Assembly: GCA_963726265.1 (NCBI GenBank)
Contig: CAVSBQ010000002.1
Coordinates: 256,001-320,000 of the forward strand
Reading direction: 5' to 3'
Length of the DNA stretch: 64,000 nt
Source: Candidatus Aenigmatarchaeota archaeon
GTDB taxonomy: Archaea > Aenigmatarchaeota > Aenigmatarchaeia > QMZP01 > QMZT01
Shown here: positions 1 through 64,000 of the stretch, in pieces
Position numbering within the stretch: position 1 is the first letter of the stretch
Layout of the letters: the number at the start of each line of letters is the position of its first letter
Translations under genes and position numbers: made by a program
The notes under the pieces: generated by a model
What the model was told of the DNA's origin: nothing
The model's database searches: none
Seen by the model: only the letters and a program-made list of their open reading frames with translations

Positions 1-501
1 TCTTCGCCTTCTCCGCCTCCATCGCTCTCATAAGCATTTCCTTTATCCTCGCCTTTTCCATGCCGAAGTAGCGCTCGAGTTCCTTGGTGGCCATGAGCTT
101 TGACGTTCGCCCTTCTTTCTCGGCTTTTATCAGCCCTTTTTTGCGCAGGAACTTGACGTAGGCATAGGCTTTGTTGCCCTGGATGTGGACGACCTCGCTC
201 TGTTTTACCGGCTCCTTATACACAACCAGCGCTAACGTTCGTTTATGGCCGTCCTTCAGGTCGGAGTAAGGGGTCAGGTGCGCGACCTTCGGGAGGACGT
301 CCGGCTTGACCCGCATGTGCCAGCCTTCGGGATTGGAAATCACCTCGACGCCTTTCGCCTCGTTTTCGTATTCCTTCACAGGCCTTCAAGCAGCTTCTTG
401 ACGTTCGTCGGCGTAACGCCCGTTATCTTCGCTATCTCTTCCGCGCTCATCGGCCTCGAGGCCATGAACAGCGCCGCTTCGACAAGCTTCCTCGACATCA
501 T
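1..501 (-). CDS. scpB: SMC-Scp complex subunit ScpB (3' end outside window; frameshift near 378)
   Basis: Manual translation: MMSRKLVEAALFMASRPMSAEEIAK, then shifted frame GWHMRVKP...RTLALVVYKEPVKQSEVVHIQG...TKELERYFG, a ScpB pattern. GAGGTG RBS upstream. Confidence 0.88.
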
Positions 502-626
502 AGCACCTCAAAAGCATCTGAAAACATCTTATACTATTATTGTCGGCGAAATTTTAAATTGTTCTGTCGTTGCCTATCCTTTCCAAAAAATTCTGTTATT
601 TAAGAGTAACGTACCATAATTTAATC

Positions 627-785
627 ATGGAATGGGGCTTGAAAATAGTCGTAATTGCGATGCTGCTCATAGTGTTTTTCGTGATAGTTGTCATGCTCAT
701 GACCAGCTGGTCCGGCCAGTCCAACAATGCCGTGAACGGTATTTTCGACTTTCTCAAAGGCCTAGGAGGCGGCCAGATAAAGTGA
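627..785 (+). CDS. Small pilin-like membrane protein
   Basis: MEWGLKIVVIAMLLIVFFVIVVMLM: single N-terminal hydrophobic helix; TATA-like TTTAAG about 25 nt upstream; first gene of the pilin-like cluster. Confidence 0.6.
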   Translation: MEWGLKIVVIAMLLIVFFVIVVMLMTSWSGQSNNAVNGIFDFLKGLGGGQIK

Positions 786-853
786 GCATGCCGCCACTCG
801 CAGCCGAAGCGAAAACCAAAGTTTAAATAGGGCCTAGGCACATATTAATCAAT

Positions 854-1150
854 ATGAGAGAGTCATTAGAGCTTGTGATTATAGCTATTACGCTTCTTGT
901 GGCGGCGCTAGTTGTTCTGACGATTTTTGGAAGTGGAATGTCACCTTTCGGTAACTTGACATCATTCAAAACCAACTGTATAACTACCGGACAGGTTGCA
1001 TGCACAAGCGGCGGATCAGAACCTGCAACTTGGTATCAAAAGGTCAATGTCGGCGGCGAACAAAAAAGCTGCTCAGATATAGCGACATTCGGCACATGTT
1101 GCACAGGCACACCACCAAAATGGAATAGCCAATCATCTGGTTGCGCTTAG
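854..1150 (+). CDS. Type IV pilin-like protein, Cys-rich C-terminus
   Basis: MRESLELVIIAITLLVAALVVL: SLE motif plus hydrophobic helix; several Cys; TTTAAATA upstream. Confidence 0.7.
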   Translation: MRESLELVIIAITLLVAALVVLTIFGSGMSPFGNLTSFKTNCITTGQVACTSGGSEPATWYQKVNVGGEQKSCSDIATFGTCCTGTPPKWNSQSSGCA

Positions 1151-1186
1151 TCTTCTATTTTTATATGGTTTTGTCAATTATTACTC

Positions 1187-1564
1187 ATGAGACTTTCTCT
1201 TGAAATCACGGTTATTGCGATTGTTCTACTGGTGATAGCTGCGGTGCTCATAGGCATTTTTGTGACGGGCGTAAACAATGTAAGTCCTTACACAGATGCC
1301 AGGGCCAACTGCATCAATACCGGCTTCTCAGTATGCAAGTCTATGGGAGTTCTGCCGCCCATGTGGTCGACACAGACATATATTTACAATGGCCAGCAGC
1401 AGACATGCCAGCAGATAACCGGATACAATGACTGCTCTCCTCTCGGCATCCCGAAGTGCTCCGGAACATGCAAAATCAGTTGTGACCTGTCGACAGAAAA
1501 GGAAATACCATCGACCCAGGGCACTTGCACCATTGGTCAGATATGCTGCACGAAAAAGGTTTAA
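1187..1564 (+). CDS. Type IV pilin-like protein, Cys-rich; paralog of 854-1150
   Basis: MRLSLEITVIAIVLLVIAAVL; shares NCIxTG..xC...P.xW...C with the previous ORF; extra C-terminal Cys-rich module. Confidence 0.72.
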   Translation: MRLSLEITVIAIVLLVIAAVLIGIFVTGVNNVSPYTDARANCINTGFSVCKSMGVLPPMWSTQTYIYNGQQQTCQQITGYNDCSPLGIPKCSGTCKISCDLSTEKEIPSTQGTCTIGQICCTKKV

Positions 1565-1570
1565 ACCTTT

Positions 1571-3783
1571 TCAAGAAGGCCACGTTATTGCTCTATCTCT
1601 GCCGACTTCTGTCAAGAAACCCGTCCCTGCGCCCAAGAATAAAAGCAGGTATGTTGGATTTCCTTGAAAACAAGCAGCGATCGCGAGACCAGCGCTGGCG
1701 GCTCTTCCTGCCCACGTGAGTACAACCTGTCCTGTGCTAAGGTATCTGACACAATAGTTATTACCTTCAACATCAGTTCTTTTGCTTCCCATCCCTGTCA
1801 AATCAATGGTAATGCCGTCTATCATACATTCGCCAACACTGATGCTTTTTGTTGCAAAGGTCTCATCACCGATTTCTTGCATGTCATTATAAATCAAATA
1901 ATTTTCGTCGGCATAAACGCCTATCTCATCATATTTTCCATTGAGGTCATTGTCTCCGATAATCCAAAAACATTTGTTTGGCCAGTCGCTAACAGCGTCG
2001 CCTGTTTTTTTGCATTTATCATTGTTTATCCTAAACAAAACAAACTCAACCGGTATGAAATCCGTAGTTACTTTGCTCCTGTTAATGAATATGGTAATGT
2101 CGTCCAGGATGTTGGCCGCATCTTGCTGAACTCCTGGTGTTTTTTTCAGTTCATCTGTTGAAAAATAGCAGGGAGATATTTGTTCAGTTCATTCTCAGGT
2201 ATGCCGATAAAATATAATGATGATGGTGGGAGGCCTAAATCATAACATTTCAAAGGTATGTCTTCAATGATTTTTTCTTCAAGGTTTACACCACCTGTGC
2301 TCAAATCAACATCGTGGTAATCAAAATAATAATAAGTGAAGTAGCTGTTGCTCGTATCTACTTTTTTGAACAAAAGATATGTTTGCCTGTTTTCATTTAC
2401 CTTTCTTAAAGGCAGGTAAATCTTGCCGACAGCCTCTACGCTTTGGTTGTTTGTTTCGCCGAACAGATCCTTGCTGTCATCTTTTGACAAGGCCTCCAGA
2501 ATGTCAAAGACGTCATAACCTATATAACTGTTCACAGAATCTTTATCGAAATTATTACATATGTGGTATTTTGCATTGTTGCCTATACTATCTGGATCGG
2601 CGCATGTTGTCGATCCTGTGTTTGGGTCATACACATACTTTTCACACAAGAAATTGTTTTTGGCTACGTCGAAATTACTGAGATAGCATGGTGAAGCCAT
2701 ATGAAAATTTTTCTCCACTGTTCCTGCTTCCGGTTTCCATTTCAGTATAACCGGTTTGCCCTCGAGCTTGCTGTCAAGATTAAATTCTTCCTTCTCCTCG
2801 AAAGGCGATTTTAAAATAATTTTATTTCCGGATGGTATGTATTTTGCTGTGTCACTCGAGTAAAGAGCTAAAGCAATTGCCGCAGTTTCCATCGTTGCGA
2901 ATCTTTTTCCTGTTTTCGTTATAAATTGCGTCAGGCCATATTTTTCTATCCTGTCCGTGATTATTTTTTTAATAGCTTCCTCTTTTATATATTCGTTTAG
3001 GATTTGGGTTCTGCCTTCGTATTTTATGGCATTTTTAACCAGCTTTTTGACTCCTTCTTCACCCATTTTTTCTATTTCCTCTTTAGCAGCCTCTTTACTA
3101 AGTTCAATCCCAGCTTTTTTTGATAGCATCTGTACCACAAATTCTTCGGAGGGCTTTATCAGCATGGCTGCATCTCTTTCACCACAAACCCGGCAATTTT
3201 AGTTGGCGGTATCAAAGAAACCAGAGCGAACATAAGATGCACTTTCCAATTGCTTTGTAAAGTCCACGTATCTTCATCGCTTGGGAATACATTCCAATAT
3301 GTAATAAACGCAGATCTCCATAATATGGTATCCAGTCTTCTTTCTTTGAAATGTCCTGAGGAAGTTTAAAATTTTTGACAGTGCATCTTGTACTCGTTGT
3401 TTCAATCCCGTTACACTCTACGCTAGTTTCTCCGATGCTGTAATTTTGGCTAGCCGTTCCTGAATTAATGCCATTTGGCTGCTCAGATGATGTTGCCGTC
3501 GCGGTTGCTGTTTTAGAGTATTTTGTATTCAAACCCGGAACATTGGTCCTCATTTGTTGAAACGGTGTTTATGGCGCAAGTCAATGCATCGACAGATGCC
3601 TTGAGAGGTTTCATAATATGCCATTGTATTAGTTTTCTTGCCGAAAAGCTTGTCCATCTGCTTCCCAAACTCACCAAGAAAGCCGCTCTGGCTGGCGATG
3701 CCGCCTATTATTATGATGGTAAACAGCACGACAAGAACCATTCCAATCGGCGTTTTCAAGAAATCTTCTTGGCCCTTCCTCAT
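1571..3783 (-). CDS. Large pilin-like (class III signal) exported protein, split into four ORF fragments
   Basis: N-terminus MRKG|QEDFL followed by a hydrophobic helix; collinear fragments 3550-3783, 3212-3553, 2146-3165 and 1571-2038. That these form one gene is inference. Confidence 0.55.
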
Positions 3784-3796
3784 AATTAATAATTGA

Positions 3797-3821
3797 TATT
3801 TGATTTATATATAATCAAATA
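3797..3821. promoter_or_regulatory. Perfect 9-bp inverted repeat enclosing a TATA box in the divergent promoter region
   Basis: TATTTGATT-TATATAT-AATCAAATA, 14-38 nt upstream of the minus-strand ATG at 3783. Confidence 0.5.
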
Positions 3822-3886
3822 AAAGCGATGGCTGATTGGCGAATCTGGTTTCAAATTTAATAAGCAGGCCGCTTAAAATATTAAAT

Positions 3887-3997
3887 ATGAAGGCATTCTC
3901 CCAGCTTCTGACCGGAGGCATGATAACCTTTTTCATGGGTGTGGTAGTTTTCGTCATAATGGCGCTGCTTGCCGCGAAATGGCTGGGTTATATATGA
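3887..3997 (+). CDS. 36-aa pilin-like peptide (not in ORF track)
   Basis: MKA|FSQLLTGGMITFFMGVVVFVIMALLAAKWLGYI; TTTAATAA about 25 nt upstream; its stop overlaps the GAGGTG RBS of the next gene. Confidence 0.6.
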   Translation: MKAFSQLLTGGMITFFMGVVVFVIMALLAAKWLGYI

Positions 3998-4007
3998 GGT
4001 GCTATGC

Positions 4008-4205
4008 ATGAAAAAAGGTCAGACTCCGGACATGCTGTTCTGGTTTGTTACAATACTCATTGCAGTCGGCGTTGCTATAGTGCTTACCCTTTTCTTCGTA
4101 AATACGTCAAAGACCTTCGACAGGCCTTCGGAAGAAAATCCGCTTATACAGAATGTTGCGCCGTTGGTTCTTTTGATGTTTTTTAAGCTCAGAAAACAAA
4201 TATAA
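4008..4205 (+). CDS. Pilin-like protein (class III signal peptide)
   Basis: MKKG|QTPDMLFWFVTILIAVGVAIVLTLFF; GAGGTG RBS. Confidence 0.7.
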   Translation: MKKGQTPDMLFWFVTILIAVGVAIVLTLFFVNTSKTFDRPSEENPLIQNVAPLVLLMFFKLRKQI

Positions 4206-4209
4206 GTTT

Positions 4210-4778
4210 ATGAAAAGGGGTTCTCAGAGTTTGATAATCTTCACTGCCGTGGCTGCAGTTTTTATCGTTCTTGCATTGGTTATAGGTAACAGATGGTTTA
4301 CGTATTTGGTCAATGGCAAATGCGTTTCAGACACACTGAGGGACATCGATATCATGACAGACCAGTTCAAGAGTTCTTCAACGGAATGGCACGCAATAGC
4401 TATAAGGATGAATGACTGATACAGCGGCGTAGTCTTCGCTAACGGTCAGCAATGGAAGACCGTTACAGAGCTAAAGGGTATGAAAGAGGTGAAATGCAGC
4501 GATGATGCGGACGCACACATATTAATCTTCAAGAGGGATATAGGGTTGGTGGAGGCAATTAAATCAAGGAAAAAGTACTGGCTGCTGTGATTGCACGTGA
4601 TGTAACTTTGAGGGATGTATACGGCTATACGTTTTTTACCAATATGCCGGGAGGGGTTCTGGCAGGCTCGGGGTAAAGGATGAGTCTCTGATTTATTGTC
4701 TCGTATTCAGGATAGATCAAAAAAACAAGGGAATAGAAATAACCAAATGGGAAACTGTCAGCGCAAAGGAGAAATGTA
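4210..4778 (+). CDS. Pilin-like protein, interrupted after 4419 (end approximate)
   Basis: MKRG|SQSLIIFTAVAAVFIVLALVIG; coding-like sequence continues to about 4778 across frame breaks. Confidence 0.5.
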
Positions 4779-4791
4779 AAATTTGATTACG

Positions 4792-5997
4792 ATGAAACTC
4801 AAGGGCGACATACCCGGAGAAAGGATGATGATTTTCATTGGCGTGGTACTCATAGGCATGCTTTTTCTGACCACAATTATTCTGCAAACGCTTACGCCAA
4901 ACCTTAAATCCAGCGAGGAAGCAAGATTCTCCCTATTTCGCGCACACCATTGCTTCATATATAGGGATGTTGTCGAGCGTTGAAAGCGGCGTGGTGGAAA
5001 GGGACTTCGAGGAACCGGTAGACATACAAATCAAAAAATATACATGGATAGGAACGTTGACGCATATGAGACAGAGGCCCGCCGTCTATTATGTAGAGGT
5101 TCGTTTACAGGAAAGGGGATCAAAAAAGCAAAAAGATGTTCCCTGACATGACAAATTGCGAAGTCGACTGCCTCAACGAGAACTGCAAATGTGAAAGCTG
5201 TTCTGAGGGTGAATGCACCATTGTCTCTCTTGAAAAATCGACCACCAGCGAGGCCGTTCCTTTCATAGGTTTCGTTGACACGGGCAGTGAAAATTCAATT
5301 AACATAACAGGCATGAGATTCGTATCGCTCCGAAAAGATTCGTCTTCCCAAAGGCGTCAAAATCGGCAAAGTCGAGATAAGTATCTTTTTGTACAGAGCC
5401 CTCTGAAAGCGATATTATAAACGTAATAGACAGTTACTGCGCTAAATACGGCCTTGACAAGAATGTCGTGAAGGCGCACATAACAGCCGAAACCGGCTTC
5501 AAGCATTGCGGCCCTGAGGGAGAAATTATAGGTTCAGAGGCCGGTGCCCAAGGAATAATGCAGCTTTTGCCCGCAAACGGCAAACGAAATGGCCACAAAA
5601 TACAACGAGAATATAGATTACCGGAACCCTCTCGACAACATAAAGGCGGGCATACTTTATCTTTACGACAGAAGGATGGTGATGGAACAATACACGCAAA
5701 GGGAGGATCTTGACAGGGTGATGGTCGCCAGTTATAACTGCGGCAAAATAGTTGAACTGGTTCAAAAAAATCTGCAATAAAAACGAAGCCGGATGCTGGA
5801 GCAATGTGGAAAAATACATAAATTCCAAAAACCCAGAGGGAACATACTGCCAGGGGGCGAATGGTGATGAAACTTATAACCATGTGAAAAAGGTTTTCGA
5901 AAAGTATAAGCCTTGTTTCGAAAACAACCCCACCTGTTATTTCGCGTGTTTCGGCTCGTCGTGTGCGGCTAGATTGTGGGAGGTTACGGTAAAATGA
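4792..5997 (+). CDS. Pilin-like protein with C-terminal lytic transglycosylase (SLT/GH23) domain; multiple frameshifts
   Basis: N-terminus MKLKG|DIPGE plus hydrophobic helix. Joining frames over about 5381-5997 gives YGLDKNVVKAHITAETG...SEAGAQGIMQLLP...NPLDNIKAGILYL...MVASYNCG...DETYNHVKKV, i.e. the SLT motifs in order. The join to the pilin N-terminus is inferred. Confidence 0.78.
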
Positions 5998-6422
5998 AGG
6001 GAGACTACGAGTTTCTGAACATAACTTTCGCATTGATCATATTCATGGGCACAATAGTGCTGATTGTGCTGATGATAAGGGGCAACATACTAAGCTTCAG
6101 CGGAGGCGTGGCCTCCGATGTGACTCAAATAAATGCAATAGAAGCTTCTCACATGGTTGAATATTGCTTCACAAGCATGGAAGGCGGCGACTCGGAGAAC
6201 ATAGCAACCACGCTTCTTGACAAATACAACGGCAAGAGCATCGCTGAGATATGCAAAATAGACAAGCCGGAGATAAAAGTTGAGATAATAGACATGGAAA
6301 ACGAGAAAAAATGGAGCTTCGGCACAGTTTCGAAATCGAATCACGAAATATGGGTTTCAATAATTTACGAAAATGCAGGCGTTAAAAGTGTAAATATGGG
6401 GAAGATGAATGTCGAAATATAG
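5994..6422 (+). CDS. Pilin-like protein (class III signal peptide)
   Basis: MKG|DYEFLNITFALIIFMGTIVLIVLMI; start overlaps the upstream stop (ATGA). Confidence 0.7.
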   Translation: MKGDYEFLNITFALIIFMGTIVLIVLMIRGNILSFSGGVASDVTQINAIEASHMVEYCFTSMEGGDSENIATTLLDKYNGKSIAEICKIDKPEIKVEIIDMENEKKWSFGTVSKSNHEIWVSIIYENAGVKSVNMGKMNVEI

Positions 6423-7404
6423 CGGAATGGTCGACACCATAGTCCTCGTTGTGATAGCTGCGGCACTGCTTGGGGCTTTTTTCATATTCATTCAGATAAA
6501 CAACTTCATAGGCATAATAAAAATAAAGGGAGAGGTTGATGTTTACCTGAACATACAGGATCAAGGAACACAACTGCTCAGTTTCCTCAAATCCCAGAAA
6601 AGCGGCACTAACTACATGGGAATGCTGGGTTCATATGCGGCAAAGGATACACCGGATGAATATGACAAAGAAATAACTTCGACATTGCAGAAGCTTGGAG
6701 ATTATGACCTTTTCGTCCAAAATCAGAGCCAGGAAATAATAAAGGAATTCAAATCAGTAAATTCACCAGCAGGCGGACAGAATATAGGTGTTGTGATAAA
6801 ACTTGACTGGCCGTTGAAAAATCACAATACGATAAACAACGGATACGGATGGAGGGATCTGTCTGGCAAAAGGGATTTCCATGGAGGCCTGGACTTTGCA
6901 GTCACGGAAGAAGAAGTTTATTCCGCATACCCGACTGGTAAAGTCGTAAGGATGGGCAAGGGGTGTGAACCGTCACCAAATGTCTGTGCTAATGTCGATT
7001 CTTGTGCTACAAGTAACGATCAGTATTGCTGCTGCAATAGCGGCCTTGGGAATTTCGTTGTGATAAAGCACGAAATTAGCGGAGAAACTTTCTACACGCA
7101 TTATGACCATCTTAAAGAGGTTTACGTCCACATGAATGACGAAATAGGTAAGGATATAATGCCAGACCAGCCTATAGCGAAGTCAGGCAATACAGGGTAT
7201 ATACAGGGGGAGAACGGCTATCATCTTCATTTCGAAATGAGCAAGAGCGAAATTAAAAGCGATGACGCCTCCATAGACCCTTGCATCTATTTCCCACAGC
7301 CTGTGCCAGTAAACTGCGAACAGGAATCGCATCGGCCTGCTGGCCTTTCGGTTGATATACCGCTTCCTAATGGGCAGGTTGGAGAGGTATCGTTGATAAC
7401 ATGA
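6409..7404 (+). CDS. M23-family zinc metallopeptidase with pilin-like N-terminal helix
   Basis: GYGWR...FHGGLDF (HxxxD), GLGNFVVIKH, YTHYDHL, SGNTG, HLHFE (HxH), IDP; N-terminus MSKYSG|MVDTIVLVVIAAALL. Confidence 0.9.
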   Translation: MSKYSGMVDTIVLVVIAAALLGAFFIFIQINNFIGIIKIKGEVDVYLNIQDQGTQLLSFLKSQKSGTNYMGMLGSYAAKDTPDEYDKEITSTLQKLGDYDLFVQNQSQEIIKEFKSVNSPAGGQNIGVVIKLDWPLKNHNTINNGYGWRDLSGKRDFHGGLDFAVTEEEVYSAYPTGKVVRMGKGCEPSPNVCANVDSCATSNDQYCCCNSGLGNFVVIKHEISGETFYTHYDHLKEVYVHMNDEIGKDIMPDQPIAKSGNTGYIQGENGYHLHFEMSKSEIKSDDASIDPCIYFPQPVPVNCEQESHRPAGLSVDIPLPNGQVGEVSLIT

Positions 7405-8150
7405 AAAAAGCACAAGGCGCGGTTTTATTGGCAATAATGTTAATAGTAATTACTGTAATAATAATAAGCAGCCTTCAATTTTACTTGTCCAGCAGCATAG
7501 AAAAAAAATCAGAACTCCAATTCGATGAAGACCTTTATGTAACCGAGAATGCACTCAGGCTATCCAAGCTTTATCTGGAAACGGCCCTAGATTACTCTGT
7601 TTATCAGGCAATGTTTGATGCAGGAAAGGATGGTCTACCTAAAAACATCGATGACCTGAAAGGTAAACTCGCGTCTAAAATTTCAGAAAACATGAAAAAA
7701 TACACGGAAAGGGAATTTAACTTCATAGGGAAAATAGCGAGACTTCCGACCTACGATAAAAATATGCTAACGATAGAAAAATTCGGCGAAAACGATTTAA
7801 ACGTTTCAGCCACAGGAAACGGTAATATTTATTTTGAGGAAACAACAACCGTGCAAATGGAGAAAAAATACATAAGACTTGAACTTTCGTCGTATCTGGA
7901 AAGAATTTACAGTTTCAATTTCTTTGGTCTTTATGAAAAAGCGCTGGAATTCTCGAACAAAATAAACGAGTGCGAAGACGAAAAGATAATCGACGGTATT
8001 TATGAGATTTCATTGGCGACGGACCAAAACAAAAAACCATGCAATGTCAAGGTTTCGGTTAAAGACGTCTCCCAAACCTTCCCCGTCTTCAACGGCAGGG
8101 AGGTTGCCTTCGAACCGGTCGTTTTCGAGTTCCTTGTGAGCGTCGCGTGA
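7401..8150 (+). CDS. Pilin-like protein (class III signal peptide)
   Basis: MKKA|QGAVLLAIMLIVITVIII; ATGA overlap with the M23 gene. Confidence 0.7.
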   Translation: MKKAQGAVLLAIMLIVITVIIISSLQFYLSSSIEKKSELQFDEDLYVTENALRLSKLYLETALDYSVYQAMFDAGKDGLPKNIDDLKGKLASKISENMKKYTEREFNFIGKIARLPTYDKNMLTIEKFGENDLNVSATGNGNIYFEETTTVQMEKKYIRLELSSYLERIYSFNFFGLYEKALEFSNKINECEDEKIIDGIYEISLATDQNKKPCNVKVSVKDVSQTFPVFNGREVAFEPVVFEFLVSVA

Positions 8151-8338
8151 GGCAGGCCGGAATATTTTATTGCCGGATTATTTTTGCACGCCCCGAGTAG
8201 TTAAAACTTTAAAAGCCAGCCTACAATTTATAAGTACGGCCAAGCTGATTGGCCAGCAGATGACAGCCAAAAGAGGCGAAAAAGCGGAACAGACTATTAG
8301 AACGAAACAACGACTGAGAAATTTAGGAGGTGCTTAGC

Positions 8339-8698
8339 ATGGCAGAAGAAAAGAGGGAAGCAAAACACGAAATCAGGGAAAACAGGCAAACCGAGGCAAG
8401 AACCGAGAGAACGGAGAGGCCGAGGTCAAGGGCGGACGACAACGTGGTATTCGTAGGTAAGAAGCCGACGATGTCATACGTCCTGGCCGTGATAACGCAG
8501 TTCTCCGAAGGGAGGAATGAGGTCCACATAAAAGCGAGAGGCCGCTCGATATCCAGGGCAGTCGATGTCGTGGAAGTCGTGAGGAACAGGTTCGTCAACA
8601 ACGTCAAGCACTCCATAGAGATAGGGACGGAGAAGCTAGTGGCCGAGAACAACATGGACATAAACGTCTCCACGATTGACATAAAACTCGTGAAGTAA
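8339..8698 (+). CDS. albA: DNA/RNA-binding protein Alba with charged N-terminal extension
   Basis: [15 protein letters not shown]...[14 protein letters not shown]...NVSTIDI; GGAGGTG RBS. Confidence 0.95.
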
Positions 8699-8743
8699 TC
8701 AACCAAGCAGAAAAAAAGCGGAAGTTGCCTTTTTCTTTTATTT

Positions 8744-8768
8744 TAAAGCTTTTTCAGAAAAAGCTTTA
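8744..8768. terminator. 11-bp inverted repeat between convergent albA and tRNA-Leu
   Basis: TAAAGCTTTTT-CAG-AAAAAGCTTTA, preceded by T-rich tracts. Confidence 0.4.
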
Positions 8769-8824
8769 TCAAAAATCTCGCTTCCTTCCACGAAGGCTTA
8801 AGCGAAACGTGAAAATAAAAGAAA

Positions 8825-9006
8825 TGCGGGAGCGGAGAATCGAACTCCGGAAGGCACTAAGCCACAGGATTTCCTAAAGGGCTTAATCACAGGTCAGAAG
8901 ACCTCATAACCTAAGCCGAACAGACTTAAGTCCTGCCCCTTCAGCCCAAGACCACTTGGATGTACCATTCAGGTGGTCATGCGCTTGGCCACTCGGGAAC
9001 CCCCGC
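8825..9006 (-). tRNA. tRNA-Leu(TAA) with two introns (D-loop 8941-8984; canonical 37/38 8871-8924)
   Basis: Acceptor GCGGGGG/CTCCCGC, anticodon arm CAGGA-CTTAAGA-TCCTG after splicing, long variable arm, T arm CGGAG-TTCGATT-CTCCG; both introns form bulge-helix-bulge motifs. Confidence 0.9.
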
Positions 9007-9056
9007 AATTAGAATTAATTAATCTGGTATTAATAAAAAGCAGGTGCCGCCAGCGC

Positions 9057-10172
9057 TCACTTCAAGAACTTGTCTATATGTTTCCTTGCATGCTCGCGCT
9101 TCCTCGCGTGGTCGAGCAGGAACGCCTCCATCTTTTCTATGAGCATCTGCTTGAGCTCGCCTGAGAGCATCTTGCCGGATTTGTAGTCGTCGTATATCTG
9201 CTGCATCTTTTTGTCGTCGGGCTCGAACTGTGAGTAGAGGTATTGGTAGGCGACGTCGACCTCCGGGACGCCTCCTCGCTTTCGATGCTCCGCCAGCGTG
9301 TCGCGGCCGCCGGAGAAGGCGTATTTCATTATCTTGCTCCTCGCCGTGTCAGGGTCGTCGGTGAGCGCGATGTAGGAATACGGGTCGGAGCTGGACATCT
9401 TGCCGCCTTTCAGGCCCTTGATGAACGCATGATAGGTTGACGACGGCGGCGTGAACTTGTGCTCCTTTTCGAAACGTGACGCGATGTCCCTGCTCAGGCG
9501 GATGTGCGGGTCCTGATCCACGCCGACCGGCACGACTACGTGCCTGTAGCCGCCGAATTCCGGCAGCATGGGGTGAAGGATGTCCGCGACCTGCGTCATG
9601 ACGGACACGACCTTGCCCGGCGTGATTTCGCCGTATACTGCTTTCATCTCGTTGAACGTCACCTTCTTCGCCGACATGCCGGCGAGGCGGTAAAAGGCGT
9701 TGGCCTGGTCCGGGTTTTTCGAGCGGGCACTCTGGAAGTAGAAGTCGCAGTTATTCGGCTCGAGGCCGAGAGCGATGTAGTTGAGCAGGTATTCGTTTAT
9801 GGCGATTTCGCGCAGCTTCTCCATGTCGTCTATGCGCATGTTGTAGGCCTCGATGTCCGCGACGCAGATGAACACCTTCGCGCCAAGCGTCTTCTGGTGG
9901 TAGATTATCTGTTCGGCAAGGATTTTGTGGCCCAGGTGGAACTTGCCCGAAGGCATGAGCCCCGTCATCATCGCGTAGCCTTCCTTCCTCTGGAGCGCGT
10001 CGAGAATCTTGTCGAAGTCTCTGTGTCCGAACACTATGCCACGCCTCATGAGCAGGTGAGGCTCCTTCATGCGCTTGAGCAGCGGGGCGAAAGGCTGGAT
10101 ACCGAATTCGTCACAGAGCTTGCCGTAATCCTTGACCTCGAACGAGCCCCATGGATTGATTTCAGTCTTCAT
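9057..10172 (-). CDS. trpS: Tryptophan--tRNA ligase (archaeal type)
   Basis: TGLMPSGKFHLGH, VPVGVDQDPH, KMSSS, KYAFSGGR. Confidence 0.95.
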   Translation of the reverse strand: MKTEINPWGSFEVKDYGKLCDEFGIQPFAPLLKRMKEPHLLMRRGIVFGHRDFDKILDALQRKEGYAMMTGLMPSGKFHLGHKILAEQIIYHQKTLGAKVFICVADIEAYNMRIDDMEKLREIAINEYLLNYIALGLEPNNCDFYFQSARSKNPDQANAFYRLAGMSAKKVTFNEMKAVYGEITPGKVVSVMTQVADILHPMLPEFGGYRHVVVPVGVDQDPHIRLSRDIASRFEKEHKFTPPSSTYHAFIKGLKGGKMSSSDPYSYIALTDDPDTARSKIMKYAFSGGRDTLAEHRKRGGVPEVDVAYQYLYSQFEPDDKKMQQIYDDYKSGKMLSGELKQMLIEKMEAFLLDHARKREHARKHIDKFLK

Positions 10173-10233
10173 GCAATCGCCACAGATAATCTATATTTTG
10201 ATTCGTTCGTATATATTTCAAACGCTTCCGCCG

Positions 10234-11538
10234 TCAGAGGCCCAGCACCTCCTGATATCCCGGAAGGTCGAGCAGGCCGTGGCCGCTCAGGTTGAATACA
10301 AGCGTCTTCTTCCTGCCCTCCATTTTCGCTTTTAACGCCTGGTCAATCGCCGCTTTCACGGCGAAATTGGATTCGGGCGCCGGAATGATGCCTTCGCTTC
10401 TCGCGAAAAGCCTGCCTGCATCAAATGTTTCCCTCTGGTTATACGTGACTGACTTCACTATTTTTTTGTTAACGAGCAGACTCAGCGTGGGCGCGCAGCC
10501 GTGGTAGCGCAGGCCGCCCGCGTGTATCGCGTCGGGAATGAAATCGCAGCCCAGCGTGCACATCTTCAGCAGGGGCGTGAGCTTCCCCGTGTCGCCGAAG
10601 TCGTATTTGTAATCGCCCCTGGTCATGCTCGGCACGGCGTCCGGCTCGACTGCGATGAATTCGCATTCGCTTTTCCCCGCAAGCTTTTCGCGGATGAAAG
10701 GATACGCGAGACCGGCGAAGTTCGAGCCGCCTCCCACGCAGCCGATTATCACGTCCGGCTTCTCGTCAATCTTCTGCAGCTGCTTCTGCGTCTCCAGCCC
10801 TATGACGGTCTGATGCATGAGCACGTGGTTCAGCACGCTGCCGAGCGAATAGTTCGCTTTTTCATCCTTCGCCGCGACTTCTATCGCCTCGGAAATCGCG
10901 ATTCCCAGTGAGCCAGGCGTGTCCGGCATCTGCGCGCGAATCTTTTTGCCTATCGCTGTCGTGTCGCTCGGAGATGCTACTACGTCTGCACCGAAGAGCC
11001 GCATGAGCATCCTGCGGTATGGTTTCTGTTCATAGCTCACGCGCACCATATAAACCTTGCATTTCAAGTCCACGAAAGCGCAGGCCATCGACAAGGCAGA
11101 GCCCCACTGGCCTGCGCCCGTTTCCGTCGTGAGCGTCTCCACGCCGGCTTTCGCCGCATAATACGCCTGGGCGAGCGCCGTGTTCGGCTTGTGCGAGCCG
11201 ACGGGCGACAAATCCTCGCGCTTGTAGAAGATACGCACGTCATCGGGCAGCTTCAAAAATTTCTCAAGCCTGGTCGCCCTGCACAGAGGACGAGGCCTTC
11301 CTATCTTCAGAAAAAGTTCCCTCAGTTCATCGGGGATTTTCACAAAGCGCTCTTCAGCGAATTCCTGCCTTATCAATTCCTTGCAGAACAAAGGCTCCAG
11401 CATTTCCGGCTTGATTGGCTCGCCATTCGCCGGATTCAATGGCATCGGCAGCGGCTCGGGCAGGTCGGGCAGGATGTTATAGAAGTATCTGGGAAACTCG
11501 CTTTCCTCAAGCTCGACCCTGTAGCCAGAGCTGGCCAC
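10234..11538 (-). CDS. trpB2: Tryptophan synthase beta-like PLP enzyme (TrpB2); true start may be about 11574 with a frameshift
   Basis: [49 protein letters not shown]. Confidence 0.93.
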
Positions 11539-11586
11539 CTGTGTTTTTATTTTCGCTCGAATTTTCTTTTCTCATACTCACACCTC

Positions 11587-11793
11587 CTAAACCTGTATTT
11601 TATGCGGGTTCTGCATTGCCAGCATTACCCTCAGGGCGCGCAGTTCCTGCGCGTCTGTCACCGGCTGCATGTTGCCGCCATCAGTTCCCGTGTAAATCCC
11701 CGTATCCGTCAATACCACCTCACGCCTTTCATACATTCCGGGCGGCCTGTAGCCCATGACCTTTATCACATTGCCTATGCCGTTGCTTCTCAT
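11587..11793 (-). CDS. Small hypothetical protein
   Basis: 68-aa ORF MRSNGIGNVIKV with GGAGGTG RBS; ATGA overlap with the upstream HTH gene. Confidence 0.55.
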   Translation of the reverse strand: MRSNGIGNVIKVMGYRPPGMYERREVVLTDTGIYTGTDGGNMQPVTDAQELRALRVMLAMQNPHKIQV

Positions 11794-12125
11794 GCGTCCA
11801 CCTCCTTTTGAAGATTTTCGAGTATTATTTCCCCGATTTTCGTGATTTTCAACGGCTTCCCGCGGCCGTTCTCCACGAGCCCCAGCTCCTTGAGGCTGTT
11901 GACGTTCATCCACACCGTCGATTTCGGGCAGCCCATGGCGCAGGAAATCTCATCCACCGCCGAAGTAATCGTCCTCGAGCCGTCCTGTTCTGCCAGCATT
12001 CTGAGTATCTCCATCTTCCTGCCCCTGAGCACTTTGCCAGAAAGCATGACCACCGCGTTGAGAACCTCGTTCACGCTTACTGCGCCAGAATCCTCTTTCA
12101 GCCCGGAGAGATAGTTGAAAATCAT
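11790..12125 (-). CDS. Winged-helix transcriptional regulator
   Basis: PKSTVWMNVNSLKELGLVE...KITKIG, a wHTH pattern. Confidence 0.75.
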   Translation of the reverse strand: MIFNYLSGLKEDSGAVSVNEVLNAVVMLSGKVLRGRKMEILRMLAEQDGSRTITSAVDEISCAMGCPKSTVWMNVNSLKELGLVENGRGKPLKITKIGEIILENLQKEVDA

Positions 12126-12411
12126 CCCAAAAACCCTTTTTTCCTGAAGTTGCTTCAGGTTATGTCTCAGAAATGGGATGAAGTTTTAGAGCCTGATCCA
12201 AAACTTCATCAAACGATAGAACATGCCGGCGATGCCGTGGGCTGAAAGAAACGACAGTTCGCTTCCGGACATCGCTGCGTTTTGCATGAGTATAAATATG
12301 AGGCTCAATTCTTATAAACCTTGTGTGCAGGATTTTCTGGAGTCTACGCTGCGCCCGCTTCGCCCGGCCGCCCGGCAAAGGATATTTAACGGCCAAAACG
12401 AATTATAAAAC

Positions 12412-13101
12412 ATGAAAAAAAGGCCTCGCAGGAAGAAACCAAGGAAAACGAAGAAAGGGCAGGAAAACGAGCTGCGGGACATCTTCATAGAAAGCCTTTC
12501 TTTCAAGGAGCTCGTCACCTCCGCGATAGAGGTCTACAACAGGGAGACCAACGGCGTGCTGCTGGGACGGAGGACTTTCAAGGAGATAAAGGGGGAGAAG
12601 AAGAAAGTAATCTCGATAAAGAACGTCTACCCGTTCCAGATGGAGAGGCGCACGCCCTCCGAAGTGACGCATGGCAACATAGCCGCTTTCAAGAGGGTTT
12701 TGCGCACGATCGACTCCTTCGACGCGGAGATCGTCGGCGGCTACCATTCGCACACGCCGCCGTACGACGTCGTCCGCCTTTCGCGCGGCGACATAAAATC
12801 GATAAAGGAAGACATCGAAGCGATGCTCAAGATAGGCCACAGGAGGCTCGCGAAGGGCTGGGTGGAAATCCTGCTGTCGATAAAGAGGAAGAAATACGTG
12901 AAGCCCAGCGGCAGGGAGTGGTATATCTGCGACTACATCAAGAAGCTACGCTGCTATCTCAGGACGCAGAAAAGGGTGGGTTGGGACATCCTCCTGTCAG
13001 CCTACTGGGTGTATCCCAAAAAGGCAATAGAAGGCACCAGCACCAGAAAAACCGAGTTCGGCGTAAAGGAAGTCGCAGTCTACGTCGAGTGGATTCTATA
13101 G
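12412..13101 (+). CDS. JAB/MPN (JAMM) domain metalloprotease-like protein
   Basis: ETNGVLLG...VGGYHSHT...LSRGD matches E-xn-HSH-x7/8-S-xx-D. Confidence 0.8.
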   Translation: MKKRPRRKKPRKTKKGQENELRDIFIESLSFKELVTSAIEVYNRETNGVLLGRRTFKEIKGEKKKVISIKNVYPFQMERRTPSEVTHGNIAAFKRVLRTIDSFDAEIVGGYHSHTPPYDVVRLSRGDIKSIKEDIEAMLKIGHRRLAKGWVEILLSIKRKKYVKPSGREWYICDYIKKLRCYLRTQKRVGWDILLSAYWVYPKKAIEGTSTRKTEFGVKEVAVYVEWIL

Positions 13102-13370
13102 TGGCGAAACGGGTCCGGCCTTATTTTTAGCAGAAACGGCAAGTTCCAGAAATAATCGCATTTTTCCGGAGGTTTTTTTATTGTGTTGTAATGGCGCGTG
13201 GCACCTATCATCCCGCTTTTTTTGTCTTCAGTTGGCAGTTTTTCTGCCGCGCGGCTACTGAAACAGCACTGCTCACTTTCAGGGCTCAGAGACCCGTAAA
13301 TGCATTTCGAGCAGTAGGGTTGTTCGTTTCTGAATAAACCGTATTGCCGCAGAAGGCTCTTCAGGCTCAT
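13080..13370 (-). CDS. Hypothetical Cys-containing protein
   Basis: 96-aa ORF with CxxC; convergent overlap with the JAB gene. Confidence 0.45.
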   Translation of the reverse strand: MSLKSLLRQYGLFRNEQPYCSKCIYGSLSPESEQCCFSSRAAEKLPTEDKKSGMIGATRHYNTIKKPPEKCDYFWNLPFLLKIRPDPFRHYRIHST

Positions 13371-13415
13371 ATCTTGAATTGAAGAAAAACTTTTTAAGGA
13401 TATGCTGTTCCTGCA

Positions 13416-14498
13416 TCAGCGCGTGACTTCGAGACTGTTCACTCTTTCAAGAAGTTCTCTCGCCTTCGCATCTTTCTCGAAATGGCGCCTGACCGGCTCA
13501 AGCAGCCCGTTCAAGTGGAAGGCGGCCGCCTTCTTCAGGTCTGCCGGATGTATCTTGCCGTCCGCATACGCCTTCTCCAGCTCACTGTATTTCTCGAAGC
13601 TCAGGTTGCCGCCGAACTTGGCCGGCCTTTCGATTTCGAAGGCCCTGAACTTGCCGGATTCGAAGATTATGAACCTGCAGTATTCCATGACGGGGTTCTC
13701 CTCCGCCTGTTTTTCGGGGCAGTAGGCTTTCGTTATTTTCCGTTCGACTTCCGCAGGCGGGTCGGTCATGAATATCGCGGAATCCGGCTTCGACTTCGAC
13801 ATCTTCATGTCTATCGTCCTCTCCAGTTTGTCCTTCTCGCTGCTCGCCGGCTTGAGCAGCCCCATGAGCATGTGGTGCGAGACGACGACGGGTTTCCAGT
13901 AGCCGAGCTTCGGCCCTATCTCGCGCGCGAGCATGTTGACCTTCCTCTGATCCATGCCGAGCTGGCAGATGTCCGCCTTCAGCTGGAATATGTCCGCTGC
14001 CTGCATACATGGATAAAGGACCTGTGACGCCTGCTGCACCTCGCTCTCCTTCCTGCCCATTATCTGGCCGCAGCGGATTATGCGGTTCACCGTGGCGTTG
14101 CGCGAAACCTGCATGACCTTCTTCCAATAATCATCGTCCTTCACGAGCTCGGACGCCCATACGAATTCGACATTCCCTACGTCGAGCCCGCAGGCCTTCC
14201 AGACCTCGATCAAATATTTGCCCACGGTCTGTATGTTCTCCAGGTTGCCGCCCATCTTGTTGTTGGCCCAGCCGTGCCAGTCCGCGACCAGCATCTTGAA
14301 GCGACAACCAGCGAGAATCATCTTGTTTATGTTTATCGCGCGGAGCAAACCCTGGGCTATGTGGACCTTGCCGCTCGGCTCGAAGCCGTCATACGCTATC
14401 GGTTGCGAATTCTTTTCGAGCAGCTCGCGCAGCTCCTGCTGGGTCACGATCTCCTCGCCTACGCGCGAAACCAGTTCGATTCTTTTTTCGAGGTTCAT
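13416..14498 (-). CDS. tyrS: Tyrosine--tRNA ligase (archaeal type)
   Basis: YDGFEPSGKVHIAQG, YPCMQAADI, GMDQRK, KMSKS. Confidence 0.96.
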   Translation of the reverse strand: MNLEKRIELVSRVGEEIVTQQELRELLEKNSQPIAYDGFEPSGKVHIAQGLLRAININKMILAGCRFKMLVADWHGWANNKMGGNLENIQTVGKYLIEVWKACGLDVGNVEFVWASELVKDDDYWKKVMQVSRNATVNRIIRCGQIMGRKESEVQQASQVLYPCMQAADIFQLKADICQLGMDQRKVNMLAREIGPKLGYWKPVVVSHHMLMGLLKPASSEKDKLERTIDMKMSKSKPDSAIFMTDPPAEVERKITKAYCPEKQAEENPVMEYCRFIIFESGKFRAFEIERPAKFGGNLSFEKYSELEKAYADGKIHPADLKKAAAFHLNGLLEPVRRHFEKDAKARELLERVNSLEVTR

Positions 14499-14762
14499 GA
14501 TTCCACTTTATAGTTTATTGCCAAAGTTAATATCTTTTTATATTCTCCAATGATGACAACACGGAATAAAGAATGCAGCCGGGCCTACATGAAGTAAGCA
14601 TAGAACTCGGAGCTTTCGCTGACAGGCATAGTCCTTTTTTCAGCCAGCGGATTTTTGCTCATGACAGAATAGTGGCAGGCAGCTTATTTAAGCGCGCCGT
14701 GCAGGAAAGGCTGGAGCATAGAACAGCCCCGTTTTATTAAAATCTCTGCCCAATAATCTATC

Positions 14763-15107
14763 ATGGGTGCATGGGAGAGCGCGATCGGCTTCCTGCAGGC
14801 GATAGGCTTCTTCAGCCTGCTCGCCGCGCTGCTCGTCTTCATAGTCGTCTATTTCCTTCTCGTGAACCTTGTCAGAAGGAATGCGAAGCGCGAGCCCAAG
14901 AGATACGAGAAAATCATCTTCTTCATAATCGCCGTAAGCCTTGCCTCGCTGATATTCGTGTTCTCGCTTGGCGAAGGCGCTGCGCTCGTCACGACCTACA
15001 TCTCCATCGCGCTTTTCCTGCTGGCGCTTTTCCTGATGTTCATGATTCTGCTGACATCCTTCTTCGGCAAGGCGGGCTGGAAGTTCTGGAAAATCGCGCC
15101 CGGGTGA
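14763..15107 (+). CDS. Membrane protein of unknown function
   Basis: Three hydrophobic segments. Confidence 0.65.
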   Translation: MGAWESAIGFLQAIGFFSLLAALLVFIVVYFLLVNLVRRNAKREPKRYEKIIFFIIAVSLASLIFVFSLGEGAALVTTYISIALFLLALFLMFMILLTSFFGKAGWKFWKIAPG

Positions 15108-15140
15108 AGATTTTATAAACCGGACGCCTAATTGTGTTGT

Positions 15141-16046
15141 ATGGACAGGATAAAGGATTATGACGTGGAAGACCTGGAAATCGGGAAGCTGATAGGGCAG
15201 ATGAAAAACGCAGGCTTCCAGGCCACGCATCTGGCGGACGGAGTCGAAATCGTAAGGCGCATGAGGAAGGAGAAGGCGACGATTTTCCTCACGTTCACCG
15301 CGAACATGGCGGCCTCCGGCCTTCGCAGTCTGTTCGCCCGGCTCTGCGAGAAGAAGCTTGTCCACTCCATAATCACGACCGGCGGCGCGATAGAGCACGA
15401 TTTCATACGCTCGTTCAGGCCGTATCTGCTCGGCGACTTCAACATGGATGATGCCGCGCTCCACAGAAAGTCTATGAACAGGATAGGCAACATAATCGTC
15501 CCGACTGAAAGATACGTTTTCCTCGAGAAGAAGCTCCAGCCGCTTTTCGCGAGGATGCATAAGCAAAACAAAGCCATAAGCCCGAGCGACATCGCATACG
15601 AACTCGGTCGCATGAGCAAGGACAAAAATTCCTTTTTATACTGGGCCGCGAAGAACGGGATTCCCGTCTTCTCGCCTGGCATAACCGACTCGGCAATCGG
15701 GCTGCAGTCATATTTCTTCAAGCAGGATCATGAGGACTTCGTGATAGACGTCACCGGGGACATGAAAACGCTCGCGAACATCGTCCTTACCGCGAAGAAG
15801 ACGGGAGGCATAATACTCGGCGGCGGGATATCGAAGCACCACGCGCTCGGCGCGAATCTCATGAGAGGCGGCCTTGACTATGCGGTCTACGTCACGACGT
15901 CCCAGCCATGGGACGGTTCGCTGTCTGGCGCGAGGACGAACGAGGCGATATCCTGGGGCAAGATAAAGGGGAAGCAAAGGAGCCACGTGACGATTGACGG
16001 AGACGCGACGATAATCTTCCCGCTTCTGATATCGGAGTTTCTGTGA
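15141..16046 (+). CDS. dys: Deoxyhypusine synthase
   Basis: GFQAT, NRIGN, GGGISKHH, DGSLSGA, EAISWGK. Confidence 0.95.
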   Translation: MDRIKDYDVEDLEIGKLIGQMKNAGFQATHLADGVEIVRRMRKEKATIFLTFTANMAASGLRSLFARLCEKKLVHSIITTGGAIEHDFIRSFRPYLLGDFNMDDAALHRKSMNRIGNIIVPTERYVFLEKKLQPLFARMHKQNKAISPSDIAYELGRMSKDKNSFLYWAAKNGIPVFSPGITDSAIGLQSYFFKQDHEDFVIDVTGDMKTLANIVLTAKKTGGIILGGGISKHHALGANLMRGGLDYAVYVTTSQPWDGSLSGARTNEAISWGKIKGKQRSHVTIDGDATIIFPLLISEFL

Positions 16047-16055
16047 GGTTTTGAA

Positions 16056-16592
16056 ATGGACCTAATCATTCTTCCCGTTGTTTTCATAATAGGCATTCTC
16101 ACGAAGTTAGCGGACCTGATAGCGGATGACGGCATAGAGATAAGATGGATTTTCTCATACGCGATTGGCGTGGTTTACGGCATCCTCATAGCATACATAC
16201 TCACGACGCACCCTGTCCTTGCTCCCATAGGGCTGGCGGCCGTCCTCGCCGTTCTGCTCACCAAAAAGATTGACAGGAAACCGCACAACATAGGCATCGC
16301 TTCCACATTCCTGTTCCTGGCCGTGTGGGGCCTGCCGAGAATAGACATACTGATGACCGCAGTTTTTCTTACGGCAGGCCTGATTGATGAAATAGGCAAC
16401 GATAGGGCGGACAGTGGCAGAATAAAGGGCTCGCTGAAAAAGCTCTTCGATTACAGGCTCGTATTCGAATTGACCGCCTTCTCCGTTTCCCTAGTTACGG
16501 GAGAATGGATAATATTCCTGGGTATACTGAGTTTCGACATCGGCTATCTGCTAACCAAAAGAATCGGCAAAAAATTTGTGAAACTTAAATAG
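16056..16592 (+). CDS. Multi-pass membrane protein
   Basis: Five to six hydrophobic segments; follows dys directly. Confidence 0.7.
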   Translation: MDLIILPVVFIIGILTKLADLIADDGIEIRWIFSYAIGVVYGILIAYILTTHPVLAPIGLAAVLAVLLTKKIDRKPHNIGIASTFLFLAVWGLPRIDILMTAVFLTAGLIDEIGNDRADSGRIKGSLKKLFDYRLVFELTAFSVSLVTGEWIIFLGILSFDIGYLLTKRIGKKFVKLK

Positions 16593-16615
16593 ATAAGTGT
16601 GCACAATTGTAATAA

Positions 16616-17881
16616 TTGCAGGTGTTTTGTATCATAGAAATTCGTTTTCTCGGCGGTTGCAGGGAAGTAGGCAAAATGGGCATGCTCGTCGACACGGGCG
16701 CGGAGAAGTTCCTGTGGGAATACGGCATAAACGTCGAGTCGTGGGGGAGGCCGATACAGCCCGAGATAAACTTCGACGCCGCCTTCGTCTCCCACGCGCA
16801 TCTCGACCATTCCGGCCTGCTGCCGCAACTCTATGGCATAGGCTACGAGGGAGCGATATGCATGGAGCCGGCGACCCTCAGCTTGTTATCAATCCTTTTG
16901 CGCGACTCGCTGAAGCTGCAGAAACGCGAATGCGACACGCTCGACTACCACGCGGGCGACATAAGGAAGCTGGAAACGAACGCGAGGTTCCTGAAGCATG
17001 ACGAGACCGAGGATTTCACGCTTTCGTCGGTGAGCTTCCACAACGCCGGCCACATCCCGGGCAGCGCGCTCACCCTTCTGGAAAGCCGCGGCAAGCGCAT
17101 TCTATTCACAGGCGACATAAAGTTCCTGGACACGAAGCTCATGCAAGGCGCCGATACGGATTTCAAGAACATCGACCTGCTCATTTCCGAGTCGACATAT
17201 TCATACAAGAACCATCCAGACAGAAGGGGCATCGAGAACGCGCTGAGGAAGGCCGTGCAGGAGACCGTTTACGCCGGCGGCGTGTGCGTCATCCCGGCCT
17301 TCGCAGTCGGCAGGACGCAGGAGCTGCTGCTGGTGCTGCAGGACATTGGCGTTCCAGTTTACATCGACGGCATGGGAGCCAAGGCGACGGAAGCGATACT
17401 CCAGCACGCGAAAAGCATTAAGGATCATAAAGCGTTAGCCAGGGCATTCTCCCGCGCGAGAAGGGTGAACAAGCGCAGCGAGAGGGACAGAATTGTCGAA
17501 AAGCCGTGCGCCATCCTTACGACAGCGGGAATGCTCAACGGCGGGCCCGTCATCGATTACATCTCCCGCCTTTACGACAGGCAGGACTGCTCGCTCATCC
17601 TCACAGGCTACCAGGTCCCGGGTACCGCGGGCAGAAACCTTGTGGACACGGGCAGGTTCGTCAGCGGCGACCTGGACGTGAAGCCAAGCATGAGAATGGA
17701 GTTCCTCGACTTCTCCGCGCACACGGACCACGACCATCTGCTCGAGTTCTTCAGGAAGGTGAGGCCGAAAAAGATCGCTCTCGTCCACGGGGAGAAAACG
17801 GTTGAATTCGCGCAGGAACTGAAAGCGAAGGGCTTCGACGCGGTCGCGCCGCAGAACGGAGAAAGCATCAGGGTTGACTGA
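16616..17881 (+). CDS. MBL-fold beta-CASP ribonuclease (start uncertain)
   Basis: FLGGCREVG, SHAHLDHSG, AGHIPG, FTGD, ESTY, FSAH, VHGE. Confidence 0.92.
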   Translation: MQVFCIIEIRFLGGCREVGKMGMLVDTGAEKFLWEYGINVESWGRPIQPEINFDAAFVSHAHLDHSGLLPQLYGIGYEGAICMEPATLSLLSILLRDSLKLQKRECDTLDYHAGDIRKLETNARFLKHDETEDFTLSSVSFHNAGHIPGSALTLLESRGKRILFTGDIKFLDTKLMQGADTDFKNIDLLISESTYSYKNHPDRRGIENALRKAVQETVYAGGVCVIPAFAVGRTQELLLVLQDIGVPVYIDGMGAKATEAILQHAKSIKDHKALARAFSRARRVNKRSERDRIVEKPCAILTTAGMLNGGPVIDYISRLYDRQDCSLILTGYQVPGTAGRNLVDTGRFVSGDLDVKPSMRMEFLDFSAHTDHDHLLEFFRKVRPKKIALVHGEKTVEFAQELKAKGFDAVAPQNGESIRVD

Positions 17882-18401
17882 AGAATTTCTCAAGTGCTTC
17901 GAGCGACGTTCCGAGACCTTCAAGATAATGCTGAAGCCACCATATATCTGCTTCTCTCAGCGCACCATCGCGGAAGTCTATTGCTAATTCTGCACTACGG
18001 AGAAGTTTGTCAGCATGCATTTCACCTGCGGCCATTATGTGAGGTCTGATATAAGGTGGAGGCTCTAGCGCTGGGTAATACTTTAGCACTAATCCCTCGA
18101 ATGCCTCTCCTGCGAGCTCTTCCACAAAATCTCTGGTCTTTGCAAAATATTCTAATTGTTGCAGGGTGGGTTTTTCCCGCAAAATCCTGAAAAACATATC
18201 TCTAGCTGGTCTTCCGGTGGCTGCCATAATTCTTTGCACATAAATCTTGTTATCTGGACTTTCTATTTCCGCCATGCTTCTTTTATGTTCGATGATGTCA
18301 TACACATCGCTACAAAGATTTTTAAAAGGCAATATTTCTACCGGGCTACCAATGCATTTCTCCAATATTCCGCAATCTGGACAGTACTCAGGATGTATCA
18401 T
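17868..18401 (-). CDS. Hypothetical protein
   Basis: 177-aa AT-richer ORF with N-terminal CPDC; TTTAAAAT upstream. Confidence 0.6.
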   Translation of the reverse strand: MIHPEYCPDCGILEKCIGSPVEILPFKNLCSDVYDIIEHKRSMAEIESPDNKIYVQRIMAATGRPARDMFFRILREKPTLQQLEYFAKTRDFVEELAGEAFEGLVLKYYPALEPPPYIRPHIMAAGEMHADKLLRSAELAIDFRDGALREADIWWLQHYLEGLGTSLEALEKFFSQP

Positions 18402-18532
18402 GAAATCACATTAAAGTCTGTTATTTGTAACTATTTTAAAGTAGTTATTTTTATGCCTTAAAAAGCTTTGCGCGGGCCGGATTTGCACACAGAACACCAT
18501 TATTCTTTAATTGACTGAATGTAATAATAATC

Positions 18533-19585
18533 ATGCTTGAAATTCCCGGGGAATACGGCAGCGGCTCGGGGACTATAGTCAGGCTCGCGACGGCTCTTTC
18601 TGCGCTTACCGGAAAACCGATAAAGATAACTGATATCAGCGCGAAGAGGCCGAGCCCTGGCCTGCACCACCAGCACCTCGAAGCGCTCAGAACGATTGCG
18701 AAGCTCTGCTCCGGGAAGCTGAAAGGGGATGAGGTCGGCTCTAAGGAAATCGAGTTCGTGCCCGGGAAAATAAAACACGGCAACTTCGACGCCGTCATCG
18801 AGACCGCGGGATCGATAGGCCTGCTAGGCTATGCGGTCATGATTCCGGCGGTTCATGCAGGCGGCAAAACGGTTTTGAGCATAAAGGGCGGCTCGACGGC
18901 GAGCCTCTGGTCGCCGCCGGTTTACTACATGGAAAACGTTCTTTTCCCGGTTCTTGCGAAGATGGGCATCGAGGCGAAGTTCGCGATAAAAAGGCACGGC
19001 TTCTACCCCGTCGGCGGGAGCGATGTCGTTTTTGAAATAAGCCCGGCGAAGGAGATAAAGCCGCTAAGGCTCACCGAGCCCGGAGAGGTCACCACGATAA
19101 CCGGCCTGTCGATAGCGAGCGCCTCGCTGAAGGACAGGAACGTCGCCGAGCGGCAGATTGCAGGCTACCGCAGGATAATAAGGAAGGAGAAAGGCGTTGA
19201 CATAAAACCGCTTTATGTTGCTTCGAAATCGGCTGGCTCCGTCTTCGTGGTGTGGGCGGAGACGACGACCGGATGCATTTTATCCGGCGACCATGTCGGG
19301 GAGGAAAGGAAACCGGCGGAAGTCGTCGGGGAAGAGGCGGCGTTCAAGCTGCAGGAGGAGATGAAATACCAAGCGACCGTCGGCAACTTCCTCGCTGACC
19401 AGCTCATCCCGTTCATGGCCCTCGCCAATGGCCGCTCCGAGATAATCGCGCCCGACCTGACCGAGCACATAAAGACGAACATCTGGCTGTGCGAGAAGTT
19501 CCTCGGCTCCAAATTCTCCGTCAAGGAAGAAGGCGAAAACTTCAGGATTTCCTGCTCCGGACGTTCCGGGCGCTCTGAAAAATAA
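18533..19585 (+). CDS. rtcA: RNA 3'-terminal phosphate cyclase
   Basis: GSGTIVRLA, RPSPGLHHQH, GFYPVGG, LADQL, TEHIKTN. Confidence 0.93.
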   Translation: MLEIPGEYGSGSGTIVRLATALSALTGKPIKITDISAKRPSPGLHHQHLEALRTIAKLCSGKLKGDEVGSKEIEFVPGKIKHGNFDAVIETAGSIGLLGYAVMIPAVHAGGKTVLSIKGGSTASLWSPPVYYMENVLFPVLAKMGIEAKFAIKRHGFYPVGGSDVVFEISPAKEIKPLRLTEPGEVTTITGLSIASASLKDRNVAERQIAGYRRIIRKEKGVDIKPLYVASKSAGSVFVVWAETTTGCILSGDHVGEERKPAEVVGEEAAFKLQEEMKYQATVGNFLADQLIPFMALANGRSEIIAPDLTEHIKTNIWLCEKFLGSKFSVKEEGENFRISCSGRSGRSEK

Positions 19586-19593
19586 AAATCAAA

Positions 19594-19899
19594 TCAGGCA
19601 TCATTCGGGGCCGTGCCGCAGACGCTACCAAGAGAATTCCGCAATTCCAATTCCTCGTCTGCCTTTTCAACGGCGCTTCTATAACGCTCTTTCCATGCCG
19701 CCGTACCGATTTTCCTGATTCCGGTTTTTTCGTTGAAATCTCCGGCTTTTCTCAATAACAGTTCAATTTTACCCTCAATTTCAATTGCTTTGCCTTCATC
19801 TTCGAAATCTCCGGTGTTCAGATAAGAAATATATATTCCGAGTTTATTGCAAATTCCTACTTTTTTAAGATAGTCTCTTGCATTCCGTAACAGGCTCAT
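19594..19899 (-). CDS. Hypothetical protein
   Basis: 101-aa ORF with TATA-like TTTAAAA upstream. Confidence 0.55.
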   Translation of the reverse strand: MSLLRNARDYLKKVGICNKLGIYISYLNTGDFEDEGKAIEIEGKIELLLRKAGDFNEKTGIRKIGTAAWKERYRSAVEKADEELELRNSLGSVCGTAPNDA

Positions 19900-19932
19900 G
19901 CTAGATAGAATGGGAAAAAATTTTAAATACGT

Positions 19933-20547
19933 TTACTGTGCCTTGCGCCCGGCAGCAGTTCCGTAGAACTGCCGAGCGGTTATCATGAAAACAATCAGGA
20001 TACTCGCTGCAAAGCTTTCGAACATCAGTAGATTGATATACGTCGGCGGGATTCTCGTGACCGTGCCCCAGAAATAGTCGAGATAGTCGTTCGTGAGGCA
20101 TATGGCCAGCACGAACAGGGCGCCGGTTATTTTAGGCTTTATTTTTGGGATGAGCATCACGCCTTCGACTGCCATGCCGAGATGCAGTATAAAGTCCAGG
20201 CCTCCTACCACCTGGTCGCCGAAAACCGCGTAATTGACCCAGTAAAGCCAGAGCGTCAGCATGGTCCAGAAGCCGTATTTTATGACATACGCCGCCGCGA
20301 GTAGCTTGAACGTCTCGGGAATTCCTTTCCTGAAATAAAGGAGCAGGCACACTATTGAAAACAGCAGCACGGAAAGCGGGGAGTCGATTATGACTATCCA
20401 CAGCGCAGGCGGCGAAGCCATCAGCTGGTTCCAGTAATAGTATATGCCGGTGAAGAAGCCTGCGACATTGGCAGCAACCAGGAACGCGAGCATTCTCCTG
20501 CTGCCTAAAATCCTTTCAGAAAAGCTGGAAATTTTTTGGGGCAACAT
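19933..20547 (-). CDS. DUF1405-like membrane protein
   Basis: N..G...G...Y..QL, IDSP, KYG.WT, H.GM..E, ND..DY. Confidence 0.8.
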   Translation of the reverse strand: MLPQKISSFSERILGSRRMLAFLVAANVAGFFTGIYYYWNQLMASPPALWIVIIDSPLSVLLFSIVCLLLYFRKGIPETFKLLAAAYVIKYGFWTMLTLWLYWVNYAVFGDQVVGGLDFILHLGMAVEGVMLIPKIKPKITGALFVLAICLTNDYLDYFWGTVTRIPPTYINLLMFESFAASILIVFMITARQFYGTAAGRKAQ

Positions 20548-21043
20548 TGGCTATCTCCCTGATGGGCACGCCGCCGACAAGAGAATGCGGCGGGACGCTC
20601 TTGTTAACTAGCGAATAGGCGGCGACCTTGGAGTTGTCGCCTATGCTGACTCCGGGCAGGACGAGCGTGAGCGAGCCTATGAGCACGCCGCTGCCTATCT
20701 TCACGTTCCCTTTTTTGTAATGATCGTTGTGGAACTCGTGCGTCACGATGGTCGTGAACGAGCCTATCGTGCAGTTGTCGCCTATCTCTATGAGCTCGGG
20801 AAAGAATATGTCGAAGTTCGTCCCGTAGATGCGCACGTTCCTGCCTATCTTCATGCCCGTCCTCCTGTAGAGCCGGTTCTTGAATTCGACGTCGGGCAGG
20901 AACTTGCATGCGGTTATGATCATGTAGTTGAACGCGACCCTGAGGGGATGGCGAATCTTCTTCCATTTCCTCAGCGATCTTCCCTCTTCCGGGAATTTGA
21001 AGCAGGTTATCATCCTTTTGAGATGCTGCCTTTCTTCTTCCAT
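20516..21043 (-). CDS. Hexapeptide-repeat acyltransferase
   Basis: GMKIG, FPELIEIGDNCTIG, VKIGSGVLIG, GGVP. Confidence 0.88.
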   Translation of the reverse strand: MEEERQHLKRMITCFKFPEEGRSLRKWKKIRHPLRVAFNYMIITACKFLPDVEFKNRLYRRTGMKIGRNVRIYGTNFDIFFPELIEIGDNCTIGSFTTIVTHEFHNDHYKKGNVKIGSGVLIGSLTLVLPGVSIGDNSKVAAYSLVNKSVPPHSLVGGVPIREIANVAPKNFQLF

Positions 21044-21258
21044 ATTACCCCCTCGAATCTCACCTCAAGGATCCTGTGGTTCGGTATGTGCGTTTCGCGC
21101 TCGTTATCCTTGTAACAGAAATGCGACCTTTTCAGGGACGTGATGGCCGCGCCTGACACCGTCTTCTTGTCGCCGGGCGCCCCGCGATGGACGAAAACGA
21201 CTTCCGCCTCCGCCAGCTTCCCCGTCCATTTCAGCCGGTTGAGCGCCTCGAACGCCAT
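21010..21258 (-). CDS. DUF504/MJ1316 RNA-repair-associated domain protein
   Basis: LNRLKW...HRGAP...IPNHRI...IW. Confidence 0.8.
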   Translation of the reverse strand: MAFEALNRLKWTGKLAEAEVVFVHRGAPGDKKTVSGAAITSLKRSHFCYKDNERETHIPNHRILEVRFEGVIWKKKGSISKG

Positions 21259-21299
21259 CTTAAATGTTGTATGCAGGAGTTAAATGCTTCGCGCCAAAA

Positions 21300-21425
21300 T
21301 CAGAGTTCAAGGTAGATGTCGAGCGAGTCGCTCTTGCCGCAGCGCGGGCATGCATCCGCGTGCTCGAAGACTATGCCGCACTTCGTGCATATCGTCTTCT
21401 CGACCAGTTCCTTCTTGCGGCCCAT
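21300..21425 (-). CDS. 41-aa zinc-ribbon protein (not in ORF track)
   Basis: MGRKKELVEKTICTKCGIVFEHADACPRCGKSDSLDIYLEL, two CxxC pairs. Confidence 0.65.
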   Translation of the reverse strand: MGRKKELVEKTICTKCGIVFEHADACPRCGKSDSLDIYLEL

Positions 21426-21481
21426 GACTTCAACCCGTTAAGAATTGTGCAGAAGCGCTTTAAAAACCTGACAGTCGGGAC

Positions 21482-22186
21482 TCAGAAAACCTTTTTTATT
21501 TTCAGCGTCTCCAGCTCGACTGAAATTATCTTCGCATTGCCCGGGTTGACGCACAGCGTCCTGCCAAGCCTCTGCTTAATGCTGCCCGACACCTGCGGGG
21601 ACTCGTGTATGTGGCCGTGCAGCGTGAGGAGCGGCTGCATGTCCTCGATGAATCTCCTCACCGCCTCGCTGCCCCTGTGCTCGCCGTTGTGGAGCATGTC
21701 CAGCTCCGTCCCGAGAGGCGGCGCGTGGAAGACGAACATTGTCCTGCACATGTCAAGCCTGGCGGACATTGCCCTGAGCTCCCTGTAAATCTCATCCTCC
21801 GTTTTTTCCCAGTCCTTGAGCAGGAACGGCGTCGGGTTTATGTAGGGGTAGCCCGCGATGGCGAAACCATCGAGTCTGCAGGATTTCCTGTGCAGCAGCA
21901 GCGCGCTCTTGAGCTTGTCCGCCTTCCTGAGCATGGGGGAATTCGAGGAGAAGTCGTCGTTGCCCATCATGATGAATACCGGTTTTTTCACCTGCTTCCT
22001 GAACTCGCGCAGTCGCGGCAGCAGGTAGAACTGCAGGAAGAACTTCTGGCCGCTGGGGTTGATGCCCGTCGTGATGTCGCCGCCGAACACGATGAAGTCG
22101 ATGTCCCTCGCTTTCGCCAGCTCGAACATCGTCTCGTATACCTTCACAGTTCCATGGACGTCCGTCACGTAGAGGAATTTGGTCAT
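21482..22186 (-). CDS. Calcineurin-like metallophosphoesterase
   Basis: TDVHG, GGDI, GNDD, HAPP, HGHIHE, NPG. Confidence 0.9.
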   Translation of the reverse strand: MTKFLYVTDVHGTVKVYETMFELAKARDIDFIVFGGDITTGINPSGQKFFLQFYLLPRLREFRKQVKKPVFIMMGNDDFSSNSPMLRKADKLKSALLLHRKSCRLDGFAIAGYPYINPTPFLLKDWEKTEDEIYRELRAMSARLDMCRTMFVFHAPPLGTELDMLHNGEHRGSEAVRRFIEDMQPLLTLHGHIHESPQVSGSIKQRLGRTLCVNPGNAKIISVELETLKIKKVF

Positions 22187-22212
22187 AGAATCATCACTTG
22201 ATTTAATCTTAG

Positions 22213-22322
22213 TGGACTCGTCGGGAGTTTCAAACGGACGCAGATGAAATCTGCGTCTTGCGCCTTTGAACCCGAGGCCTCTCGGATGCGAGCCGAGCGC
22301 TCTACCACTGAGCTACGAGCCC
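22213..22322 (-). tRNA. tRNA-Ala(CGC) with a 38-nt T-loop intron (22227-22264)
   Basis: GGGCTCG/CGAGTCC acceptor with G3:U70, CTCGG-CTCGCAT-CCGAG anticodon arm; removing the BHB-bounded insert restores TCGGG-TTCAAAT-CCCGA. Confidence 0.92.
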
Positions 22323-22365
22323 GTGTCGAACATTATCTTATTATTCAGTATATATAACTTAAAAT

Positions 22366-22731
22366 ATGCCCATATTCGTCGTCCACGAGCATCATGCGAA
22401 ACACCTGCACTGGGACCTGCGCTTAGAGATGAACGGCGTGCTGAAATCTTTCGCCGTTCCGAAGGAGCCGCCACTCGAGACGGGAGTCAAGCGCCTCGCC
22501 ATCCAGGTCGAGGACCACGACCTCGAATACGGCAAGTTCGAAGGCAGGATTGCGGAAGGGTATGGCGCGGGCGAAGTGAAAATCTGGGACACCGGGCCTC
22601 TGGAGATAATAAGCAGGAAGCCGGAGAAAATCGTTTTCAAGGCTGGCGGCAAAAAGATGCGCGGCGAATACGTGCTGCTGAAGTTCAGGAAGGCCGGCGA
22701 AAAGGAATGGCTGCTTTTCAAGAAAGGCTGA
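22366..22731 (+). CDS. Stand-alone LigD-type DNA 3'-phosphoesterase
   Basis: FVVHEHHAKHLHWDLRLE..GVLKSFAVPK, RLAIQVEDH, YGAGEVKIWD. Confidence 0.92.
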   Translation: MPIFVVHEHHAKHLHWDLRLEMNGVLKSFAVPKEPPLETGVKRLAIQVEDHDLEYGKFEGRIAEGYGAGEVKIWDTGPLEIISRKPEKIVFKAGGKKMRGEYVLLKFRKAGEKEWLLFKKG

Positions 22732-22779
22732 TTCTCCCCAGCCAACCCTATTTTAATCACCTCTGTAAAATATTTTCTT

Positions 22780-23316
22780 ATGATTGACCTTTACACGTTC
22801 GTCGAGGCCGTCTGGCTCATCTGGCCGGCGTACGGGGCGAATGGCCTATGCATGCTCGCGCGTGGGAAGCGGGCCATCGACGGCGGCCGCATGTGGCGGG
22901 GCAAACAGATTTTCGGGCCTGGAAAGACGTGGGAAGGCCTCGTTCTCGGCGTGGTTGTCGCGACGCTGGTCGCGACGTTCCAGATGCTCGTCGCGCCGTT
23001 TCTGCCGTGGAATCTTTCGCCCGTCCCGCTTGATATTGTTATCATGACGCCTCTGCTCGGCTTCCTGATGGGCCTAGGCGCGATGCTCGGGGACATAGGA
23101 GGCTCGTTCATCAAAAGGCGGTTTGGCATCGCGAGAGGGAAGCCCGCCCCTCTTCTGGACCAGCTCGACTTCATAATTGGAATGCTGGTTTTCGCTAGCC
23201 TTGTGGTCGCGTTCAAATGGGAATGGGCGGTGATAATGCTGGTGATGACACCGATAATCCATCTGACAGCGAACTTCGTGGCGTATCTGCTCAAGCTCAA
23301 GAACGTGCCTTACTAA
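22780..23316 (+). CDS. carS: CDP-archaeol synthase
   Basis: PAY.AN, IDGG, FGPGKTWEG, GD..GSFIKRR, LDQLDF. Confidence 0.9.
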   Translation: MIDLYTFVEAVWLIWPAYGANGLCMLARGKRAIDGGRMWRGKQIFGPGKTWEGLVLGVVVATLVATFQMLVAPFLPWNLSPVPLDIVIMTPLLGFLMGLGAMLGDIGGSFIKRRFGIARGKPAPLLDQLDFIIGMLVFASLVVAFKWEWAVIMLVMTPIIHLTANFVAYLLKLKNVPY

Positions 23317-23339
23317 TCTTGTAAAATTTTTCAGATTTT

Positions 23340-23849
23340 TTATAACTTTATGTAAAAGCGGCCCAAACAATTTGGAGGAAGAGCTTTATCTCTATGAACA
23401 TAACCTATTTCTGAACCGTTAATAGAAGGCCCCTCTATCCACAAATCATCTCCATAAATAGATTTGCCATCAAAACTTCTATCGATATGAAGTGATTTGC
23501 ATAATTCAATGGGACCCAAGTCATCTCCTTTCTTAGATTCTCCTATTATATGAAGTCTGCGTATGAACACGCAGGATGGTTCACCCTCTTTATCAGTTGA
23601 TATGTTTAGAAAAACTCCGCCGCGATAAGGCATTATATAAATTTTACCCGGAGGATAAAGGAGTCCTTCCTTGTTCTTGGTTCCTTTTCCAATTCCATGA
23701 TAAGGCCATGTTTCGGTGATTATTCCACTCAAAACATTATCTTCGTATAGATTCCTGACCAGAATTCTTCCCATAATATCTCTGGCAACGTCCTTTGAAT
23801 TTCGTGCAAAAAACTCCTCATTTAGTTTTTCCATAATATCAGTCTCCAA
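23340..23849 (-). CDS. 3-methyladenine DNA glycosylase (AAG/MPG)-like protein with substituted catalytic residue
   Basis: FFARNSKDVARDIMGRILV, GIITETWPY, PGKIY, LNIS, SCVFIR, GPIELCKSL, DLWIE. Confidence 0.8.
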   Translation of the reverse strand: METDIMEKLNEEFFARNSKDVARDIMGRILVRNLYEDNVLSGIITETWPYHGIGKGTKNKEGLLYPPGKIYIMPYRGGVFLNISTDKEGEPSCVFIRRLHIIGESKKGDDLGPIELCKSLHIDRSFDGKSIYGDDLWIEGPSINGSEIGYVHRDKALPPNCLGRFYIKL

Positions 23850-26406
23850 TTTTCTTTACCATGATGCAATGGCTAGTATCTTTACGTCGGGTCTTAATTG
23901 TCGCCCTTTTCCATCCCAATTCATTTAATTTATACTCCGGTATTTCACCGATACCTCTATAACGTTCCAACAAAGCCAATACCTCCTGACCATTCTGAGC
24001 CATTTTAATTTTGTCAAAAATGTTTTTATTCACATAATCGGTCGTTCTTGCCGTCAATTCTTCATCCAAGCCGGTTTTCGGGTCATAAAAAGCGAATTTT
24101 TTGCACACCTCTCCATTATCTTCCGCTTCCTGTGCAAATCTTATATCTCTTTTTGTTCTTCTTGGTGTTATGACATGAATATCCTTCCTGAATGCAAACT
24201 GATCTTCATCTAGTTTCTCGGAAGTCGGATACCCAATTTTTTTGCCAACGGCCATATGGACTCTAAAATCGCTTCCTATCGGTTCTATTGCCTTGACGAA
24301 TCCTGATAATTCAGGAATCACCTCAAAGCCTAGCATGCCCAAACCTTCATATAATTTTTTCTGAATTTCTGGATCAATCAAACTTTCAGGGAGTGCCAGA
24401 ATGTAGTATCCATTCTTTTTCAAAATCCTGTTGGCTTCCCTCACAGCCCCCGTTCTCTCCTCACCAAGAGATAAATAATAAAGGCCCAGCGAACATAACG
24501 CAAGATCGAATTTTTCGCCAATTAACGGAAGTTGATGAATAGAAGCCGCGATACTTGCGCCTTTTTGTTTAGAAAACTCTCTCCCTTTTCTCAACTGGTG
24601 TTCATTTATATCCAAACTTGTTATTGGAGCACCTAAAACATGAGATAAGATGGCTGGTCCCGAAGCCAAGTCTACCTTTTCGATCAAATTCTCGCCGCTT
24701 TGCACGAGTCCTTCAATTATTTTTTTATAAACAGCTGCGGTTTTTCCTGAATATGAACTCTCCCATCCGATGAGGTAATTATCTGCTATCTCCGTTCCCA
24801 ATTCGCATCCATCGAGTTTGAGATGTTCCAGATACTGCCTCGCTCCTATTCCATAAAGGTTTGCGTTGTGCAGGCTGATTTTCTGCTGTGGGCTCAGCCT
24901 TCCTGCCTCCTTGGGCGACATTCTTTTTATTATCGATTTTTGCAAATGGGGTGGTTTTGCAGTCATCTGTTTTTCATCCGAAGTCAGTCTCCTTGTCCCG
25001 CCATCCATGACATAGGTTATGATATCTTTTTTGTCCTCTCTCTGCTCCCTTATACCCTCATCAATCGAACCGTATGGATTTAACAAATACTTGCCAACCA
25101 GGCTGAATATCTCAACAGGGTGTATCTGGCCCGGTCTCCACAACCTTTTATTGGCCTGTTCATACTCAGCGTCGGTGAAAGGCTCATCCAGATGAATACC
25201 GTTTTGTGCAGCTGTCAAATCGGTTCCCAAGCTCATGGCCTGAACCATGCCGATGCAGACCCTCTTTTTGGGATTAGTCTGGAACTCTATTCTTCCTTTT
25301 TCCCTATCGCTCCATGGCTCACTCTCTTTCCTGTGCAAACTCACGGTTCCGTCTAACCTGACCACACCGGCATCCTTGTATCTATCCTCCAACACTTCTG
25401 TAACGCCGTCCCTGAAATGGGAGCTGAATATGACAACCTTTTCGCCTTTGCTCAGCTCCCTTTCGACTATTTTGTCCAAGGCATCGTATTTTGCCGAGGG
25501 AACAGTTTCTAAAATTTTTCTGAGGCCTTCATCATTTATGCAAGCGGGGTCTACCAAAGCTGGATTTATAAGAGCCTTCTCTAACTCCATAAGCTTTCTG
25601 AACGCATTAAGGTCTTTGCGTTGATATATTTCCGTATAAATTCTTTCTTGATCAGCATTGAGAACCACCGGTATTATGTGATGCGTGATGGGCGGCAAAT
25701 TGATAACATCCTCTGTTTCCCTTCTCAGCATTTTTCCGCCAGGCCCGCTCAGCATCCAGCAAAGAACTGTTGGGTCCTTTCCATAAGCTTTGTCAACATC
25801 CTCGGCTGTCGGGAATTTGTCCGGATAGAGCATGCTCACCAAGGTAAATGCATCATCTATCGTATTGGGTATAGGAGTTCCAGAAAGCAGCGCTAAATAT
25901 CTAACGTTATCGGCAAGTTCTTTTATCGCTTTGGTGCGGGAAGCGAGGGGATTCCTGGAGATGTGGATTTCGTCCCCTATCAAAAAATCGAATCCTATTT
26001 CCTTTAATCTTGACACGGTATCTCTGTTGGTCTGTATTTTTTCGCCATGGAGGTCATAGAGGAGCTCATAGTTTATCAGAGTGAAATCGGAATCCTTCGC
26101 CCTTTTCAAGTCTTTCTCGATGGTATCAGCATATACCGGCACTATTTTTTGCGGCGTTTTGAAATATTTTGCCAGCTCTCTTTGCCAGTGTTCCTTTAGA
26201 AATGCCGGAGAAACTACCAAAGCCCTTATTTTATTGCCGGTTTTGCTTTCAAATGCGTCTTTCGCAAGCCCTGCAACCGCTGTCTTGTAAAGGCCCATAT
26301 CATAAGCCAATAGCGCTCTTTCATTGTCTGTAATGAACTTTACCCCCTCTACCGTGGAGATGTGAGGGAAATCCACGTATTTCGATATCAAATTATATTT
26401 TCCCAT
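23839..26406 (-). CDS. SNF2-family ATPase fused to a class I SAM-dependent methyltransferase domain
   Basis: LLAYDMGLYKT, DEIH, LSGTP, KVVIFS, RLDG, QANKRLWRPGQ; C-terminal DLASGP...LDIN...FDLALCS...REANRILKKNG. Confidence 0.88.
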   Translation of the reverse strand: MGKYNLISKYVDFPHISTVEGVKFITDNERALLAYDMGLYKTAVAGLAKDAFESKTGNKIRALVVSPAFLKEHWQRELAKYFKTPQKIVPVYADTIEKDLKRAKDSDFTLINYELLYDLHGEKIQTNRDTVSRLKEIGFDFLIGDEIHISRNPLASRTKAIKELADNVRYLALLSGTPIPNTIDDAFTLVSMLYPDKFPTAEDVDKAYGKDPTVLCWMLSGPGGKMLRRETEDVINLPPITHHIIPVVLNADQERIYTEIYQRKDLNAFRKLMELEKALINPALVDPACINDEGLRKILETVPSAKYDALDKIVERELSKGEKVVIFSSHFRDGVTEVLEDRYKDAGVVRLDGTVSLHRKESEPWSDREKGRIEFQTNPKKRVCIGMVQAMSLGTDLTAAQNGIHLDEPFTDAEYEQANKRLWRPGQIHPVEIFSLVGKYLLNPYGSIDEGIREQREDKKDIITYVMDGGTRRLTSDEKQMTAKPPHLQKSIIKRMSPKEAGRLSPQQKISLHNANLYGIGARQYLEHLKLDGCELGTEIADNYLIGWESSYSGKTAAVYKKIIEGLVQSGENLIEKVDLASGPAILSHVLGAPITSLDINEHQLRKGREFSKQKGASIAASIHQLPLIGEKFDLALCSLGLYYLSLGEERTGAVREANRILKKNGYYILALPESLIDPEIQKKLYEGLGMLGFEVIPELSGFVKAIEPIGSDFRVHMAVGKKIGYPTSEKLDEDQFAFRKDIHVITPRRTKRDIRFAQEAEDNGEVCKKFAFYDPKTGLDEELTARTTDYVNKNIFDKIKMAQNGQEVLALLERYRGIGEIPEYKLNELGWKRATIKTRRKDTSHCIMVKKIGD

Positions 26407-27889
26407 AGTTTTTCCCGCCTTTATATTCAGGATTCGGAATTCGTGAATTCGCGTTTCTGATCAAATCATAATTTTGTATGTCGTTTAAGTTGTCGTATAA
26501 TTTGCACCACAATCTTTTGACGAACTCGTTTTGTTCGCTGTCTGCCTTTTGCTTTATCTCCGATACGGTTCTTTCCGGATTATCGTAAAAATTCCTTCTG
26601 ACCTGTTTTTCAAGAAGTTTATAGAATTCATGTTCTAGGCGAGGGTCCTGATCAAGGAATTCTGGCGGTATCCGCCTAATATAATCTTCTGCCGGGAGAT
26701 TGGACCTGCCCACCGTTATATCGCCAAGGTATGGCCCCAAGGACCAAACGGAGAATTTGACAGAACCCGGTATCATCCTCGACACTATATGGTTGAAAAC
26801 GTATTCCTTGCTTTCATGGCCGTTTTCTCCGAAAGAAGAAAGGATGGCGCTAATGGTTTCTCTCAGTCTTTCATCACTTTTGATATAATCTGTGAAATCT
26901 TGTGAAGATTCAAATTTTCTGAAAGATCTCTTATATCTTGGATGCAGAACATCCTTTCTTTGAGCAAGTTCTTCTTCTGATAAACCCTGTTCTTTGAGAG
27001 AAGTATATTTTTGAATTGCCCGCTTCATGATATTTTTTACAGTTGCACCACTCAAACCGGCATATCTGGCAATTTTTTCGAAGTTATCGGTTGTTGTATA
27101 TAGTTTTTCCAGAACAATATCAACTTGTTCTTGAAGAATACCTCCTCCTAGCCTTCGATATTTTGGATTTAGTTTTCCTTCTTCTATTAATTGTTCCATA
27201 ATTCTTCGCACAGCATTAAAATCTAGACCGATATCCTTACTAATTTTTTTGATGTTATCATGTGTAGTCGATAATTTTTCAAAAATAATGTCAACCTGTC
27301 TTTTAACAATACGTCCTACTCTTAGGTATTGTGAGTCTAGTTTTCCTTCTTCTATCAATTTTTGCATAATTTTTCGAACAGTTGTATCATCTAGACTAAT
27401 ATCTTTGCTAATTTTTACTAGGCTATCGTTAGTTGTGGAGAGTTTTTCTAGGATAATGTCAACTTGTTCTTGAACAATACTATTTGGTAATCTTAAATAT
27501 TTTGGATGTAATACGTCATTTCTTTTTAGCAGTTCTCCATCGGAAAGACCTTGCTCTTTTAGTAAAAGATATTTTTGTATTGCGTTGTTCATAATTTTCT
27601 TTACAAGTTCATCAGATCTTTCAATATCTTTGCCGATTTTTTTTAAACTATCATGGGTTGTCGAAAGTTTTTCTAAAAGAACACCAACTTCTTCTGATGT
27701 AATATATCTTCGGTGTCTTCGATATTTTGGATCTAATTTTCCTTCTTTTATTGACTGCTCCATTATTTTTTTTAGATAATAGTGATTGTATAATGCAACC
27801 TCTCTGCCAATTTTTGCTAGGCTATCGTTAGTTGTGGAGAGTTTTTCTATCACTTTTTCTTCTATTTTTTTTGATATTCTTTTTGGCAT
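26393..27889 (-). CDS. Tandem HTH-repeat protein (five repeats plus unique C-terminal domain)
   Basis: Five copies of EKL(S/Y)TTxD..KI....(L/V)..IM...(P/S)xYxR; HTH-like spacing, e.g. EKIARYAGLSGATVKNIM. Confidence 0.8.
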   Translation of the reverse strand: MPKRISKKIEEKVIEKLSTTNDSLAKIGREVALYNHYYLKKIMEQSIKEGKLDPKYRRHRRYITSEEVGVLLEKLSTTHDSLKKIGKDIERSDELVKKIMNNAIQKYLLLKEQGLSDGELLKRNDVLHPKYLRLPNSIVQEQVDIILEKLSTTNDSLVKISKDISLDDTTVRKIMQKLIEEGKLDSQYLRVGRIVKRQVDIIFEKLSTTHDNIKKISKDIGLDFNAVRRIMEQLIEEGKLNPKYRRLGGGILQEQVDIVLEKLYTTTDNFEKIARYAGLSGATVKNIMKRAIQKYTSLKEQGLSEEELAQRKDVLHPRYKRSFRKFESSQDFTDYIKSDERLRETISAILSSFGENGHESKEYVFNHIVSRMIPGSVKFSVWSLGPYLGDITVGRSNLPAEDYIRRIPPEFLDQDPRLEHEFYKLLEKQVRRNFYDNPERTVSEIKQKADSEQNEFVKRLWCKLYDNLNDIQNYDLIRNANSRIPNPEYKGGKNYGKI

Positions 27890-28075
27890 TTGTTCACCAA
27901 ATTAACTACTATTTAATGATTATTAGAAAGGTTTATAAATCACTAGAATCCGGCAATTTGGACTATTTAGAGTTTCGTATCAAGGTTATCGCTCCATGTC
28001 GAATTAACCTGCATACAATCTGGGGAATCTGGGAAAATCTTTTTTATGCAACTCCACCTATTAGTATTGTTCTAT

Positions 28076-28678
28076 ATGCATGGCAAGTTCATCGTCTTCG
28101 AGGGGATTGACAAGTCGGGCAAGGCTACGCAGGCGAAGCTGCTGTGCGAACACCTACACGCGAAAGGCGCGCACGTGGTTTACACGGCAGAGCCGAGCCC
28201 GAACAACCCGGCCGGAAGGCTGATAAAGGACTGGCTGGCCGGCAGGTTAGAAATGACGAGCGGCGAGGCGATAACGCTGCTCTACACGGCCGATCGCTTC
28301 GAACATCTGAAGAGGGTGATACTGCCCAACATCGCGGAGGGCAGGAATGTCGTGTGCGACCGCTACTTCTACTCGACCATTGCATACGAATCGGCGATTT
28401 TCAACATTGATGCGGCATGGATAAAGAAGCTGCACGAGAACGTGCGCAAGCCTGATCTCGTGATTTACATCGACATAGCGCCCGATGTCTCGCTGGCGCG
28501 AAAGCGCAGTCGACCAGACGACCGCCTCGAGAAGGTCGAGCTGCTGCGCAAGGTGAGGGATGCATATCACAGGATGGCGAAGGACGAGGGCTTCTTTGTC
28601 GTGGACGGCGACCGGACGAAGGACGAGGTGTTTGCAGACGTGAAGAAAATCTGCGAGAGGTTTCTGGAAATCAGATAA
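28076..28678 (+). CDS. tmk: Thymidylate kinase
   Basis: FIVFEGIDKSGK, ADR, CDRYFYS, PDL. Confidence 0.93.
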   Translation: MHGKFIVFEGIDKSGKATQAKLLCEHLHAKGAHVVYTAEPSPNNPAGRLIKDWLAGRLEMTSGEAITLLYTADRFEHLKRVILPNIAEGRNVVCDRYFYSTIAYESAIFNIDAAWIKKLHENVRKPDLVIYIDIAPDVSLARKRSRPDDRLEKVELLRKVRDAYHRMAKDEGFFVVDGDRTKDEVFADVKKICERFLEIR

Positions 28679-28726
28679 CAATGACAACAATGAAGAGATT
28701 TATAAAACCAAAAATGATATTAATAT

Positions 28727-29842
28727 ATGGGCCACCAGATTAGAGCACCGAAAGGCAATAACGCCGTCAACGGTGGCAACGACAGCAACGGCAAGGACAA
28801 GTATGAAGGCCGCGGCTTCTGCGCAGCGCTTTACAAGCAGGGCAGGACCAAGCGCATGGAATCCAGCAACGTCAAAGACTTCTTCCCCATGATTTCGAAG
28901 GCGACGGTTGCATGGATAGATTACGTCGTGAACGACTTTGAAGACGAAAGCCTGGAGGCCGCCACGTCGCTGGGCTTCAGCAAGCTTCTCGTCAAAAACA
29001 TGATAAAATGCACCGCCAGCGGCTACGAAGATTTCGTCAACGAGGTCGGCGTGTTCCTGCCGGCGATGCGCGTCGACGGCTTCGAGGTGAGCCTGGATCC
29101 GCTGCTCATATTCATAAAGAAAAACGTCATGGTCACCATACACTCCAAGGAGACCAAAAGATTCTTCCGAGTGAGGCGATACGCAGAAACGCTCCTGCGC
29201 AAGCTGCCGCGCAAAACCCTGCAGACGGACAAGATGACCCTCCTTCTCATGCGCATCATCGACGAGAACAACGCGCGCAACTTCGACCACCTGAGGGAAA
29301 TCGAGGAGCAGGGCGACAAGATGAGCGAGGACCTTTCGGACCCCAAAACGCCGAGGCAGATACTTGGCCCGAAGATTCACCAGATGAAGCACGCGCTCAT
29401 AGTCTACCTGGGCGGGCTGTGGTCGACCGTGGACACGCTGAACTCGCTGCGCTACGGCGACGCGGACCTGCTCACGGACAATACGAGGATACTGGACAGG
29501 CTCGGCGGCCTGGTCGGCGAGGTCCATTCCCAGATCGGCCTGGCGGAGCACCTCAGCGAGGTCCTGGCGAGCGGCCTGGAAGTCCTGCAGTCGATTTACA
29601 ATAACCAGCTCCAGATCCTGAACAACAGGCTCGCGCTGCTCGTTTCTTACCTGACCATCATCGGTACCGCGCTGCTCGTGCCGAACACCATAGCGACGGT
29701 CGCCGGCAACTCCATGTTCAATTTCACAAAAGACGACGTGGGCTGGTATCTCACGCTCATAGTCGTTTCGACCGTTGTCGCGACCGCATTTTCCTGGTGG
29801 GCGCTGAAGAAGGTGCACCTGCTGCCCAGCAAGCCCGAATGA
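28727..29842 (+). CDS. CorA-family divalent cation transporter
   Basis: Large soluble domain plus two C-terminal TM helices; the GMN signature is divergent (AGNS). Confidence 0.8.
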   Translation: MGHQIRAPKGNNAVNGGNDSNGKDKYEGRGFCAALYKQGRTKRMESSNVKDFFPMISKATVAWIDYVVNDFEDESLEAATSLGFSKLLVKNMIKCTASGYEDFVNEVGVFLPAMRVDGFEVSLDPLLIFIKKNVMVTIHSKETKRFFRVRRYAETLLRKLPRKTLQTDKMTLLLMRIIDENNARNFDHLREIEEQGDKMSEDLSDPKTPRQILGPKIHQMKHALIVYLGGLWSTVDTLNSLRYGDADLLTDNTRILDRLGGLVGEVHSQIGLAEHLSEVLASGLEVLQSIYNNQLQILNNRLALLVSYLTIIGTALLVPNTIATVAGNSMFNFTKDDVGWYLTLIVVSTVVATAFSWWALKKVHLLPSKPE

Positions 29843-29917
29843 GACGAACGACGAACATGGGAATGCAACCAATAAATACAACCCATGACAACATTAGGGT
29901 ATCGGATTATGGGTGTT

Positions 29918-30676
29918 ATGTTCTCTAAAATCTTCATCTCGTGGAAGAAGGATTACGGCGAGAAGGTCGCGCTCAAGGTTTTGTCCATACTCAGGCAATA
30001 CGCCATCCCATACGCTTTCGACGAACCGAAAGACTGTGACCTCGCGATACTCATAGGCGGCGACGGCACGCTGCTTAAGCACCAGTCATCGCTGGAGTGC
30101 CCCATCCTCGGCATAAACCCCGGCAAGTCTGTGGGGCATTACATGACCATGACCAACGGCGACTTCGAGCGGAAGCTGGGTAAGGTCATCGACGGAGAGG
30201 AAGGGAAGGATTTTTTCATCAGGGCATATCCGAGGCTGGAAGCGAGCATAAACAGGACGCCGGTCCCGTTCCTGGCGCTCAACGAGGTGCTGATATCGCC
30301 CATTTACGTAAGAAGAACGTTTGACTCCGAACTGACGACCGGGAGCAGGAAAACGAAGGAAAGGAACTCCGGCATACTGGTCTACACGCCGGACGGCTCT
30401 TACGCGTATGCCGGCTCTGCCGGAGCGAAATCGCTTAAGGCGGAAGCGAAATTCGGCGTGGCCGCCATCGCTCCTTACTGGGGCAGGCTGAAGAAAGGCG
30501 AAATCACGCTTAAAGACGGCTGTACGACCGTCAAATGCCTTACTGACGAAGGCGAGCTCTGCGTGGACGGTCAGGAGGAGCAGCTCTGCAGGCTAAAAGA
30601 GAACGACGTCGTGAGCGTGAAGAGAAGCAGGAAGCCTGCCAAGATAATCTGCTTCACCAAACATAAAAAGGCCTGA
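29918..30676 (+). CDS. nadK: NAD(+) kinase
   Basis: GGDGTLL, GIN, ALNE, TPDGSYAY, VDG. Confidence 0.88.
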   Translation: MFSKIFISWKKDYGEKVALKVLSILRQYAIPYAFDEPKDCDLAILIGGDGTLLKHQSSLECPILGINPGKSVGHYMTMTNGDFERKLGKVIDGEEGKDFFIRAYPRLEASINRTPVPFLALNEVLISPIYVRRTFDSELTTGSRKTKERNSGILVYTPDGSYAYAGSAGAKSLKAEAKFGVAAIAPYWGRLKKGEITLKDGCTTVKCLTDEGELCVDGQEEQLCRLKENDVVSVKRSRKPAKIICFTKHKKA

Positions 30677-30778
30677 TTCTGCGTTTTTTTACCCCAGAAC
30701 AGCGAATTTTACTATATTAATTAATAAAGGACCCGCCAAAAGGAGAAAGATTTATATAGGTGCAGCCAATTATGATGT

Positions 30779-31105
30779 ATGAACAAAGAAGCAATCGGTA
30801 GATACGCATTTATCGTTGGACTAGTGATTTCAGTGATTGCAGGGTTTGTCAGCATAGGTGCTACGGGACTCGCGGCACTGGTCGTTCTGGGGCTCATCGT
30901 TGGGTTCCTTAACGTGACTGGCGCAGAGGTGCAGAAGTTCCTTATGGGAACGATTGCGCTGATGCTTGTCGGCTCGGTGCTGGGCGTCGTGCTCAATGCG
31001 CTCCCATATGTGCCAGGGATACTTTCAGCATTCACATCATTCGTGGCAGGAGCAGCATTGCTAGTATCGCTCAAGGAAGTCTACACGATAACCAAAACCC
31101 AGTGA
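30779..31105 (+). CDS. Small multi-pass membrane protein
   Basis: Four hydrophobic segments, GLIVGFLNV. Confidence 0.7.
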   Translation: MNKEAIGRYAFIVGLVISVIAGFVSIGATGLAALVVLGLIVGFLNVTGAEVQKFLMGTIALMLVGSVLGVVLNALPYVPGILSAFTSFVAGAALLVSLKEVYTITKTQ

Positions 31106-31226
31106 TCTTAGAGACGAACAACGATAACAGTTTCCTTTTTCTTTTTATTTTACCGAAAACCGAAAGCTTTATATGTATTATGAATATATATTCATTATGA
31201 GAATAAATTTATCGGGAGGTGAAAAT

Positions 31227-31445
31227 ATGCCAAGAGGAGACGGAACAGGCCCTAACGGAAAGGGACCAGCAGGATGGGGCATGGGACCTTGCGGACGTGG
31301 TAATGGGAGAAGGTTTTGGGCGTGCAGACCTTTTAATGCAGACCCTGCCAGAGCGGACGACAAGGAATTCCTCAAAAAAGAGAAGGAAATACTCGAAAAA
31401 GAAATCGAGATGATAGACAAAAGGTTAAAAGAACTTGAAAAATAA
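31227..31445 (+). CDS. DUF5320-like protein
   Basis: MPRGDGTGP.G.GP...G.C plus C-terminal coiled coil; GGAGGTG RBS. Confidence 0.85.
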   Translation: MPRGDGTGPNGKGPAGWGMGPCGRGNGRRFWACRPFNADPARADDKEFLKKEKEILEKEIEMIDKRLKELEK

Positions 31446-31453
31446 GATAAAAT

Positions 31454-31792
31454 ATGCCACCGAGGCCTAGGATACAAAGAAGGGTTTTCTGTAATCCGGA
31501 ATTCACCTACTTCAAACCGGCAGGTGCAAGAATAGTGGAGCTGGAAGAAATCGTCCTGACCGTTGATGAGTTCGAAGCTATAAGACTGAGGGACCACGAG
31601 GGGCTGGAGCAGACGCAAGCGGCTGAAAAAATGGGCATCTCCCAGCCTACCTTCCAGCGGCTTTACGAGAGCGCCAGGAAGAAGATAGCCGACGCGATCG
31701 TGAACGGCAAGGCGATAAAAATAGAAGGCGGTTCTTATAAAATAACGAGAGGCAGAGGCTTCGGAAGAAGATTCCGCGGCAGAATGGATTAG
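31454..31792 (+). CDS. DUF134 DNA-binding protein
   Basis: FKP, DEFEAIRLRD.EGLEQ..AA..MGISQPT, ARKKIADA. Confidence 0.9.
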   Translation: MPPRPRIQRRVFCNPEFTYFKPAGARIVELEEIVLTVDEFEAIRLRDHEGLEQTQAAEKMGISQPTFQRLYESARKKIADAIVNGKAIKIEGGSYKITRGRGFGRRFRGRMD

Positions 31793-31816
31793 CAGCTATA
31801 CCTTATTTTCTGAAAA

Positions 31817-33232
31817 TCACCCGAACAGGAAGAACTCGATGGCGAGCACGCCGCAGGCGGCGAGGATGACCAGGGGTATGACCAGCAGGCCGAGCTCCGC
31901 GAAGCCGCGATACGTTATGGCCTGATCCTTGTCCTTCAGGATCTTCACCCACATTATGCCCGCGAGCGCGCCTATCAGCGTGATGTTCGCCCCGAGGTTG
32001 CTGCCGATTATGAGCGAGAATATCGACGCGAGCTTCGTGCTGGCGGGCATGACGAACTGGGAACTTTCCGTGATTTTCGTGAACAGCACGGTCATGGGCT
32101 GGTTGTTGACCAGGTTGGCGGCGAAGCTGGACAGGAAGCCCATGGACAGGACGGCAACGAAGATGTTGGAGGATATCGAAGAAAAGAAGGCCGCTGCGGC
32201 GTCAGTGACGCCGCTCACGACGAGCGCCTCGACCATTATGAACGAGCACGCGAGAAACGGGATGATTTTCCAGGGCATGCGCTCGGCTATCATGTGGAGG
32301 CGGAATTCATACACCTTGGTCGCACGGCGGCGGAAGTATCTCTGGAAGATGTTGTAGTATTTCAGGTGCTCCTTGTAGTATTCCTCGAACGCCATTGCGG
32401 AATCGTAGACGAAGAGCGCCAGCGCAAAGAGCAGCGAGACCTGCCACATCTCGAGGCCCAGTAATGGCGAAAGGAACAGCGTTACCAGCGTGAGGCAGAA
32501 GGTCGCGAATGTCACGGCGGCGCAGTTCCTGTCCTTGAGGAAGTCGTCCGGGTTTACGTCCTTCGGGACCCTGAAAGTGATGCTGACGTTGTTCCTGAAT
32601 ACGGAATAAAGGAGCGCCAGGCACGTCAGGCCCGCGGCGAGCGTGGGCAGGACCATCCAGAAGGAATATTCGATGATGTTTATGCCGCTGGCCGAAGCCG
32701 CGATGATGTTCGTCGGGTTGCCCACGTAAAGGAACATGCTCCAGATGTTGGCGGCGAAGAACTCGGCTATCAGATAGGGGAGGACCCTGATCTTCGCGTG
32801 CCTGCCGAAGTAGAAGATGATGGGCGTGAGCGTGAGGATGACGATGTCGTTCGAGGTGAACAGCGTGATGAAGCCGCTGAGGAAGTAGAAGTAGAAGAAC
32901 AGCTTGCGCCCGTCGCCGCCCGAGCGCATGATGAGCTTCAGGGCGACGTATTCGAAGAAGCCCGTGCTGTCCAGCGATATCGCGATGTACGCGACGGACA
33001 TGAAGAGGATGATTATGGTGTAGGGGCTGAAGCCCTCCCTTCCGACCAGGGAGGCGAATGCCTGGCCAGGGCTCAGGACTCCGGAAAGCAGGATTATGAG
33101 CACGCCGAGCACGCTGCCGAAGGCGTAATCGAGCTTTAGCCCGCGGCCGATGTATGGGAGCTTTACCGTCGTCGGCCTGATTATGAAGAATATCGCCACG
33201 AGGAAGGCGAGCAGGATGAAGATTATCCCCAT
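31817..33232 (-). CDS. ArsB/NhaD-family ion transporter
   Basis: TSNDIVILTLTP, GNPTN, NNQP, GSNLGAN...GALAG. Confidence 0.85.
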   Translation of the reverse strand: MGIIFILLAFLVAIFFIIRPTTVKLPYIGRGLKLDYAFGSVLGVLIILLSGVLSPGQAFASLVGREGFSPYTIIILFMSVAYIAISLDSTGFFEYVALKLIMRSGGDGRKLFFYFYFLSGFITLFTSNDIVILTLTPIIFYFGRHAKIRVLPYLIAEFFAANIWSMFLYVGNPTNIIAASASGINIIEYSFWMVLPTLAAGLTCLALLYSVFRNNVSITFRVPKDVNPDDFLKDRNCAAVTFATFCLTLVTLFLSPLLGLEMWQVSLLFALALFVYDSAMAFEEYYKEHLKYYNIFQRYFRRRATKVYEFRLHMIAERMPWKIIPFLACSFIMVEALVVSGVTDAAAAFFSSISSNIFVAVLSMGFLSSFAANLVNNQPMTVLFTKITESSQFVMPASTKLASIFSLIIGSNLGANITLIGALAGIMWVKILKDKDQAITYRGFAELGLLVIPLVILAACGVLAIEFFLFG

Positions 33233-33351
33233 ATTATCTATTGGGCCGGTGGACTGATAAAAATTAAGGCCTGGGAACCCGGGGAAGGAAAACTTTAAAA
33301 GGCACGGTTCGATAATTTTCTCAAACAAAATGCAGTCATAGGTAGAAATAG

Positions 33352-34881
<1,530 letters not shown>

Positions 34882-34885
34882 TAAT

Positions 34886-35704
34886 ATGACATCGCCAAAA
34901 GAGACAGGCCTCGACGGTAAGATTCTGAACATGCTTTCGGGCAGGCCGCTGAACGTCGCGAAGCTCATGCTGAAGGACGGCGAGATAGACCACCTGCAGG
35001 ATTACGCGAACACGGTCTCCATCAAGCGCCTGGGCTACAACGACCACGGCCCGGTCCACATGAGGAAGGTCGTCATTAACGCCCTCGTGATGATGGACCT
35101 GCTCAACAAGGCGGGAGTCAGGTTCAACCTCGAGGACGAAGGCGCAGGCTCGTTCGAGGACAGCAAGATCGCCGTGATGCTGGCGTCCTTCCTGCACGAC
35201 ATAGGCATGAGCGTCGGCCGCGAAAGGCATGAGAACGCCGCGGCCATGCTGGCGCTCCCCATCCTGGACCGCATCCTCGGCCATGCATACAGGGACGATC
35301 TCCAGCGCAGGGTCATCGTGCGCTCCATGGTCATAGAAGGGATACTCGGCCACATGGGCAGCCAGAAGATCGAATCGCTGGAAGCCGGCATAATCCTGAT
35401 AGCGGACGGCTGCGACATGGAGAAAGGACGCGCTCGAATACCGATGATAATCAAGGAGTCGGTAAAGGAATCGGCCGTAGGCAAGATGGGCGACATCCAC
35501 AAGTATTCCTCGTCCTCGATACAGAAGGTCACGATAGAGAAAGGCCAGGAACGGCCGATAAAAATCACGGTCGAGATGGATTCTCCCGTGGGGTTCTTCC
35601 AGGTCGAGGAAGTCCTGCTGAAGAAAATCAACTCGAGCCCGGTCAAGCCGCACATCGAGCTTTACGCCGGCGTCGCGGGCCAGAAGATGAAGTGCTACCT
35701 GTAG
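34886..35704 (+). CDS. HD-domain phosphohydrolase
   Basis: RLGYNDHGPVH, LHDIG, ADGCDM..GRAR. Confidence 0.85.
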   Translation: MTSPKETGLDGKILNMLSGRPLNVAKLMLKDGEIDHLQDYANTVSIKRLGYNDHGPVHMRKVVINALVMMDLLNKAGVRFNLEDEGAGSFEDSKIAVMLASFLHDIGMSVGRERHENAAAMLALPILDRILGHAYRDDLQRRVIVRSMVIEGILGHMGSQKIESLEAGIILIADGCDMEKGRARIPMIIKESVKESAVGKMGDIHKYSSSSIQKVTIEKGQERPIKITVEMDSPVGFFQVEEVLLKKINSSPVKPHIELYAGVAGQKMKCYL

Positions 35705-35757
35705 TGCCACGCAAAGAAAAGGTTATTAAATTTAACGGCAAAATATAGTTGTTCTCC

Positions 35758-37061
<1,304 letters not shown>

Positions 37062-38958
37062 TTATCTTTTCTGCTTGATTTTGCCGAGCTCTACGTTTAG
37101 CTCGCCCATCACGATGGCGGGGTTTATCTTCCCTCTCACTTTCTGCATGACCAGGCCCAGGAGGATTTTTTCGCCGCGCTCGTCGCCGATGAGCTCCTTG
37201 TTTTCATCGAGCGTATTATGGATTATTATCCTGAGGTCTTCGATGCTCAGCGGGCGGATTTTCGTCTTCCTGATGGCGTTGTCTATGTGTATGTCTGGGT
37301 GCGCAGCGAGCTCTTTCAGCACGCCGGGAATCGCTTCCTTCGTGAGCCTGCCTTCCTTCAGCTTTTCGAACAGCGCGATGAAGTGGCTTTCCTGAAGTTT
37401 TTCCACATCTATGCCTTCTTTCCTTTTCAGGTAGGGCAGCGTGGATACCAGCGTGGTCGCGATGACCTTCGGGTCCGCGCCAGTCCTGACAAGCGCGTCG
37501 AAAAGCTGCTTCTTCCCAGCCTTGACCACCTGCTTAGTTATCTCCTTGCTTATGCGGAATTTGCGGACAAGCTCCTTGGCGTGGCGCTCCTCCTTCTCTT
37601 CCAGGAGTTCGGGAAGGCTCTTCCTGATTTCCGCGAGTTTGTGGTGCGTGATTCTTATCGGCGGGACGTCGGTCTCCGGGTAAAGCCTTGCCGCCCCGGG
37701 CAGCGGGCGCATGAATTCGGTGTCGCCGTTCTCCAGCGCCTTTCTCACTTCCTGCGGCACGCCGTCGACAAGCTGGTTTATGCGCCCTGCGACTATGCCC
37801 ATCACTTTCTCGACGGCGTCCTTTTCGCCGACCGCGATTATGAGCGTGTCGCCTGCGCCCGCTTTCATCTCGTGCTTCAGCTTCTCGAAGTCCTTCGTCG
37901 AGCCTGTATTTTTCCAGGTCCTCGTCGCTGTGTATTATGCCTTTCAGCTCGGATTTCGCCCTGACGTAATTCGCTATCTCATTCCCCAGCGTTCGCGTCG
38001 GCGTGAGCTGCCTTTTGAGGAAGCCCGCGAAACCCGGGATAAGGATTGCATACGTCGCCTTGTCCCTGGTTATCTTCGATTCCGAGCCTTTGAAAATATG
38101 CGAAACATGAACGACTTTCGGTTTCACGTGTTTGAAGCCGCTTTTGTGCAGCTCGTCCTTTATCGCGAGCAGGTTCGCCTGACGCAGCATCTCGTTCCCG
38201 ACGAGCTTCGGAATCATCTTCAGCTCCTGCGCGCCCTTTATCTCGACGCGTCGCGCCTCCGCGATGGAAACGTTGATGTCCTGGCGAATCGTTCCCAGGC
38301 CGCGCTTGACCCTTTCCGTAGAGCGGACAATCATGCCAAGTTTCTCCGCGACCTCGCGCGCCTGCTCTGGCGAGCGGATGTCGGGCGACGTGCCTATCTC
38401 GACGAGCGGGATGCCGAGCCTGTCGAGCCCGTAGAACACGCGGTTCCCCTCTCTCCCCATTATCTGGCAGCTCTCCTCCTCAAGGCAGATGTTCGCTATG
38501 CCGACCTCGCCGAACGACGTCTTCATCTTCCCGTCCAGCCCTGCCACAGCGGTTCTCTGGAAGCCCGAGGTGTTCGAGCCATCCAAAACAGTCTTCCTCA
38601 TCACGTGGATTTCTTCAGGCACCTCGCATTTGAGCATCCCGGCTACGGTCAGGACAATATCAAGCGCCTCCGCATTCATCGCATGCGGGGGCTCCTCATC
38701 CAGCTCAATAAGGCAGGTTTCTTCAGGATAGACCCTGTAGACGAACTCCGTTCCTTTGGCCACTTCGCCGAGCGCGGCCACATCGATTTCGCCGGTCTCG
38801 CCCGCGACCACGCGCAGCCTGCGCACGACCTCAGCCTGCGGCTTCGCTTCCGAAAAGCGAGCCCTGCAGCCGCAGAAGAGCTTGCGCTCCGTGTCGAGCT
38901 GCTGGTGGATTTCGATGCCGCATTTCAGCCTTAACTTTGAATAGTCGATTTCACTCAT
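37062..38958 (-). CDS. gatE: Glu-tRNA(Gln) amidotransferase subunit E (frameshift near 37898)
   Basis: GIEIHQQL, DEEPPH, DGSNTSGFQRT, RPLPGAARLYPETD. Confidence 0.94.
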
Positions 38959-39540
38959 TCAATCATTCTCCAAAAGCTTTATTGTATGATTCAGCAGAGT
39001 TTTGTATGTCTGGACCTTATTCCTGATAGTTTTTTTGATTTCAGGAAAGAAAATCTTTTTCTCCATGTCCCTGTCAATTTTTTCAGAAATCCATTCAAAA
39101 GTTTCCTTTAGCCCAATATCGTTTCTCTTTGCAATCCAAGGTAAAATGAGAAACCTATCTATATGCCCCAGAGCGTCGGCTGTGGCGAGTATCTTCGCTT
39201 CCAGACTCTTAGGGAGATACCCGTCTCTGCACCGATGTGAAATTATCGCATTGGAAACCTTTTTTATCATGTCTTCCGGATAACCCATCTTTCTCATTAT
39301 CCTTTCAGCTTCCATCGCCCCCGTAATATGGTGGTCCTCGTTTCCGTGGCTCTCTATTGTGTTGTCATGAAGCCAAGCAGCTATTTCGACGACCTCTTTG
39401 TTCGCCCCGAATTTCCTGGCCATATCAAGCGAATATTTCACAACGGGTTTTACATGAAACCTGAAAAAAAGTTTCGAAAGCTCATCATATTTTTTTGAAT
39501 TCTCCAGAGCAATTTTCTTGATTTCTTCGATTCTATTCAT
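38959..39540 (-). CDS. HD-domain protein
   Basis: FHV, AAWLHD, HHITGA, ISH, ATADA; AT-richer than gatDE. Confidence 0.85.
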   Translation of the reverse strand: MNRIEEIKKIALENSKKYDELSKLFFRFHVKPVVKYSLDMARKFGANKEVVEIAAWLHDNTIESHGNEDHHITGAMEAERIMRKMGYPEDMIKKVSNAIISHRCRDGYLPKSLEAKILATADALGHIDRFLILPWIAKRNDIGLKETFEWISEKIDRDMEKKIFFPEIKKTIRNKVQTYKTLLNHTIKLLEND

Positions 39541-39561
39541 TCAATCCCTCTGCAGATATTC

Positions 39562-40119
39562 TTAGCGGACATCCTTGATGCTCCTCAGGACTTTGAGATA
39601 AATCTTTTCAAGCTTCATCTCCTTTACTTTCTTTTCAAGGTATTTTTTGTCCAGCCCCTTTCCCTGCTTAAGCAATACGTATTTCGCATCAGTCAGATCT
39701 TTTTCGCTTCTGAATAGCAGTTTGAATACCACCACATCTTCTGGTGAATTTATCCAGACTTTTTGCCCGTAAAAATTCACTTTCCTTCTTCTTCTGAACG
39801 TTTCCCTGCCGAGTTCCGTGTAAACGCCCTTGACATCAAGCCTGTACGGAGACTTGTCATCAAAAACCGTGAAATGACTTTTCTCGTCGAGCGCGAGTTT
39901 CACGCCGTCCTCGTCAACGGAAAAGTGGTTTTTCTTGAGGAAACCGGCGAATTCGCCGATTCTGCCACCAAGTTGTATGACGATGTCGATGTCGGCGCTA
40001 GTCCTCGGCATCCCATAGTAAGCGACGCTTACGGCTCCGACCAGCATGTACGGGATTTTTTTCTCGTTCAGAAACCTCGTGACAATCCTTATGATTTCAT
40101 CGTATCCTCTCATGTGCAT
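39562..40119 (-). CDS. Nucleotidyltransferase, MenT/AbiEii-like putative toxin
   Basis: YMLVGAVSV..YG.PRTSADID...KL...SEKDLTD. Confidence 0.75.
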   Translation of the reverse strand: MHMRGYDEIIRIVTRFLNEKKIPYMLVGAVSVAYYGMPRTSADIDIVIQLGGRIGEFAGFLKKNHFSVDEDGVKLALDEKSHFTVFDDKSPYRLDVKGVYTELGRETFRRRRKVNFYGQKVWINSPEDVVVFKLLFRSEKDLTDAKYVLLKQGKGLDKKYLEKKVKEMKLEKIYLKVLRSIKDVR

Positions 40120-40315
40120 CCCCGTTTCTGTAAATCTTTTTCAGTTCAATGACCAGCTCTTTCTCGCTGATTTTTGGTTTTTTTGCTCTGATGGAACCTA
40201 TGCAAATATTCATCACGGCCCTGTTCATGTCAGCCATCGCCTCAAGCGACCTGCTGCCGTGCAGCTTTCTCATCTGCCTGACTTCGGGCATCAGTTCCCT
40301 TTTTTCATGGCTCAT
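40097..40315 (-). CDS. 72-aa putative antitoxin (MenA1-like)
   Basis: MSHEKRELMPEV...LEAMADM...SIRAKKPKISEKEL; ATGA overlap with the gatD stop; overlaps the NTase start. Confidence 0.55.
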   Translation of the reverse strand: MSHEKRELMPEVRQMRKLHGSRSLEAMADMNRAVMNICIGSIRAKKPKISEKELVIELKKIYRNGDAHERIR

Positions 40316-41698
40316 TGCCCTGCCTCGCTTAGTTTTTTTGCAGAAAAAGCATCCGTTTCCGTGCGGGTCGTTATCTCGCCCGCATAGCTCGTGCGCATCA
40401 TCTCCCTGATTTTTTCCATGCTTTTCGTCTTGCCGAGCACCCACATGAGCTTTATGTATGCAGTTTCGGTGAGCATGTCCTCGCCGGGTATCGCTCCGGA
40501 TTCTATGAAAAGCTTGCGCAGGTTCGTGTAGACGTAAGGATTGACCCTGCCGTAAATCGTCTGTGACGTGACGACAAACGGAATCGCTTCCGAATGCTTT
40601 TTGATTATGGTCGTCCACGGCTTGCTCGAGACCTCGGTAGGCACGTGGCCCATGCCCGTCCCCTCGATGACGAAGCCCTTCGCGCCGTTCTTTACGTGAT
40701 GCTCGATGACATTCGGGTGCGAGCCCGGATAGGCCCTGAGGATTGCGACGTTCGGCTCGATTTTCGCGTCGACCTCCACTCGTTTTTTATCGTCCCTTTT
40801 CCTGTGATTCGCGTTCGTTATTTCCATTCTTCCGCTGGGAAATATCTTCGCCAGCGCGGCCTCGTTTATGGGCTGGAAGGCGTCGCGCCTGGTCGTGTGC
40901 ATTTTCCTGACCTTCGTCCCGCGGATGAAATGGCAGTAGTCGTCGTTCGTGCTGCCATGCATGCACACCCCGACCTCGGCGATGTCCGAGATCGCTATGC
41001 GCGAAGCGCATATGAGGTTCATGCCAGCGTCGGAAGAGCCGCGGTCGCTGGAGCGCTGCGCGCCGACCAGAACGACTGGCTTGTAAAGGTTGCGCAGGAA
41101 AAAGGACAACGCCGCGGAAGTGTAGTGCAGCGTGTCCGTGCCGTGCGTGATTATAACGCCTTTCTTGCCAACGTTCAGCTCCTTCGCGACGTGCCTCGCT
41201 ATTTTTGCCCAGTCCATCGGGCTCCATGTCCTCGCTCATCTTGTTGAGCGGGCTGGACATCTCAAGGTTGACTATGTGAGAAAGCTCGGGGATGTTGTGC
41301 AGAAGTTCTTTGGGATTCTCGACTGCGTAGACGCCGCCTGTCCTGTAATCCACGCGGGAAGCGATGGTGCCGCCCGTCGAGATGAGCGCGACTTTCGGCT
41401 TGTTCGCGTCGAACCTGACCTCGAGCAGGCTTTTGTTCGTCCTGCCGAACTCGTATTTCGCTTCCTCACCGACTTCCCTGGGCTCGCGCTCATGAGACTT
41501 CGCAATCTTCAGGCCGGCCATGTCAAAGCCGACGTTGTAGCCGCTGTCGAGCTTGATGATAACCGTCTTCTCGTCCCCGTGCAATGGCTTCGGCATGAGC
41601 AGGCCGGCGTATTTCTTCCCATCTTTCTCGACAAGGACCCTGTCGCCGACGGCTATTTTCTTGTCGTCAAGAATCCGCTGTATTTCGTGAGAATACAT
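40312..41698 (-). CDS. gatD: Glu-tRNA(Gln) amidotransferase subunit D (frameshift near 41220)
   Basis: KLDSGYNVG, STGGTIASRVDYRTG, HGTDT, GAQRSSDRGSSD. Confidence 0.94.
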
Positions 41699-41723
41699 AA
41701 TTAGAATATGCCGCAAGTTTATA

Positions 41724-42617
41724 TTAAACTTGCATTCTGGTGATATAATCTTTAAGTTTATTATAAAAATCTGTGTGCAACGGAATACCGCTTTCGGCCG
41801 CAACCATCGCATTAAACGTGGCCTCTTCATATCTTTTCATGACGCCTAAAGGTAAGGAATGGCCATACCAGGCCAGAAGGTTTTTCTTGTTAAGTGATAT
41901 CGCTTTCCTAAAAAGCCTTTCCGCAACTTCGTAATTCCTGTGCGCGTAATAACAGGAACCAATGTTGTAATAGATTTCAGAAAAGGCCTCTTCCCTGCTC
42001 ATGCCGCTCATGAAAAAGCCGTAATCAAGTTCTGTTCTTGAATTGTATTTTTCCCAGACAGCGTCATCCATGAATTCGCTCCAGTTGGGATGGAAACTCT
42101 TACGGGTTCCATCGCTTCCGTTCCATATCAGATAGCAGTGATATTTGTCAGGAGACCATGTCCTGGTCTTGGCCAGCGATATGGGAAAATCCATTTTCTC
42201 CCTCAGTTTTTCCCCGACGTCAAGGTGTATGAAACAGGAAACATCACAGTCCAGCATTTTGCTGTCCAGTGCCTCACCCAGTAACATGACATTTTTACCG
42301 GTATTGAATTTGGGTTTTTGGTTCATAATTTCGTTAATTATCAACATGTTTTCAGGGCCTTTCTCCGGCCTGCATCTTTCCATCGCCGTTTCTGCGATGT
42401 CCGAAAGGATTTCGCGCGCATTGCTCAGGCTGAAATTGTAGCCGATGCCACTTGAATAACGGTGCTCGACGGTTACAGCGGCGTCCCCGAAGGTTTTCCT
42501 TTCCAAAATCCCGATCTCTGGATCCTTCTTATCAGATGCGACGCTGCCGAAAACAGCTAGGCCTGCGCCTGCTATTGTCACATCCTTCAGGAATTCCCTT
42601 CGTCTGATGACTGCCAT
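41724..42617 (-). CDS. Tat-signal protein with C-terminal TPR and possible transglutaminase-like core
   Basis: IRRREFLK plus hydrophobic stretch; LDC...YHCY; YYNIG...A...F.KAISL TPR pattern. Confidence 0.65.
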   Translation of the reverse strand: MAVIRRREFLKDVTIAGAGLAVFGSVASDKKDPEIGILERKTFGDAAVTVEHRYSSGIGYNFSLSNAREILSDIAETAMERCRPEKGPENMLIINEIMNQKPKFNTGKNVMLLGEALDSKMLDCDVSCFIHLDVGEKLREKMDFPISLAKTRTWSPDKYHCYLIWNGSDGTRKSFHPNWSEFMDDAVWEKYNSRTELDYGFFMSGMSREEAFSEIYYNIGSCYYAHRNYEVAERLFRKAISLNKKNLLAWYGHSLPLGVMKRYEEATFNAMVAAESGIPLHTDFYNKLKDYITRMQV

Positions 42618-42663
42618 GCTTTAGACTTTGTCCAAAAATTTTAAAAACAGATGCGGAAGGGCT

Positions 42664-42930
42664 TCATACCTTTACGCGTGCCATCCTGGGCCCGAAGAAA
42701 ATCCCAGGGTTGTCGCTAAAGGAATAACCTTCTTCCCTTTTATCTTTCAGAACTTCCCGTAAATAGTGATTGAATTCATACCTTCCAAGAGGCATCAAAC
42801 CGCATTCACTTTCTGCTATGCGCTGCAGGGAAAAAACGTACATCTCAGGCCAGCCGTGATTTATTTCACGGTAGTGTTCAAGCGCCTTTGAAATCGATCT
42901 TCTTATCAAATGACCGGAAAGCAAATCCAT
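42664..42930 (-). CDS. Hypothetical protein
   Basis: 88-aa ORF with TTTAAAAA upstream. Confidence 0.5.
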   Translation of the reverse strand: MDLLSGHLIRRSISKALEHYREINHGWPEMYVFSLQRIAESECGLMPLGRYEFNHYLREVLKDKREEGYSFSDNPGIFFGPRMARVKV

Positions 42931-42998
42931 TCCATCTTATTGCCCGAAAATTTTTTAAATGTATACTATGCCAGAACGGGCGGGTTTTACGCGAGTTT

Positions 42999-44558
42999 TT
43001 AAGCGAACTCGCCCAAGGCCATCTGCTTCTTTGCGTGTCGTCTGCGCGGCGGCTCGGCGGCTTCGCCGCGCATCTCGTAAAGCGTCTTCCTCATGACGCT
43101 TTCCTTCCTCTGCGCGGTCCAGTAATACGCCTCGTCGCGCGTATGCTTGGCTATGAGAATGATTATCCTGCCGACCTTCGTTCTTCCCACCCGTCCGCGG
43201 CGCTGGATGGAACGAATCTCGCTGGGAACCGGCTCGTAGAAAATGGCGAGCTCCATTTCCGGGATATCGATGCCCTCCTCCCCTATTGATGTCGTGACCA
43301 AGACATTGTATGTGCCTTCCCTGAATTCATCGATGCGCTGCTTCTGCTCGAGCTGCGACATCCCATCCTTCTGCCCCATGAACTCGCCCGGCCTCGCGCC
43401 GTCGACGTTCGAGAGCGTCTTCACGAGCTCCCTTACCATCTCCCTGTAGTTGGCGAACAGTATTATTTTCGAATCGGGTTTTGCGCGCAGCTGGCTGCTG
43501 ATGATTTCGCTGAGCTTCGCCATCTTAGGATGCTTGCGCCCCTCGGCTTCAAGCGCCTCGGCCAGCTTCATCGCCCTAAGCACGCCTTTGTCGCGCAGCA
43601 CGCTTCTCGACGACCTTGCCTTGTCCGACGAAAGCTTGCGAAAATAGTTCCAGAGCGAGGTTATGCCCTGCGTCTCAAGCAGGCCGAGAGCGTGCTCGAG
43701 CTTTATCGCCTGCGCGACGAGCGACACGCCCCAGAATTTCCTGAAGTCCCTCGACGGGTTGGCCATGAGCTTGCCCTGGAGTTCGATCAGGTCGCGCTTG
43801 CTGATGATGCCGACGGGCTTGTTGAAGCCGATTTTTTTGAGCTTCTCCAGCCTGTCCATGTAGGCTTTCCTCAGATGCTTCCCGAGCTCAACGAAAGCGT
43901 CAGGCAGGTTGACGTAAACCCACTCGACCTGCTTCTCCTGGACCCAAGGCCCGACGTCATGGTCGCTTTCCGTGCGTATCTCCACGTCGCGTATGCCGAG
44001 GTTGTCCATTATCGTCTTTATCTTCGCCTTCGTTCCTCCTGGCGAGGCAGTGAGGCCGAGAATCCTCCTGTTCTTCGCCTGCTCCGCATAAACCTTCGCT
44101 ATGAACGGGTAAGCGTAATCGCCTATCGAATGATGCGCTTCATCGAAAACCAGAAGCGAGAAATCTGACAAATCGAGCCTTTTTTCCTGGAGGTCGTTCT
44201 CTATGGTCTGAGGCGTCGCGAAAATGATGCTGGCATTTTTGTAGAGCTCCTGCCTGCTCTCCGGCTTCGTCTTGCCGGTCACGAGCACAAAACTGTCATC
44301 GGGTAAATCGATGACGCGCCTGAACGAGCCGAGATGCTGTTCGGTTAGCGGCCTGGTCGGGGCCATGACCAGCACTTTCGAGCCCGGGAATTTCTGCAGA
44401 CGGAAAACAGACAGCGCAATCGCTATCGGAGTCTTGCCCAGTCCCGTTGGTAACACGCAGAGCAGGTCGCTGGCTACCGCGCGGCCGAGAATCGCCTCCT
44501 GGTACAGCCGGGATTCCAGCGTGCCCTTCTTTATCATCGGATGTTCGACGAATGCCAT
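42999..44558 (-). CDS. Hef/FANCM-like DEAH helicase without ERCC4 nuclease domain
   Basis: RLYQ, LPTGLGKT, DEAHH, GLTASPG, SIGEEGIDIP, IQRRGRVGR. Confidence 0.9.
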   Translation of the reverse strand: MAFVEHPMIKKGTLESRLYQEAILGRAVASDLLCVLPTGLGKTPIAIALSVFRLQKFPGSKVLVMAPTRPLTEQHLGSFRRVIDLPDDSFVLVTGKTKPESRQELYKNASIIFATPQTIENDLQEKRLDLSDFSLLVFDEAHHSIGDYAYPFIAKVYAEQAKNRRILGLTASPGGTKAKIKTIMDNLGIRDVEIRTESDHDVGPWVQEKQVEWVYVNLPDAFVELGKHLRKAYMDRLEKLKKIGFNKPVGIISKRDLIELQGKLMANPSRDFRKFWGVSLVAQAIKLEHALGLLETQGITSLWNYFRKLSSDKARSSRSVLRDKGVLRAMKLAEALEAEGRKHPKMAKLSEIISSQLRAKPDSKIILFANYREMVRELVKTLSNVDGARPGEFMGQKDGMSQLEQKQRIDEFREGTYNVLVTTSIGEEGIDIPEMELAIFYEPVPSEIRSIQRRGRVGRTKVGRIIILIAKHTRDEAYYWTAQRKESVMRKTLYEMRGEAAEPPRRRHAKKQMALGEFA

Positions 44559-44616
44559 GTAAATGCACTGAATAAGAAATCGCAGGAGGTCATAAAAAGT
44601 TTGACAAGGCGGCAAA

Positions 44617-45528
44617 TCACTCACACAGCCACGGATACGCCTTCTTGACTTCCTCCACGAAGTTCTCGTGGGTGTAGACTCCCAGCTCGGAGATGATGGC
44701 CGTGACCAGGTCGGGATTTATGCGCTCGAAGCACGGGTTCTCGATTTTTATCCCCCTTGGAGCGCCGGGCCAGATTTCCTTCGCAGGCCGGAGCTCGATT
44801 TTTTCCTCGCGGCCATATATCCCCTCCGGGTCGAACTTCCACGAGTCGCCGCAGGCGTAAAGGGGAATGTCGTATTTGTCGGCTATGACGGCGAAAAGCT
44901 CCGAGCCTATCTTGTTGTATATCTTCGTCGTCGTCACTGCGTCGAAGCCGAATAATATGATGTCCGATTTCTTGAGCGCGATCCTCGCCGCGGAGTCGAC
45001 GAAATGGGTGACGGGGATTTTCATCTTCGCGAGCTCTTTCGCGGTGATTCTTCCCTGGAACAGCGGTCGCGCCTCCGTGTTGCAGACCCGGAATTTCCTG
45101 CCGTCCGCCTTCGCTTCTTTCAGGATTGCCATGACCGTCGACGAATGGCAGTGCGTGAAGACGACCATGCCGTTCTCGATTTTCTTCGCCCCGATTTCGG
45201 CTATGGTCTGCTGCGCGGAATCGAAGTGTTCCAAGGTTTCGGAGCACATGATGCGCAGCCGCTTCTTCAGGTCGTGGACGTTCCTGTCATGCGACTGGAG
45301 CGAGTCGATGACATACGCTATGGCGTTCCTCATGAGCGGCTCGGTCGGCCGCGAAGAGAAAAGCAATTTTTTCGCCTTCTCAAGTTCGGAGAAAAAGACC
45401 GCGGTAGAATGCGTTTTAAGCGGCAGGCCGCGGTGCTCGATAGCCTGGACGGCGTTTATTGCGACGTTTTCCGCGCCCTGTATCTTTACCGCCTTTATGT
45501 CGCGGAGTATCTTCTCGAACTTGTCCAT
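44617..45528 (-). CDS. Ribose-1,5-bisphosphate isomerase / eIF2B-like protein
   Basis: IQGA, SRPTEP, THCHSSTV, EARPLFQG, NKIGS, NPCFE. Confidence 0.85.
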   Translation of the reverse strand: MDKFEKILRDIKAVKIQGAENVAINAVQAIEHRGLPLKTHSTAVFFSELEKAKKLLFSSRPTEPLMRNAIAYVIDSLQSHDRNVHDLKKRLRIMCSETLEHFDSAQQTIAEIGAKKIENGMVVFTHCHSSTVMAILKEAKADGRKFRVCNTEARPLFQGRITAKELAKMKIPVTHFVDSAARIALKKSDIILFGFDAVTTTKIYNKIGSELFAVIADKYDIPLYACGDSWKFDPEGIYGREEKIELRPAKEIWPGAPRGIKIENPCFERINPDLVTAIISELGVYTHENFVEEVKKAYPWLCE

Positions 45529-45573
45529 GTTAAGAATTTGTCCCAGGCGGCTTAAATTTGTCTGGCTTTGCCG

Positions 45574-46152
45574 CTAGTCTTTCGCCGGCTTGACCTTCAG
45601 GCCGATCCCTTCAAGCCGCTTCTTGAAGTTGTTGAGCGCGGTGTTGATGTCGACCAGGCTGCGGCCGCCAGTGCAGATTATTTTTCCCGAGCCGAAAAGA
45701 AGGAACGCCGTTCGCGGGCTTTTCATCCTGTAGACGAGGCCGGGGAACTGCTCGGGCTCGTATTCGACCTCTTCCAGCGACATGGCGATTTCCTCGAGCA
45801 TGAGCCTCGGCTTGACTTCGATTCTCGTCGAGGCAACGATGTTCTCGATGTTTATGTTGAACTTGGTCGGCATGGACGTCCCGGTCTTCTTTATGTCGAG
45901 GACGATTTTCCTCATGGCCTCCTTCGCCATCGCTATGCTCTTCGCTCCGGTGCAGACTATCTTGCCTGATGAAAAAATGAGCGCGGCCGCTCGCGGATCT
46001 TTAATCCTGTAGACGAGGCCGGGGAACTGCTCGGGCTCGTATTCGGTGTTGCCCATCTTCTCAACGAGCTTGTTCAGCACGATCTTCCTGCCCAAAACGG
46101 CGAAGGCCACTACGTTTTCGACTTTTATGTGAAATTCCACCACAAGCAACAC
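45574..46152 (-). CDS. tbp: TATA-box-binding protein
   Basis: Two repeats of ENxVA...YEPEQFPGLVYR...F.SGKI.CTG. Confidence 0.97.
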   Translation of the reverse strand: MLLVVEFHIKVENVVAFAVLGRKIVLNKLVEKMGNTEYEPEQFPGLVYRIKDPRAAALIFSSGKIVCTGAKSIAMAKEAMRKIVLDIKKTGTSMPTKFNINIENIVASTRIEVKPRLMLEEIAMSLEEVEYEPEQFPGLVYRMKSPRTAFLLFGSGKIICTGGRSLVDINTALNNFKKRLEGIGLKVKPAKD

Positions 46153-46210
46153 CCTTTATACATTATTTGTATATAGCCACATAAATAGTTCTTCGGAAAA
46201 AGCCCTTCTG

Positions 46211-47488
46211 CTAAGCCTTTTCACGGCCGAAAAGCCTGCTCTGCTTCGATGCCCCGGCCGTTCCTTTGCTTCGCGCCTCCTGCGCCTTCAGCAGGAATTT
46301 CTCCGCATCCTCCGCCCTGTCTTCGGCCAGCAGCTCGAACAGGCCTTCGAAATGCTTCGGGTCGAGTCCCGCTTTCGTCAGATTCTCGAGCAGGATTTTC
46401 CTGCCCATGTCCTCGACCGAGAGCTTGTGCTCTTCCAGCGTCTTGGTGGGGAGCGCCTTCTCTTCCTTCTCCTTTTTGAAAGAAAGTATGAGCCTGCTGC
46501 CGAATTTCATCTCCACGTCCTTCGCAAGCGTTTCGGCCTTGCCTTTCAGGTCGAGCCTCACTATCGCCTTTTTGTCAGGGTTAGCCGCGGCGATTTCGTG
46601 CAGCTCCTTCTCAAGCGCCTCTTTGTCGTCCGCCCCGAACTGCCTCACATAGACCCTGCGCTGGTTCTCGAGCGGAATCCAGTAGAAGCGCACGCCGCCC
46701 CTGTCTATGAACTTCGTCGCTTTCGGCGGGTCGCTCGCGAGGTCGCGCATTGAAGTCTCGACTATCCAGAAGCCCTTCGGCTCTTCTGATTCGTCCTTTA
46801 TCTGGGTGGGCACGAGCGAACCGGTAAGGATGAAAGGTTTGCCCGCATAATCGGCATGCTTCGCCTCGTGTATGTGGCCGTTGACATAGAGGTCGAAGCC
46901 CTTCGGCAGCTTGTCCAGGCCGAGCGTATGCTGCGCGTAGAGGAACTCGGCAATCGACTGGTGGAGGACGATGATGTTGAAGCAACCGTGCTCTGGCGCA
47001 GGATTCCAGTTAGACAGCACGCTTTCCGCATACTGGTCGGGAACGCCCGACATGCCCTGTATGGCGACGCGTTCCCCGTCCTTCTCGAATATCACGCCGT
47101 TGCAGTGCAGGTATGTCAGGAAGCCAGCCTTCTCAAGCGCCTCGACCGGATTCAGAAATCCCTTCGTGCGCCGCTCGTGCGTGCCGTGTATCGCGACGGT
47201 GGGTATGCCCATGAGCGCGATTTCCGAAACCTTGGATATGTCCTTCCCGATGCCCTGCACGAGCTTGAGGCCGCTTTGCTCGAGCAGCGGGGGAATCATC
47301 AGTTCCATCGCCTTCGTCAGCGTCTCGGCGTCGGGGCTCCGCGTATCGAAAATGTCGCCGGCGAAAAGAATCAGGTCGCAGCCCAGCGTCTTGCCTATCG
47401 CTTCCCTGAAGGCATCGAACGGGTCTTCCGCGCGCTCGCTGCCCGCGCCGAAGCCGAAATGGAAATCCGAAAGGATTGCGATTCTCAT
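46211..47488 (-). CDS. mre11: Mre11 DNA repair nuclease
   Basis: SDFHFG, AGDIFD, HGTHE, LHQ, GHIH, TGS. Confidence 0.88.
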   Translation of the reverse strand: MRIAILSDFHFGFGAGSERAEDPFDAFREAIGKTLGCDLILFAGDIFDTRSPDAETLTKAMELMIPPLLEQSGLKLVQGIGKDISKVSEIALMGIPTVAIHGTHERRTKGFLNPVEALEKAGFLTYLHCNGVIFEKDGERVAIQGMSGVPDQYAESVLSNWNPAPEHGCFNIIVLHQSIAEFLYAQHTLGLDKLPKGFDLYVNGHIHEAKHADYAGKPFILTGSLVPTQIKDESEEPKGFWIVETSMRDLASDPPKATKFIDRGGVRFYWIPLENQRRVYVRQFGADDKEALEKELHEIAAANPDKKAIVRLDLKGKAETLAKDVEMKFGSRLILSFKKEKEEKALPTKTLEEHKLSVEDMGRKILLENLTKAGLDPKHFEGLFELLAEDRAEDAEKFLLKAQEARSKGTAGASKQSRLFGREKA

Positions 47489-47632
47489 GCTTTCAACCCA
47501 CTCTCATGGATATAATGGCGAAGGGTAATAAAAATAATCGTATGCAAGAAATCTGTTAAACATGTAACCACCAGAAAGAAGCTACAATAATAAAGTATTT
47601 AAATCTGTTATTCAAAAGTTATTTGTGATAAC

Positions 47633-47818
47633 ATGAGTGACGACTTTAGAAAGGAATTTAGTGACATGAGTGGAGAAGCGGAACGAACCAGGAAAAACTA
47701 TGTTGTTCTAGGCCCATACAACAGTACACCGCCATGGGACGGGCACTTTGCCGATACGGGCGTTAGCCAACGCGCACAATCTACAAGAGACGTGAAAGGG
47801 GCAAACTTATTTATTTAG
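47633..47818 (+). CDS. Small hypothetical protein
   Basis: 61-aa ORF with TTTAAAT upstream. Confidence 0.35.
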   Translation: MSDDFRKEFSDMSGEAERTRKNYVVLGPYNSTPPWDGHFADTGVSQRAQSTRDVKGANLFI

Positions 47819-47844
47819 GATTTTTGCCGTATAGGAACGAGTGA

Positions 47845-48276
47845 ATGAACATGAAAGGATACAAAGGATTCAAAGGGCATTTTTTTGTTTCTGATAAAGG
47901 GAATATCGACGCTGTCGTTGAAGCCCTTAACAATGCGTACATTTATGTAATGGGACTTGAACCGCGATACATTGCTACTGGCGGTAAAATGCATACGAAT
48001 GATGATGGCTCTAGAAGGCCAGTATACAACAAAGACAGCGGGTGGATTAGCGATGCCGAAGGAACCCAGCTCGCAGTGGTGCATGAGCCCGGAAATGTCC
48101 CGAGGACAACCGCAACTGGCTCCGTGATTGAAAATCCGCGGCTTGTGGAAATATTCGCGACAGGAAGTTTAGACGCCAAATTGATAATGACGTTCATCGA
48201 AAGGACTATGCTTGAAAAAGGTTTTGAAATTGGCATGAATCCTTCTGAATACCTTTATACAATTGGCGACGCCTGA
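47845..48276 (+). CDS. Hypothetical protein
   Basis: 143-aa AT-richer ORF. Confidence 0.55.
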   Translation: MNMKGYKGFKGHFFVSDKGNIDAVVEALNNAYIYVMGLEPRYIATGGKMHTNDDGSRRPVYNKDSGWISDAEGTQLAVVHEPGNVPRTTATGSVIENPRLVEIFATGSLDAKLIMTFIERTMLEKGFEIGMNPSEYLYTIGDA

Positions 48277-48347
48277 ATATCTCATTGTCATGAGCGTAAG
48301 CCAGGCTGTGGCCCAAAACTTAAAAATCCATGCGCCAATAAAATAAA

Positions 48348-49785
48348 ATGTCAGGCATAATCGGCATCTTCTCGGTGGATGACAAGAACATAATGGACGA
48401 CCTGTTCTACGGCCTCGCGGCCCTGCAGCATCAGCGGGGAAGAAGGCTGCGGCATAAGCGTCAACAACGGCAAATATTTTCACACGCTTTCCAGCGATGG
48501 TCCGGTCTACTACTTCCTCAAGGACAAGCTGGAAGGCCTGAAAAGGCTGAAGCCATCGATGGGCATAGGCCACACGCTCTACGAAAGGAGCGGGGACCTG
48601 CAGCCCGTCGAGCAGTGGGGCGACCAGAACGTGAACATCTCGCTGGCAATGGACGGGGTCCTGCTCGGATTCGGGGAGAAAAAGCACGACAGCGTGATGC
48701 GCACGCTGTTCCTCGATTACCTGAGGGAGGATGGCAATTTCTATTCGGCCGCCAGGAAGCTGATGGAAAAGCTCGATGGCAGGGGCCCTTACAGCGTGGT
48801 CATAGCGGTCAGGAAAGGCGGTAAATTTTATCTTATCGCTTTCCGCGACCCGAAGGGCATAAAGCCGCTGTGCCTGGGCAGGAAGGATAATGTTTACGTG
48901 ATAGCGTCGGAGACCAAGGCGCTGGACAGCCTGGAAGCGGCCTTCGTCAAGGACGTGGAGCCCGGAGAGGTGCTCATCATCTCCAAGGGCGGCATGGAAT
49001 CGAGGGTGGTCAGGAAGGACCGCCACGCCCACTGCGCCTTCGAATGGATATACTTCGCGGACCCGACGTCGTCAATCGAGGGCAGGAACGTTTACCTAGT
49101 GAGGAAAACTCTCGGGGAGAAGCTTGCCCGGAGATACCCGCTTGACGTTGACGTTGTCATAGCCTCCCCGGATTCCGGCAGGGGGGTCGCAATCGGCTAC
49201 CAGCAGGAGCTGTGCAGGATAAAACAGAAGTTCGTGCCCTTCGAGGAGGCCAGCGTAAAGAATCCCGGAGCGAAGAGGACGTTTCAAGTGGAAAACCCCC
49301 AGGAAAGGGTGATGGCCGCCAGGACGAAGTTTTTCATAAACAAGGAAGTGGTCAGGGGCAAGAAGGTCGCGTGCGGCGACGACAGCATAGTGAGGGGCAC
49401 GGTCTTCAGGGACGGCATGGTCTACAAGCTGAGGGCGGCAGGAACCGAGGCGATTATATCGGTCATATCGTGCCCGCCGCTTGCATACCCGTGCATAAAG
49501 GACCCGAAAGGCAAGACCTTCGCCGCGCAGGGGCTGACGGGCACGGTTGAGGAAATAGGGGAAAAGGTCGCGAAGAAAATTAACGTCGACAAGGTCTGCT
49601 ACCCGACCATAGAGGAAATGGACCAGGCCATAGGCCACACGGACACGTGCAAGGCCTGCTTCAACGGCGTATATCCCATCAGGAAAAAGTTCATCTTCTG
49701 CAACGGCGAAGGCGGGGAAAGGAACATCGCGTTTTTCATAAACAAGGGCAGGGCAAAGGAGAAAAGAAGCGGAAGCGGCGAGTGA
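48348..49785 (+). CDS. purF: Amidophosphoribosyltransferase (frameshift near 48435; N-terminal Cys replaced by Ser)
   Basis: MSGIIG, ALQH, FRDPKGIKPL, CAFEWIYF, PDSG, DDSIVRGT, C.ACF.G.YP. Confidence 0.9.
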
Positions 49786-49786
49786 G

Positions 49787-50770
49787 TCAGCTCATCCAGC
49801 CTATGTCCGAGTCGTCCGTCCTCCATCTCGGGTCGACGTCGGCTTTTTCTGTTTTAATGTTTTGCCCGGCTTTGTGAGCGAGTATGCCGGTCCATGCAAT
49901 CATCGCGCCGTTGTCGCCAGCGAATTCGCGCGGGACGACCTTGAACTTCGCTCCCCGCTCCTCGCACATTTTGTTGAGCATTTCCTGCAGGCGCATGTTC
50001 GCAGCGACGCCGCCCGTGAGCAGGACCTGGTCCTTGCCGAGATGCGCGAGCGCGCGCTCCGTGACCTCGGTCAGCATTGAAAAGAAGACCTCCTGGATGG
50101 AGTAACAAATATTTTCGAGTGGCTCGCCCTTCTCATGCTTCTTTATGCATTCTGTCACTATGCCGGAGAACGACAAATCCATGCCCTTCACGACGTAGGG
50201 AAGCTCTATCCATTTCCCATTTTTTGCGAGCTGCTCTATTTTGGGAGCTTGCGGAAAATCGAGGCCCACAGCGCGGCCGAACTTGTCTAGCGCGTTTCCG
50301 ATGCCGATGTCCATGCACTCGCCGAAAACGCGGTAGCGGCCGCTAGCGAAGGAAATAATCTGCGTGTTGCCGCCCGAAACATAAACCACGACAGGGTCTT
50401 CGTAGCCGGACGTGAGTCTGCCGATTTCGATATGGGCTATGCAGTGGTTCACAGGCGCGAGCGGCAGCTTGTTTTTTTCAGCGAGCTCTTTCGCCAGCGC
50501 TAGGCCTTTGTGCAGGCACGGAGGCAGGCCAGGACCGCGAGAATACGCAATTAAACCCATGTCCTCGATTTTCAGCTTCGCTTTCTCCAGCGCCGCGCCG
50601 AGGACTGAATGTTTCGCTTCTTCATGATGCTTTCCCGCATCCATGGGGATTATGCCCCAGCCGGCCTTCGGCTTGTATACCGAGCGCTCATTAGCGAGCA
50701 CGCGGCCTTTGTCGTCGCATATGCCGATGCCGAAAGTGTGAGCGGTGGATTCGATGCCCAAGCAAATCAT
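49787..50770 (-). CDS. kae1: tRNA t6A biosynthesis protein Kae1
   Basis: LGIESTAHT, NHCIAHIE, YVSGGNT, DNGAMIA. Confidence 0.95.
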   Translation of the reverse strand: MICLGIESTAHTFGIGICDDKGRVLANERSVYKPKAGWGIIPMDAGKHHEEAKHSVLGAALEKAKLKIEDMGLIAYSRGPGLPPCLHKGLALAKELAEKNKLPLAPVNHCIAHIEIGRLTSGYEDPVVVYVSGGNTQIISFASGRYRVFGECMDIGIGNALDKFGRAVGLDFPQAPKIEQLAKNGKWIELPYVVKGMDLSFSGIVTECIKKHEKGEPLENICYSIQEVFFSMLTEVTERALAHLGKDQVLLTGGVAANMRLQEMLNKMCEERGAKFKVVPREFAGDNGAMIAWTGILAHKAGQNIKTEKADVDPRWRTDDSDIGWMS

Positions 50771-50828
50771 AAATTTCAATTATATTTAGATGTTTATAAA
50801 ATGCAAGACAAAATGGTAATATGATAAT

Positions 50829-52499
50829 ATGATATCCGACAAACCACTGCCCGAAGGGCAGCAATATGACATTATAATCATAACCGGCGACGCCTATGCA
50901 GACCATCCGCTGTGCGGCGCGGCAGTCATAGCGCGAACGCTTGAAAGCGAAGGCTATTCGGTAGGCATAATCGAGACTCCGGACTGGCTCGACGATGAGG
51001 AATTCACGAAGCTCGGCGAGCCGCGGCTTTTCTTCGGCATTACAGCAGGGGCGATGGACAGCATGCTCGACAACTACACGCCGCTGATAAAGGAGCGTGA
51101 CGAAGACGAGCACAAACGCTACACTCCGCAGAAGCCGGACCGCGCGGTGATAGTTTACGCGAACATGATAAGACGCAGCTACAAGAAGACACCCATGGTG
51201 CTTGGCGGCGTCGAAGCGTCGCTGCGGCGATTCGCGCACTTCGACTACTGGAGCAACAAGCTTAGAAGGTCGATACTCCCTGAATCGAGGGCGGAAATCC
51301 TAGCTTATGGTAACGCGGAGCATGCGATAGTCGAGATTGCGAAGAGGCTGGAAAAAAACGAAGCGCTGGACGGCATAGAAGGCACGTGCGTCGCAAGGAA
51401 CGAGGCGCCTCACGGCTTCAGAATCATGCCTTCGTTCGATGAAGTCGCCGCCGACAAAATGAAGTTCTGCAAGATGCAGCTCATGTTCAGCAACGACGAG
51501 AACCTCGCGCAGAAGACTGGCGACAAGTTCATCCTGCAATACAAAAGCCACCGCTACACGCCCGAAGAGCTCGACAAAACCTACGAGCTTCCCTACTCCC
51601 GCGACATCCCGGAGAAAGCGGAGTATCTAAAGGGCATGCAGTTCAGCGTCCTTACGCATCGCGGCTGCATAGGCAACTGCAGCTTCTGCTCCATCACACT
51701 GCATCAGGGTACGCGCATCGTTTCGCGCTCGGAGGCTTCGATACTGCGCGAAATCGCCTCACTGACGAAACACAAGGATTTCAAGGGCTACATCGACGAC
51801 CTCGGCGGGCCGTCTGCGAACATGTACGGCATGGACTGCCACGTGTGCAAAGGCAACTGCCTAGTGTGCAACCATCTGGACCGCAGCCACTCGAAGCTGA
51901 TCATGCTCATGGAGAAGGCGAGGCAAATTCCCGGCGTGAAGAAGATTTTCGTGCGCTCCGGCATACGCTACGATCTCGCGCTCGAGTCAAGGCAATACAT
52001 CAAGGAGATTTCAAGGCACCATATTTCAGGCTACCTGAAAATCGCGCCGGAGCACTGCAACCCCCACGTCCTCAAGCTCATGAACAAATACGTGCCCGGC
52101 AGCTTGGAGAAGTTCGTTTCCGTTTTCGGGGAAATAAACAAGGGAACGGGCCAGACGCTCAAATACTACGTCATAGCCGCGCATCCCGGCAGCTCCAAAA
52201 TAGAAAACGACGAACTGAAGAAGTTCGTCGCAAAGGTCGGGCGCGACGCGATAATCCAGACGTTCACGCCCACGCCCATGAGCCTCAGCACGTGCATGTA
52301 TTACACGGGCATGGACCCGCGCACCGGGAAGCCGGTCTACGTCCCGCGCGGCTTCAGGGACAAGAAAATCCAGAAGAACGAGCTGATGTTTTCCATACAC
52401 GGCATGCGCGCGGCCAGCATACCAAAGCGCCAGGACTTCCGCGCATCTAAAAACAAGCATCAGGCCGGACATCAAGGCAAGCGGCATAAAATGTTTTAA
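50829..52499 (+). CDS. YgiQ-family radical SAM protein
   Basis: TGDAYADHP, GGVEASLRR, HRGCIGNCSFC, DLGGPSANMY, FTPTP. Confidence 0.92.
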   Translation: MISDKPLPEGQQYDIIIITGDAYADHPLCGAAVIARTLESEGYSVGIIETPDWLDDEEFTKLGEPRLFFGITAGAMDSMLDNYTPLIKERDEDEHKRYTPQKPDRAVIVYANMIRRSYKKTPMVLGGVEASLRRFAHFDYWSNKLRRSILPESRAEILAYGNAEHAIVEIAKRLEKNEALDGIEGTCVARNEAPHGFRIMPSFDEVAADKMKFCKMQLMFSNDENLAQKTGDKFILQYKSHRYTPEELDKTYELPYSRDIPEKAEYLKGMQFSVLTHRGCIGNCSFCSITLHQGTRIVSRSEASILREIASLTKHKDFKGYIDDLGGPSANMYGMDCHVCKGNCLVCNHLDRSHSKLIMLMEKARQIPGVKKIFVRSGIRYDLALESRQYIKEISRHHISGYLKIAPEHCNPHVLKLMNKYVPGSLEKFVSVFGEINKGTGQTLKYYVIAAHPGSSKIENDELKKFVAKVGRDAIIQTFTPTPMSLSTCMYYTGMDPRTGKPVYVPRGFRDKKIQKNELMFSIHGMRAASIPKRQDFRASKNKHQAGHQGKRHKMF

Positions 52500-52543
52500 A
52501 ACCAGAAACCGAATAAGAATATCGCCAAAGGTGGGGAAACTGC

Positions 52544-53859
52544 ATGATAAAGGTTCTTCTCATAGGCAACGGCGCGCGAGAGCATGCGATTGCCGAAGCG
52601 ATACGCCGCTCGCCGCAGACCCACTGCGCTCTTTTCCTACATGAAGGCGAACAATCCAGGAATTCGAAGCCTCTCACAGAAATGCGAGCTGGGCGATTAC
52701 AATGATATCGGGAAGATGACTGATTTTGCAAAACATGTCGCCGCGGACTTCTGCGTGGTCGGGCCTGAAGCTCCGCTGGATTACGGCGCGGTGGACGCGC
52801 TCGCGAAGAGCCGGCGTCCCGTCGGTCGGGCCTGTGAAAGAACTGGCGAAGCTCGAGACGTCGAAAGCGTTCACTCGACTGCTCGCGCAGAAATACAAAA
52901 TTCCCGGCTCGCCGCAGTTCGAAGTGTTCAAAAACATGAACGGCATCAGGGAATTTTTGCATTCGCTCGCTTCTTTCGTGGTCAAGCCGGACGGCCTGAC
53001 GGGCGGCAAAGGTGTTATGGTTCACGGGGAGCATTTGAAAAATGCGGAGGACGCGCTCAGATACTGCGAGGAAGTTTTGAAGGCCCATGCATCCGTCATC
53101 GTCGAGGAGAAACTGGAAGGCGAGGAGTTCTCGCTGCAGAGCTTCACTGACGGCAGATTCGTGCTCGATTCGCCGCCCGCGCAGGACCACAAGAGGGCGT
53201 ATGTGAATGACGAGGGTCCCAATACTGGCGGCATGGGCTCTTATTCATGCACGGACCATCTCCTTCCCTTCATCACGAAAAGCGACCTGGAGGAAGCGCA
53301 TCGCATAACCGAGCTGATGGCGAAGGCAATCGAGAAAGAGACTGGAACGCTCTATAAGGGCGTCATGTACGGCGGCTTCATGGTGACGCGCGACGGCGTG
53401 AAACTGCTCGAATACAACGCGCGGCTCGGCGACCCCGAGGCCATGAACGTGCTCCCGATACTCAGGAGCGATTTCATAGACCTATGCTATGGCATCGTCA
53501 ACGGCAGCCTTTCGAAAGCCAAAACTCATTTTGAAAACAGGTCTACCGTATGCAAATACGTCGTACCCAGGGGTTATCCTGACAACCCCGTCAAGGGAGA
53601 GAAAATCGAGGTTCCGAATGCGCCGAGGGCGAAGATGTATTATGCGTCCGTCGACCAGAGACCAGAAGGCTTATACATGAGCGGCTCCCGCGCAATCGCT
53701 TTCGTTGGAGTGTCGCAGGATTTCGGCGAGGCGGAAAAAATCGCCGAGGAAGCCGTCAGGTCGGTAAAGGGGAGCGTGTTCCACAGGCCTGACATAGGGA
53801 CGAAGGCGCTGCTCGAGAAACGCGTGCGCCACATGGAAATGCTGAGAGGGAAGCCATGA
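52544..53859 (+). CDS. purD: Phosphoribosylamine--glycine ligase (frameshifts near 52618 and 52808)
   Basis: IGNGAREHAI, GPEAPL, KPDGLTGGKGV, QDHKR, GPNTGGMG, EYNARLGDPE. Confidence 0.94.
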
Positions 53860-54707
53860 CTGCAAAAATACTTGACGGCAGGAAACTCTCGAACGAAATA
53901 TGCCTGCAGCTGAAGAGGAAAACCGAGCGCCTTAAAAGCAAAGGGATTATCCCGAGGCTGGACATTATACTTGTCGGAGAGGACGCGGCTTCGAAGCTTT
54001 ACGTGAGGAACAAGATTCGCGCTTCCGAGCAGATAGGCATGAAAGGCGAGCTACACAGCTTTCCGGAAAAAACCAGCGGAGAAAAAGTTGCAAGCCTGAT
54101 AAAAAAGCTCAACGCGGACAAAAACGTGCACGGCATCCTCGTGCAGCTGCCGCTGCCTTCGCATCTTGACGAGCAGAAGATTCTCGATACGATAACGCCG
54201 GAGAAAGATGTCGACGGCCTGACCGCATGCAGCATCGGAAGACTTGCAGGCGGCGAAGCACTGTTCGAGCCGTGCACGCCGAAAGGCATAATGAAGCTCC
54301 TCGATCACGCAAGAATCCCGATCGAGGGGGAAAATGCGGTGGTCATAGGCAGGAGCAACATCGTGGGAAAGCCCATGGCGCTCATGCTGCTGAAAAGGAA
54401 CGCGACCGTGACCATATGCCATTCCAAAACAAAGCGCCTCCAGGAGCACACGAAAAACGCCGACATACTTGTGGCAGCGGTAGGGAAGGCGAACTTCGTT
54501 AAGGAAAGCATGGTGAAGAAAGGCGCGGTCGTCATAGACGCCGGCATAAACCGCAGCGGAGGAAAAATCTGCGGAGACGTTGATTTTGCGAAGGTGAGGG
54601 ACAGGGCATCGGCCATAACGCCCGTACCAGGCGGGGTCGGGCCGCTCACCGTAGCGATGGTTATCGAGAACACGCTGATTGCGGCTGAAAGACTACTCCA
54701 GAAATAG
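53856..54707 (+). CDS. folD: Methylene-THF dehydrogenase/cyclohydrolase
   Basis: GILVQLPLP, KDVDG, PCTP, GRSNIVGKP, TPVPGGVGP. Confidence 0.96.
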   Translation: MTAKILDGRKLSNEICLQLKRKTERLKSKGIIPRLDIILVGEDAASKLYVRNKIRASEQIGMKGELHSFPEKTSGEKVASLIKKLNADKNVHGILVQLPLPSHLDEQKILDTITPEKDVDGLTACSIGRLAGGEALFEPCTPKGIMKLLDHARIPIEGENAVVIGRSNIVGKPMALMLLKRNATVTICHSKTKRLQEHTKNADILVAAVGKANFVKESMVKKGAVVIDAGINRSGGKICGDVDFAKVRDRASAITPVPGGVGPLTVAMVIENTLIAAERLLQK

Positions 54708-55141
54708 CTGCACGCAAGTCTTAAATCCTTTTGCGGAAAATAAGAAAAAATGGGAAAGAACAAGATATTTTCGGTTCACAATCCATATGCCCAAGGCGAG
54801 CGGAGGCTCGGTTTCATATTTCATCTACTTGGTGCACGTAACCCATGGGGGAGTGGGGAACAGTCTGGCGGAAAAAACCAATGGAGTTTATCACAGCGCC
54901 TCCAATAATGTAAAAACCGGCCCGCTTTCACGAGACCAGATGCATCACTGGAATTACGCCTACAAGAGCGGCATAAAAAGCTACAAGATTCTCGGCACAT
55001 TAAGAAAAATTCAGACATGATATATTGCCGCAGGAAACCCAGTCGGAAATTTTCTTCATATGAAACCTATAAAAAACAGAGAATCAGATAATTATTTGTT
55101 ATGAGCATAGTGATGCTTAGGTAATCGTCAGGAGGGTTATT

Positions 55142-55756
55142 ATGACGGTCAAGATAGGTGTTTTGGGTTCGACGAAGGGAACGGACATGCAGGCGCTTAT
55201 AGACGCGATAAGCAGGAAGCAGCTGGACGCGCAGATAGTCTGCGTGATTTCGAACAAGGAAGATGCTTACATTCTCGAGCGCGCGAGGGATCACAGCATA
55301 GAAGCCATATTCCTCGAATACGAGGGAGGGAAACAGATCCTTTTCGACAAGGCTGCCGCCCATGAGTTCGACAAACGCGGCGCGGAACTCATCCTGCTCA
55401 TAGGCTTCATGCGCGTAGTCTCGCCGTGGTTCTGCACCCATTACGAGAACAGGCTCATGAACATCCATCCGTCGCTGCTCCCGCTGTTCGCTGGAGGCAA
55501 AGACCTAAACGTGCACGAAGAGGTCCTTAAAATGGGCCTGAAGGTCACTGGCTGCACGCTCCACTTCGTGACCGCTGACGTGGACAGGGGGCCGATAATC
55601 ATGCAGATGCCCGTACCAGTCGACGACAACGACACGACTGAGTCGCTTAAGGCGAAGGTCCAGGCCGCGGAGCAGAATGTCATGCTCGAGGCCATAAGGC
55701 TCTTCGGCGAGGGCAAGATAAAAGTCGAAGGCAACAAGGTGAAGCTTCTCAGATGA
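55142..55756 (+). CDS. purN: Phosphoribosylglycinamide formyltransferase
   Basis: GFMR, NIHPSLLP, GCTLHFV...DRGPII. Confidence 0.94.
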   Translation: MTVKIGVLGSTKGTDMQALIDAISRKQLDAQIVCVISNKEDAYILERARDHSIEAIFLEYEGGKQILFDKAAAHEFDKRGAELILLIGFMRVVSPWFCTHYENRLMNIHPSLLPLFAGGKDLNVHEEVLKMGLKVTGCTLHFVTADVDRGPIIMQMPVPVDDNDTTESLKAKVQAAEQNVMLEAIRLFGEGKIKVEGNKVKLLR

Positions 55757-57324
55757 AAATAAGACGCGCTCTGATTTCGGTCACGGACAAGAGAGGGATA
55801 GTCGAGTTTGCAAAATCCCTCGAGAAGCTAGATGTTGAAATAATCTCGACCGGGGGGACGGCAAAGGTTCTTAAGGAAAACGGCGTGAGGCTTGTTCCCA
55901 TCGAAGAGTTCACCGGCCTGCCCGAGATGATGGACGGCCGCGTCAAGACGCTGCACCCGAAAGTCCACGGCGGGATTCTCGCTGTCCGCGAAAACAAAAG
56001 CCACATGGAGCAGGCGTCAGGCCACGGCATAAGCATGATAGACATGGTCGTCGTGAACCTGTACGCGTTCAGGAAGACTGTCGAGGCGGGCGCATCGCAC
56101 GAGGAAACTATCGAGAACATAGACATCGGAGGGCCGGCGCTGGTACGCTCGTCCGCCAAGAACTACAGGGACGTCGTCATAGTAACGGACCCGGAAGATT
56201 ACGGCATGGTCCTGGAAAAGATAAAGAAGGACGGGGACGTGGACCTTCGCACCCGTGAGACGCTGGCCCTGAAAGCCTTCAGAATGACAGGCGATTACGA
56301 CAGCGACATTGAAAGCTACCTGTCCAGGAAATTCACCGGCAAGGAAATGATCAGGCTGAAACTGAGCGGGGGAAAAGAGCTTCGCTACGGCGAGAACTGG
56401 CACCAGAAGGCGAAGATTTACGCCGAGGAAGGCGGGGCTTCGATAGCGAACGCAAAGCAGCTCCAGGGCAAGGAGATGTCGTACAACAACTACCTCGACG
56501 CGGAAAGCGCGCTTGACGCCGTGCAGGAGCTTAAAATATTCGGCGGTAATGGAGCGGTCGTCGTGAAGCACACGAACCCGTGCGGTTTCGCCACCGGCGC
56601 TTCGCTCCGGGAGGCGCTCGAGAACGCGTGGAAAGGCGACCCCTTGTCGGCGTTCGGCGGCGTCATAGCGCTAACGAAGCAGGCGGATAAGGAAACGGCA
56701 GAATTCCTAAAGGAAAATTTCGTGGAAATAGTAATCGCTCCGGCTTTCGCGGATAAGGCGCTAGAGGTTTTCAAGGAGAAGAAAAACCTGCGGCTTCTTG
56801 AAGTGCCGGATTTTTCCCCGGAAAATATCCATTTCAGGTTCCTTTCTGGAGCGATACTCCAGCAGGAGAGAGACGAGGGATACACCGACAAAAAGGATTT
56901 CAGGAGCGTGACGAAAATTGATTTTCCTGAAAATAAAAAGGACCTCGCGCTGTTCGCATGCCTCGCGTGCAAGCACACGAAATCGAATGCTATCGTCATC
57001 GCGCGCGAATACAGGCCCGGCTTCTATCACGTGATTGGCATGGGCGCCGGCCAGCCGAACCGCGTCACTTCGCTGAAGATAGCGATAGAAAAGACCAAGG
57101 ACAATCTCAGGCTGATGCACCTTCCGGACCACGAGATTTCAAACTGCGTCCTTGCGAGCGACTCGTTTTTCCCGTTCTCCGATTCAATCGATGAGGCCGA
57201 AAAGCACGGCATCCGCTTCATTGTCCAGCCTGGAGGGTCGGTCAAGGACAGCGAAGTGATAGAAACATGCAACCTCCACGGCATAGCGATGATCTTCACC
57301 GGACGGCGCATGTTCAAGCATTAA
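55753..57324 (+). CDS. purH: Bifunctional AICAR formyltransferase/IMP cyclohydrolase
   Basis: RALISVTDK, GRVKTLHP, IDIGGP, KHTNPCG, QPGGS, RMFKH. Confidence 0.96.
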   Translation: MKIRRALISVTDKRGIVEFAKSLEKLDVEIISTGGTAKVLKENGVRLVPIEEFTGLPEMMDGRVKTLHPKVHGGILAVRENKSHMEQASGHGISMIDMVVVNLYAFRKTVEAGASHEETIENIDIGGPALVRSSAKNYRDVVIVTDPEDYGMVLEKIKKDGDVDLRTRETLALKAFRMTGDYDSDIESYLSRKFTGKEMIRLKLSGGKELRYGENWHQKAKIYAEEGGASIANAKQLQGKEMSYNNYLDAESALDAVQELKIFGGNGAVVVKHTNPCGFATGASLREALENAWKGDPLSAFGGVIALTKQADKETAEFLKENFVEIVIAPAFADKALEVFKEKKNLRLLEVPDFSPENIHFRFLSGAILQQERDEGYTDKKDFRSVTKIDFPENKKDLALFACLACKHTKSNAIVIAREYRPGFYHVIGMGAGQPNRVTSLKIAIEKTKDNLRLMHLPDHEISNCVLASDSFFPFSDSIDEAEKHGIRFIVQPGGSVKDSEVIETCNLHGIAMIFTGRRMFKH

Positions 57325-57349
57325 AAAGCAGAGAGCGATTATTTCTTTT

Positions 57350-58666
57350 ATGAATTACGGGCAGGCGACGGGCTACATACAGCGACTGAACAGGTTCGGC
57401 ATAAAGCTCGGCCTGGAGAGAATCGAAAGGCTGCTTTCGCTTTTGGGCAATCCTCAGGACAGCTTCCGCTCCGTGCTTGTGGCAGGAACGAGCGGCAAAG
57501 GGTCGACTGTGGTCATGCTCGGCTCTGTCCTGAAAGAGGCTGGCTACAGGACGGGCGTTTTCACCAAGCCGCATCTTTTCGATTTCAGGGAACGGATATC
57601 GATTGACGGCAAAATGATTTCTGAAAGGGATTTCGTGCGGCTTGTGAAAAAAATCAAGCCTTACGCAGAAAAGGTCGCAAAGGAATCCGAAAGCCCGACG
57701 TTCTTCGAGTTCGTGACCGCGATGGCCTTCGAACATTTCAGGGAGAAGCGCGTCGACTTCGCCGTCCTTGAAGTCGGGCTTGGAGGAAGGCTGGACGCGA
57801 CGAACGTAGTGAAGCCAGAGGTCTCCGTAATCACGAACGTCTCGCTGGAGCACACCGAAATCCTCGGCGGCACGCCTGAAAAAATCGCAGTGGAAAAGGC
57901 AGGGATAATCAGGAAAAACGGAATTCTCATCACCGCCTCTGAAAACCCAAAGGCGTTCGCGGTGCTTGAAAAAATATGCAGGGAGAGAAACGCGAAATTC
58001 GTCAGGGCGCCGGAGCTGAAGAACGCGAAATCGACGGAGTTTGGGAATGAATTCGATTTTGAAGGGACGAAAATTTCCATTCACCTTGCAGGCAGGTTCC
58101 AGCTTAAGAACGCCGCATGCGCGCTCGCTGCGCTGCGCTCGCTTACGCCGCCGATACCGAGCAGCGCGATAAAAAAAGGTATGGAAAAGGCGAGATGGTC
58201 CGGCCGCTTTGAGCTGATGAAAAACGGAAGGAAGGTCCTGCTCGACGGCGCGAAGGATGTCGAGGCGATGAAAAGCCTCGCGGCCTCGCTGGACCTGATA
58301 AGGCATGAAAGGCTTTACACCGTTTTCGGCGCGTCGAAAGACAAGCTGATCCCGGAAATGCTGCAGGCCATTTCAGGCAAGACGGATTTTTTCGTGCTGA
58401 CGAAGCACAAGGTCATGGGCAGGGGAGTGGAGCCGGCTGAACTGGCAAAGGAAGCACAAAAACACGGGAAGGATTTCCTGATTGCCGATGACGTAAAAAG
58501 TGCGGTGAAAAAGGCGATGCAGCTAGCGGGGAAGAACGACCTTGTCCTGGTCACGGGCTCGCTCTTCACCGTCGCGGAAGCGAGGGAGCTTTGGTTCAGG
58601 AAGAAGGCAAAAATGGGGCGCGAGTTCAACGAGAACGTTTCTGTCAGGCACGCCAAGCAGGACTGA
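57350..58666 (+). CDS. folC: Folylpolyglutamate synthase
   Basis: AGTSGKGST, FRERI, TFFE, EVGLGGRLDATN, TGSLF. Confidence 0.93.
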   Translation: MNYGQATGYIQRLNRFGIKLGLERIERLLSLLGNPQDSFRSVLVAGTSGKGSTVVMLGSVLKEAGYRTGVFTKPHLFDFRERISIDGKMISERDFVRLVKKIKPYAEKVAKESESPTFFEFVTAMAFEHFREKRVDFAVLEVGLGGRLDATNVVKPEVSVITNVSLEHTEILGGTPEKIAVEKAGIIRKNGILITASENPKAFAVLEKICRERNAKFVRAPELKNAKSTEFGNEFDFEGTKISIHLAGRFQLKNAACALAALRSLTPPIPSSAIKKGMEKARWSGRFELMKNGRKVLLDGAKDVEAMKSLAASLDLIRHERLYTVFGASKDKLIPEMLQAISGKTDFFVLTKHKVMGRGVEPAELAKEAQKHGKDFLIADDVKSAVKKAMQLAGKNDLVLVTGSLFTVAEARELWFRKKAKMGREFNENVSVRHAKQD

Positions 58667-58684
58667 GCCTGCAGTTATTTGCTT

Positions 58685-59287
58685 TTATTTTTTGCAGCTG
58701 ATTGTGCCTTTCTCCGTTACTATCTTGTGAACCCTGACGTCGAACCTGTCGGTCGGGATCTGCTCGACTATCTGGAAATCGTAGGCCAGCGCGACAAGCG
58801 GGACGTTCTTCTTGAGCTTCTTGAGAAACCTGTCGTAAAAGCCGCGGCCGTAGCCTATCCTGTTGCCTTTTTTGTCGAAGGCTATGCCGGGGATGATGAC
58901 GAGGTCTATCTTGTCCAGCGGGAATTGCTTCGGATGCATGGGAACGGGTATGCCGAACGCTCCCGGTGAAAGCTCGTTGAGGTCGTGTATCTCCGAAATG
59001 AGCAGCTCCTTATTTTTAGGCTTCGCGAAAGGCACGAGTATCTTCTTGCCTTTCCTGAGGGATTGTGAAATCATCCTGTCGGTCCTGACCTCGCCCTTTA
59101 CGGAAACGTAGAAAAGGATTATGTTGGCTTTGCTGAATTCGGGGAGCTTGAACAGTTTCTCGCGTATGGCGCAGTCCTTGCAGTGCTTTTCGCCCTTCCT
59201 GTGTTTGTCCCTTCTCTCGAGGATTCTCCTACGTATGTGATGCTTCATCCTGTGAATCCTGTGGATGACCCGTTTCATATTATACAT
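58685..59287 (-). CDS. 5-formyltetrahydrofolate cyclo-ligase
   Basis: IPGIAFD..GNRIGYGRGFYDR. Confidence 0.93.
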   Translation of the reverse strand: MYNMKRVIHRIHRMKHHIRRRILERRDKHRKGEKHCKDCAIREKLFKLPEFSKANIILFYVSVKGEVRTDRMISQSLRKGKKILVPFAKPKNKELLISEIHDLNELSPGAFGIPVPMHPKQFPLDKIDLVIIPGIAFDKKGNRIGYGRGFYDRFLKKLKKNVPLVALAYDFQIVEQIPTDRFDVRVHKIVTEKGTISCKK

Positions 59288-59387
59288 AATTGTAGTAACT
59301 AGTTAAAAAACAAGCGCATGTATTCGTATTTTCTATGAAGGAAATTTTTTATTGCCAAGGCCCATAGTTATTGTATTCGGTGAATGC

Positions 59388-59873
59388 ATGTGGGTTGTGG
59401 GAGTAGGCTACATGGAGGGTCACAGGGACCCGCTCGGGGAGAACACGAAAGCAGATATTCTGGGGCTCGGCCTATCCAAGGTCAGCGGCGTCAGGACGCT
59501 GCAGACCTACGTCATCGAAGGCGTGAAAAGGAGCGATGCCGAGCGCGCCGGCAGTGAGCTTCTGGCGGATAGCATATTGCAGTATTTTAACATCGCGCCG
59601 TTCTCGGAGAGCGGGAAGCACCTGAAGGGGCTCGTGAAAAACGTGAGACGTGGCGCCTGGGCGATTGAGGTCTTCTTCAGGCCGGGCGTCATGGACGTCG
59701 CCGGGCTTTCGGTGGCGAAGGCGATAGAAGTGATGGGCATAAAAAATGCGAAGGTCAGGACGGGCACGACCTACATTATTGAAGGCAGTCTCAGCGAAAA
59801 GGACGTCAAAGCCGTCTGCGAAAAATGCCTGGCCAACAAGCTGATACAGACTTATGATTACAGGAAGCTGTGA
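59388..59873 (+). CDS. purS: FGAM synthase PurS subunit, tandem double domain
   Basis: DPLG...LLADSILQ and RPGVMD...LANKLIQTY repeats; directly before purL. Confidence 0.78.
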   Translation: MWVVGVGYMEGHRDPLGENTKADILGLGLSKVSGVRTLQTYVIEGVKRSDAERAGSELLADSILQYFNIAPFSESGKHLKGLVKNVRRGAWAIEVFFRPGVMDVAGLSVAKAIEVMGIKNAKVRTGTTYIIEGSLSEKDVKAVCEKCLANKLIQTYDYRKL

Positions 59874-62266
59874 GGGAAATGAAAACTAAAATCAAAACCG
59901 GCACAAGAGAAATCGCAATACTCGGCATGGACGAGAGGCAGCTGGAATACGTATCGAGTAAGCTCATGCTCGCGCTCAACACTGAGGAGATGCGCAAGAT
60001 TCAGCAGTATTTCAGGAAGCTCGGCCGCAACCCTACGGACATAGAGCTCGAGACGTTCGCGCAGACGTGGTCAGAACATTGCATGCACAAGACCTTCCGC
60101 GGCAACGTCGAATACAATGGGAAGCGGATAGAAAGCCTGCTGAAGACCTACATAATAAAAGCGACGAAGGAGCTCGCCTTCCCATGGTGCGTCCATGTTT
60201 TCGAGGACAACGCGGGCATAGTCAAGCTCGACGACAAGCACAACATAGCGGTGAAGGTCGAGACGCACAACCATCCGAGCGCGCTCGACCCTTACGGCGG
60301 AGCGGGCACGGGTTCAGGCGGCGTTTTCCGCGACGTGATGGGCGTCGGGGCGAAACCGATTCTCTCGACCGACGTCCTGTTTTTCGGCCCTCCTGATTAT
60401 CCGCACGACAAGCTTCCGAAGGGCGTCCTGCACCCGAAGCGTTTGATGAAAGGCGTGGTCGCCGGCATACGCGACTACGGCAACAGGATGGGCATCCCGA
60501 CGGCTAATGGCGGCTTCGGCTTCCATGAAGGTTACATAGGCAACCCGCTGGTTTATGCAGGATGCCTCGGCATAATACCGAAGGAAAAATACGTGCGCGA
60601 CCCGAAGGCGGGAGACAAAGTGGTTCTGGCCGGCGGCCGCACAGGCCGCGACGGCATACACGGCGTGACCTTCGCATCGCTCGAACTCTCGACCGAATCC
60701 GAGAAGACATCTAGCGGCGCAGTCCAGATAGGCAACGCTATCGAAGAAAAACGCGTCCTCGACGGCCTGCTCACGGCAAGGGACAGACGCGGAAAACCCC
60801 TTTATTCAGCGGTCACGGATTGCGGCGGCGGCGGGCTTAGCTCTGCGGTCGGTGAAATGGGCAAGAAGACGGGCGTGAAAGTCTGGCTCGATAAAGTGCC
60901 GCTGAAATACACGGGCCTCGAACCGTGGGAAATCTGGATATCGGAGGCGCAGGAGAGGATGATATTCGCGGTTCCGAAGGCGAACGTTGACGAAGTCCTT
61001 GAAATCTTCAGGAACGAGAACACGGACGCGACCGTAATCGGAGAATTCACGGGCGACGAAAAGCTCACGCTCATGTTCAGGGGGAATGTTATCGGCAAGC
61101 TGGACATGGCTTTCCTGCACGACGGCTTCCCGAAGGTCGAGAGGAAGGCGGAGTTCAAAATAAAGGAATTGCGCGACCCTGACCTTCCGGATGCGAAGGC
61201 TTTCGGCAGCGACCTCAAGGCGATACTCGGCTCGCCGACTGTTGCTAGCAAGGAATGGGTCATAAGGCAATACGACCACGAGGTCCAGGCCAGGACGGTC
61301 GTGAAACCTATCCATGGCCACGGCGGGCCGGGCGACGCATGCGTGCTCAGGCCGCTATATGACAACTGGAAGGGCATCGTCGTCTCGAACGGCTTCAACC
61401 CGAGGTTCTCGGACAACCCTTACGACATGGCGCTATCAGCGATTGACGAGGCCATGCGCAACAACGTGTGCTGCGGAGGTCGACGAATAGCGCTGCTCGA
61501 CAACTTCTCGTGGGGCAATCCCGAGAAGCCCGACCGGCTTGGAGCGTTGGTCGAGGCAGTGAAGGCATGTTACGACGGCGCGAAGGGTTTCCGCGCGCCT
61601 TTCATATCGGGCAAGGATTCTCTTTACAACGAATACAGCCTAGGCAGCAGGCAAAAAACGAAGGCATCAGAAACGATTTCCATACCATATACGCTGGTGG
61701 TGACCGCTGTCGGCGTGATGCCTGACATAAGGAAGGCCGTCACCATGGACTTGAAAGAGGAAGGCAACCCGGTCTATATGGTCGGCGATACGAAGGATGA
61801 AATGGCTGGCTCCCATTATTACATGGTAAAGCGCAGGAAGGGCGGACGTGTTCCCGGCGTCGAATTCCCTGCCGCGAGGACTGCGATGGAAAAGATGACG
61901 GCTGCGATGGACAGAGGCGTCGTGCGCGCATGCCACGACTGCTCGGAGGGCGGGCTCGCCGTTGCCGCCGCGGAGATGTGCTTCGCCGGAGGCCTGGGCA
62001 TGAAAATTGATTTGAAAAAAGTGCTGCAGAAGGGTATCAGGAAAAACTACAAGCTGTTATTCTCCGAGAGCAACTCGAGATTCGTGGTCGAAGTGGAGAA
62101 GGCGAAAGCGCATGAATTCGAGAAGATAATGGAGCACCGCGCCTCGAGAATCGGAGAAGTGACGGCCGACAAAAAGCTGGTTGCCACCGGCCTGAACGGC
62201 GGCAAAGTCTTGAATGAAGATGTTGACGGCCTGAAAAAGGCATGGAGAAAGACTTTCAACTGGTGA
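59870..62266 (+). CDS. purL: FGAM synthase subunit PurL
   Basis: QTWSEHCMHK, VETHNHPS, TGRDGIHG, DCGGGGL, ISGKDSLYN. Confidence 0.96.
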   Translation: MREMKTKIKTGTREIAILGMDERQLEYVSSKLMLALNTEEMRKIQQYFRKLGRNPTDIELETFAQTWSEHCMHKTFRGNVEYNGKRIESLLKTYIIKATKELAFPWCVHVFEDNAGIVKLDDKHNIAVKVETHNHPSALDPYGGAGTGSGGVFRDVMGVGAKPILSTDVLFFGPPDYPHDKLPKGVLHPKRLMKGVVAGIRDYGNRMGIPTANGGFGFHEGYIGNPLVYAGCLGIIPKEKYVRDPKAGDKVVLAGGRTGRDGIHGVTFASLELSTESEKTSSGAVQIGNAIEEKRVLDGLLTARDRRGKPLYSAVTDCGGGGLSSAVGEMGKKTGVKVWLDKVPLKYTGLEPWEIWISEAQERMIFAVPKANVDEVLEIFRNENTDATVIGEFTGDEKLTLMFRGNVIGKLDMAFLHDGFPKVERKAEFKIKELRDPDLPDAKAFGSDLKAILGSPTVASKEWVIRQYDHEVQARTVVKPIHGHGGPGDACVLRPLYDNWKGIVVSNGFNPRFSDNPYDMALSAIDEAMRNNVCCGGRRIALLDNFSWGNPEKPDRLGALVEAVKACYDGAKGFRAPFISGKDSLYNEYSLGSRQKTKASETISIPYTLVVTAVGVMPDIRKAVTMDLKEEGNPVYMVGDTKDEMAGSHYYMVKRRKGGRVPGVEFPAARTAMEKMTAAMDRGVVRACHDCSEGGLAVAAAEMCFAGGLGMKIDLKKVLQKGIRKNYKLLFSESNSRFVVEVEKAKAHEFEKIMEHRASRIGEVTADKKLVATGLNGGKVLNEDVDGLKKAWRKTFNW

Positions 62267-62292
62267 GCGCGGAAAGGGATGATGGTGAAAAG

Positions 62293-63045
62293 ATGGTAAA
62301 AACGCTTGTGCTGCGCGTCGATGGGACGAACTGTGACGAAGAGACTGCGTACGCTTTCAAGCTCGCGGGCTCCGAAACCGAAGTCGTCCACATCAACGAG
62401 CTGATACGGGGGAGGAAAGCGCTGGAGGATTTCCAGATAGTCGCGATACCGGGCGGCTTCGCGCACGGCGACGACGTCGCTTCAGGCAAGATACTCGCCA
62501 CCCTGATAAGGTTCAAACTCAACAGGGATTTCATAAGGTTCATAGAAAGCGGGCGGCTGGTCATAGGCATATGCAACGGCTTCCAGGCTATCGTGAAGGC
62601 CGGACTTTTGCCTGCATTCGCCGGCTTCGGACGGCAGGAAGCCACGCTGGCCGGCAACGACTCCGGCTATTTCATCGACAGGTGGGTCCGCCTGCGACTC
62701 GTCAACAAGGGCAAGTGCATTTTCACGCGCGGCATGAAGGGCGAGATATTCGTGCCCGTAAACCACGGCGAGGGGAAGTTCGTCGCGTCTCCGGAAATAA
62801 TAAGAAAACTGGAAGCAAAGGACCAAGTCGTCTTCAGGTATGTCGACAACCCGAACGGCTCGCTCAACGACATCGCGGGCATATGCAACACTGAAGGCAA
62901 CGTGTTCGGCCTCATGCCGCACCCGGAAAAATTCGTATCGAAATACACGCACCCCCACTGGACGAGGGTCAGGAACCTGCCGGAGGAGGGCGACGGCCTG
63001 GCTATTTTCAAGAATGCCGTCGCATACGCGAGAAGGAAATTCTGA
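62293..63045 (+). CDS. purQ: FGAM synthase glutaminase subunit PurQ
   Basis: GTNCD, PGGF, GICNGFQ, NPNGS, MPHPE. Confidence 0.96.
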   Translation: MVKTLVLRVDGTNCDEETAYAFKLAGSETEVVHINELIRGRKALEDFQIVAIPGGFAHGDDVASGKILATLIRFKLNRDFIRFIESGRLVIGICNGFQAIVKAGLLPAFAGFGRQEATLAGNDSGYFIDRWVRLRLVNKGKCIFTRGMKGEIFVPVNHGEGKFVASPEIIRKLEAKDQVVFRYVDNPNGSLNDIAGICNTEGNVFGLMPHPEKFVSKYTHPHWTRVRNLPEEGDGLAIFKNAVAYARRKF

Positions 63046-63122
63046 AGCCGCAGAGGCAGCAGTAAAATATTTAAAGTAGTCCTACAAAATAATTAATTAA
63101 ATATAAACAGGAGTTAGATAAA

Positions 63123-63299
63123 ATGGCGTTTAGAGAAAGACGTTTCGAAGAAAGATCGGAAAGAAGAGACTTCAGACCACGCGAGATGCACAAAGCTGTT
63201 TGTTCTGAGTGCGGAAAAGAGTGCGAAGTCCCGTTCAAGCCCACAGAGGGCAGACCGGTTTTCTGCAGAGACTGCTTTGCAAAAAGGAAGAGATTTTAG
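63123..63299 (+). CDS. CxxC-x17-CxxC zinc-binding protein (58 aa, not in ORF track)
   Basis: REMHKAVCSECGKECEVPFKPTEGRPVFCRDCF. Confidence 0.9.
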   Translation: MAFRERRFEERSERRDFRPREMHKAVCSECGKECEVPFKPTEGRPVFCRDCFAKRKRF

Positions 63300-63413
63300 A
63301 AGGGGACGCGCAGGTAGTTAGCCCGGATGCTTCGAAGTCCGGGCATTAATGCGTGAACTGGTTTAGCTGAAGCCACGTCTGAAAAAGAAATTAGCTAAAA
63401 CAAAAAAAAGCAG

Positions 63414-64000
63414 CTAAAGCGCTACCGCGATGAGCGCGCAGATGACTATCGCGGCTGCCGAAACCAGAAGCCCGGCCTTGATAAGGTCCTTGAGCCTGAC
63501 ATAGCTGGTGGAATAGGCGATCGTCGTCGGCGGCGTGCCGCTCGGCATTATGAAGTCAAGCGATACGCCCACGCCCGCCAGCAGCGCGAGCATCCTCGGA
63601 TTGACGCCTGCCACGACGGCAAGCGGAATCATCATAGGTACCATCACCGACGCCGCGGCCGTGTTGCTGGCGAAGGCGGTAAGCGCGACGCCGAAGGTTA
63701 TTATGACAAGCGCCACTACCAGCGCGGGCTGGCTCGTTATAGCGCCTCCAAGAACGTTGGCCATGGTCACGTCAAGGCTCGATGCGTGCATGGCGAAGCC
63801 GAGCGAGATGCCGCCGCCTATCAGGATGAGCGACGGCCAGTCGAGCTTCCTGAAGTCTTCCGTGTTGAGCAGGCCGAAGGCGTAGAGAAGGAAGATGGGC
63901 ACGAGCGAAATCGTGCCTATGTCAAGCTTGTGGATTTCCGTCGTCAGCCACAGCACGACCGTAATCGCGAAAATGGCCAGCACTTCCTTCTGTTTTTTGT
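63414..64000 (-). CDS. DASS/SLC13 sodium-coupled anion symporter (5' end outside window)
   Basis: LWLT, LDW..LILIGGG, ASNTA, MPSGTPP. Confidence 0.88.
   Translation of the reverse strand, partial: KKQKEVLAIFAITVVLWLTTEIHKLDIGTISLVPIFLLYAFGLLNTEDFRKLDWPSLILIGGGISLGFAMHASSLDVTMANVLGGAITSQPALVVALVIITFGVALTAFASNTAAASVMVPMMIPLAVVAGVNPRMLALLAGVGVSLDFIMPSGTPPTTIAYSTSYVRLKDLIKAGLLVSAAAIVICALIAVAL

What the first reader, a model, noticed from the sequence alone, without database searches (positions are those of the whole stretch)
627..8150. Archaeal pilin-like cluster carrying two peptidoglycan-cleaving enzymes: candidate contact-dependent bacterial cell-wall breaching apparatus
Seen: about 11 consecutive genes start with pilin-type N-termini (KG|Q, RG|S, KG|D, KA|Q, KA|F, or xxSLE) followed by one hydrophobic helix. 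The last four genes (4792-8150) overlap at their start/stop codons. One ends in an SLT domain and another, two genes later, in an M23 peptidase. Established: GH23/SLT enzymes cut the MurNAc-GlcNAc glycan, M23 enzymes typically cut peptide cross-links, and archaea do not make murein. Inference: these are minor pilins or pseudopilins that display both activities on a pilus tip to open a bacterial sacculus for predation, parasitism or scavenging. Archaeal peptidoglycan-hydrolase homologues are known in general; I do not know of a characterised pilin-fused operon like this. No assembly ATPase, platform protein or prepilin peptidase lies in this window.
Basis: partly seen in the sequence, partly recalled or inferred. 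Interest (0 to 1): 0.92.

Follow-up and report, generated by a model that had tools for sequence, protein, structure and literature searches.

The report
Archaeal pilin-like operon with murein cutters
A tiny uncultured archaeon (Aenigmatarchaeota) carries a conserved operon of pilus-subunit-like surface proteins, two of which have bacterial cell-wall-cutting enzymes built into them, which suggests a surface device for attacking, attaching to or feeding on bacteria.

Summary
Window 627-8150 holds about 11 genes with an N-terminal membrane helix. Seven have a [K/R/S][G/A] pilin-type leader. One carries an SLT (GH23) domain and one an M23 peptidase, and the last four genes overlap. The SLT gene and two neighbours are frame-broken in the window, but contigs from two public runs differ by 1-2-base indels at exactly those sites, so these are assembly errors.

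The operon is syntenic, next to Alba, in 18-19 of 19 sampled genomes of the family and in most of a sister family of Aenigmatarchaeota. Catalytic residues are kept. The genome shows no murein synthesis, but it has one prepilin peptidase and several pilus ATPase/platform sets outside the window.

New here:
- A three-subunit complex is predicted (0.78 against 0.00 for controls).
- Relatives carry the same scaffold without either enzyme, so the M23 domain is an insert in a small carrier.
- The cassette is hypervariable at a fixed locus.

Processing by the prepilin peptidase and filament assembly are not shown. DPANN murein hydrolases and bacterial modular pilins are in print. This operon was not found in print, but this scan noted it before on other genomes (e1-710964, e1-5000399).

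The parts
627..785 (+). 52-aa protein with one N-terminal hydrophobic helix and no KG motif. A TATA-like box lies about 30 nt upstream.
   Evidence: a similar 50-aa ORF sits in relative L040
854..1150 (+). 98-aa Cys-rich small protein starting MRESLE plus a hydrophobic helix. Candidate structural (major) subunit. Leaderless start with a TATA-like box.
   Evidence: family of 191 clusters; all named ones are Aenigmatarchaeota hypothetical proteins
1187..1564 (+). 125-aa paralogue starting MRLSLE, Cys-rich.
1571..3783 (-). One large surface protein (MRKGQ N-terminus plus helix), about 735 aa, split into four ORFs by assembly indels. Orthologues are 722-1030 aa. No Pfam domain. Fast-evolving, candidate adhesin.
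3887..3997 (+). Possible 36-aa ORF (MKAF... plus helix). Not verified and not seen as an ORF of 50 aa or more in relatives.
   Evidence: only
4008..4205 (+). 65-aa protein, MKKGQ leader plus helix. Conserved as a protein of about 76 aa in relatives.
4210..4787 (+). Subunit of about 190 aa (MKRGS leader) with four invariant Cys in the family. In the window it has a TGA at 4417-4419 at the place of an invariant Cys, and frame breaks at 4564 and 4669.
4792..5997 (+). SLT/GH23 lytic-transglycosylase subunit, about 400 aa. It has an MKLKGD leader, a helix, a carrier N-domain, a Cys-rich linker and a C-terminal SLT domain with the catalytic Glu (ITAETGF). It is frame-broken by assembly indels.
5994..6422 (+). 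142-aa pilin-sized subunit (MKGD leader). Part of the predicted heterotrimer.
6409..7404 (+). 331-aa M23 endopeptidase subunit. Helix 4-33, small carrier domain 52-115, M23 domain about 125-312 (HxxxD, YxHL and HxH motifs kept) inserted before a conserved C-terminal docking strand 313-330.
7401..8150 (+). 249-aa subunit (MKKAQ leader). The model shows a 73-residue N-terminal helix and a beta-sheet head. Some orthologues carry a PG_binding_1 insert.

Best explanation
This is a conserved Aenigmatarchaeota (DPANN) operon. It encodes a multi-subunit cell-surface assembly of small proteins, each held by one N-terminal helix behind a short [K/R][G/A] leader of the type IV pilin (class III signal) kind.

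Two subunits are modular carriers. One has a GH23/SLT lytic transglycosylase appended. The other has an M23 zinc endopeptidase inserted before its C-terminal docking strand.

Inferred mechanism:
1. The subunits are exported N-in/C-out.
2. At least some are trimmed by the genome's single A24 prepilin peptidase.
3. They bundle through their N-terminal helices into a short pseudopilus or pilus-tip-like complex.
4. That complex holds a glycan cutter and a peptide cutter together outside the cell.
5. On contact they open bacterial peptidoglycan, for attachment, parasitism, scavenging or antagonism.

Shown: genes, synteny, domains, catalytic motifs, absence of own murein genes, presence of pilus machinery elsewhere in the genome, and a predicted heterotrimer.

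Inferred: processing, assembly into a filament, substrate and biological role.
For: - Synteny next to Alba in relatives.
- The SLT-protein profile is found in 18 of 19 genomes of family f1 and 21 of 28 of f5. The M23-protein profile is found in 19 of 19 and 23 of 28.
- The SLT catalytic Glu is invariant in 8 of 8 orthologues. The profile matches MltC, MltF, Slt70 and MltE with the Glu aligned.
- M23 HxxxD and HxH motifs are kept, with one orthologue (L014) reading HLY. Its fold matches ShyA, DipM, LytM and lysostaphin at E about 1e-7.
- Own genome (88% complete): one Mur-ligase gene beside folate/purine genes, no SEDS, no PBP.
- Relatives: Amidase_3 beside the cluster (E 3.5e-37), and PG_binding_1 inserted in the last subunit (23.8 bits against a cut-off of 23; also P0018).
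- [K/R][G/A] is kept across orthologues: 13 of 13 (249-aa family), 8 of 8 (142-aa), 8 of 9 (M23), 6 of 8 (SLT), 5 of 8 (190-aa).
- The same motif heads other pilin-like genes of this genome, e.g. MKFANKKAQSAMEYL and MRGQ....
- One A24 peptidase, T2SSE and T2SSF genes are present.
- The 249-aa model (pLDDT 87.2) has helix 4-76 plus a beta head.
- The complex of the 142-aa, M23 and 249-aa subunits scores ipSAE 0.78 in 3 of 3 runs; best of 3 controls 0.00; partner pLDDT 80-81; at least 91% of contacts shared between runs. A mark of this kind was reached by 116 of 157 solved complexes and 2 of 215 mismatched pairs, and these counts hold only roughly because my own alignments were used. The contacts are parallel N-terminal helices plus the conserved M23-protein tail 313-324.
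- Enzyme-less scaffolds with the same gene order occur in G029, G204 and G127.
Against: - No Pfam pilin model matches any subunit even at E 10. A canonical-looking pilin of the same genome used as control has none either, so this test says little.
- In the SLT protein and the large protein about 8 polar or charged residues lie between KG and the helix, unlike classical class III signals.
- The two MRxSLE proteins have no leader to cleave.
- No assembly ATPase or platform gene lies beside the cluster in any locus looked at.
- Fold matches of the 249-aa model to pseudopilins (GspK Z 6.2, XcpV/W 6.0, EpsI/J 5.8, TTHA1218 5.5) lie below the tool's noise mark of Z 7-8. Foldseek found nothing at E <= 0.001.
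- A bundle of parallel N-terminal helices is also what a plain membrane-anchored complex would give.
- Enzyme activity and substrate are untested.
- One orthologue (L014) lacks the second His of HxH.
Confidence: 0.55

Rival explanations
1. The same proteins form an ordinary membrane-anchored complex. The N-termini are uncleaved signal anchors (type II membrane proteins), not prepilins. The assembly stays in the archaeal membrane and holds the SLT and M23 domains at the cell surface, where they degrade bacterial murein that the cell touches or that is free in sediment. No filament is involved.
For: - Polar spacers after KG in two subunits.
- No pilin-family match.
- No adjacent ATPase or platform gene.
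- The predicted interface is largely the membrane helices.
- Pseudopilin fold matches are below the noise mark.
Against: - The specific G/A after K/R is conserved in five gene families over many genera. A positive-inside tail alone does not require that.
- The leader form is the same as in other pilin-like genes of this genome.
- The helix of the 249-aa model runs to residue 76, far beyond a membrane span.
- The gene set (several pilin-sized proteins, one larger, and one of about 1000 aa) resembles minor-pilin operons (resemblance recalled, not tested).
Confidence: 0.3
2. The hydrolase-like domains act on something other than bacterial murein. Candidates are the envelope of an archaeal host (pseudomurein peptides, S-layer proteins or glycans), chitin-like polymers, or the archaeon's own envelope during assembly of surface structures.
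For: - From general knowledge, not tested here: known DPANN hosts are archaea, GH23 includes non-murein glycanases, and M23 enzymes can cut other Gly-rich peptides.
- Enzyme-less versions of the scaffold exist, so its core role is not murein cleavage.
Against: - PG_binding_1 and Amidase_3 in relatives point to murein.
- The SLT profile's best solved relatives are all murein lytic transglycosylases, with the catalytic Glu aligned.
- No own wall-synthesis genes were found.
- From established knowledge: pseudomurein has beta-1,3 links that lysozyme-type enzymes do not cut.
Confidence: 0.1
3. The block is a remnant or cargo of a mobile element (virus lysis module or conjugation-type cell-wall hydrolase set like PrgK/TraG) that landed in the chromosome.
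For: - Low GC: 0.423 against 0.526 for the rest of the window.
- Cluster proteins are only 23-41% identical to those of a same-genus genome whose flanking TrpRS is 90.6% identical.
- SLT plus LytM is the pairing seen in PrgK (8s0u among the fold hits).
Against: - The locus is fixed between ScpB and Alba/TrpRS in two genomes of the genus, and next to Alba across genera.
- The cluster is present in 18-19 of 19 family genomes.
- In lower-GC relatives the cluster GC equals the flank GC.
- None of the 53 other ORFs of the window scanned has an integrase, capsid, VirB4 or VirD4 domain.
Confidence: 0.05

Closest known systems
Bacterial modular type IV pilins (Streptococcus sanguinis PilB with a vWA module, PilC with a lectin module) and the T2SS minor-pseudopilin tip complex GspK-GspI-GspJ. 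Source: PMC8179133, passages read; structure 3ci0.
   Same: - Short leader ending in G/A.
- A long N-terminal helix with a functional module grafted on a small carrier.
- Several small subunits plus a bigger one.
- A predicted heterotrimer through the N-terminal helices.
- That paper also lists a peptidase module among bacterial modular pilins.
   Different: - The organism is an archaeon.
- The modules are murein hydrolases (SLT appended, M23 inserted).
- No IPR012902/Pfam pilin signature is detected.
- Processing and filament assembly are not shown.
- Fold similarity to GspK is only Z 6.2, below the noise mark.
[quoted passage not shown] Sources: fam00969 in PMC8204110, passages; PMC9723730; PMC10936187.
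   Same: A DPANN archaeon without murein carries an extracellular GH23 domain. The proposed role is binding or degrading bacterial walls.
   Different: - Those are single proteins of up to 3,000 aa in other phyla.
- Here the subunit is about 400 aa and sits in a translationally coupled operon with an M23 subunit and non-enzymatic partners, in Aenigmatarchaeota.
- Larger SLT-bearing ORFs (500-2,035 aa) do occur in other families of this phylum.
Secreted archaeal peptidoglycan hydrolases that kill bacteria (Woldo of Halogranum salarium: M23 plus two PG_binding_1 domains). Source: PMC12352652, passages.
   Same: An M23 domain of bacterial type in an archaeon, aimed at bacterial murein. A PG_binding_1 domain appears in relatives of the last subunit here.
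   Different: - Woldo is one secreted modular protein with a patchy distribution in haloarchaea.
- Here catalytic and binding functions sit on different membrane-held subunits of a lineage-wide operon.
- The words pilin, pili and Aenigm do not occur in that paper's main text.
Cell-wall hydrolases of Gram-positive conjugation systems (PrgK of pCF10, with LytM and SLT domains behind an N-terminal anchor). Its LytM domain 8s0u is among the fold hits. The PrgK domain make-up is recalled, not tested here.
   Same: An N-terminal membrane anchor, SLT and M23/LytM activities used together, and local opening of murein for a surface machine.
   Different: - There both domains are in one polypeptide inside a T4SS operon, and they act on the cell's own wall.
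- Here there are two polypeptides, no VirB4/VirD4 in the window and no own wall.
Methanococcus maripaludis Epd pili and EppA-processed DUF361 pilins with Gln at +1.
   Same: KG|Q and KA|Q leaders. An S-x-E pattern just after the start of the small MRxSLE proteins resembles the recalled QxSxExxxL motif.
   Different: No Pfam Class_IIIsignal or Pilin_N hit. The MRxSLE proteins have only Met before the motif.

Membership tests
SLT / GH23 family-1 lytic transglycosylases (Pfam PF01464) | Domain match above the curated cut-off | tested here: met
   Intact orthologue L014:6376-7569 scores 43.1 bits against a cut-off of 21.3. The window pieces score 17 and 22 bits in two frames. The profile hits MltC, MltF, Slt70 and MltE at E 2.8e-11 to 1e-5.
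SLT / GH23 family-1 lytic transglycosylases (Pfam PF01464) | Catalytic Glu in the E-S/T motif | tested here: met
   E231 is invariant in 8 of 8 orthologues. It aligns with the ES of MltC. The window reads ITAETGF.
SLT / GH23 family-1 lytic transglycosylases (Pfam PF01464) | Cleavage of the MurNAc-GlcNAc bond with 1,6-anhydro product | not testable with these tools
   Needs an enzyme assay.
Peptidase M23 (Pfam PF01551, LytM/lysostaphin type) | Domain match above the cut-off and the M23 fold | tested here: met
   47.2 bits against a cut-off of 28.7. Foldseek gives 59 PDB hits at E <= 0.001, including ShyA at 1.5e-7, DipM, LytM and lysostaphin.
Peptidase M23 (Pfam PF01551, LytM/lysostaphin type) | Zinc and catalytic motifs HxxxD, YxHL and HxH | tested here: met
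   H158, H234 and H272 are invariant in 16 of 16; D162 and H274 are in at least 90%. L014 reads HLY. The motif names are recalled.
Type IV pilins / class III signal peptide proteins | Short basic leader ending in Gly/Ala | tested here: met
   Seven window proteins (the M23 subunit has SG; its orthologues have KG/KA). Conserved in orthologues: 13/13, 8/8, 8/9, 6/8 and 5/8. Not met by 627, 854 and 1187.
Type IV pilins / class III signal peptide proteins | About 20 hydrophobic residues directly after the cleavage site | tested here: inconclusive
   The hydrophobic stretch starts within about 5 residues of the G/A in 5 of 7, by my reading of the N-termini printed. It starts about 8 residues later in the SLT protein and the large protein.
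Type IV pilins / class III signal peptide proteins | Alpha-1 helix of about 50 residues carrying a beta-sheet head (lollipop shape) | tested here: met
   249-aa model: helix 4-76, then beta strands, pLDDT 87.2. M23 subunit: helix 4-33, low confidence 30-50, small alpha/beta domain. Only these two were modelled.
Type IV pilins / class III signal peptide proteins | Match to curated pilin models | tested here: inconclusive
   There is no Pfam pilin hit at E <= 10. A canonical-looking pilin of the same genome also has none.
Type IV pilins / class III signal peptide proteins | Cleavage by a prepilin peptidase and assembly by an ATPase and platform | not testable with these tools
   The genes exist elsewhere: one A24, 4-5 T2SSE, T2SSF pairs. 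No link to this operon is shown.
T2SS-type minor pseudopilin tip complex (GspK/I/J) | Fold similarity and hetero-oligomer through N-terminal helices | tested here: inconclusive
   GspK Z 6.2, rmsd 3.0, 94 residues aligned. XcpV/W Z 6.0 and EpsI/J Z 5.8. All are under the noise mark of 7-8. A heterotrimer is predicted (0.78 against 0.00).
Gram-positive T4SS wall hydrolases (PrgK/TraG type) | Both domains on one polypeptide inside an operon with VirB4/VirD4 | tested here: not met
   There are two separate genes. No T4SS ATPase family was found among the 53 other window ORFs scanned.
Woldo-type secreted modular PGH | Catalytic domain plus wall-binding domain on the same polypeptide | tested here: not met
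   No PG_binding_1 was found in the own genome. In relatives it sits on another subunit.

The most novel reading that the evidence does not exclude
Aenigmatarchaeota of this order build a type IV filament (a short pseudopilus) whose tip complex carries a glycan cutter and a peptide cutter as a contact-dependent drill for bacterial sacculi. That would make them cross-domain episymbionts or predators of bacteria. The cassette is swapped between lineages at a fixed locus as an arms-race or host-range determinant, and enzyme-less versions serve other hosts.
Probability: 0.3. Interest if true: 0.85.

Novelty: new variant of a known kind. Interest (0 to 1): 0.68.

Why it matters
Hosts and lifestyles of Aenigmatarchaeota are unknown. 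Whether DPANN archaea interact physically with bacteria is an open question, argued so far from single large GH23 genes in other phyla.

This operon gives a defined, lineage-wide, multi-subunit candidate apparatus with two complementary murein hydrolases. It comes with a predicted subunit interface that can be mutated, and with natural enzyme-less controls in sister genomes. These make the question testable by biochemistry, proteomics of N-termini, and imaging of enrichments.

It would also extend the 'modular pilin' principle from bacteria to archaea, and to enzymatic cargo.

Tried and rejected
- **Pfam pilin models:** no hit for seven proteins at E <= 10 (six window subunits and one orthologue-only subunit). 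A control pilin (L032:2302-2508) has none either, so this is uninformative.
- **Foldseek against the PDB, 249-aa model:** nothing at E <= 0.001.
- **Profile-profile comparison between subunit families:** no homology (probabilities 3%, 29% and 3%).
- **Bacterial promoter and terminator scan:** 22 promoter-like sites against 17.0 ± 4.1 in shuffles, and 7 terminator-like sites against 8.0 ± 3.3. This is uninformative for an archaeon.
- **Expression:** no RNA holder listed.
- **Own-wall idea:** no SEDS, no PBP, one Mur-ligase gene, no Amidase_3 and no PG_binding_1 in the own genome, which is 88% complete.
This is a weak test. An error or a real nonsense change is more likely, and the rows shown do not settle it.
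- **Pseudogene reading of the frame breaks:** rejected. Two studies' contigs carry indels at the break sites, and identity to orthologues is as high in the broken genes as in the intact ones.
- **Chimeric join:** rejected by synteny.
- **The search for related loci with the 8-row alignment:** failed for lack of a conserved stretch. A 4-row alignment worked.
- **The protein-atlas search:** could not be reached, twice.
- **Literature searches:** searches found no description of a pilin-like SLT+M23 operon in Aenigmatarchaeota. Supplements were not opened.

Full report
**What is in the window**

The window is G000:C2:256001-320000 of a 1.13-Mb, four-contig genome, 88% complete. It is archaeal: the window encodes CDP-archaeol synthase, TBP, Alba, GatD/E and deoxyhypusine synthase. 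Relatives that carry the same operon are titled Candidatus Aenigmatarchaeota archaeon.

Region 627-8150 has GC 0.423, against 0.526 for the rest of the window and 0.518 for the genome.

It holds about 11 genes whose products begin with one hydrophobic helix:
- 627 (MEWGLK)
- 854 (MRESLE)
- 1187 (MRLSLE)
- 3783 on the minus strand (MRKGQ)
- perhaps 3887 (MKAF)
- 4008 (MKKGQ)
- 4210 (MKRGS)
- 4792 (MKLKGD)
- 5994 (MKGD)
- 6409 (MSKYSGM)
- 7401 (MKKAQ)

The last four genes overlap (ATGA, 14 nt, ATGA). Outer genes have TATA-like boxes about 25-32 nt upstream of the ATG. Inner genes have GGAGG-like ribosome sites.

Pfam finds Peptidase_M23 in 6409-7404 (47.2 bits against a cut-off of 28.7). It finds SLT in two frame pieces of 4792-5997.

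**The frame breaks are assembly errors**

The SLT gene changes frame at least five times. Gene 4210-4787 has an in-frame TGA and two frame changes. The minus-strand gene is four ORFs. In relatives each of these is one ORF.

Contigs of two public runs from two studies (freshwater sediment metagenomes) cover the region. They differ from the window by 1-2-base indels at 2175, 3177, 3312, 3527, 4564, 4669, 4927, 5350 and 5378. X2 alone also shows them at 5575 and 5771, where X1 has no cover. Seven more rows were not shown. These places are the frame-switch sites mapped with orthologues.

Applying the 11 listed changes in a script fuses the minus-strand ORFs to 701 aa and the SLT pieces to 120 + 285 aa.

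Three breaks remain that the rows shown do not settle:
- one in an A-rich run at 5121-5135
- one between 3676 and 3783
- the TGA at 4417-4419, which aligns with an invariant Cys

GatD elsewhere in the window is also frameshifted. I therefore treat the genes as intact in the organism and used intact orthologues for the SLT analyses.

**Conservation**

The cluster is syntenic next to Alba in every relative locus I read.

In a sample of 251 genomes of the phylum:
- The SLT-subunit profile matches 65. By family: f1 18 of 19, f5 21 of 28.
- The M23-subunit profile matches 88. By family: f1 19 of 19, f5 23 of 28.

Full-length forms occur essentially only in these two families. Elsewhere the domains sit in larger ORFs.

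The big protein database holds only 14 clusters for the M23 subunit and 6 for the 249-aa subunit. It holds 191 for the small Cys-rich MRxSLE family, and every named one is an Aenigmatarchaeota hypothetical protein.

**Enzymes and target**

The SLT catalytic Glu is invariant in 8 of 8 orthologues. It aligns with that of MltC; MltF, Slt70 and MltE are the next solved relatives.

The M23 motifs are kept. The AlphaFold model (pLDDT 78) matches ShyA, DipM, LytM, lysostaphin and the LytM domain of PrgK at about 1e-7.

The own genome shows one Mur-ligase gene, which lies among folate and purine genes. It shows no SEDS protein and no PBP transpeptidase. A wall of its own is therefore unlikely.

In relatives an Amidase_3 gene lies beside the cluster, and a PG_binding_1 domain is inserted in the last subunit. 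The own genome has neither. Together this points to bacterial murein as the substrate. That remains an inference.

**Pilin-like or only anchored?**

For the pilin reading:
- The K/R-G/A dipeptide is conserved in five subunit families across genera.
- The same leader heads other pilin-like genes of this genome, several beside ATPase and platform genes.
- The genome has one A24 prepilin peptidase, 4-5 T2SSE ATPases and several T2SSF genes, all outside the window.
- The 249-aa subunit is modelled with confidence (pLDDT 87.2) as a 73-residue N-terminal helix carrying a beta-sheet head.
- Four of the top 11 rows of a search over 48,161 chains are pseudopilins or pilins: GspK Z 6.2, XcpV/W 6.0, EpsI/J 5.8 and TTHA1218 5.5.

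Against it:
- All those Z values lie under the tool's noise mark, and Foldseek finds nothing.
- No curated pilin model matches, although a control pilin fails too.
- Two subunits have a polar spacer after KG.
- The MRxSLE proteins have no leader.
- No assembly gene lies next to the operon in any locus read.

I put a true type IV filament or pseudopilus at roughly 0.3-0.45. I put a complex of some kind at about 0.8.

**A predicted complex**

The 142-aa, M23 and 249-aa subunits were folded together with their alignments. The score was 0.78 in each of three runs, against 0.00 for the best of three controls. Partner pLDDT was 80-81, and at least 91% of contacts were shared between runs.

The tool's mark was reached by 116 of 157 solved complexes and 2 of 215 mismatched pairs. 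Those counts hold only roughly here, because my own alignments and three chains were used.

The interface has two parts. One is the three parallel N-terminal helices. The other is the small N-domain (39-82) and the conserved C-terminal strand (313-324) of the M23 subunit, packed on helices and strands of the 249-aa subunit. The model supports binding; it does not show it.

**The enzymes are grafted modules**

In three genomes of the sister family (G029, G204, G127) the same gene order is kept:
- a large minus-strand protein
- a subunit of about 205 aa
- a subunit of about 160 aa
- a subunit of about 130-145 aa
- a subunit of about 143-170 aa
- a subunit of 341-358 aa

In these clusters the SLT-family member is only the N-domain. 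The M23-family member is only the N-domain plus the conserved C-terminal strand. Pfam finds neither hydrolase in 16 proteins. The two profiles found no hydrolase part elsewhere in those genomes at E <= 1e-5.

The alignment shows the M23 domain (window residues about 125-312) as an insert between the carrier and the docking strand. The scaffold is thus a structure in its own right, and the hydrolases are cargo. This is the logic described for bacterial modular pilins (PMC8179133, passages).

**A hypervariable cassette**

A same-genus genome (G004) has the cluster at the same place, between ScpB and Alba/TrpRS.
- Against G004, TrpRS is 90.6% identical, but the cluster proteins are only 23-41% identical (M23 subunit 28.6%).
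- Against another genus (G013), TrpRS is 78.8% identical, but the M23 subunit is 61.0% identical.

This fits either cassette exchange or an old polymorphism under diversifying selection. Either is what one expects of a host-interaction device. I built no tree, so the direction of any transfer is open.

**Comparison with what is known**

In print:
- large extracellular GH23 proteins in Woesearchaeota and Pacearchaeota, read as tools against bacterial walls (PMC8204110, PMC9723730, PMC10936187, PMC11537232; passages)
- secreted archaeal M23 hydrolases that kill bacteria (PMC12352652; passages; no mention of pilin, pili or Aenigm in its main text)
- modular pilins in bacteria

My searches found no description of this operon. 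I did not open supplements, which may list such genes.

This scan has noted the same operon family before in two other Aenigmarchaeota genomes (e1-710964, e1-5000399), and analogues in other DPANN. The window is therefore a further member, not a first sighting.

**Verdict**

The operon is real and conserved, and it very likely encodes a surface complex with two active murein hydrolases. It is pilin-like in several tested respects, but it is not shown to be a pilus. It is a new variant of known kinds (modular pilins; DPANN murein hydrolases). Interest 0.68.

Noticed in passing
window 627-8150 against G004 locus L039 and G013 locus L013: The cluster is a hypervariable cassette at a fixed locus. 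The same-genus genome has flanking TrpRS 90.6% identical but cluster proteins only 23-41% identical. Another genus has TrpRS 78.8% identical but the M23 subunit 61.0% identical. The cluster GC of 0.423 is below the genome's 0.518 only in this higher-GC genome.
   Followed up: partly
L042 (G029), L043 (G204), L044 (G127): Sister-family genomes keep the same scaffold operon without the SLT and M23 domains. The M23-family member keeps only its N-domain and the conserved C-terminal strand.
   Followed up: yes
window 4417-4419: An in-frame TGA aligns with an invariant Cys of the 190-aa subunit family. It is most likely a base error or a real nonsense change. No tRNA-Sec was called by a quick ARAGORN run.
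   Followed up: partly
window 40097-41830 (-): GatD, an essential gene, is split by one frameshift. The beta-helix surface protein upstream of the window (C2:251590-253613) is also in two ORFs. The assembly therefore carries indel errors outside the cluster too.
   Followed up: partly
L014:5-1225 (G017): An Amidase_3 (N-acetylmuramoyl-L-alanine amidase, E 3.5e-37) with a weak TPM domain hit lies beside the cluster in one relative. No Amidase_3 was found in the window's own genome.
   Followed up: partly
window 854-1150 and 1187-1564: Two small Cys-rich proteins start MR-x-S-L-E directly at a leaderless start. They are the only two such N-termini in the genome and belong to a family of 191 database clusters seen only in Aenigmatarchaeota. 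Their role (major subunit, or a secreted peptide) is open.
   Followed up: partly
window 725-817: One contig of run X2 skips 91 bases here, inside and after the first small gene. This is strain variation in a second study.
   Followed up: no
G000:C2:525766-531381, 679897-689471, 729116-731072, 1034018-1036244: The genome holds several further pilin-like gene groups and at least three ATPase/platform sets. That is a large share of a 1.1-Mb genome given to type IV filament parts.
   Followed up: partly

Follow-up and report, generated by a model that had tools for sequence, protein, structure and literature searches.

Lytic transglycosylase domains of the SLT/GH23 type are already known in DPANN archaea. 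In Woesearchaeota and Pacearchaeota they are carried by large extracellular proteins, which reach 3,000 aa, are lineage-specific and were proposed to bind and degrade bacterial walls (PMC8204110, PMC9723730, PMC10936187, PMC11537232, in the excerpts available). No description of a compact, pilin-like SLT form or of its operon in Aenigmatarchaeota was found in the available excerpts of the DPANN peptidoglycan literature, supplements aside. Bacterial modular pilins, PilB and PilC of Streptococcus sanguinis, consist of a small N-terminal pilin module and a functional module grafted onto it; peptidase modules are mentioned among such pilins (PMC8179133, in part). The text of PMC8179133 mentions neither "transglycosylase" nor "archaea".

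The window, the whole stretch of DNA analysed here, is 64,000 nucleotides in length and corresponds to positions 256,001 to 320,000 (forward strand) of contig CAVSBQ010000002.1 of the Candidatus Aenigmatarchaeota archaeon assembly GCA_963726265.1. The protein predicted at 4792-5997 resembles bacterial family-1 lytic transglycosylases (Slt70, MltC, MltE and MltF) in SLT profile, fold and catalytic Glu. Shared motifs are E-S/T, followed by G-x-M-Q and A-x-Y-N-C/x-G. Unlike the bacterial Slt and Mlt enzymes, it belongs to an archaeon, a tiny symbiont, in which no murein ligases were found and has no lipoprotein or periplasmic context. It also differs from them in its pilin-like N-module as the carrier, in a C-terminal tail of ~70 Cys-rich residues assigned to no family, and in a Glu motif that reads E-T, as against E-S or E-N in its own orthologues. 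With the proteins of Woesearchaeota and Pacearchaeota it shares, as far as the excerpts describe them, a DPANN SLT/GH23 domain and the proposed role. Unlike these proteins (fam00969; set apart by description, in the same excerpts), it is of ~400 aa, occurs in Aenigmatarchaeota, has a pilin-like carrier and stands in an operon with M23. It is like PilB and PilC, in the part of their description available, in its small N-module with a functional module behind, swappable among relatives (SLT, Amidase_2 or none). Unlike PilB and PilC, it is archaeal, matches no pilin family model, has a weakly supported pilin fold and is a putative filament subunit.

The gene and its parts are as follows.

4792 to 5997, plus strand: pilin-like SLT protein, whole gene; ATG at 4792, stop codon at 5995-5997; ~399 codons.
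4792 to 4890, plus strand: N-terminus MKLKGDIPGERMM and hydrophobic helix; class-III-signal-like (pilin-like) membrane anchor, by translation and motif scan.
4891 to 5400, plus strand: helix and beta-sheet module with a Cys cluster, by the orthologue model; stand-alone forms occur elsewhere.
5420 to 5780, plus strand: SLT/GH23 lytic transglycosylase domain, by Pfam PF01464, Foldseek and alignment with MltC.
5781 to 5994, plus strand: Cys-rich C-terminal extension, ETYNHV ... KPCFENNP.CY..C....C; no known family.

The gene is not open in the record. The plus strand of 4700-6000 has no long ORF, and short ORFs are spread over all three frames. Three of them, located at 5468-5713, 5589-5780 and 5752-5997, had been read in the original prediction as pieces of one hidden SLT domain in spite of their unrelated appearance. 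A DNA search finds the locus in 6 of 41 related genomes (G000 included). Intact single-frame orthologues of 415, 415 and 397 codons are present in three related genomes (G013, G003 and G017). Frameshift-aware alignment of these orthologues to 4700-6010 covers the protein as a whole, from 4783/4795 to 5985/5994 (residues 4-415). With G003 and G017, six +1 shifts and zero stop codons are required. The shifts are placed at 4927-4933, 5102, 5349, 5380, 5576 and 5763-5772. With G013, the interval 5349-5380 is bridged by one -1 shift and one stop codon instead. Identical residues amount to 249/419, 228/408 and 225/413 aligned positions. The protein-level identity of the broken gene (55-60%) is in the range of its intact neighbours (57-61%; the M23 gene has 57% and the gene directly downstream 61%). 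Judged from these alignments, 4792-5997 encodes one protein of ~399 residues, and the gene of the organism is very probably whole.

The two shifts anticipated earlier, near 5575 and at the A-run 5764-5771, lie where the alignment places them. The join of the SLT part to the pilin-like N-terminus at 4792, previously proposed by inference, is borne out: it takes four more +1 shifts (at ~4927, 5102, 5350 and 5378), and the intact orthologues have the same architecture.

The SLT domain is recognised in two pieces in different frames. Pfam SLT (PF01464) matches 5381-5710 with profile positions 3-59 (21.8 bits, E 1.5e-4) and 5559-5777 with profile positions 43-98 (27.7 bits, E 2.1e-6); both pieces are above the family cut-off of 21.3 bits. 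As the two matches lie on consecutive parts of the profile, one domain runs from one frame into the next, as had been predicted for these ORFs. The third ORF (5752-5997) has no Pfam match. Apart from the two pieces matched, the genome (1.13 Mb) has no SLT match. An intact orthologue scores 43.1 bits against the same profile. All motifs listed in the original prediction are present across the three frames: ITAETGF, GAQGIMQLLP, NIKAGILYL, ASYNCG and ETYNHV. The AET triplet is located at 5486-5494, and the catalytic Glu codon at 5489-5491. This Glu is invariant in 8/8 orthologues (E239), which have a mean column identity of 65%. When the family profile was compared with solved structures, the sole chain matched was MltC (9vi7_A, E 7.5e-4), and the ES of the family is aligned with the ES of this enzyme.

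The structure model of a full-length orthologue (415 aa) is of mediocre quality (mean pLDDT 65). Best Foldseek matches of its C-terminal half are MltF, MltC, MltE and Slt, with E from 1.1e-4 to ~3e-3. The top 12 matches have E of 1.1e-4 to 1.5e-3 and probabilities of 0.99-1.00. TM scores are low (0.25-0.31), since they are normalised to the whole model of 415 aa. The lysozyme-like helical fold of GH23 is found by Foldseek on the predicted model. A family-1-type lytic transglycosylase domain (SLT/GH23) with its catalytic Glu is assigned on these grounds; its predicted activity is the non-hydrolytic cleavage that yields 1,6-anhydroMurNAc products. The Cys-rich tail has no Pfam match. Its six Cys and its KPCF/NP motif are kept unchanged in 8/8 orthologues.

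The N-terminus has the form M-K-K-G-D-x-P-x-x-R and leads into a hydrophobic helix; its K, G, D, P and R do not vary among the orthologues (8/8). The module behind it has six invariant Cys in a CxxxC..CxCxxC....C cluster. Modelled alone with 35 sequences, the N-module reaches pLDDT 88.9 and is composed of two helices (H7-33 and H41-61) and then an antiparallel sheet. Foldseek of the N-module against the PDB gives nothing at E <= 1e-3; archaellins appear at E ~0.35. In an exhaustive structural search (VIA-align), pseudopilins and pilins (EpsI, GspI, two Thermus competence pilins, PilE and PilA4) recur among the rows in which both helix and sheet are spanned (34/40-160), with Z of 3.2-4.2, below the noise bar. 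The best Z of this search (6.1) belongs to a local match of 41 residues to an RNA ligase. ESM Atlas matches of the N-module (scores 0.83, TM <= 0.36) serve as leads only.

No protein of the operon has a Pfam or NCBIfam match to pilin or class-III-signal family models at E up to 0.1-1. The sole trace of a pilin model is ComGD, on the orthologue of the last gene (E 0.22). The short charged start ending in [KR][GA] and followed by a hydrophobic helix was scanned for genome-wide with a crude, self-defined motif, modelled on general rules. It is found in 32 of 8416 frames, and 6 of these are located within 3783-7401, the SLT gene included. Other matches stand beside a pilus ATPase gene, and some are classic archaeal pilin starts. 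At other loci, the genome has genes for an A24 prepilin peptidase and five T2SSE ATPases. No pilus ATPase was found adjoining the operon. The term "pilin-like" accordingly denotes an N-terminal motif and a predicted topology, not demonstrated homology.

All genes of 3783-8150 begin alike: a short basic stretch leads up to [KR][GA], in many cases with Q behind it, and a hydrophobic helix comes next. Apart from the SLT gene, the following genes are listed.

3999 to 4205, plus strand: small pilin-like gene MKKGQTPDMLFWF...; intact; aligns to orthologues of 76-82 aa without shifts.
4210 to 4783, plus strand: upstream pilin-like gene MKRGSQSLII... (~190 aa); broken in the record.
5994 to 6422, plus strand: pilin-like gene MKGDYEFLNITFALIIF... 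(~143 aa); intact; start ATG overlapping the stop codon of the SLT gene.
6409 to 7404, plus strand: M23 metallopeptidase with an N-terminal membrane helix; Pfam PF01551, E 2.7e-12.
7401 to 8150, plus strand: last operon gene MKKAQGAVLLAIMLIV... (249 aa); pilin-like N-terminus; no family.

The gene at 5994-6422 is 61% identical to its G013 orthologue over residues 1-143 (tblastn). The M23 protein has the motifs HxxxD (HGGLD) and HxH (HLH); murein endopeptidase families of NCBIfam remain below their cut-offs, and the genome has no M23 match other than 6409-7404. For the last gene, the Atlas gives look-alikes (score 0.95) among hypothetical proteins of Woesearchaeota and Nanobdellota. The remaining genes of the window have housekeeping functions of archaeal type: deoxyhypusine synthase, GatE-type amidotransferase and RNA cyclase.

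Gene order is identical in G013, G003 and G017 and is kept across at least four genera of two families. In the sister-family genomes L022 and L023 the operon is present, and the counterpart of the SLT protein is a stand-alone N-module of 137 and 126 aa. The M23-bearing subunit is without M23 in L022 (159 aa) and with M23 in the other sister-family genome (311 aa). In a distant protein (P0038) the same N-module is combined with a muramoyl-alanine amidase domain (Amidase_2). A LysM-TPM-Amidase_3 gene lies ~4 kb upstream in G017; no Amidase_3 was found in the genome of the window. The divergent gene of G017, encoding 884 aa, has only short weak matches in the genome of the window. Judging by these variants (SLT, M23, Amidase_2 or none), the carriers are the constant part, and the wall-hydrolase heads can be absent or exchanged. 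By gene content, the locus is a conserved operon of Aenigmatarchaeota (DPANN) for six to seven predicted pilin-like proteins, two of which bear putative peptidoglycan-hydrolase heads, SLT and M23.

With a profile of the eight orthologues (E <= 1e-5), a match is obtained in 20 of the 22 genomes searched in the family, in 20 of 35 in the sister family and in 51 of 301 in the phylum sample, G000 included. Stops within the match occur, among the places listed, in G000 (two entries), G199 and G020. Searched with the same profile, a set of 1.84 billion representatives yields 4803 proteins at E <= 1e-3, for the most part generic SLT domains; 76 of these are at <= 1e-10 and 12 at <= 1e-30.

The SLT and M23 enzymes would be displayed outside the cell, either anchored in the membrane or on a type-IV-pilus-like filament. 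The SLT domain would cut the glycan strands in the wall of a bacterial partner or prey, and M23 the peptide cross-links of the same wall. Cutting of the wall may serve attachment, access or scavenging. No sign of own murein or pseudomurein synthesis was found in the genome (assembly 88% complete), and its only gene of the Mur-ligase family is FolC. As no murein ligases were found in the host, the likely target is a bacterial wall; foreign peptidoglycan is thus the somewhat favoured substrate. The more specific reading, in which ~3783-8150 encodes minor-pilin-like subunits at the tip of a type-IV-pilus-like filament with swappable hydrolase heads, is tentative and rather doubtful.

A different role of the cluster is unlikely. 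The enzymes might act on a non-murein polymer, such as chitin or the wall of a host archaeon, and GH23 does include chitinases, one of which (Ralstonia) is present lower among the Foldseek matches; M23 and Amidase_2 heads on the same carrier, as well as the LysM-Amidase_3 gene near the operon of G017, point instead to murein peptides. They might also open the wall for a DNA- or protein-transfer apparatus, in the manner of VirB1-type hydrolases. In Gram-positive conjugation systems, SLT domains occur together with M23 or CHAP hydrolases, and the cluster has a lower G + C content (42%) than the genome (51.8%). The scanned ORFs of the cluster and its flanks, however, yielded no VirB4- or VirD4-like ATPase, and the stability of the operon order over genera and families likewise speaks against transfer. 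Foreign peptidoglycan remains the preferred target.

The source of the breaks was examined with contigs of two public runs, X1 and X2, which come from separate studies and both bear the label freshwater sediment metagenome. The evidence consists of contigs at depth 3-8, not of raw reads. X1 and X2 each contain about half of the sampled words from 3000-8500. No contig of a further run, X3, aligned to the window. X1 is the same strain as the window: four pieces over 6055-7747 have 0 differences and 0 gaps. X2 is 95-99% like the window. Four pieces of X1 within 3136-5556 contain 10 substitutions and 9 gaps relative to the window, and every X1 difference listed there is common to the more distant X2. 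The extra bases of the gene are located as follows.

4927: extra base, site 1; omitted in X1 and X2 contigs; alignment +1 at 4927-4933.
5094 to 5139: extra base, site 2; inferred from a +1 shift at ~5102 in 3/3 alignments.
5350 and 5378: extra bases, sites 3 and 4; omitted in X1 and X2; alignment +1 at 5349 and 5380.
5575: extra base, site 5; omitted in X2, without cover in X1; alignment +1 at 5576.
5771: extra base, site 6, end of the A-run; omitted in X2, without cover in X1; alignment +1 at 5763-5772.

Site 2 is placed by the alignments and is not among the contig differences listed; the X2 piece that spans it (4953-5253) has 2 gaps. Deletion of the five contig-supported bases and of any one base in 5094-5139 gives a single open frame over 4783-5997. 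The neighbours are affected too. Aligned to orthologues of 188-228 aa, the gene at 4210-4783 requires -1 shifts at 4566-4569 and 4670 and contains one stop codon. The record here lacks two bases and has a disturbed stretch near 4424, where the contigs omit 1 base. Both X1 and X2 contigs have one base inserted at each of the two -1 sites, C behind 4564 and G behind 4669. Further indels, at 3177, 3312, 3527 and 4424, are found in the contigs of both runs. On the minus strand, the divergent gene with its start at 3783 requires a +1 shift.

The error sites have no common motif and are mostly outside long homopolymers. Stop-to-stop frames of at least 110 codons account for 94.5% of the main contig. 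In 1.1 Mb there are just four ORF-poor regions of 2-kb scale, the worst being 3001-6000; poor quality of the genome as a whole was rejected for this reason. Indels and substitutions in a ratio of ~1:1, confined to 2.6 kb, suggest consensus error rather than evolution. A strain that is identical next door and indel-rich here would likewise indicate a poorly polished consensus rather than divergence. The six frameshifts are very probably insertion errors of the assembled record.

The gene is very probably not decayed. A true pseudogene, in which this gene and its upstream neighbours were recently inactivated by many small indels in the strain, is very unlikely. Six frameshifts in the gene and at least five further indels in two neighbour genes do stand in the record, X1 possibly derives from a different sample than the record, and at 5575 and 5771 the evidence comes from the 95-99% strain X2 alone. 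Disruptions of a pseudogene are, however, those of the organism's DNA, and five of the six are absent from contigs of one or two runs. Indels of the record are missing from read sets of two separate studies. X1 is identical over 1.6 kb next door, yet has about as many indels as substitutions within 3136-5556. Identity to orthologues is the same as that of the intact neighbours, and the gene is kept in nearly all genomes of its family. Programmed +1 frameshifting, or a slippage (phase-variation) switch reading through the shifts, has a negligible probability and was rejected: all six shifts of the gene are +1 and one lies at the A-run 5764-5771, but six obligatory shifts in a single gene have no known precedent, the sites are motif-less and mostly not long homopolymers, the upstream gene carries -1 shifts, and a plain open frame without the extra bases is found in the orthologues and in both read sets.

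Errors of the record therefore remain the preferred source of the breaks. Gene, domain and artefact, taken jointly, form the best explanation, which is held with good confidence. Observations that could have overturned the original prediction turned out in its favour: an SLT match exists, the read-derived contigs lend the frameshifts no support, and the orthologues have no separate start of the SLT part. Its expectation that automated annotation would miss the gene is to be qualified. The gene is broken in this record; in cleanly assembled relatives it is annotated routinely, and the orthologue of G003 (same genus, Candidatus Aenigmatarchaeota archaeon) is already designated "transglycosylase SLT domain-containing protein" (P0005). 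Since the breaks are almost certainly errors of assembly or consensus, nothing biological is hidden by them.

The locus is a worked example of a false pseudogene. In 2.6 kb of an otherwise clean contig of 1.1 Mb, about a dozen single-base indel errors shatter three genes, which are resolved by public read-derived contigs. Aenigmatarchaeota join the DPANN lineages with predicted murein-cutting enzymes. The design is compact: a conserved pilin-like carrier, exchangeable wall-hydrolase heads and a conserved operon with M23. If the doubtful reading as a pilus tip were true, the operon would encode a wall-drilling pilus by which Aenigmatarchaeota attach to and open bacterial cells, and this DPANN lineage would have bacterial, not archaeal, partners or prey. 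If the enzymes act on bacterial walls, they would point to candidate bacterial hosts for a lineage with largely unknown partners and would provide a direct biochemical handle on the interaction.

The operon (about window 3783-8150), which holds the pilin-like genes, lies in DNA of low GC content, 42% over window 1100-8150 compared with 51.8% for the genome. The corresponding cluster has 39.5% GC in the related genome G017, and 43-44% in G013, against 48-51% in its flank. Upstream of the operon lies a divergent gene, starting at 3783:

Window 1100-3783, minus strand, divergent gene (MRKGQEDFLKTP...), broken into several ORFs in the record.

Its pieces in the ORF list are 3550-3783, 3212-3553 and 2146-3165, all on the minus strand, with ORF 1571-2038 perhaps a further piece. 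Comparison of the window with the read-derived contigs places indels at 3177, 3312 and 3527 within this gene. The counterpart in G017 is a single gene of 885 codons, is without a family match, and resembles the window gene only over short stretches.

A pair of class I tRNA synthetase genes, both from the Trp/Tyr family and separated by 3 kb, appear unremarkable and presumably encode TrpRS and TyrRS:

Window 9057-10172, minus strand, Trp/Tyr-family synthetase.
Window 13416-14498, minus strand, Trp/Tyr-family synthetase.

Outside the window, the main contig of the same genome (G000:C2) carries three gene clusters with class-III-signal-like starts and three other ORF-poor stretches:

527999-530613, 729613-731072 and 798566-799084, clusters with class-III-signal-like starts.
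479501-482000, 482501-484500 and 839001-841500, ORF-poor stretches.

The clusters are probably canonical pilus loci, because one of them adjoins a T2SSE ATPase gene. The ORF-poor stretches (479501-484500 and 839001-841500) might be rRNA genes or additional poorly polished sequence.

In G017, a putative wall-hydrolase gene precedes the operon by about 4 kb:

L010 (the G017 locus) 675-2225, LysM/TPM/Amidase_3 protein of 516 aa.

Its product possesses two LysM repeats, a TPM domain and Amidase_3 (muramoyl-alanine amidase). A search of the genome to which the window belongs gave no match to Amidase_3.

The pilin-like N-terminal carrier module of the SLT protein also occurs with other heads or without SLT. 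Among the distant homologues from the profile search, P0038 (405 aa) has Amidase_2 in place of SLT, joined to the same module; P0037 and P0039 have divergent SLT domains. The operons of the sister family are represented by two loci:

L022 2281-2694 and 3087-3566, sister-family operon genes.
L023 2055-2435 and 2882-3817, sister-family operon genes.

Both carry the module without SLT, and in one of the two genomes (L022) the subunit that otherwise bears M23 is present without that domain.
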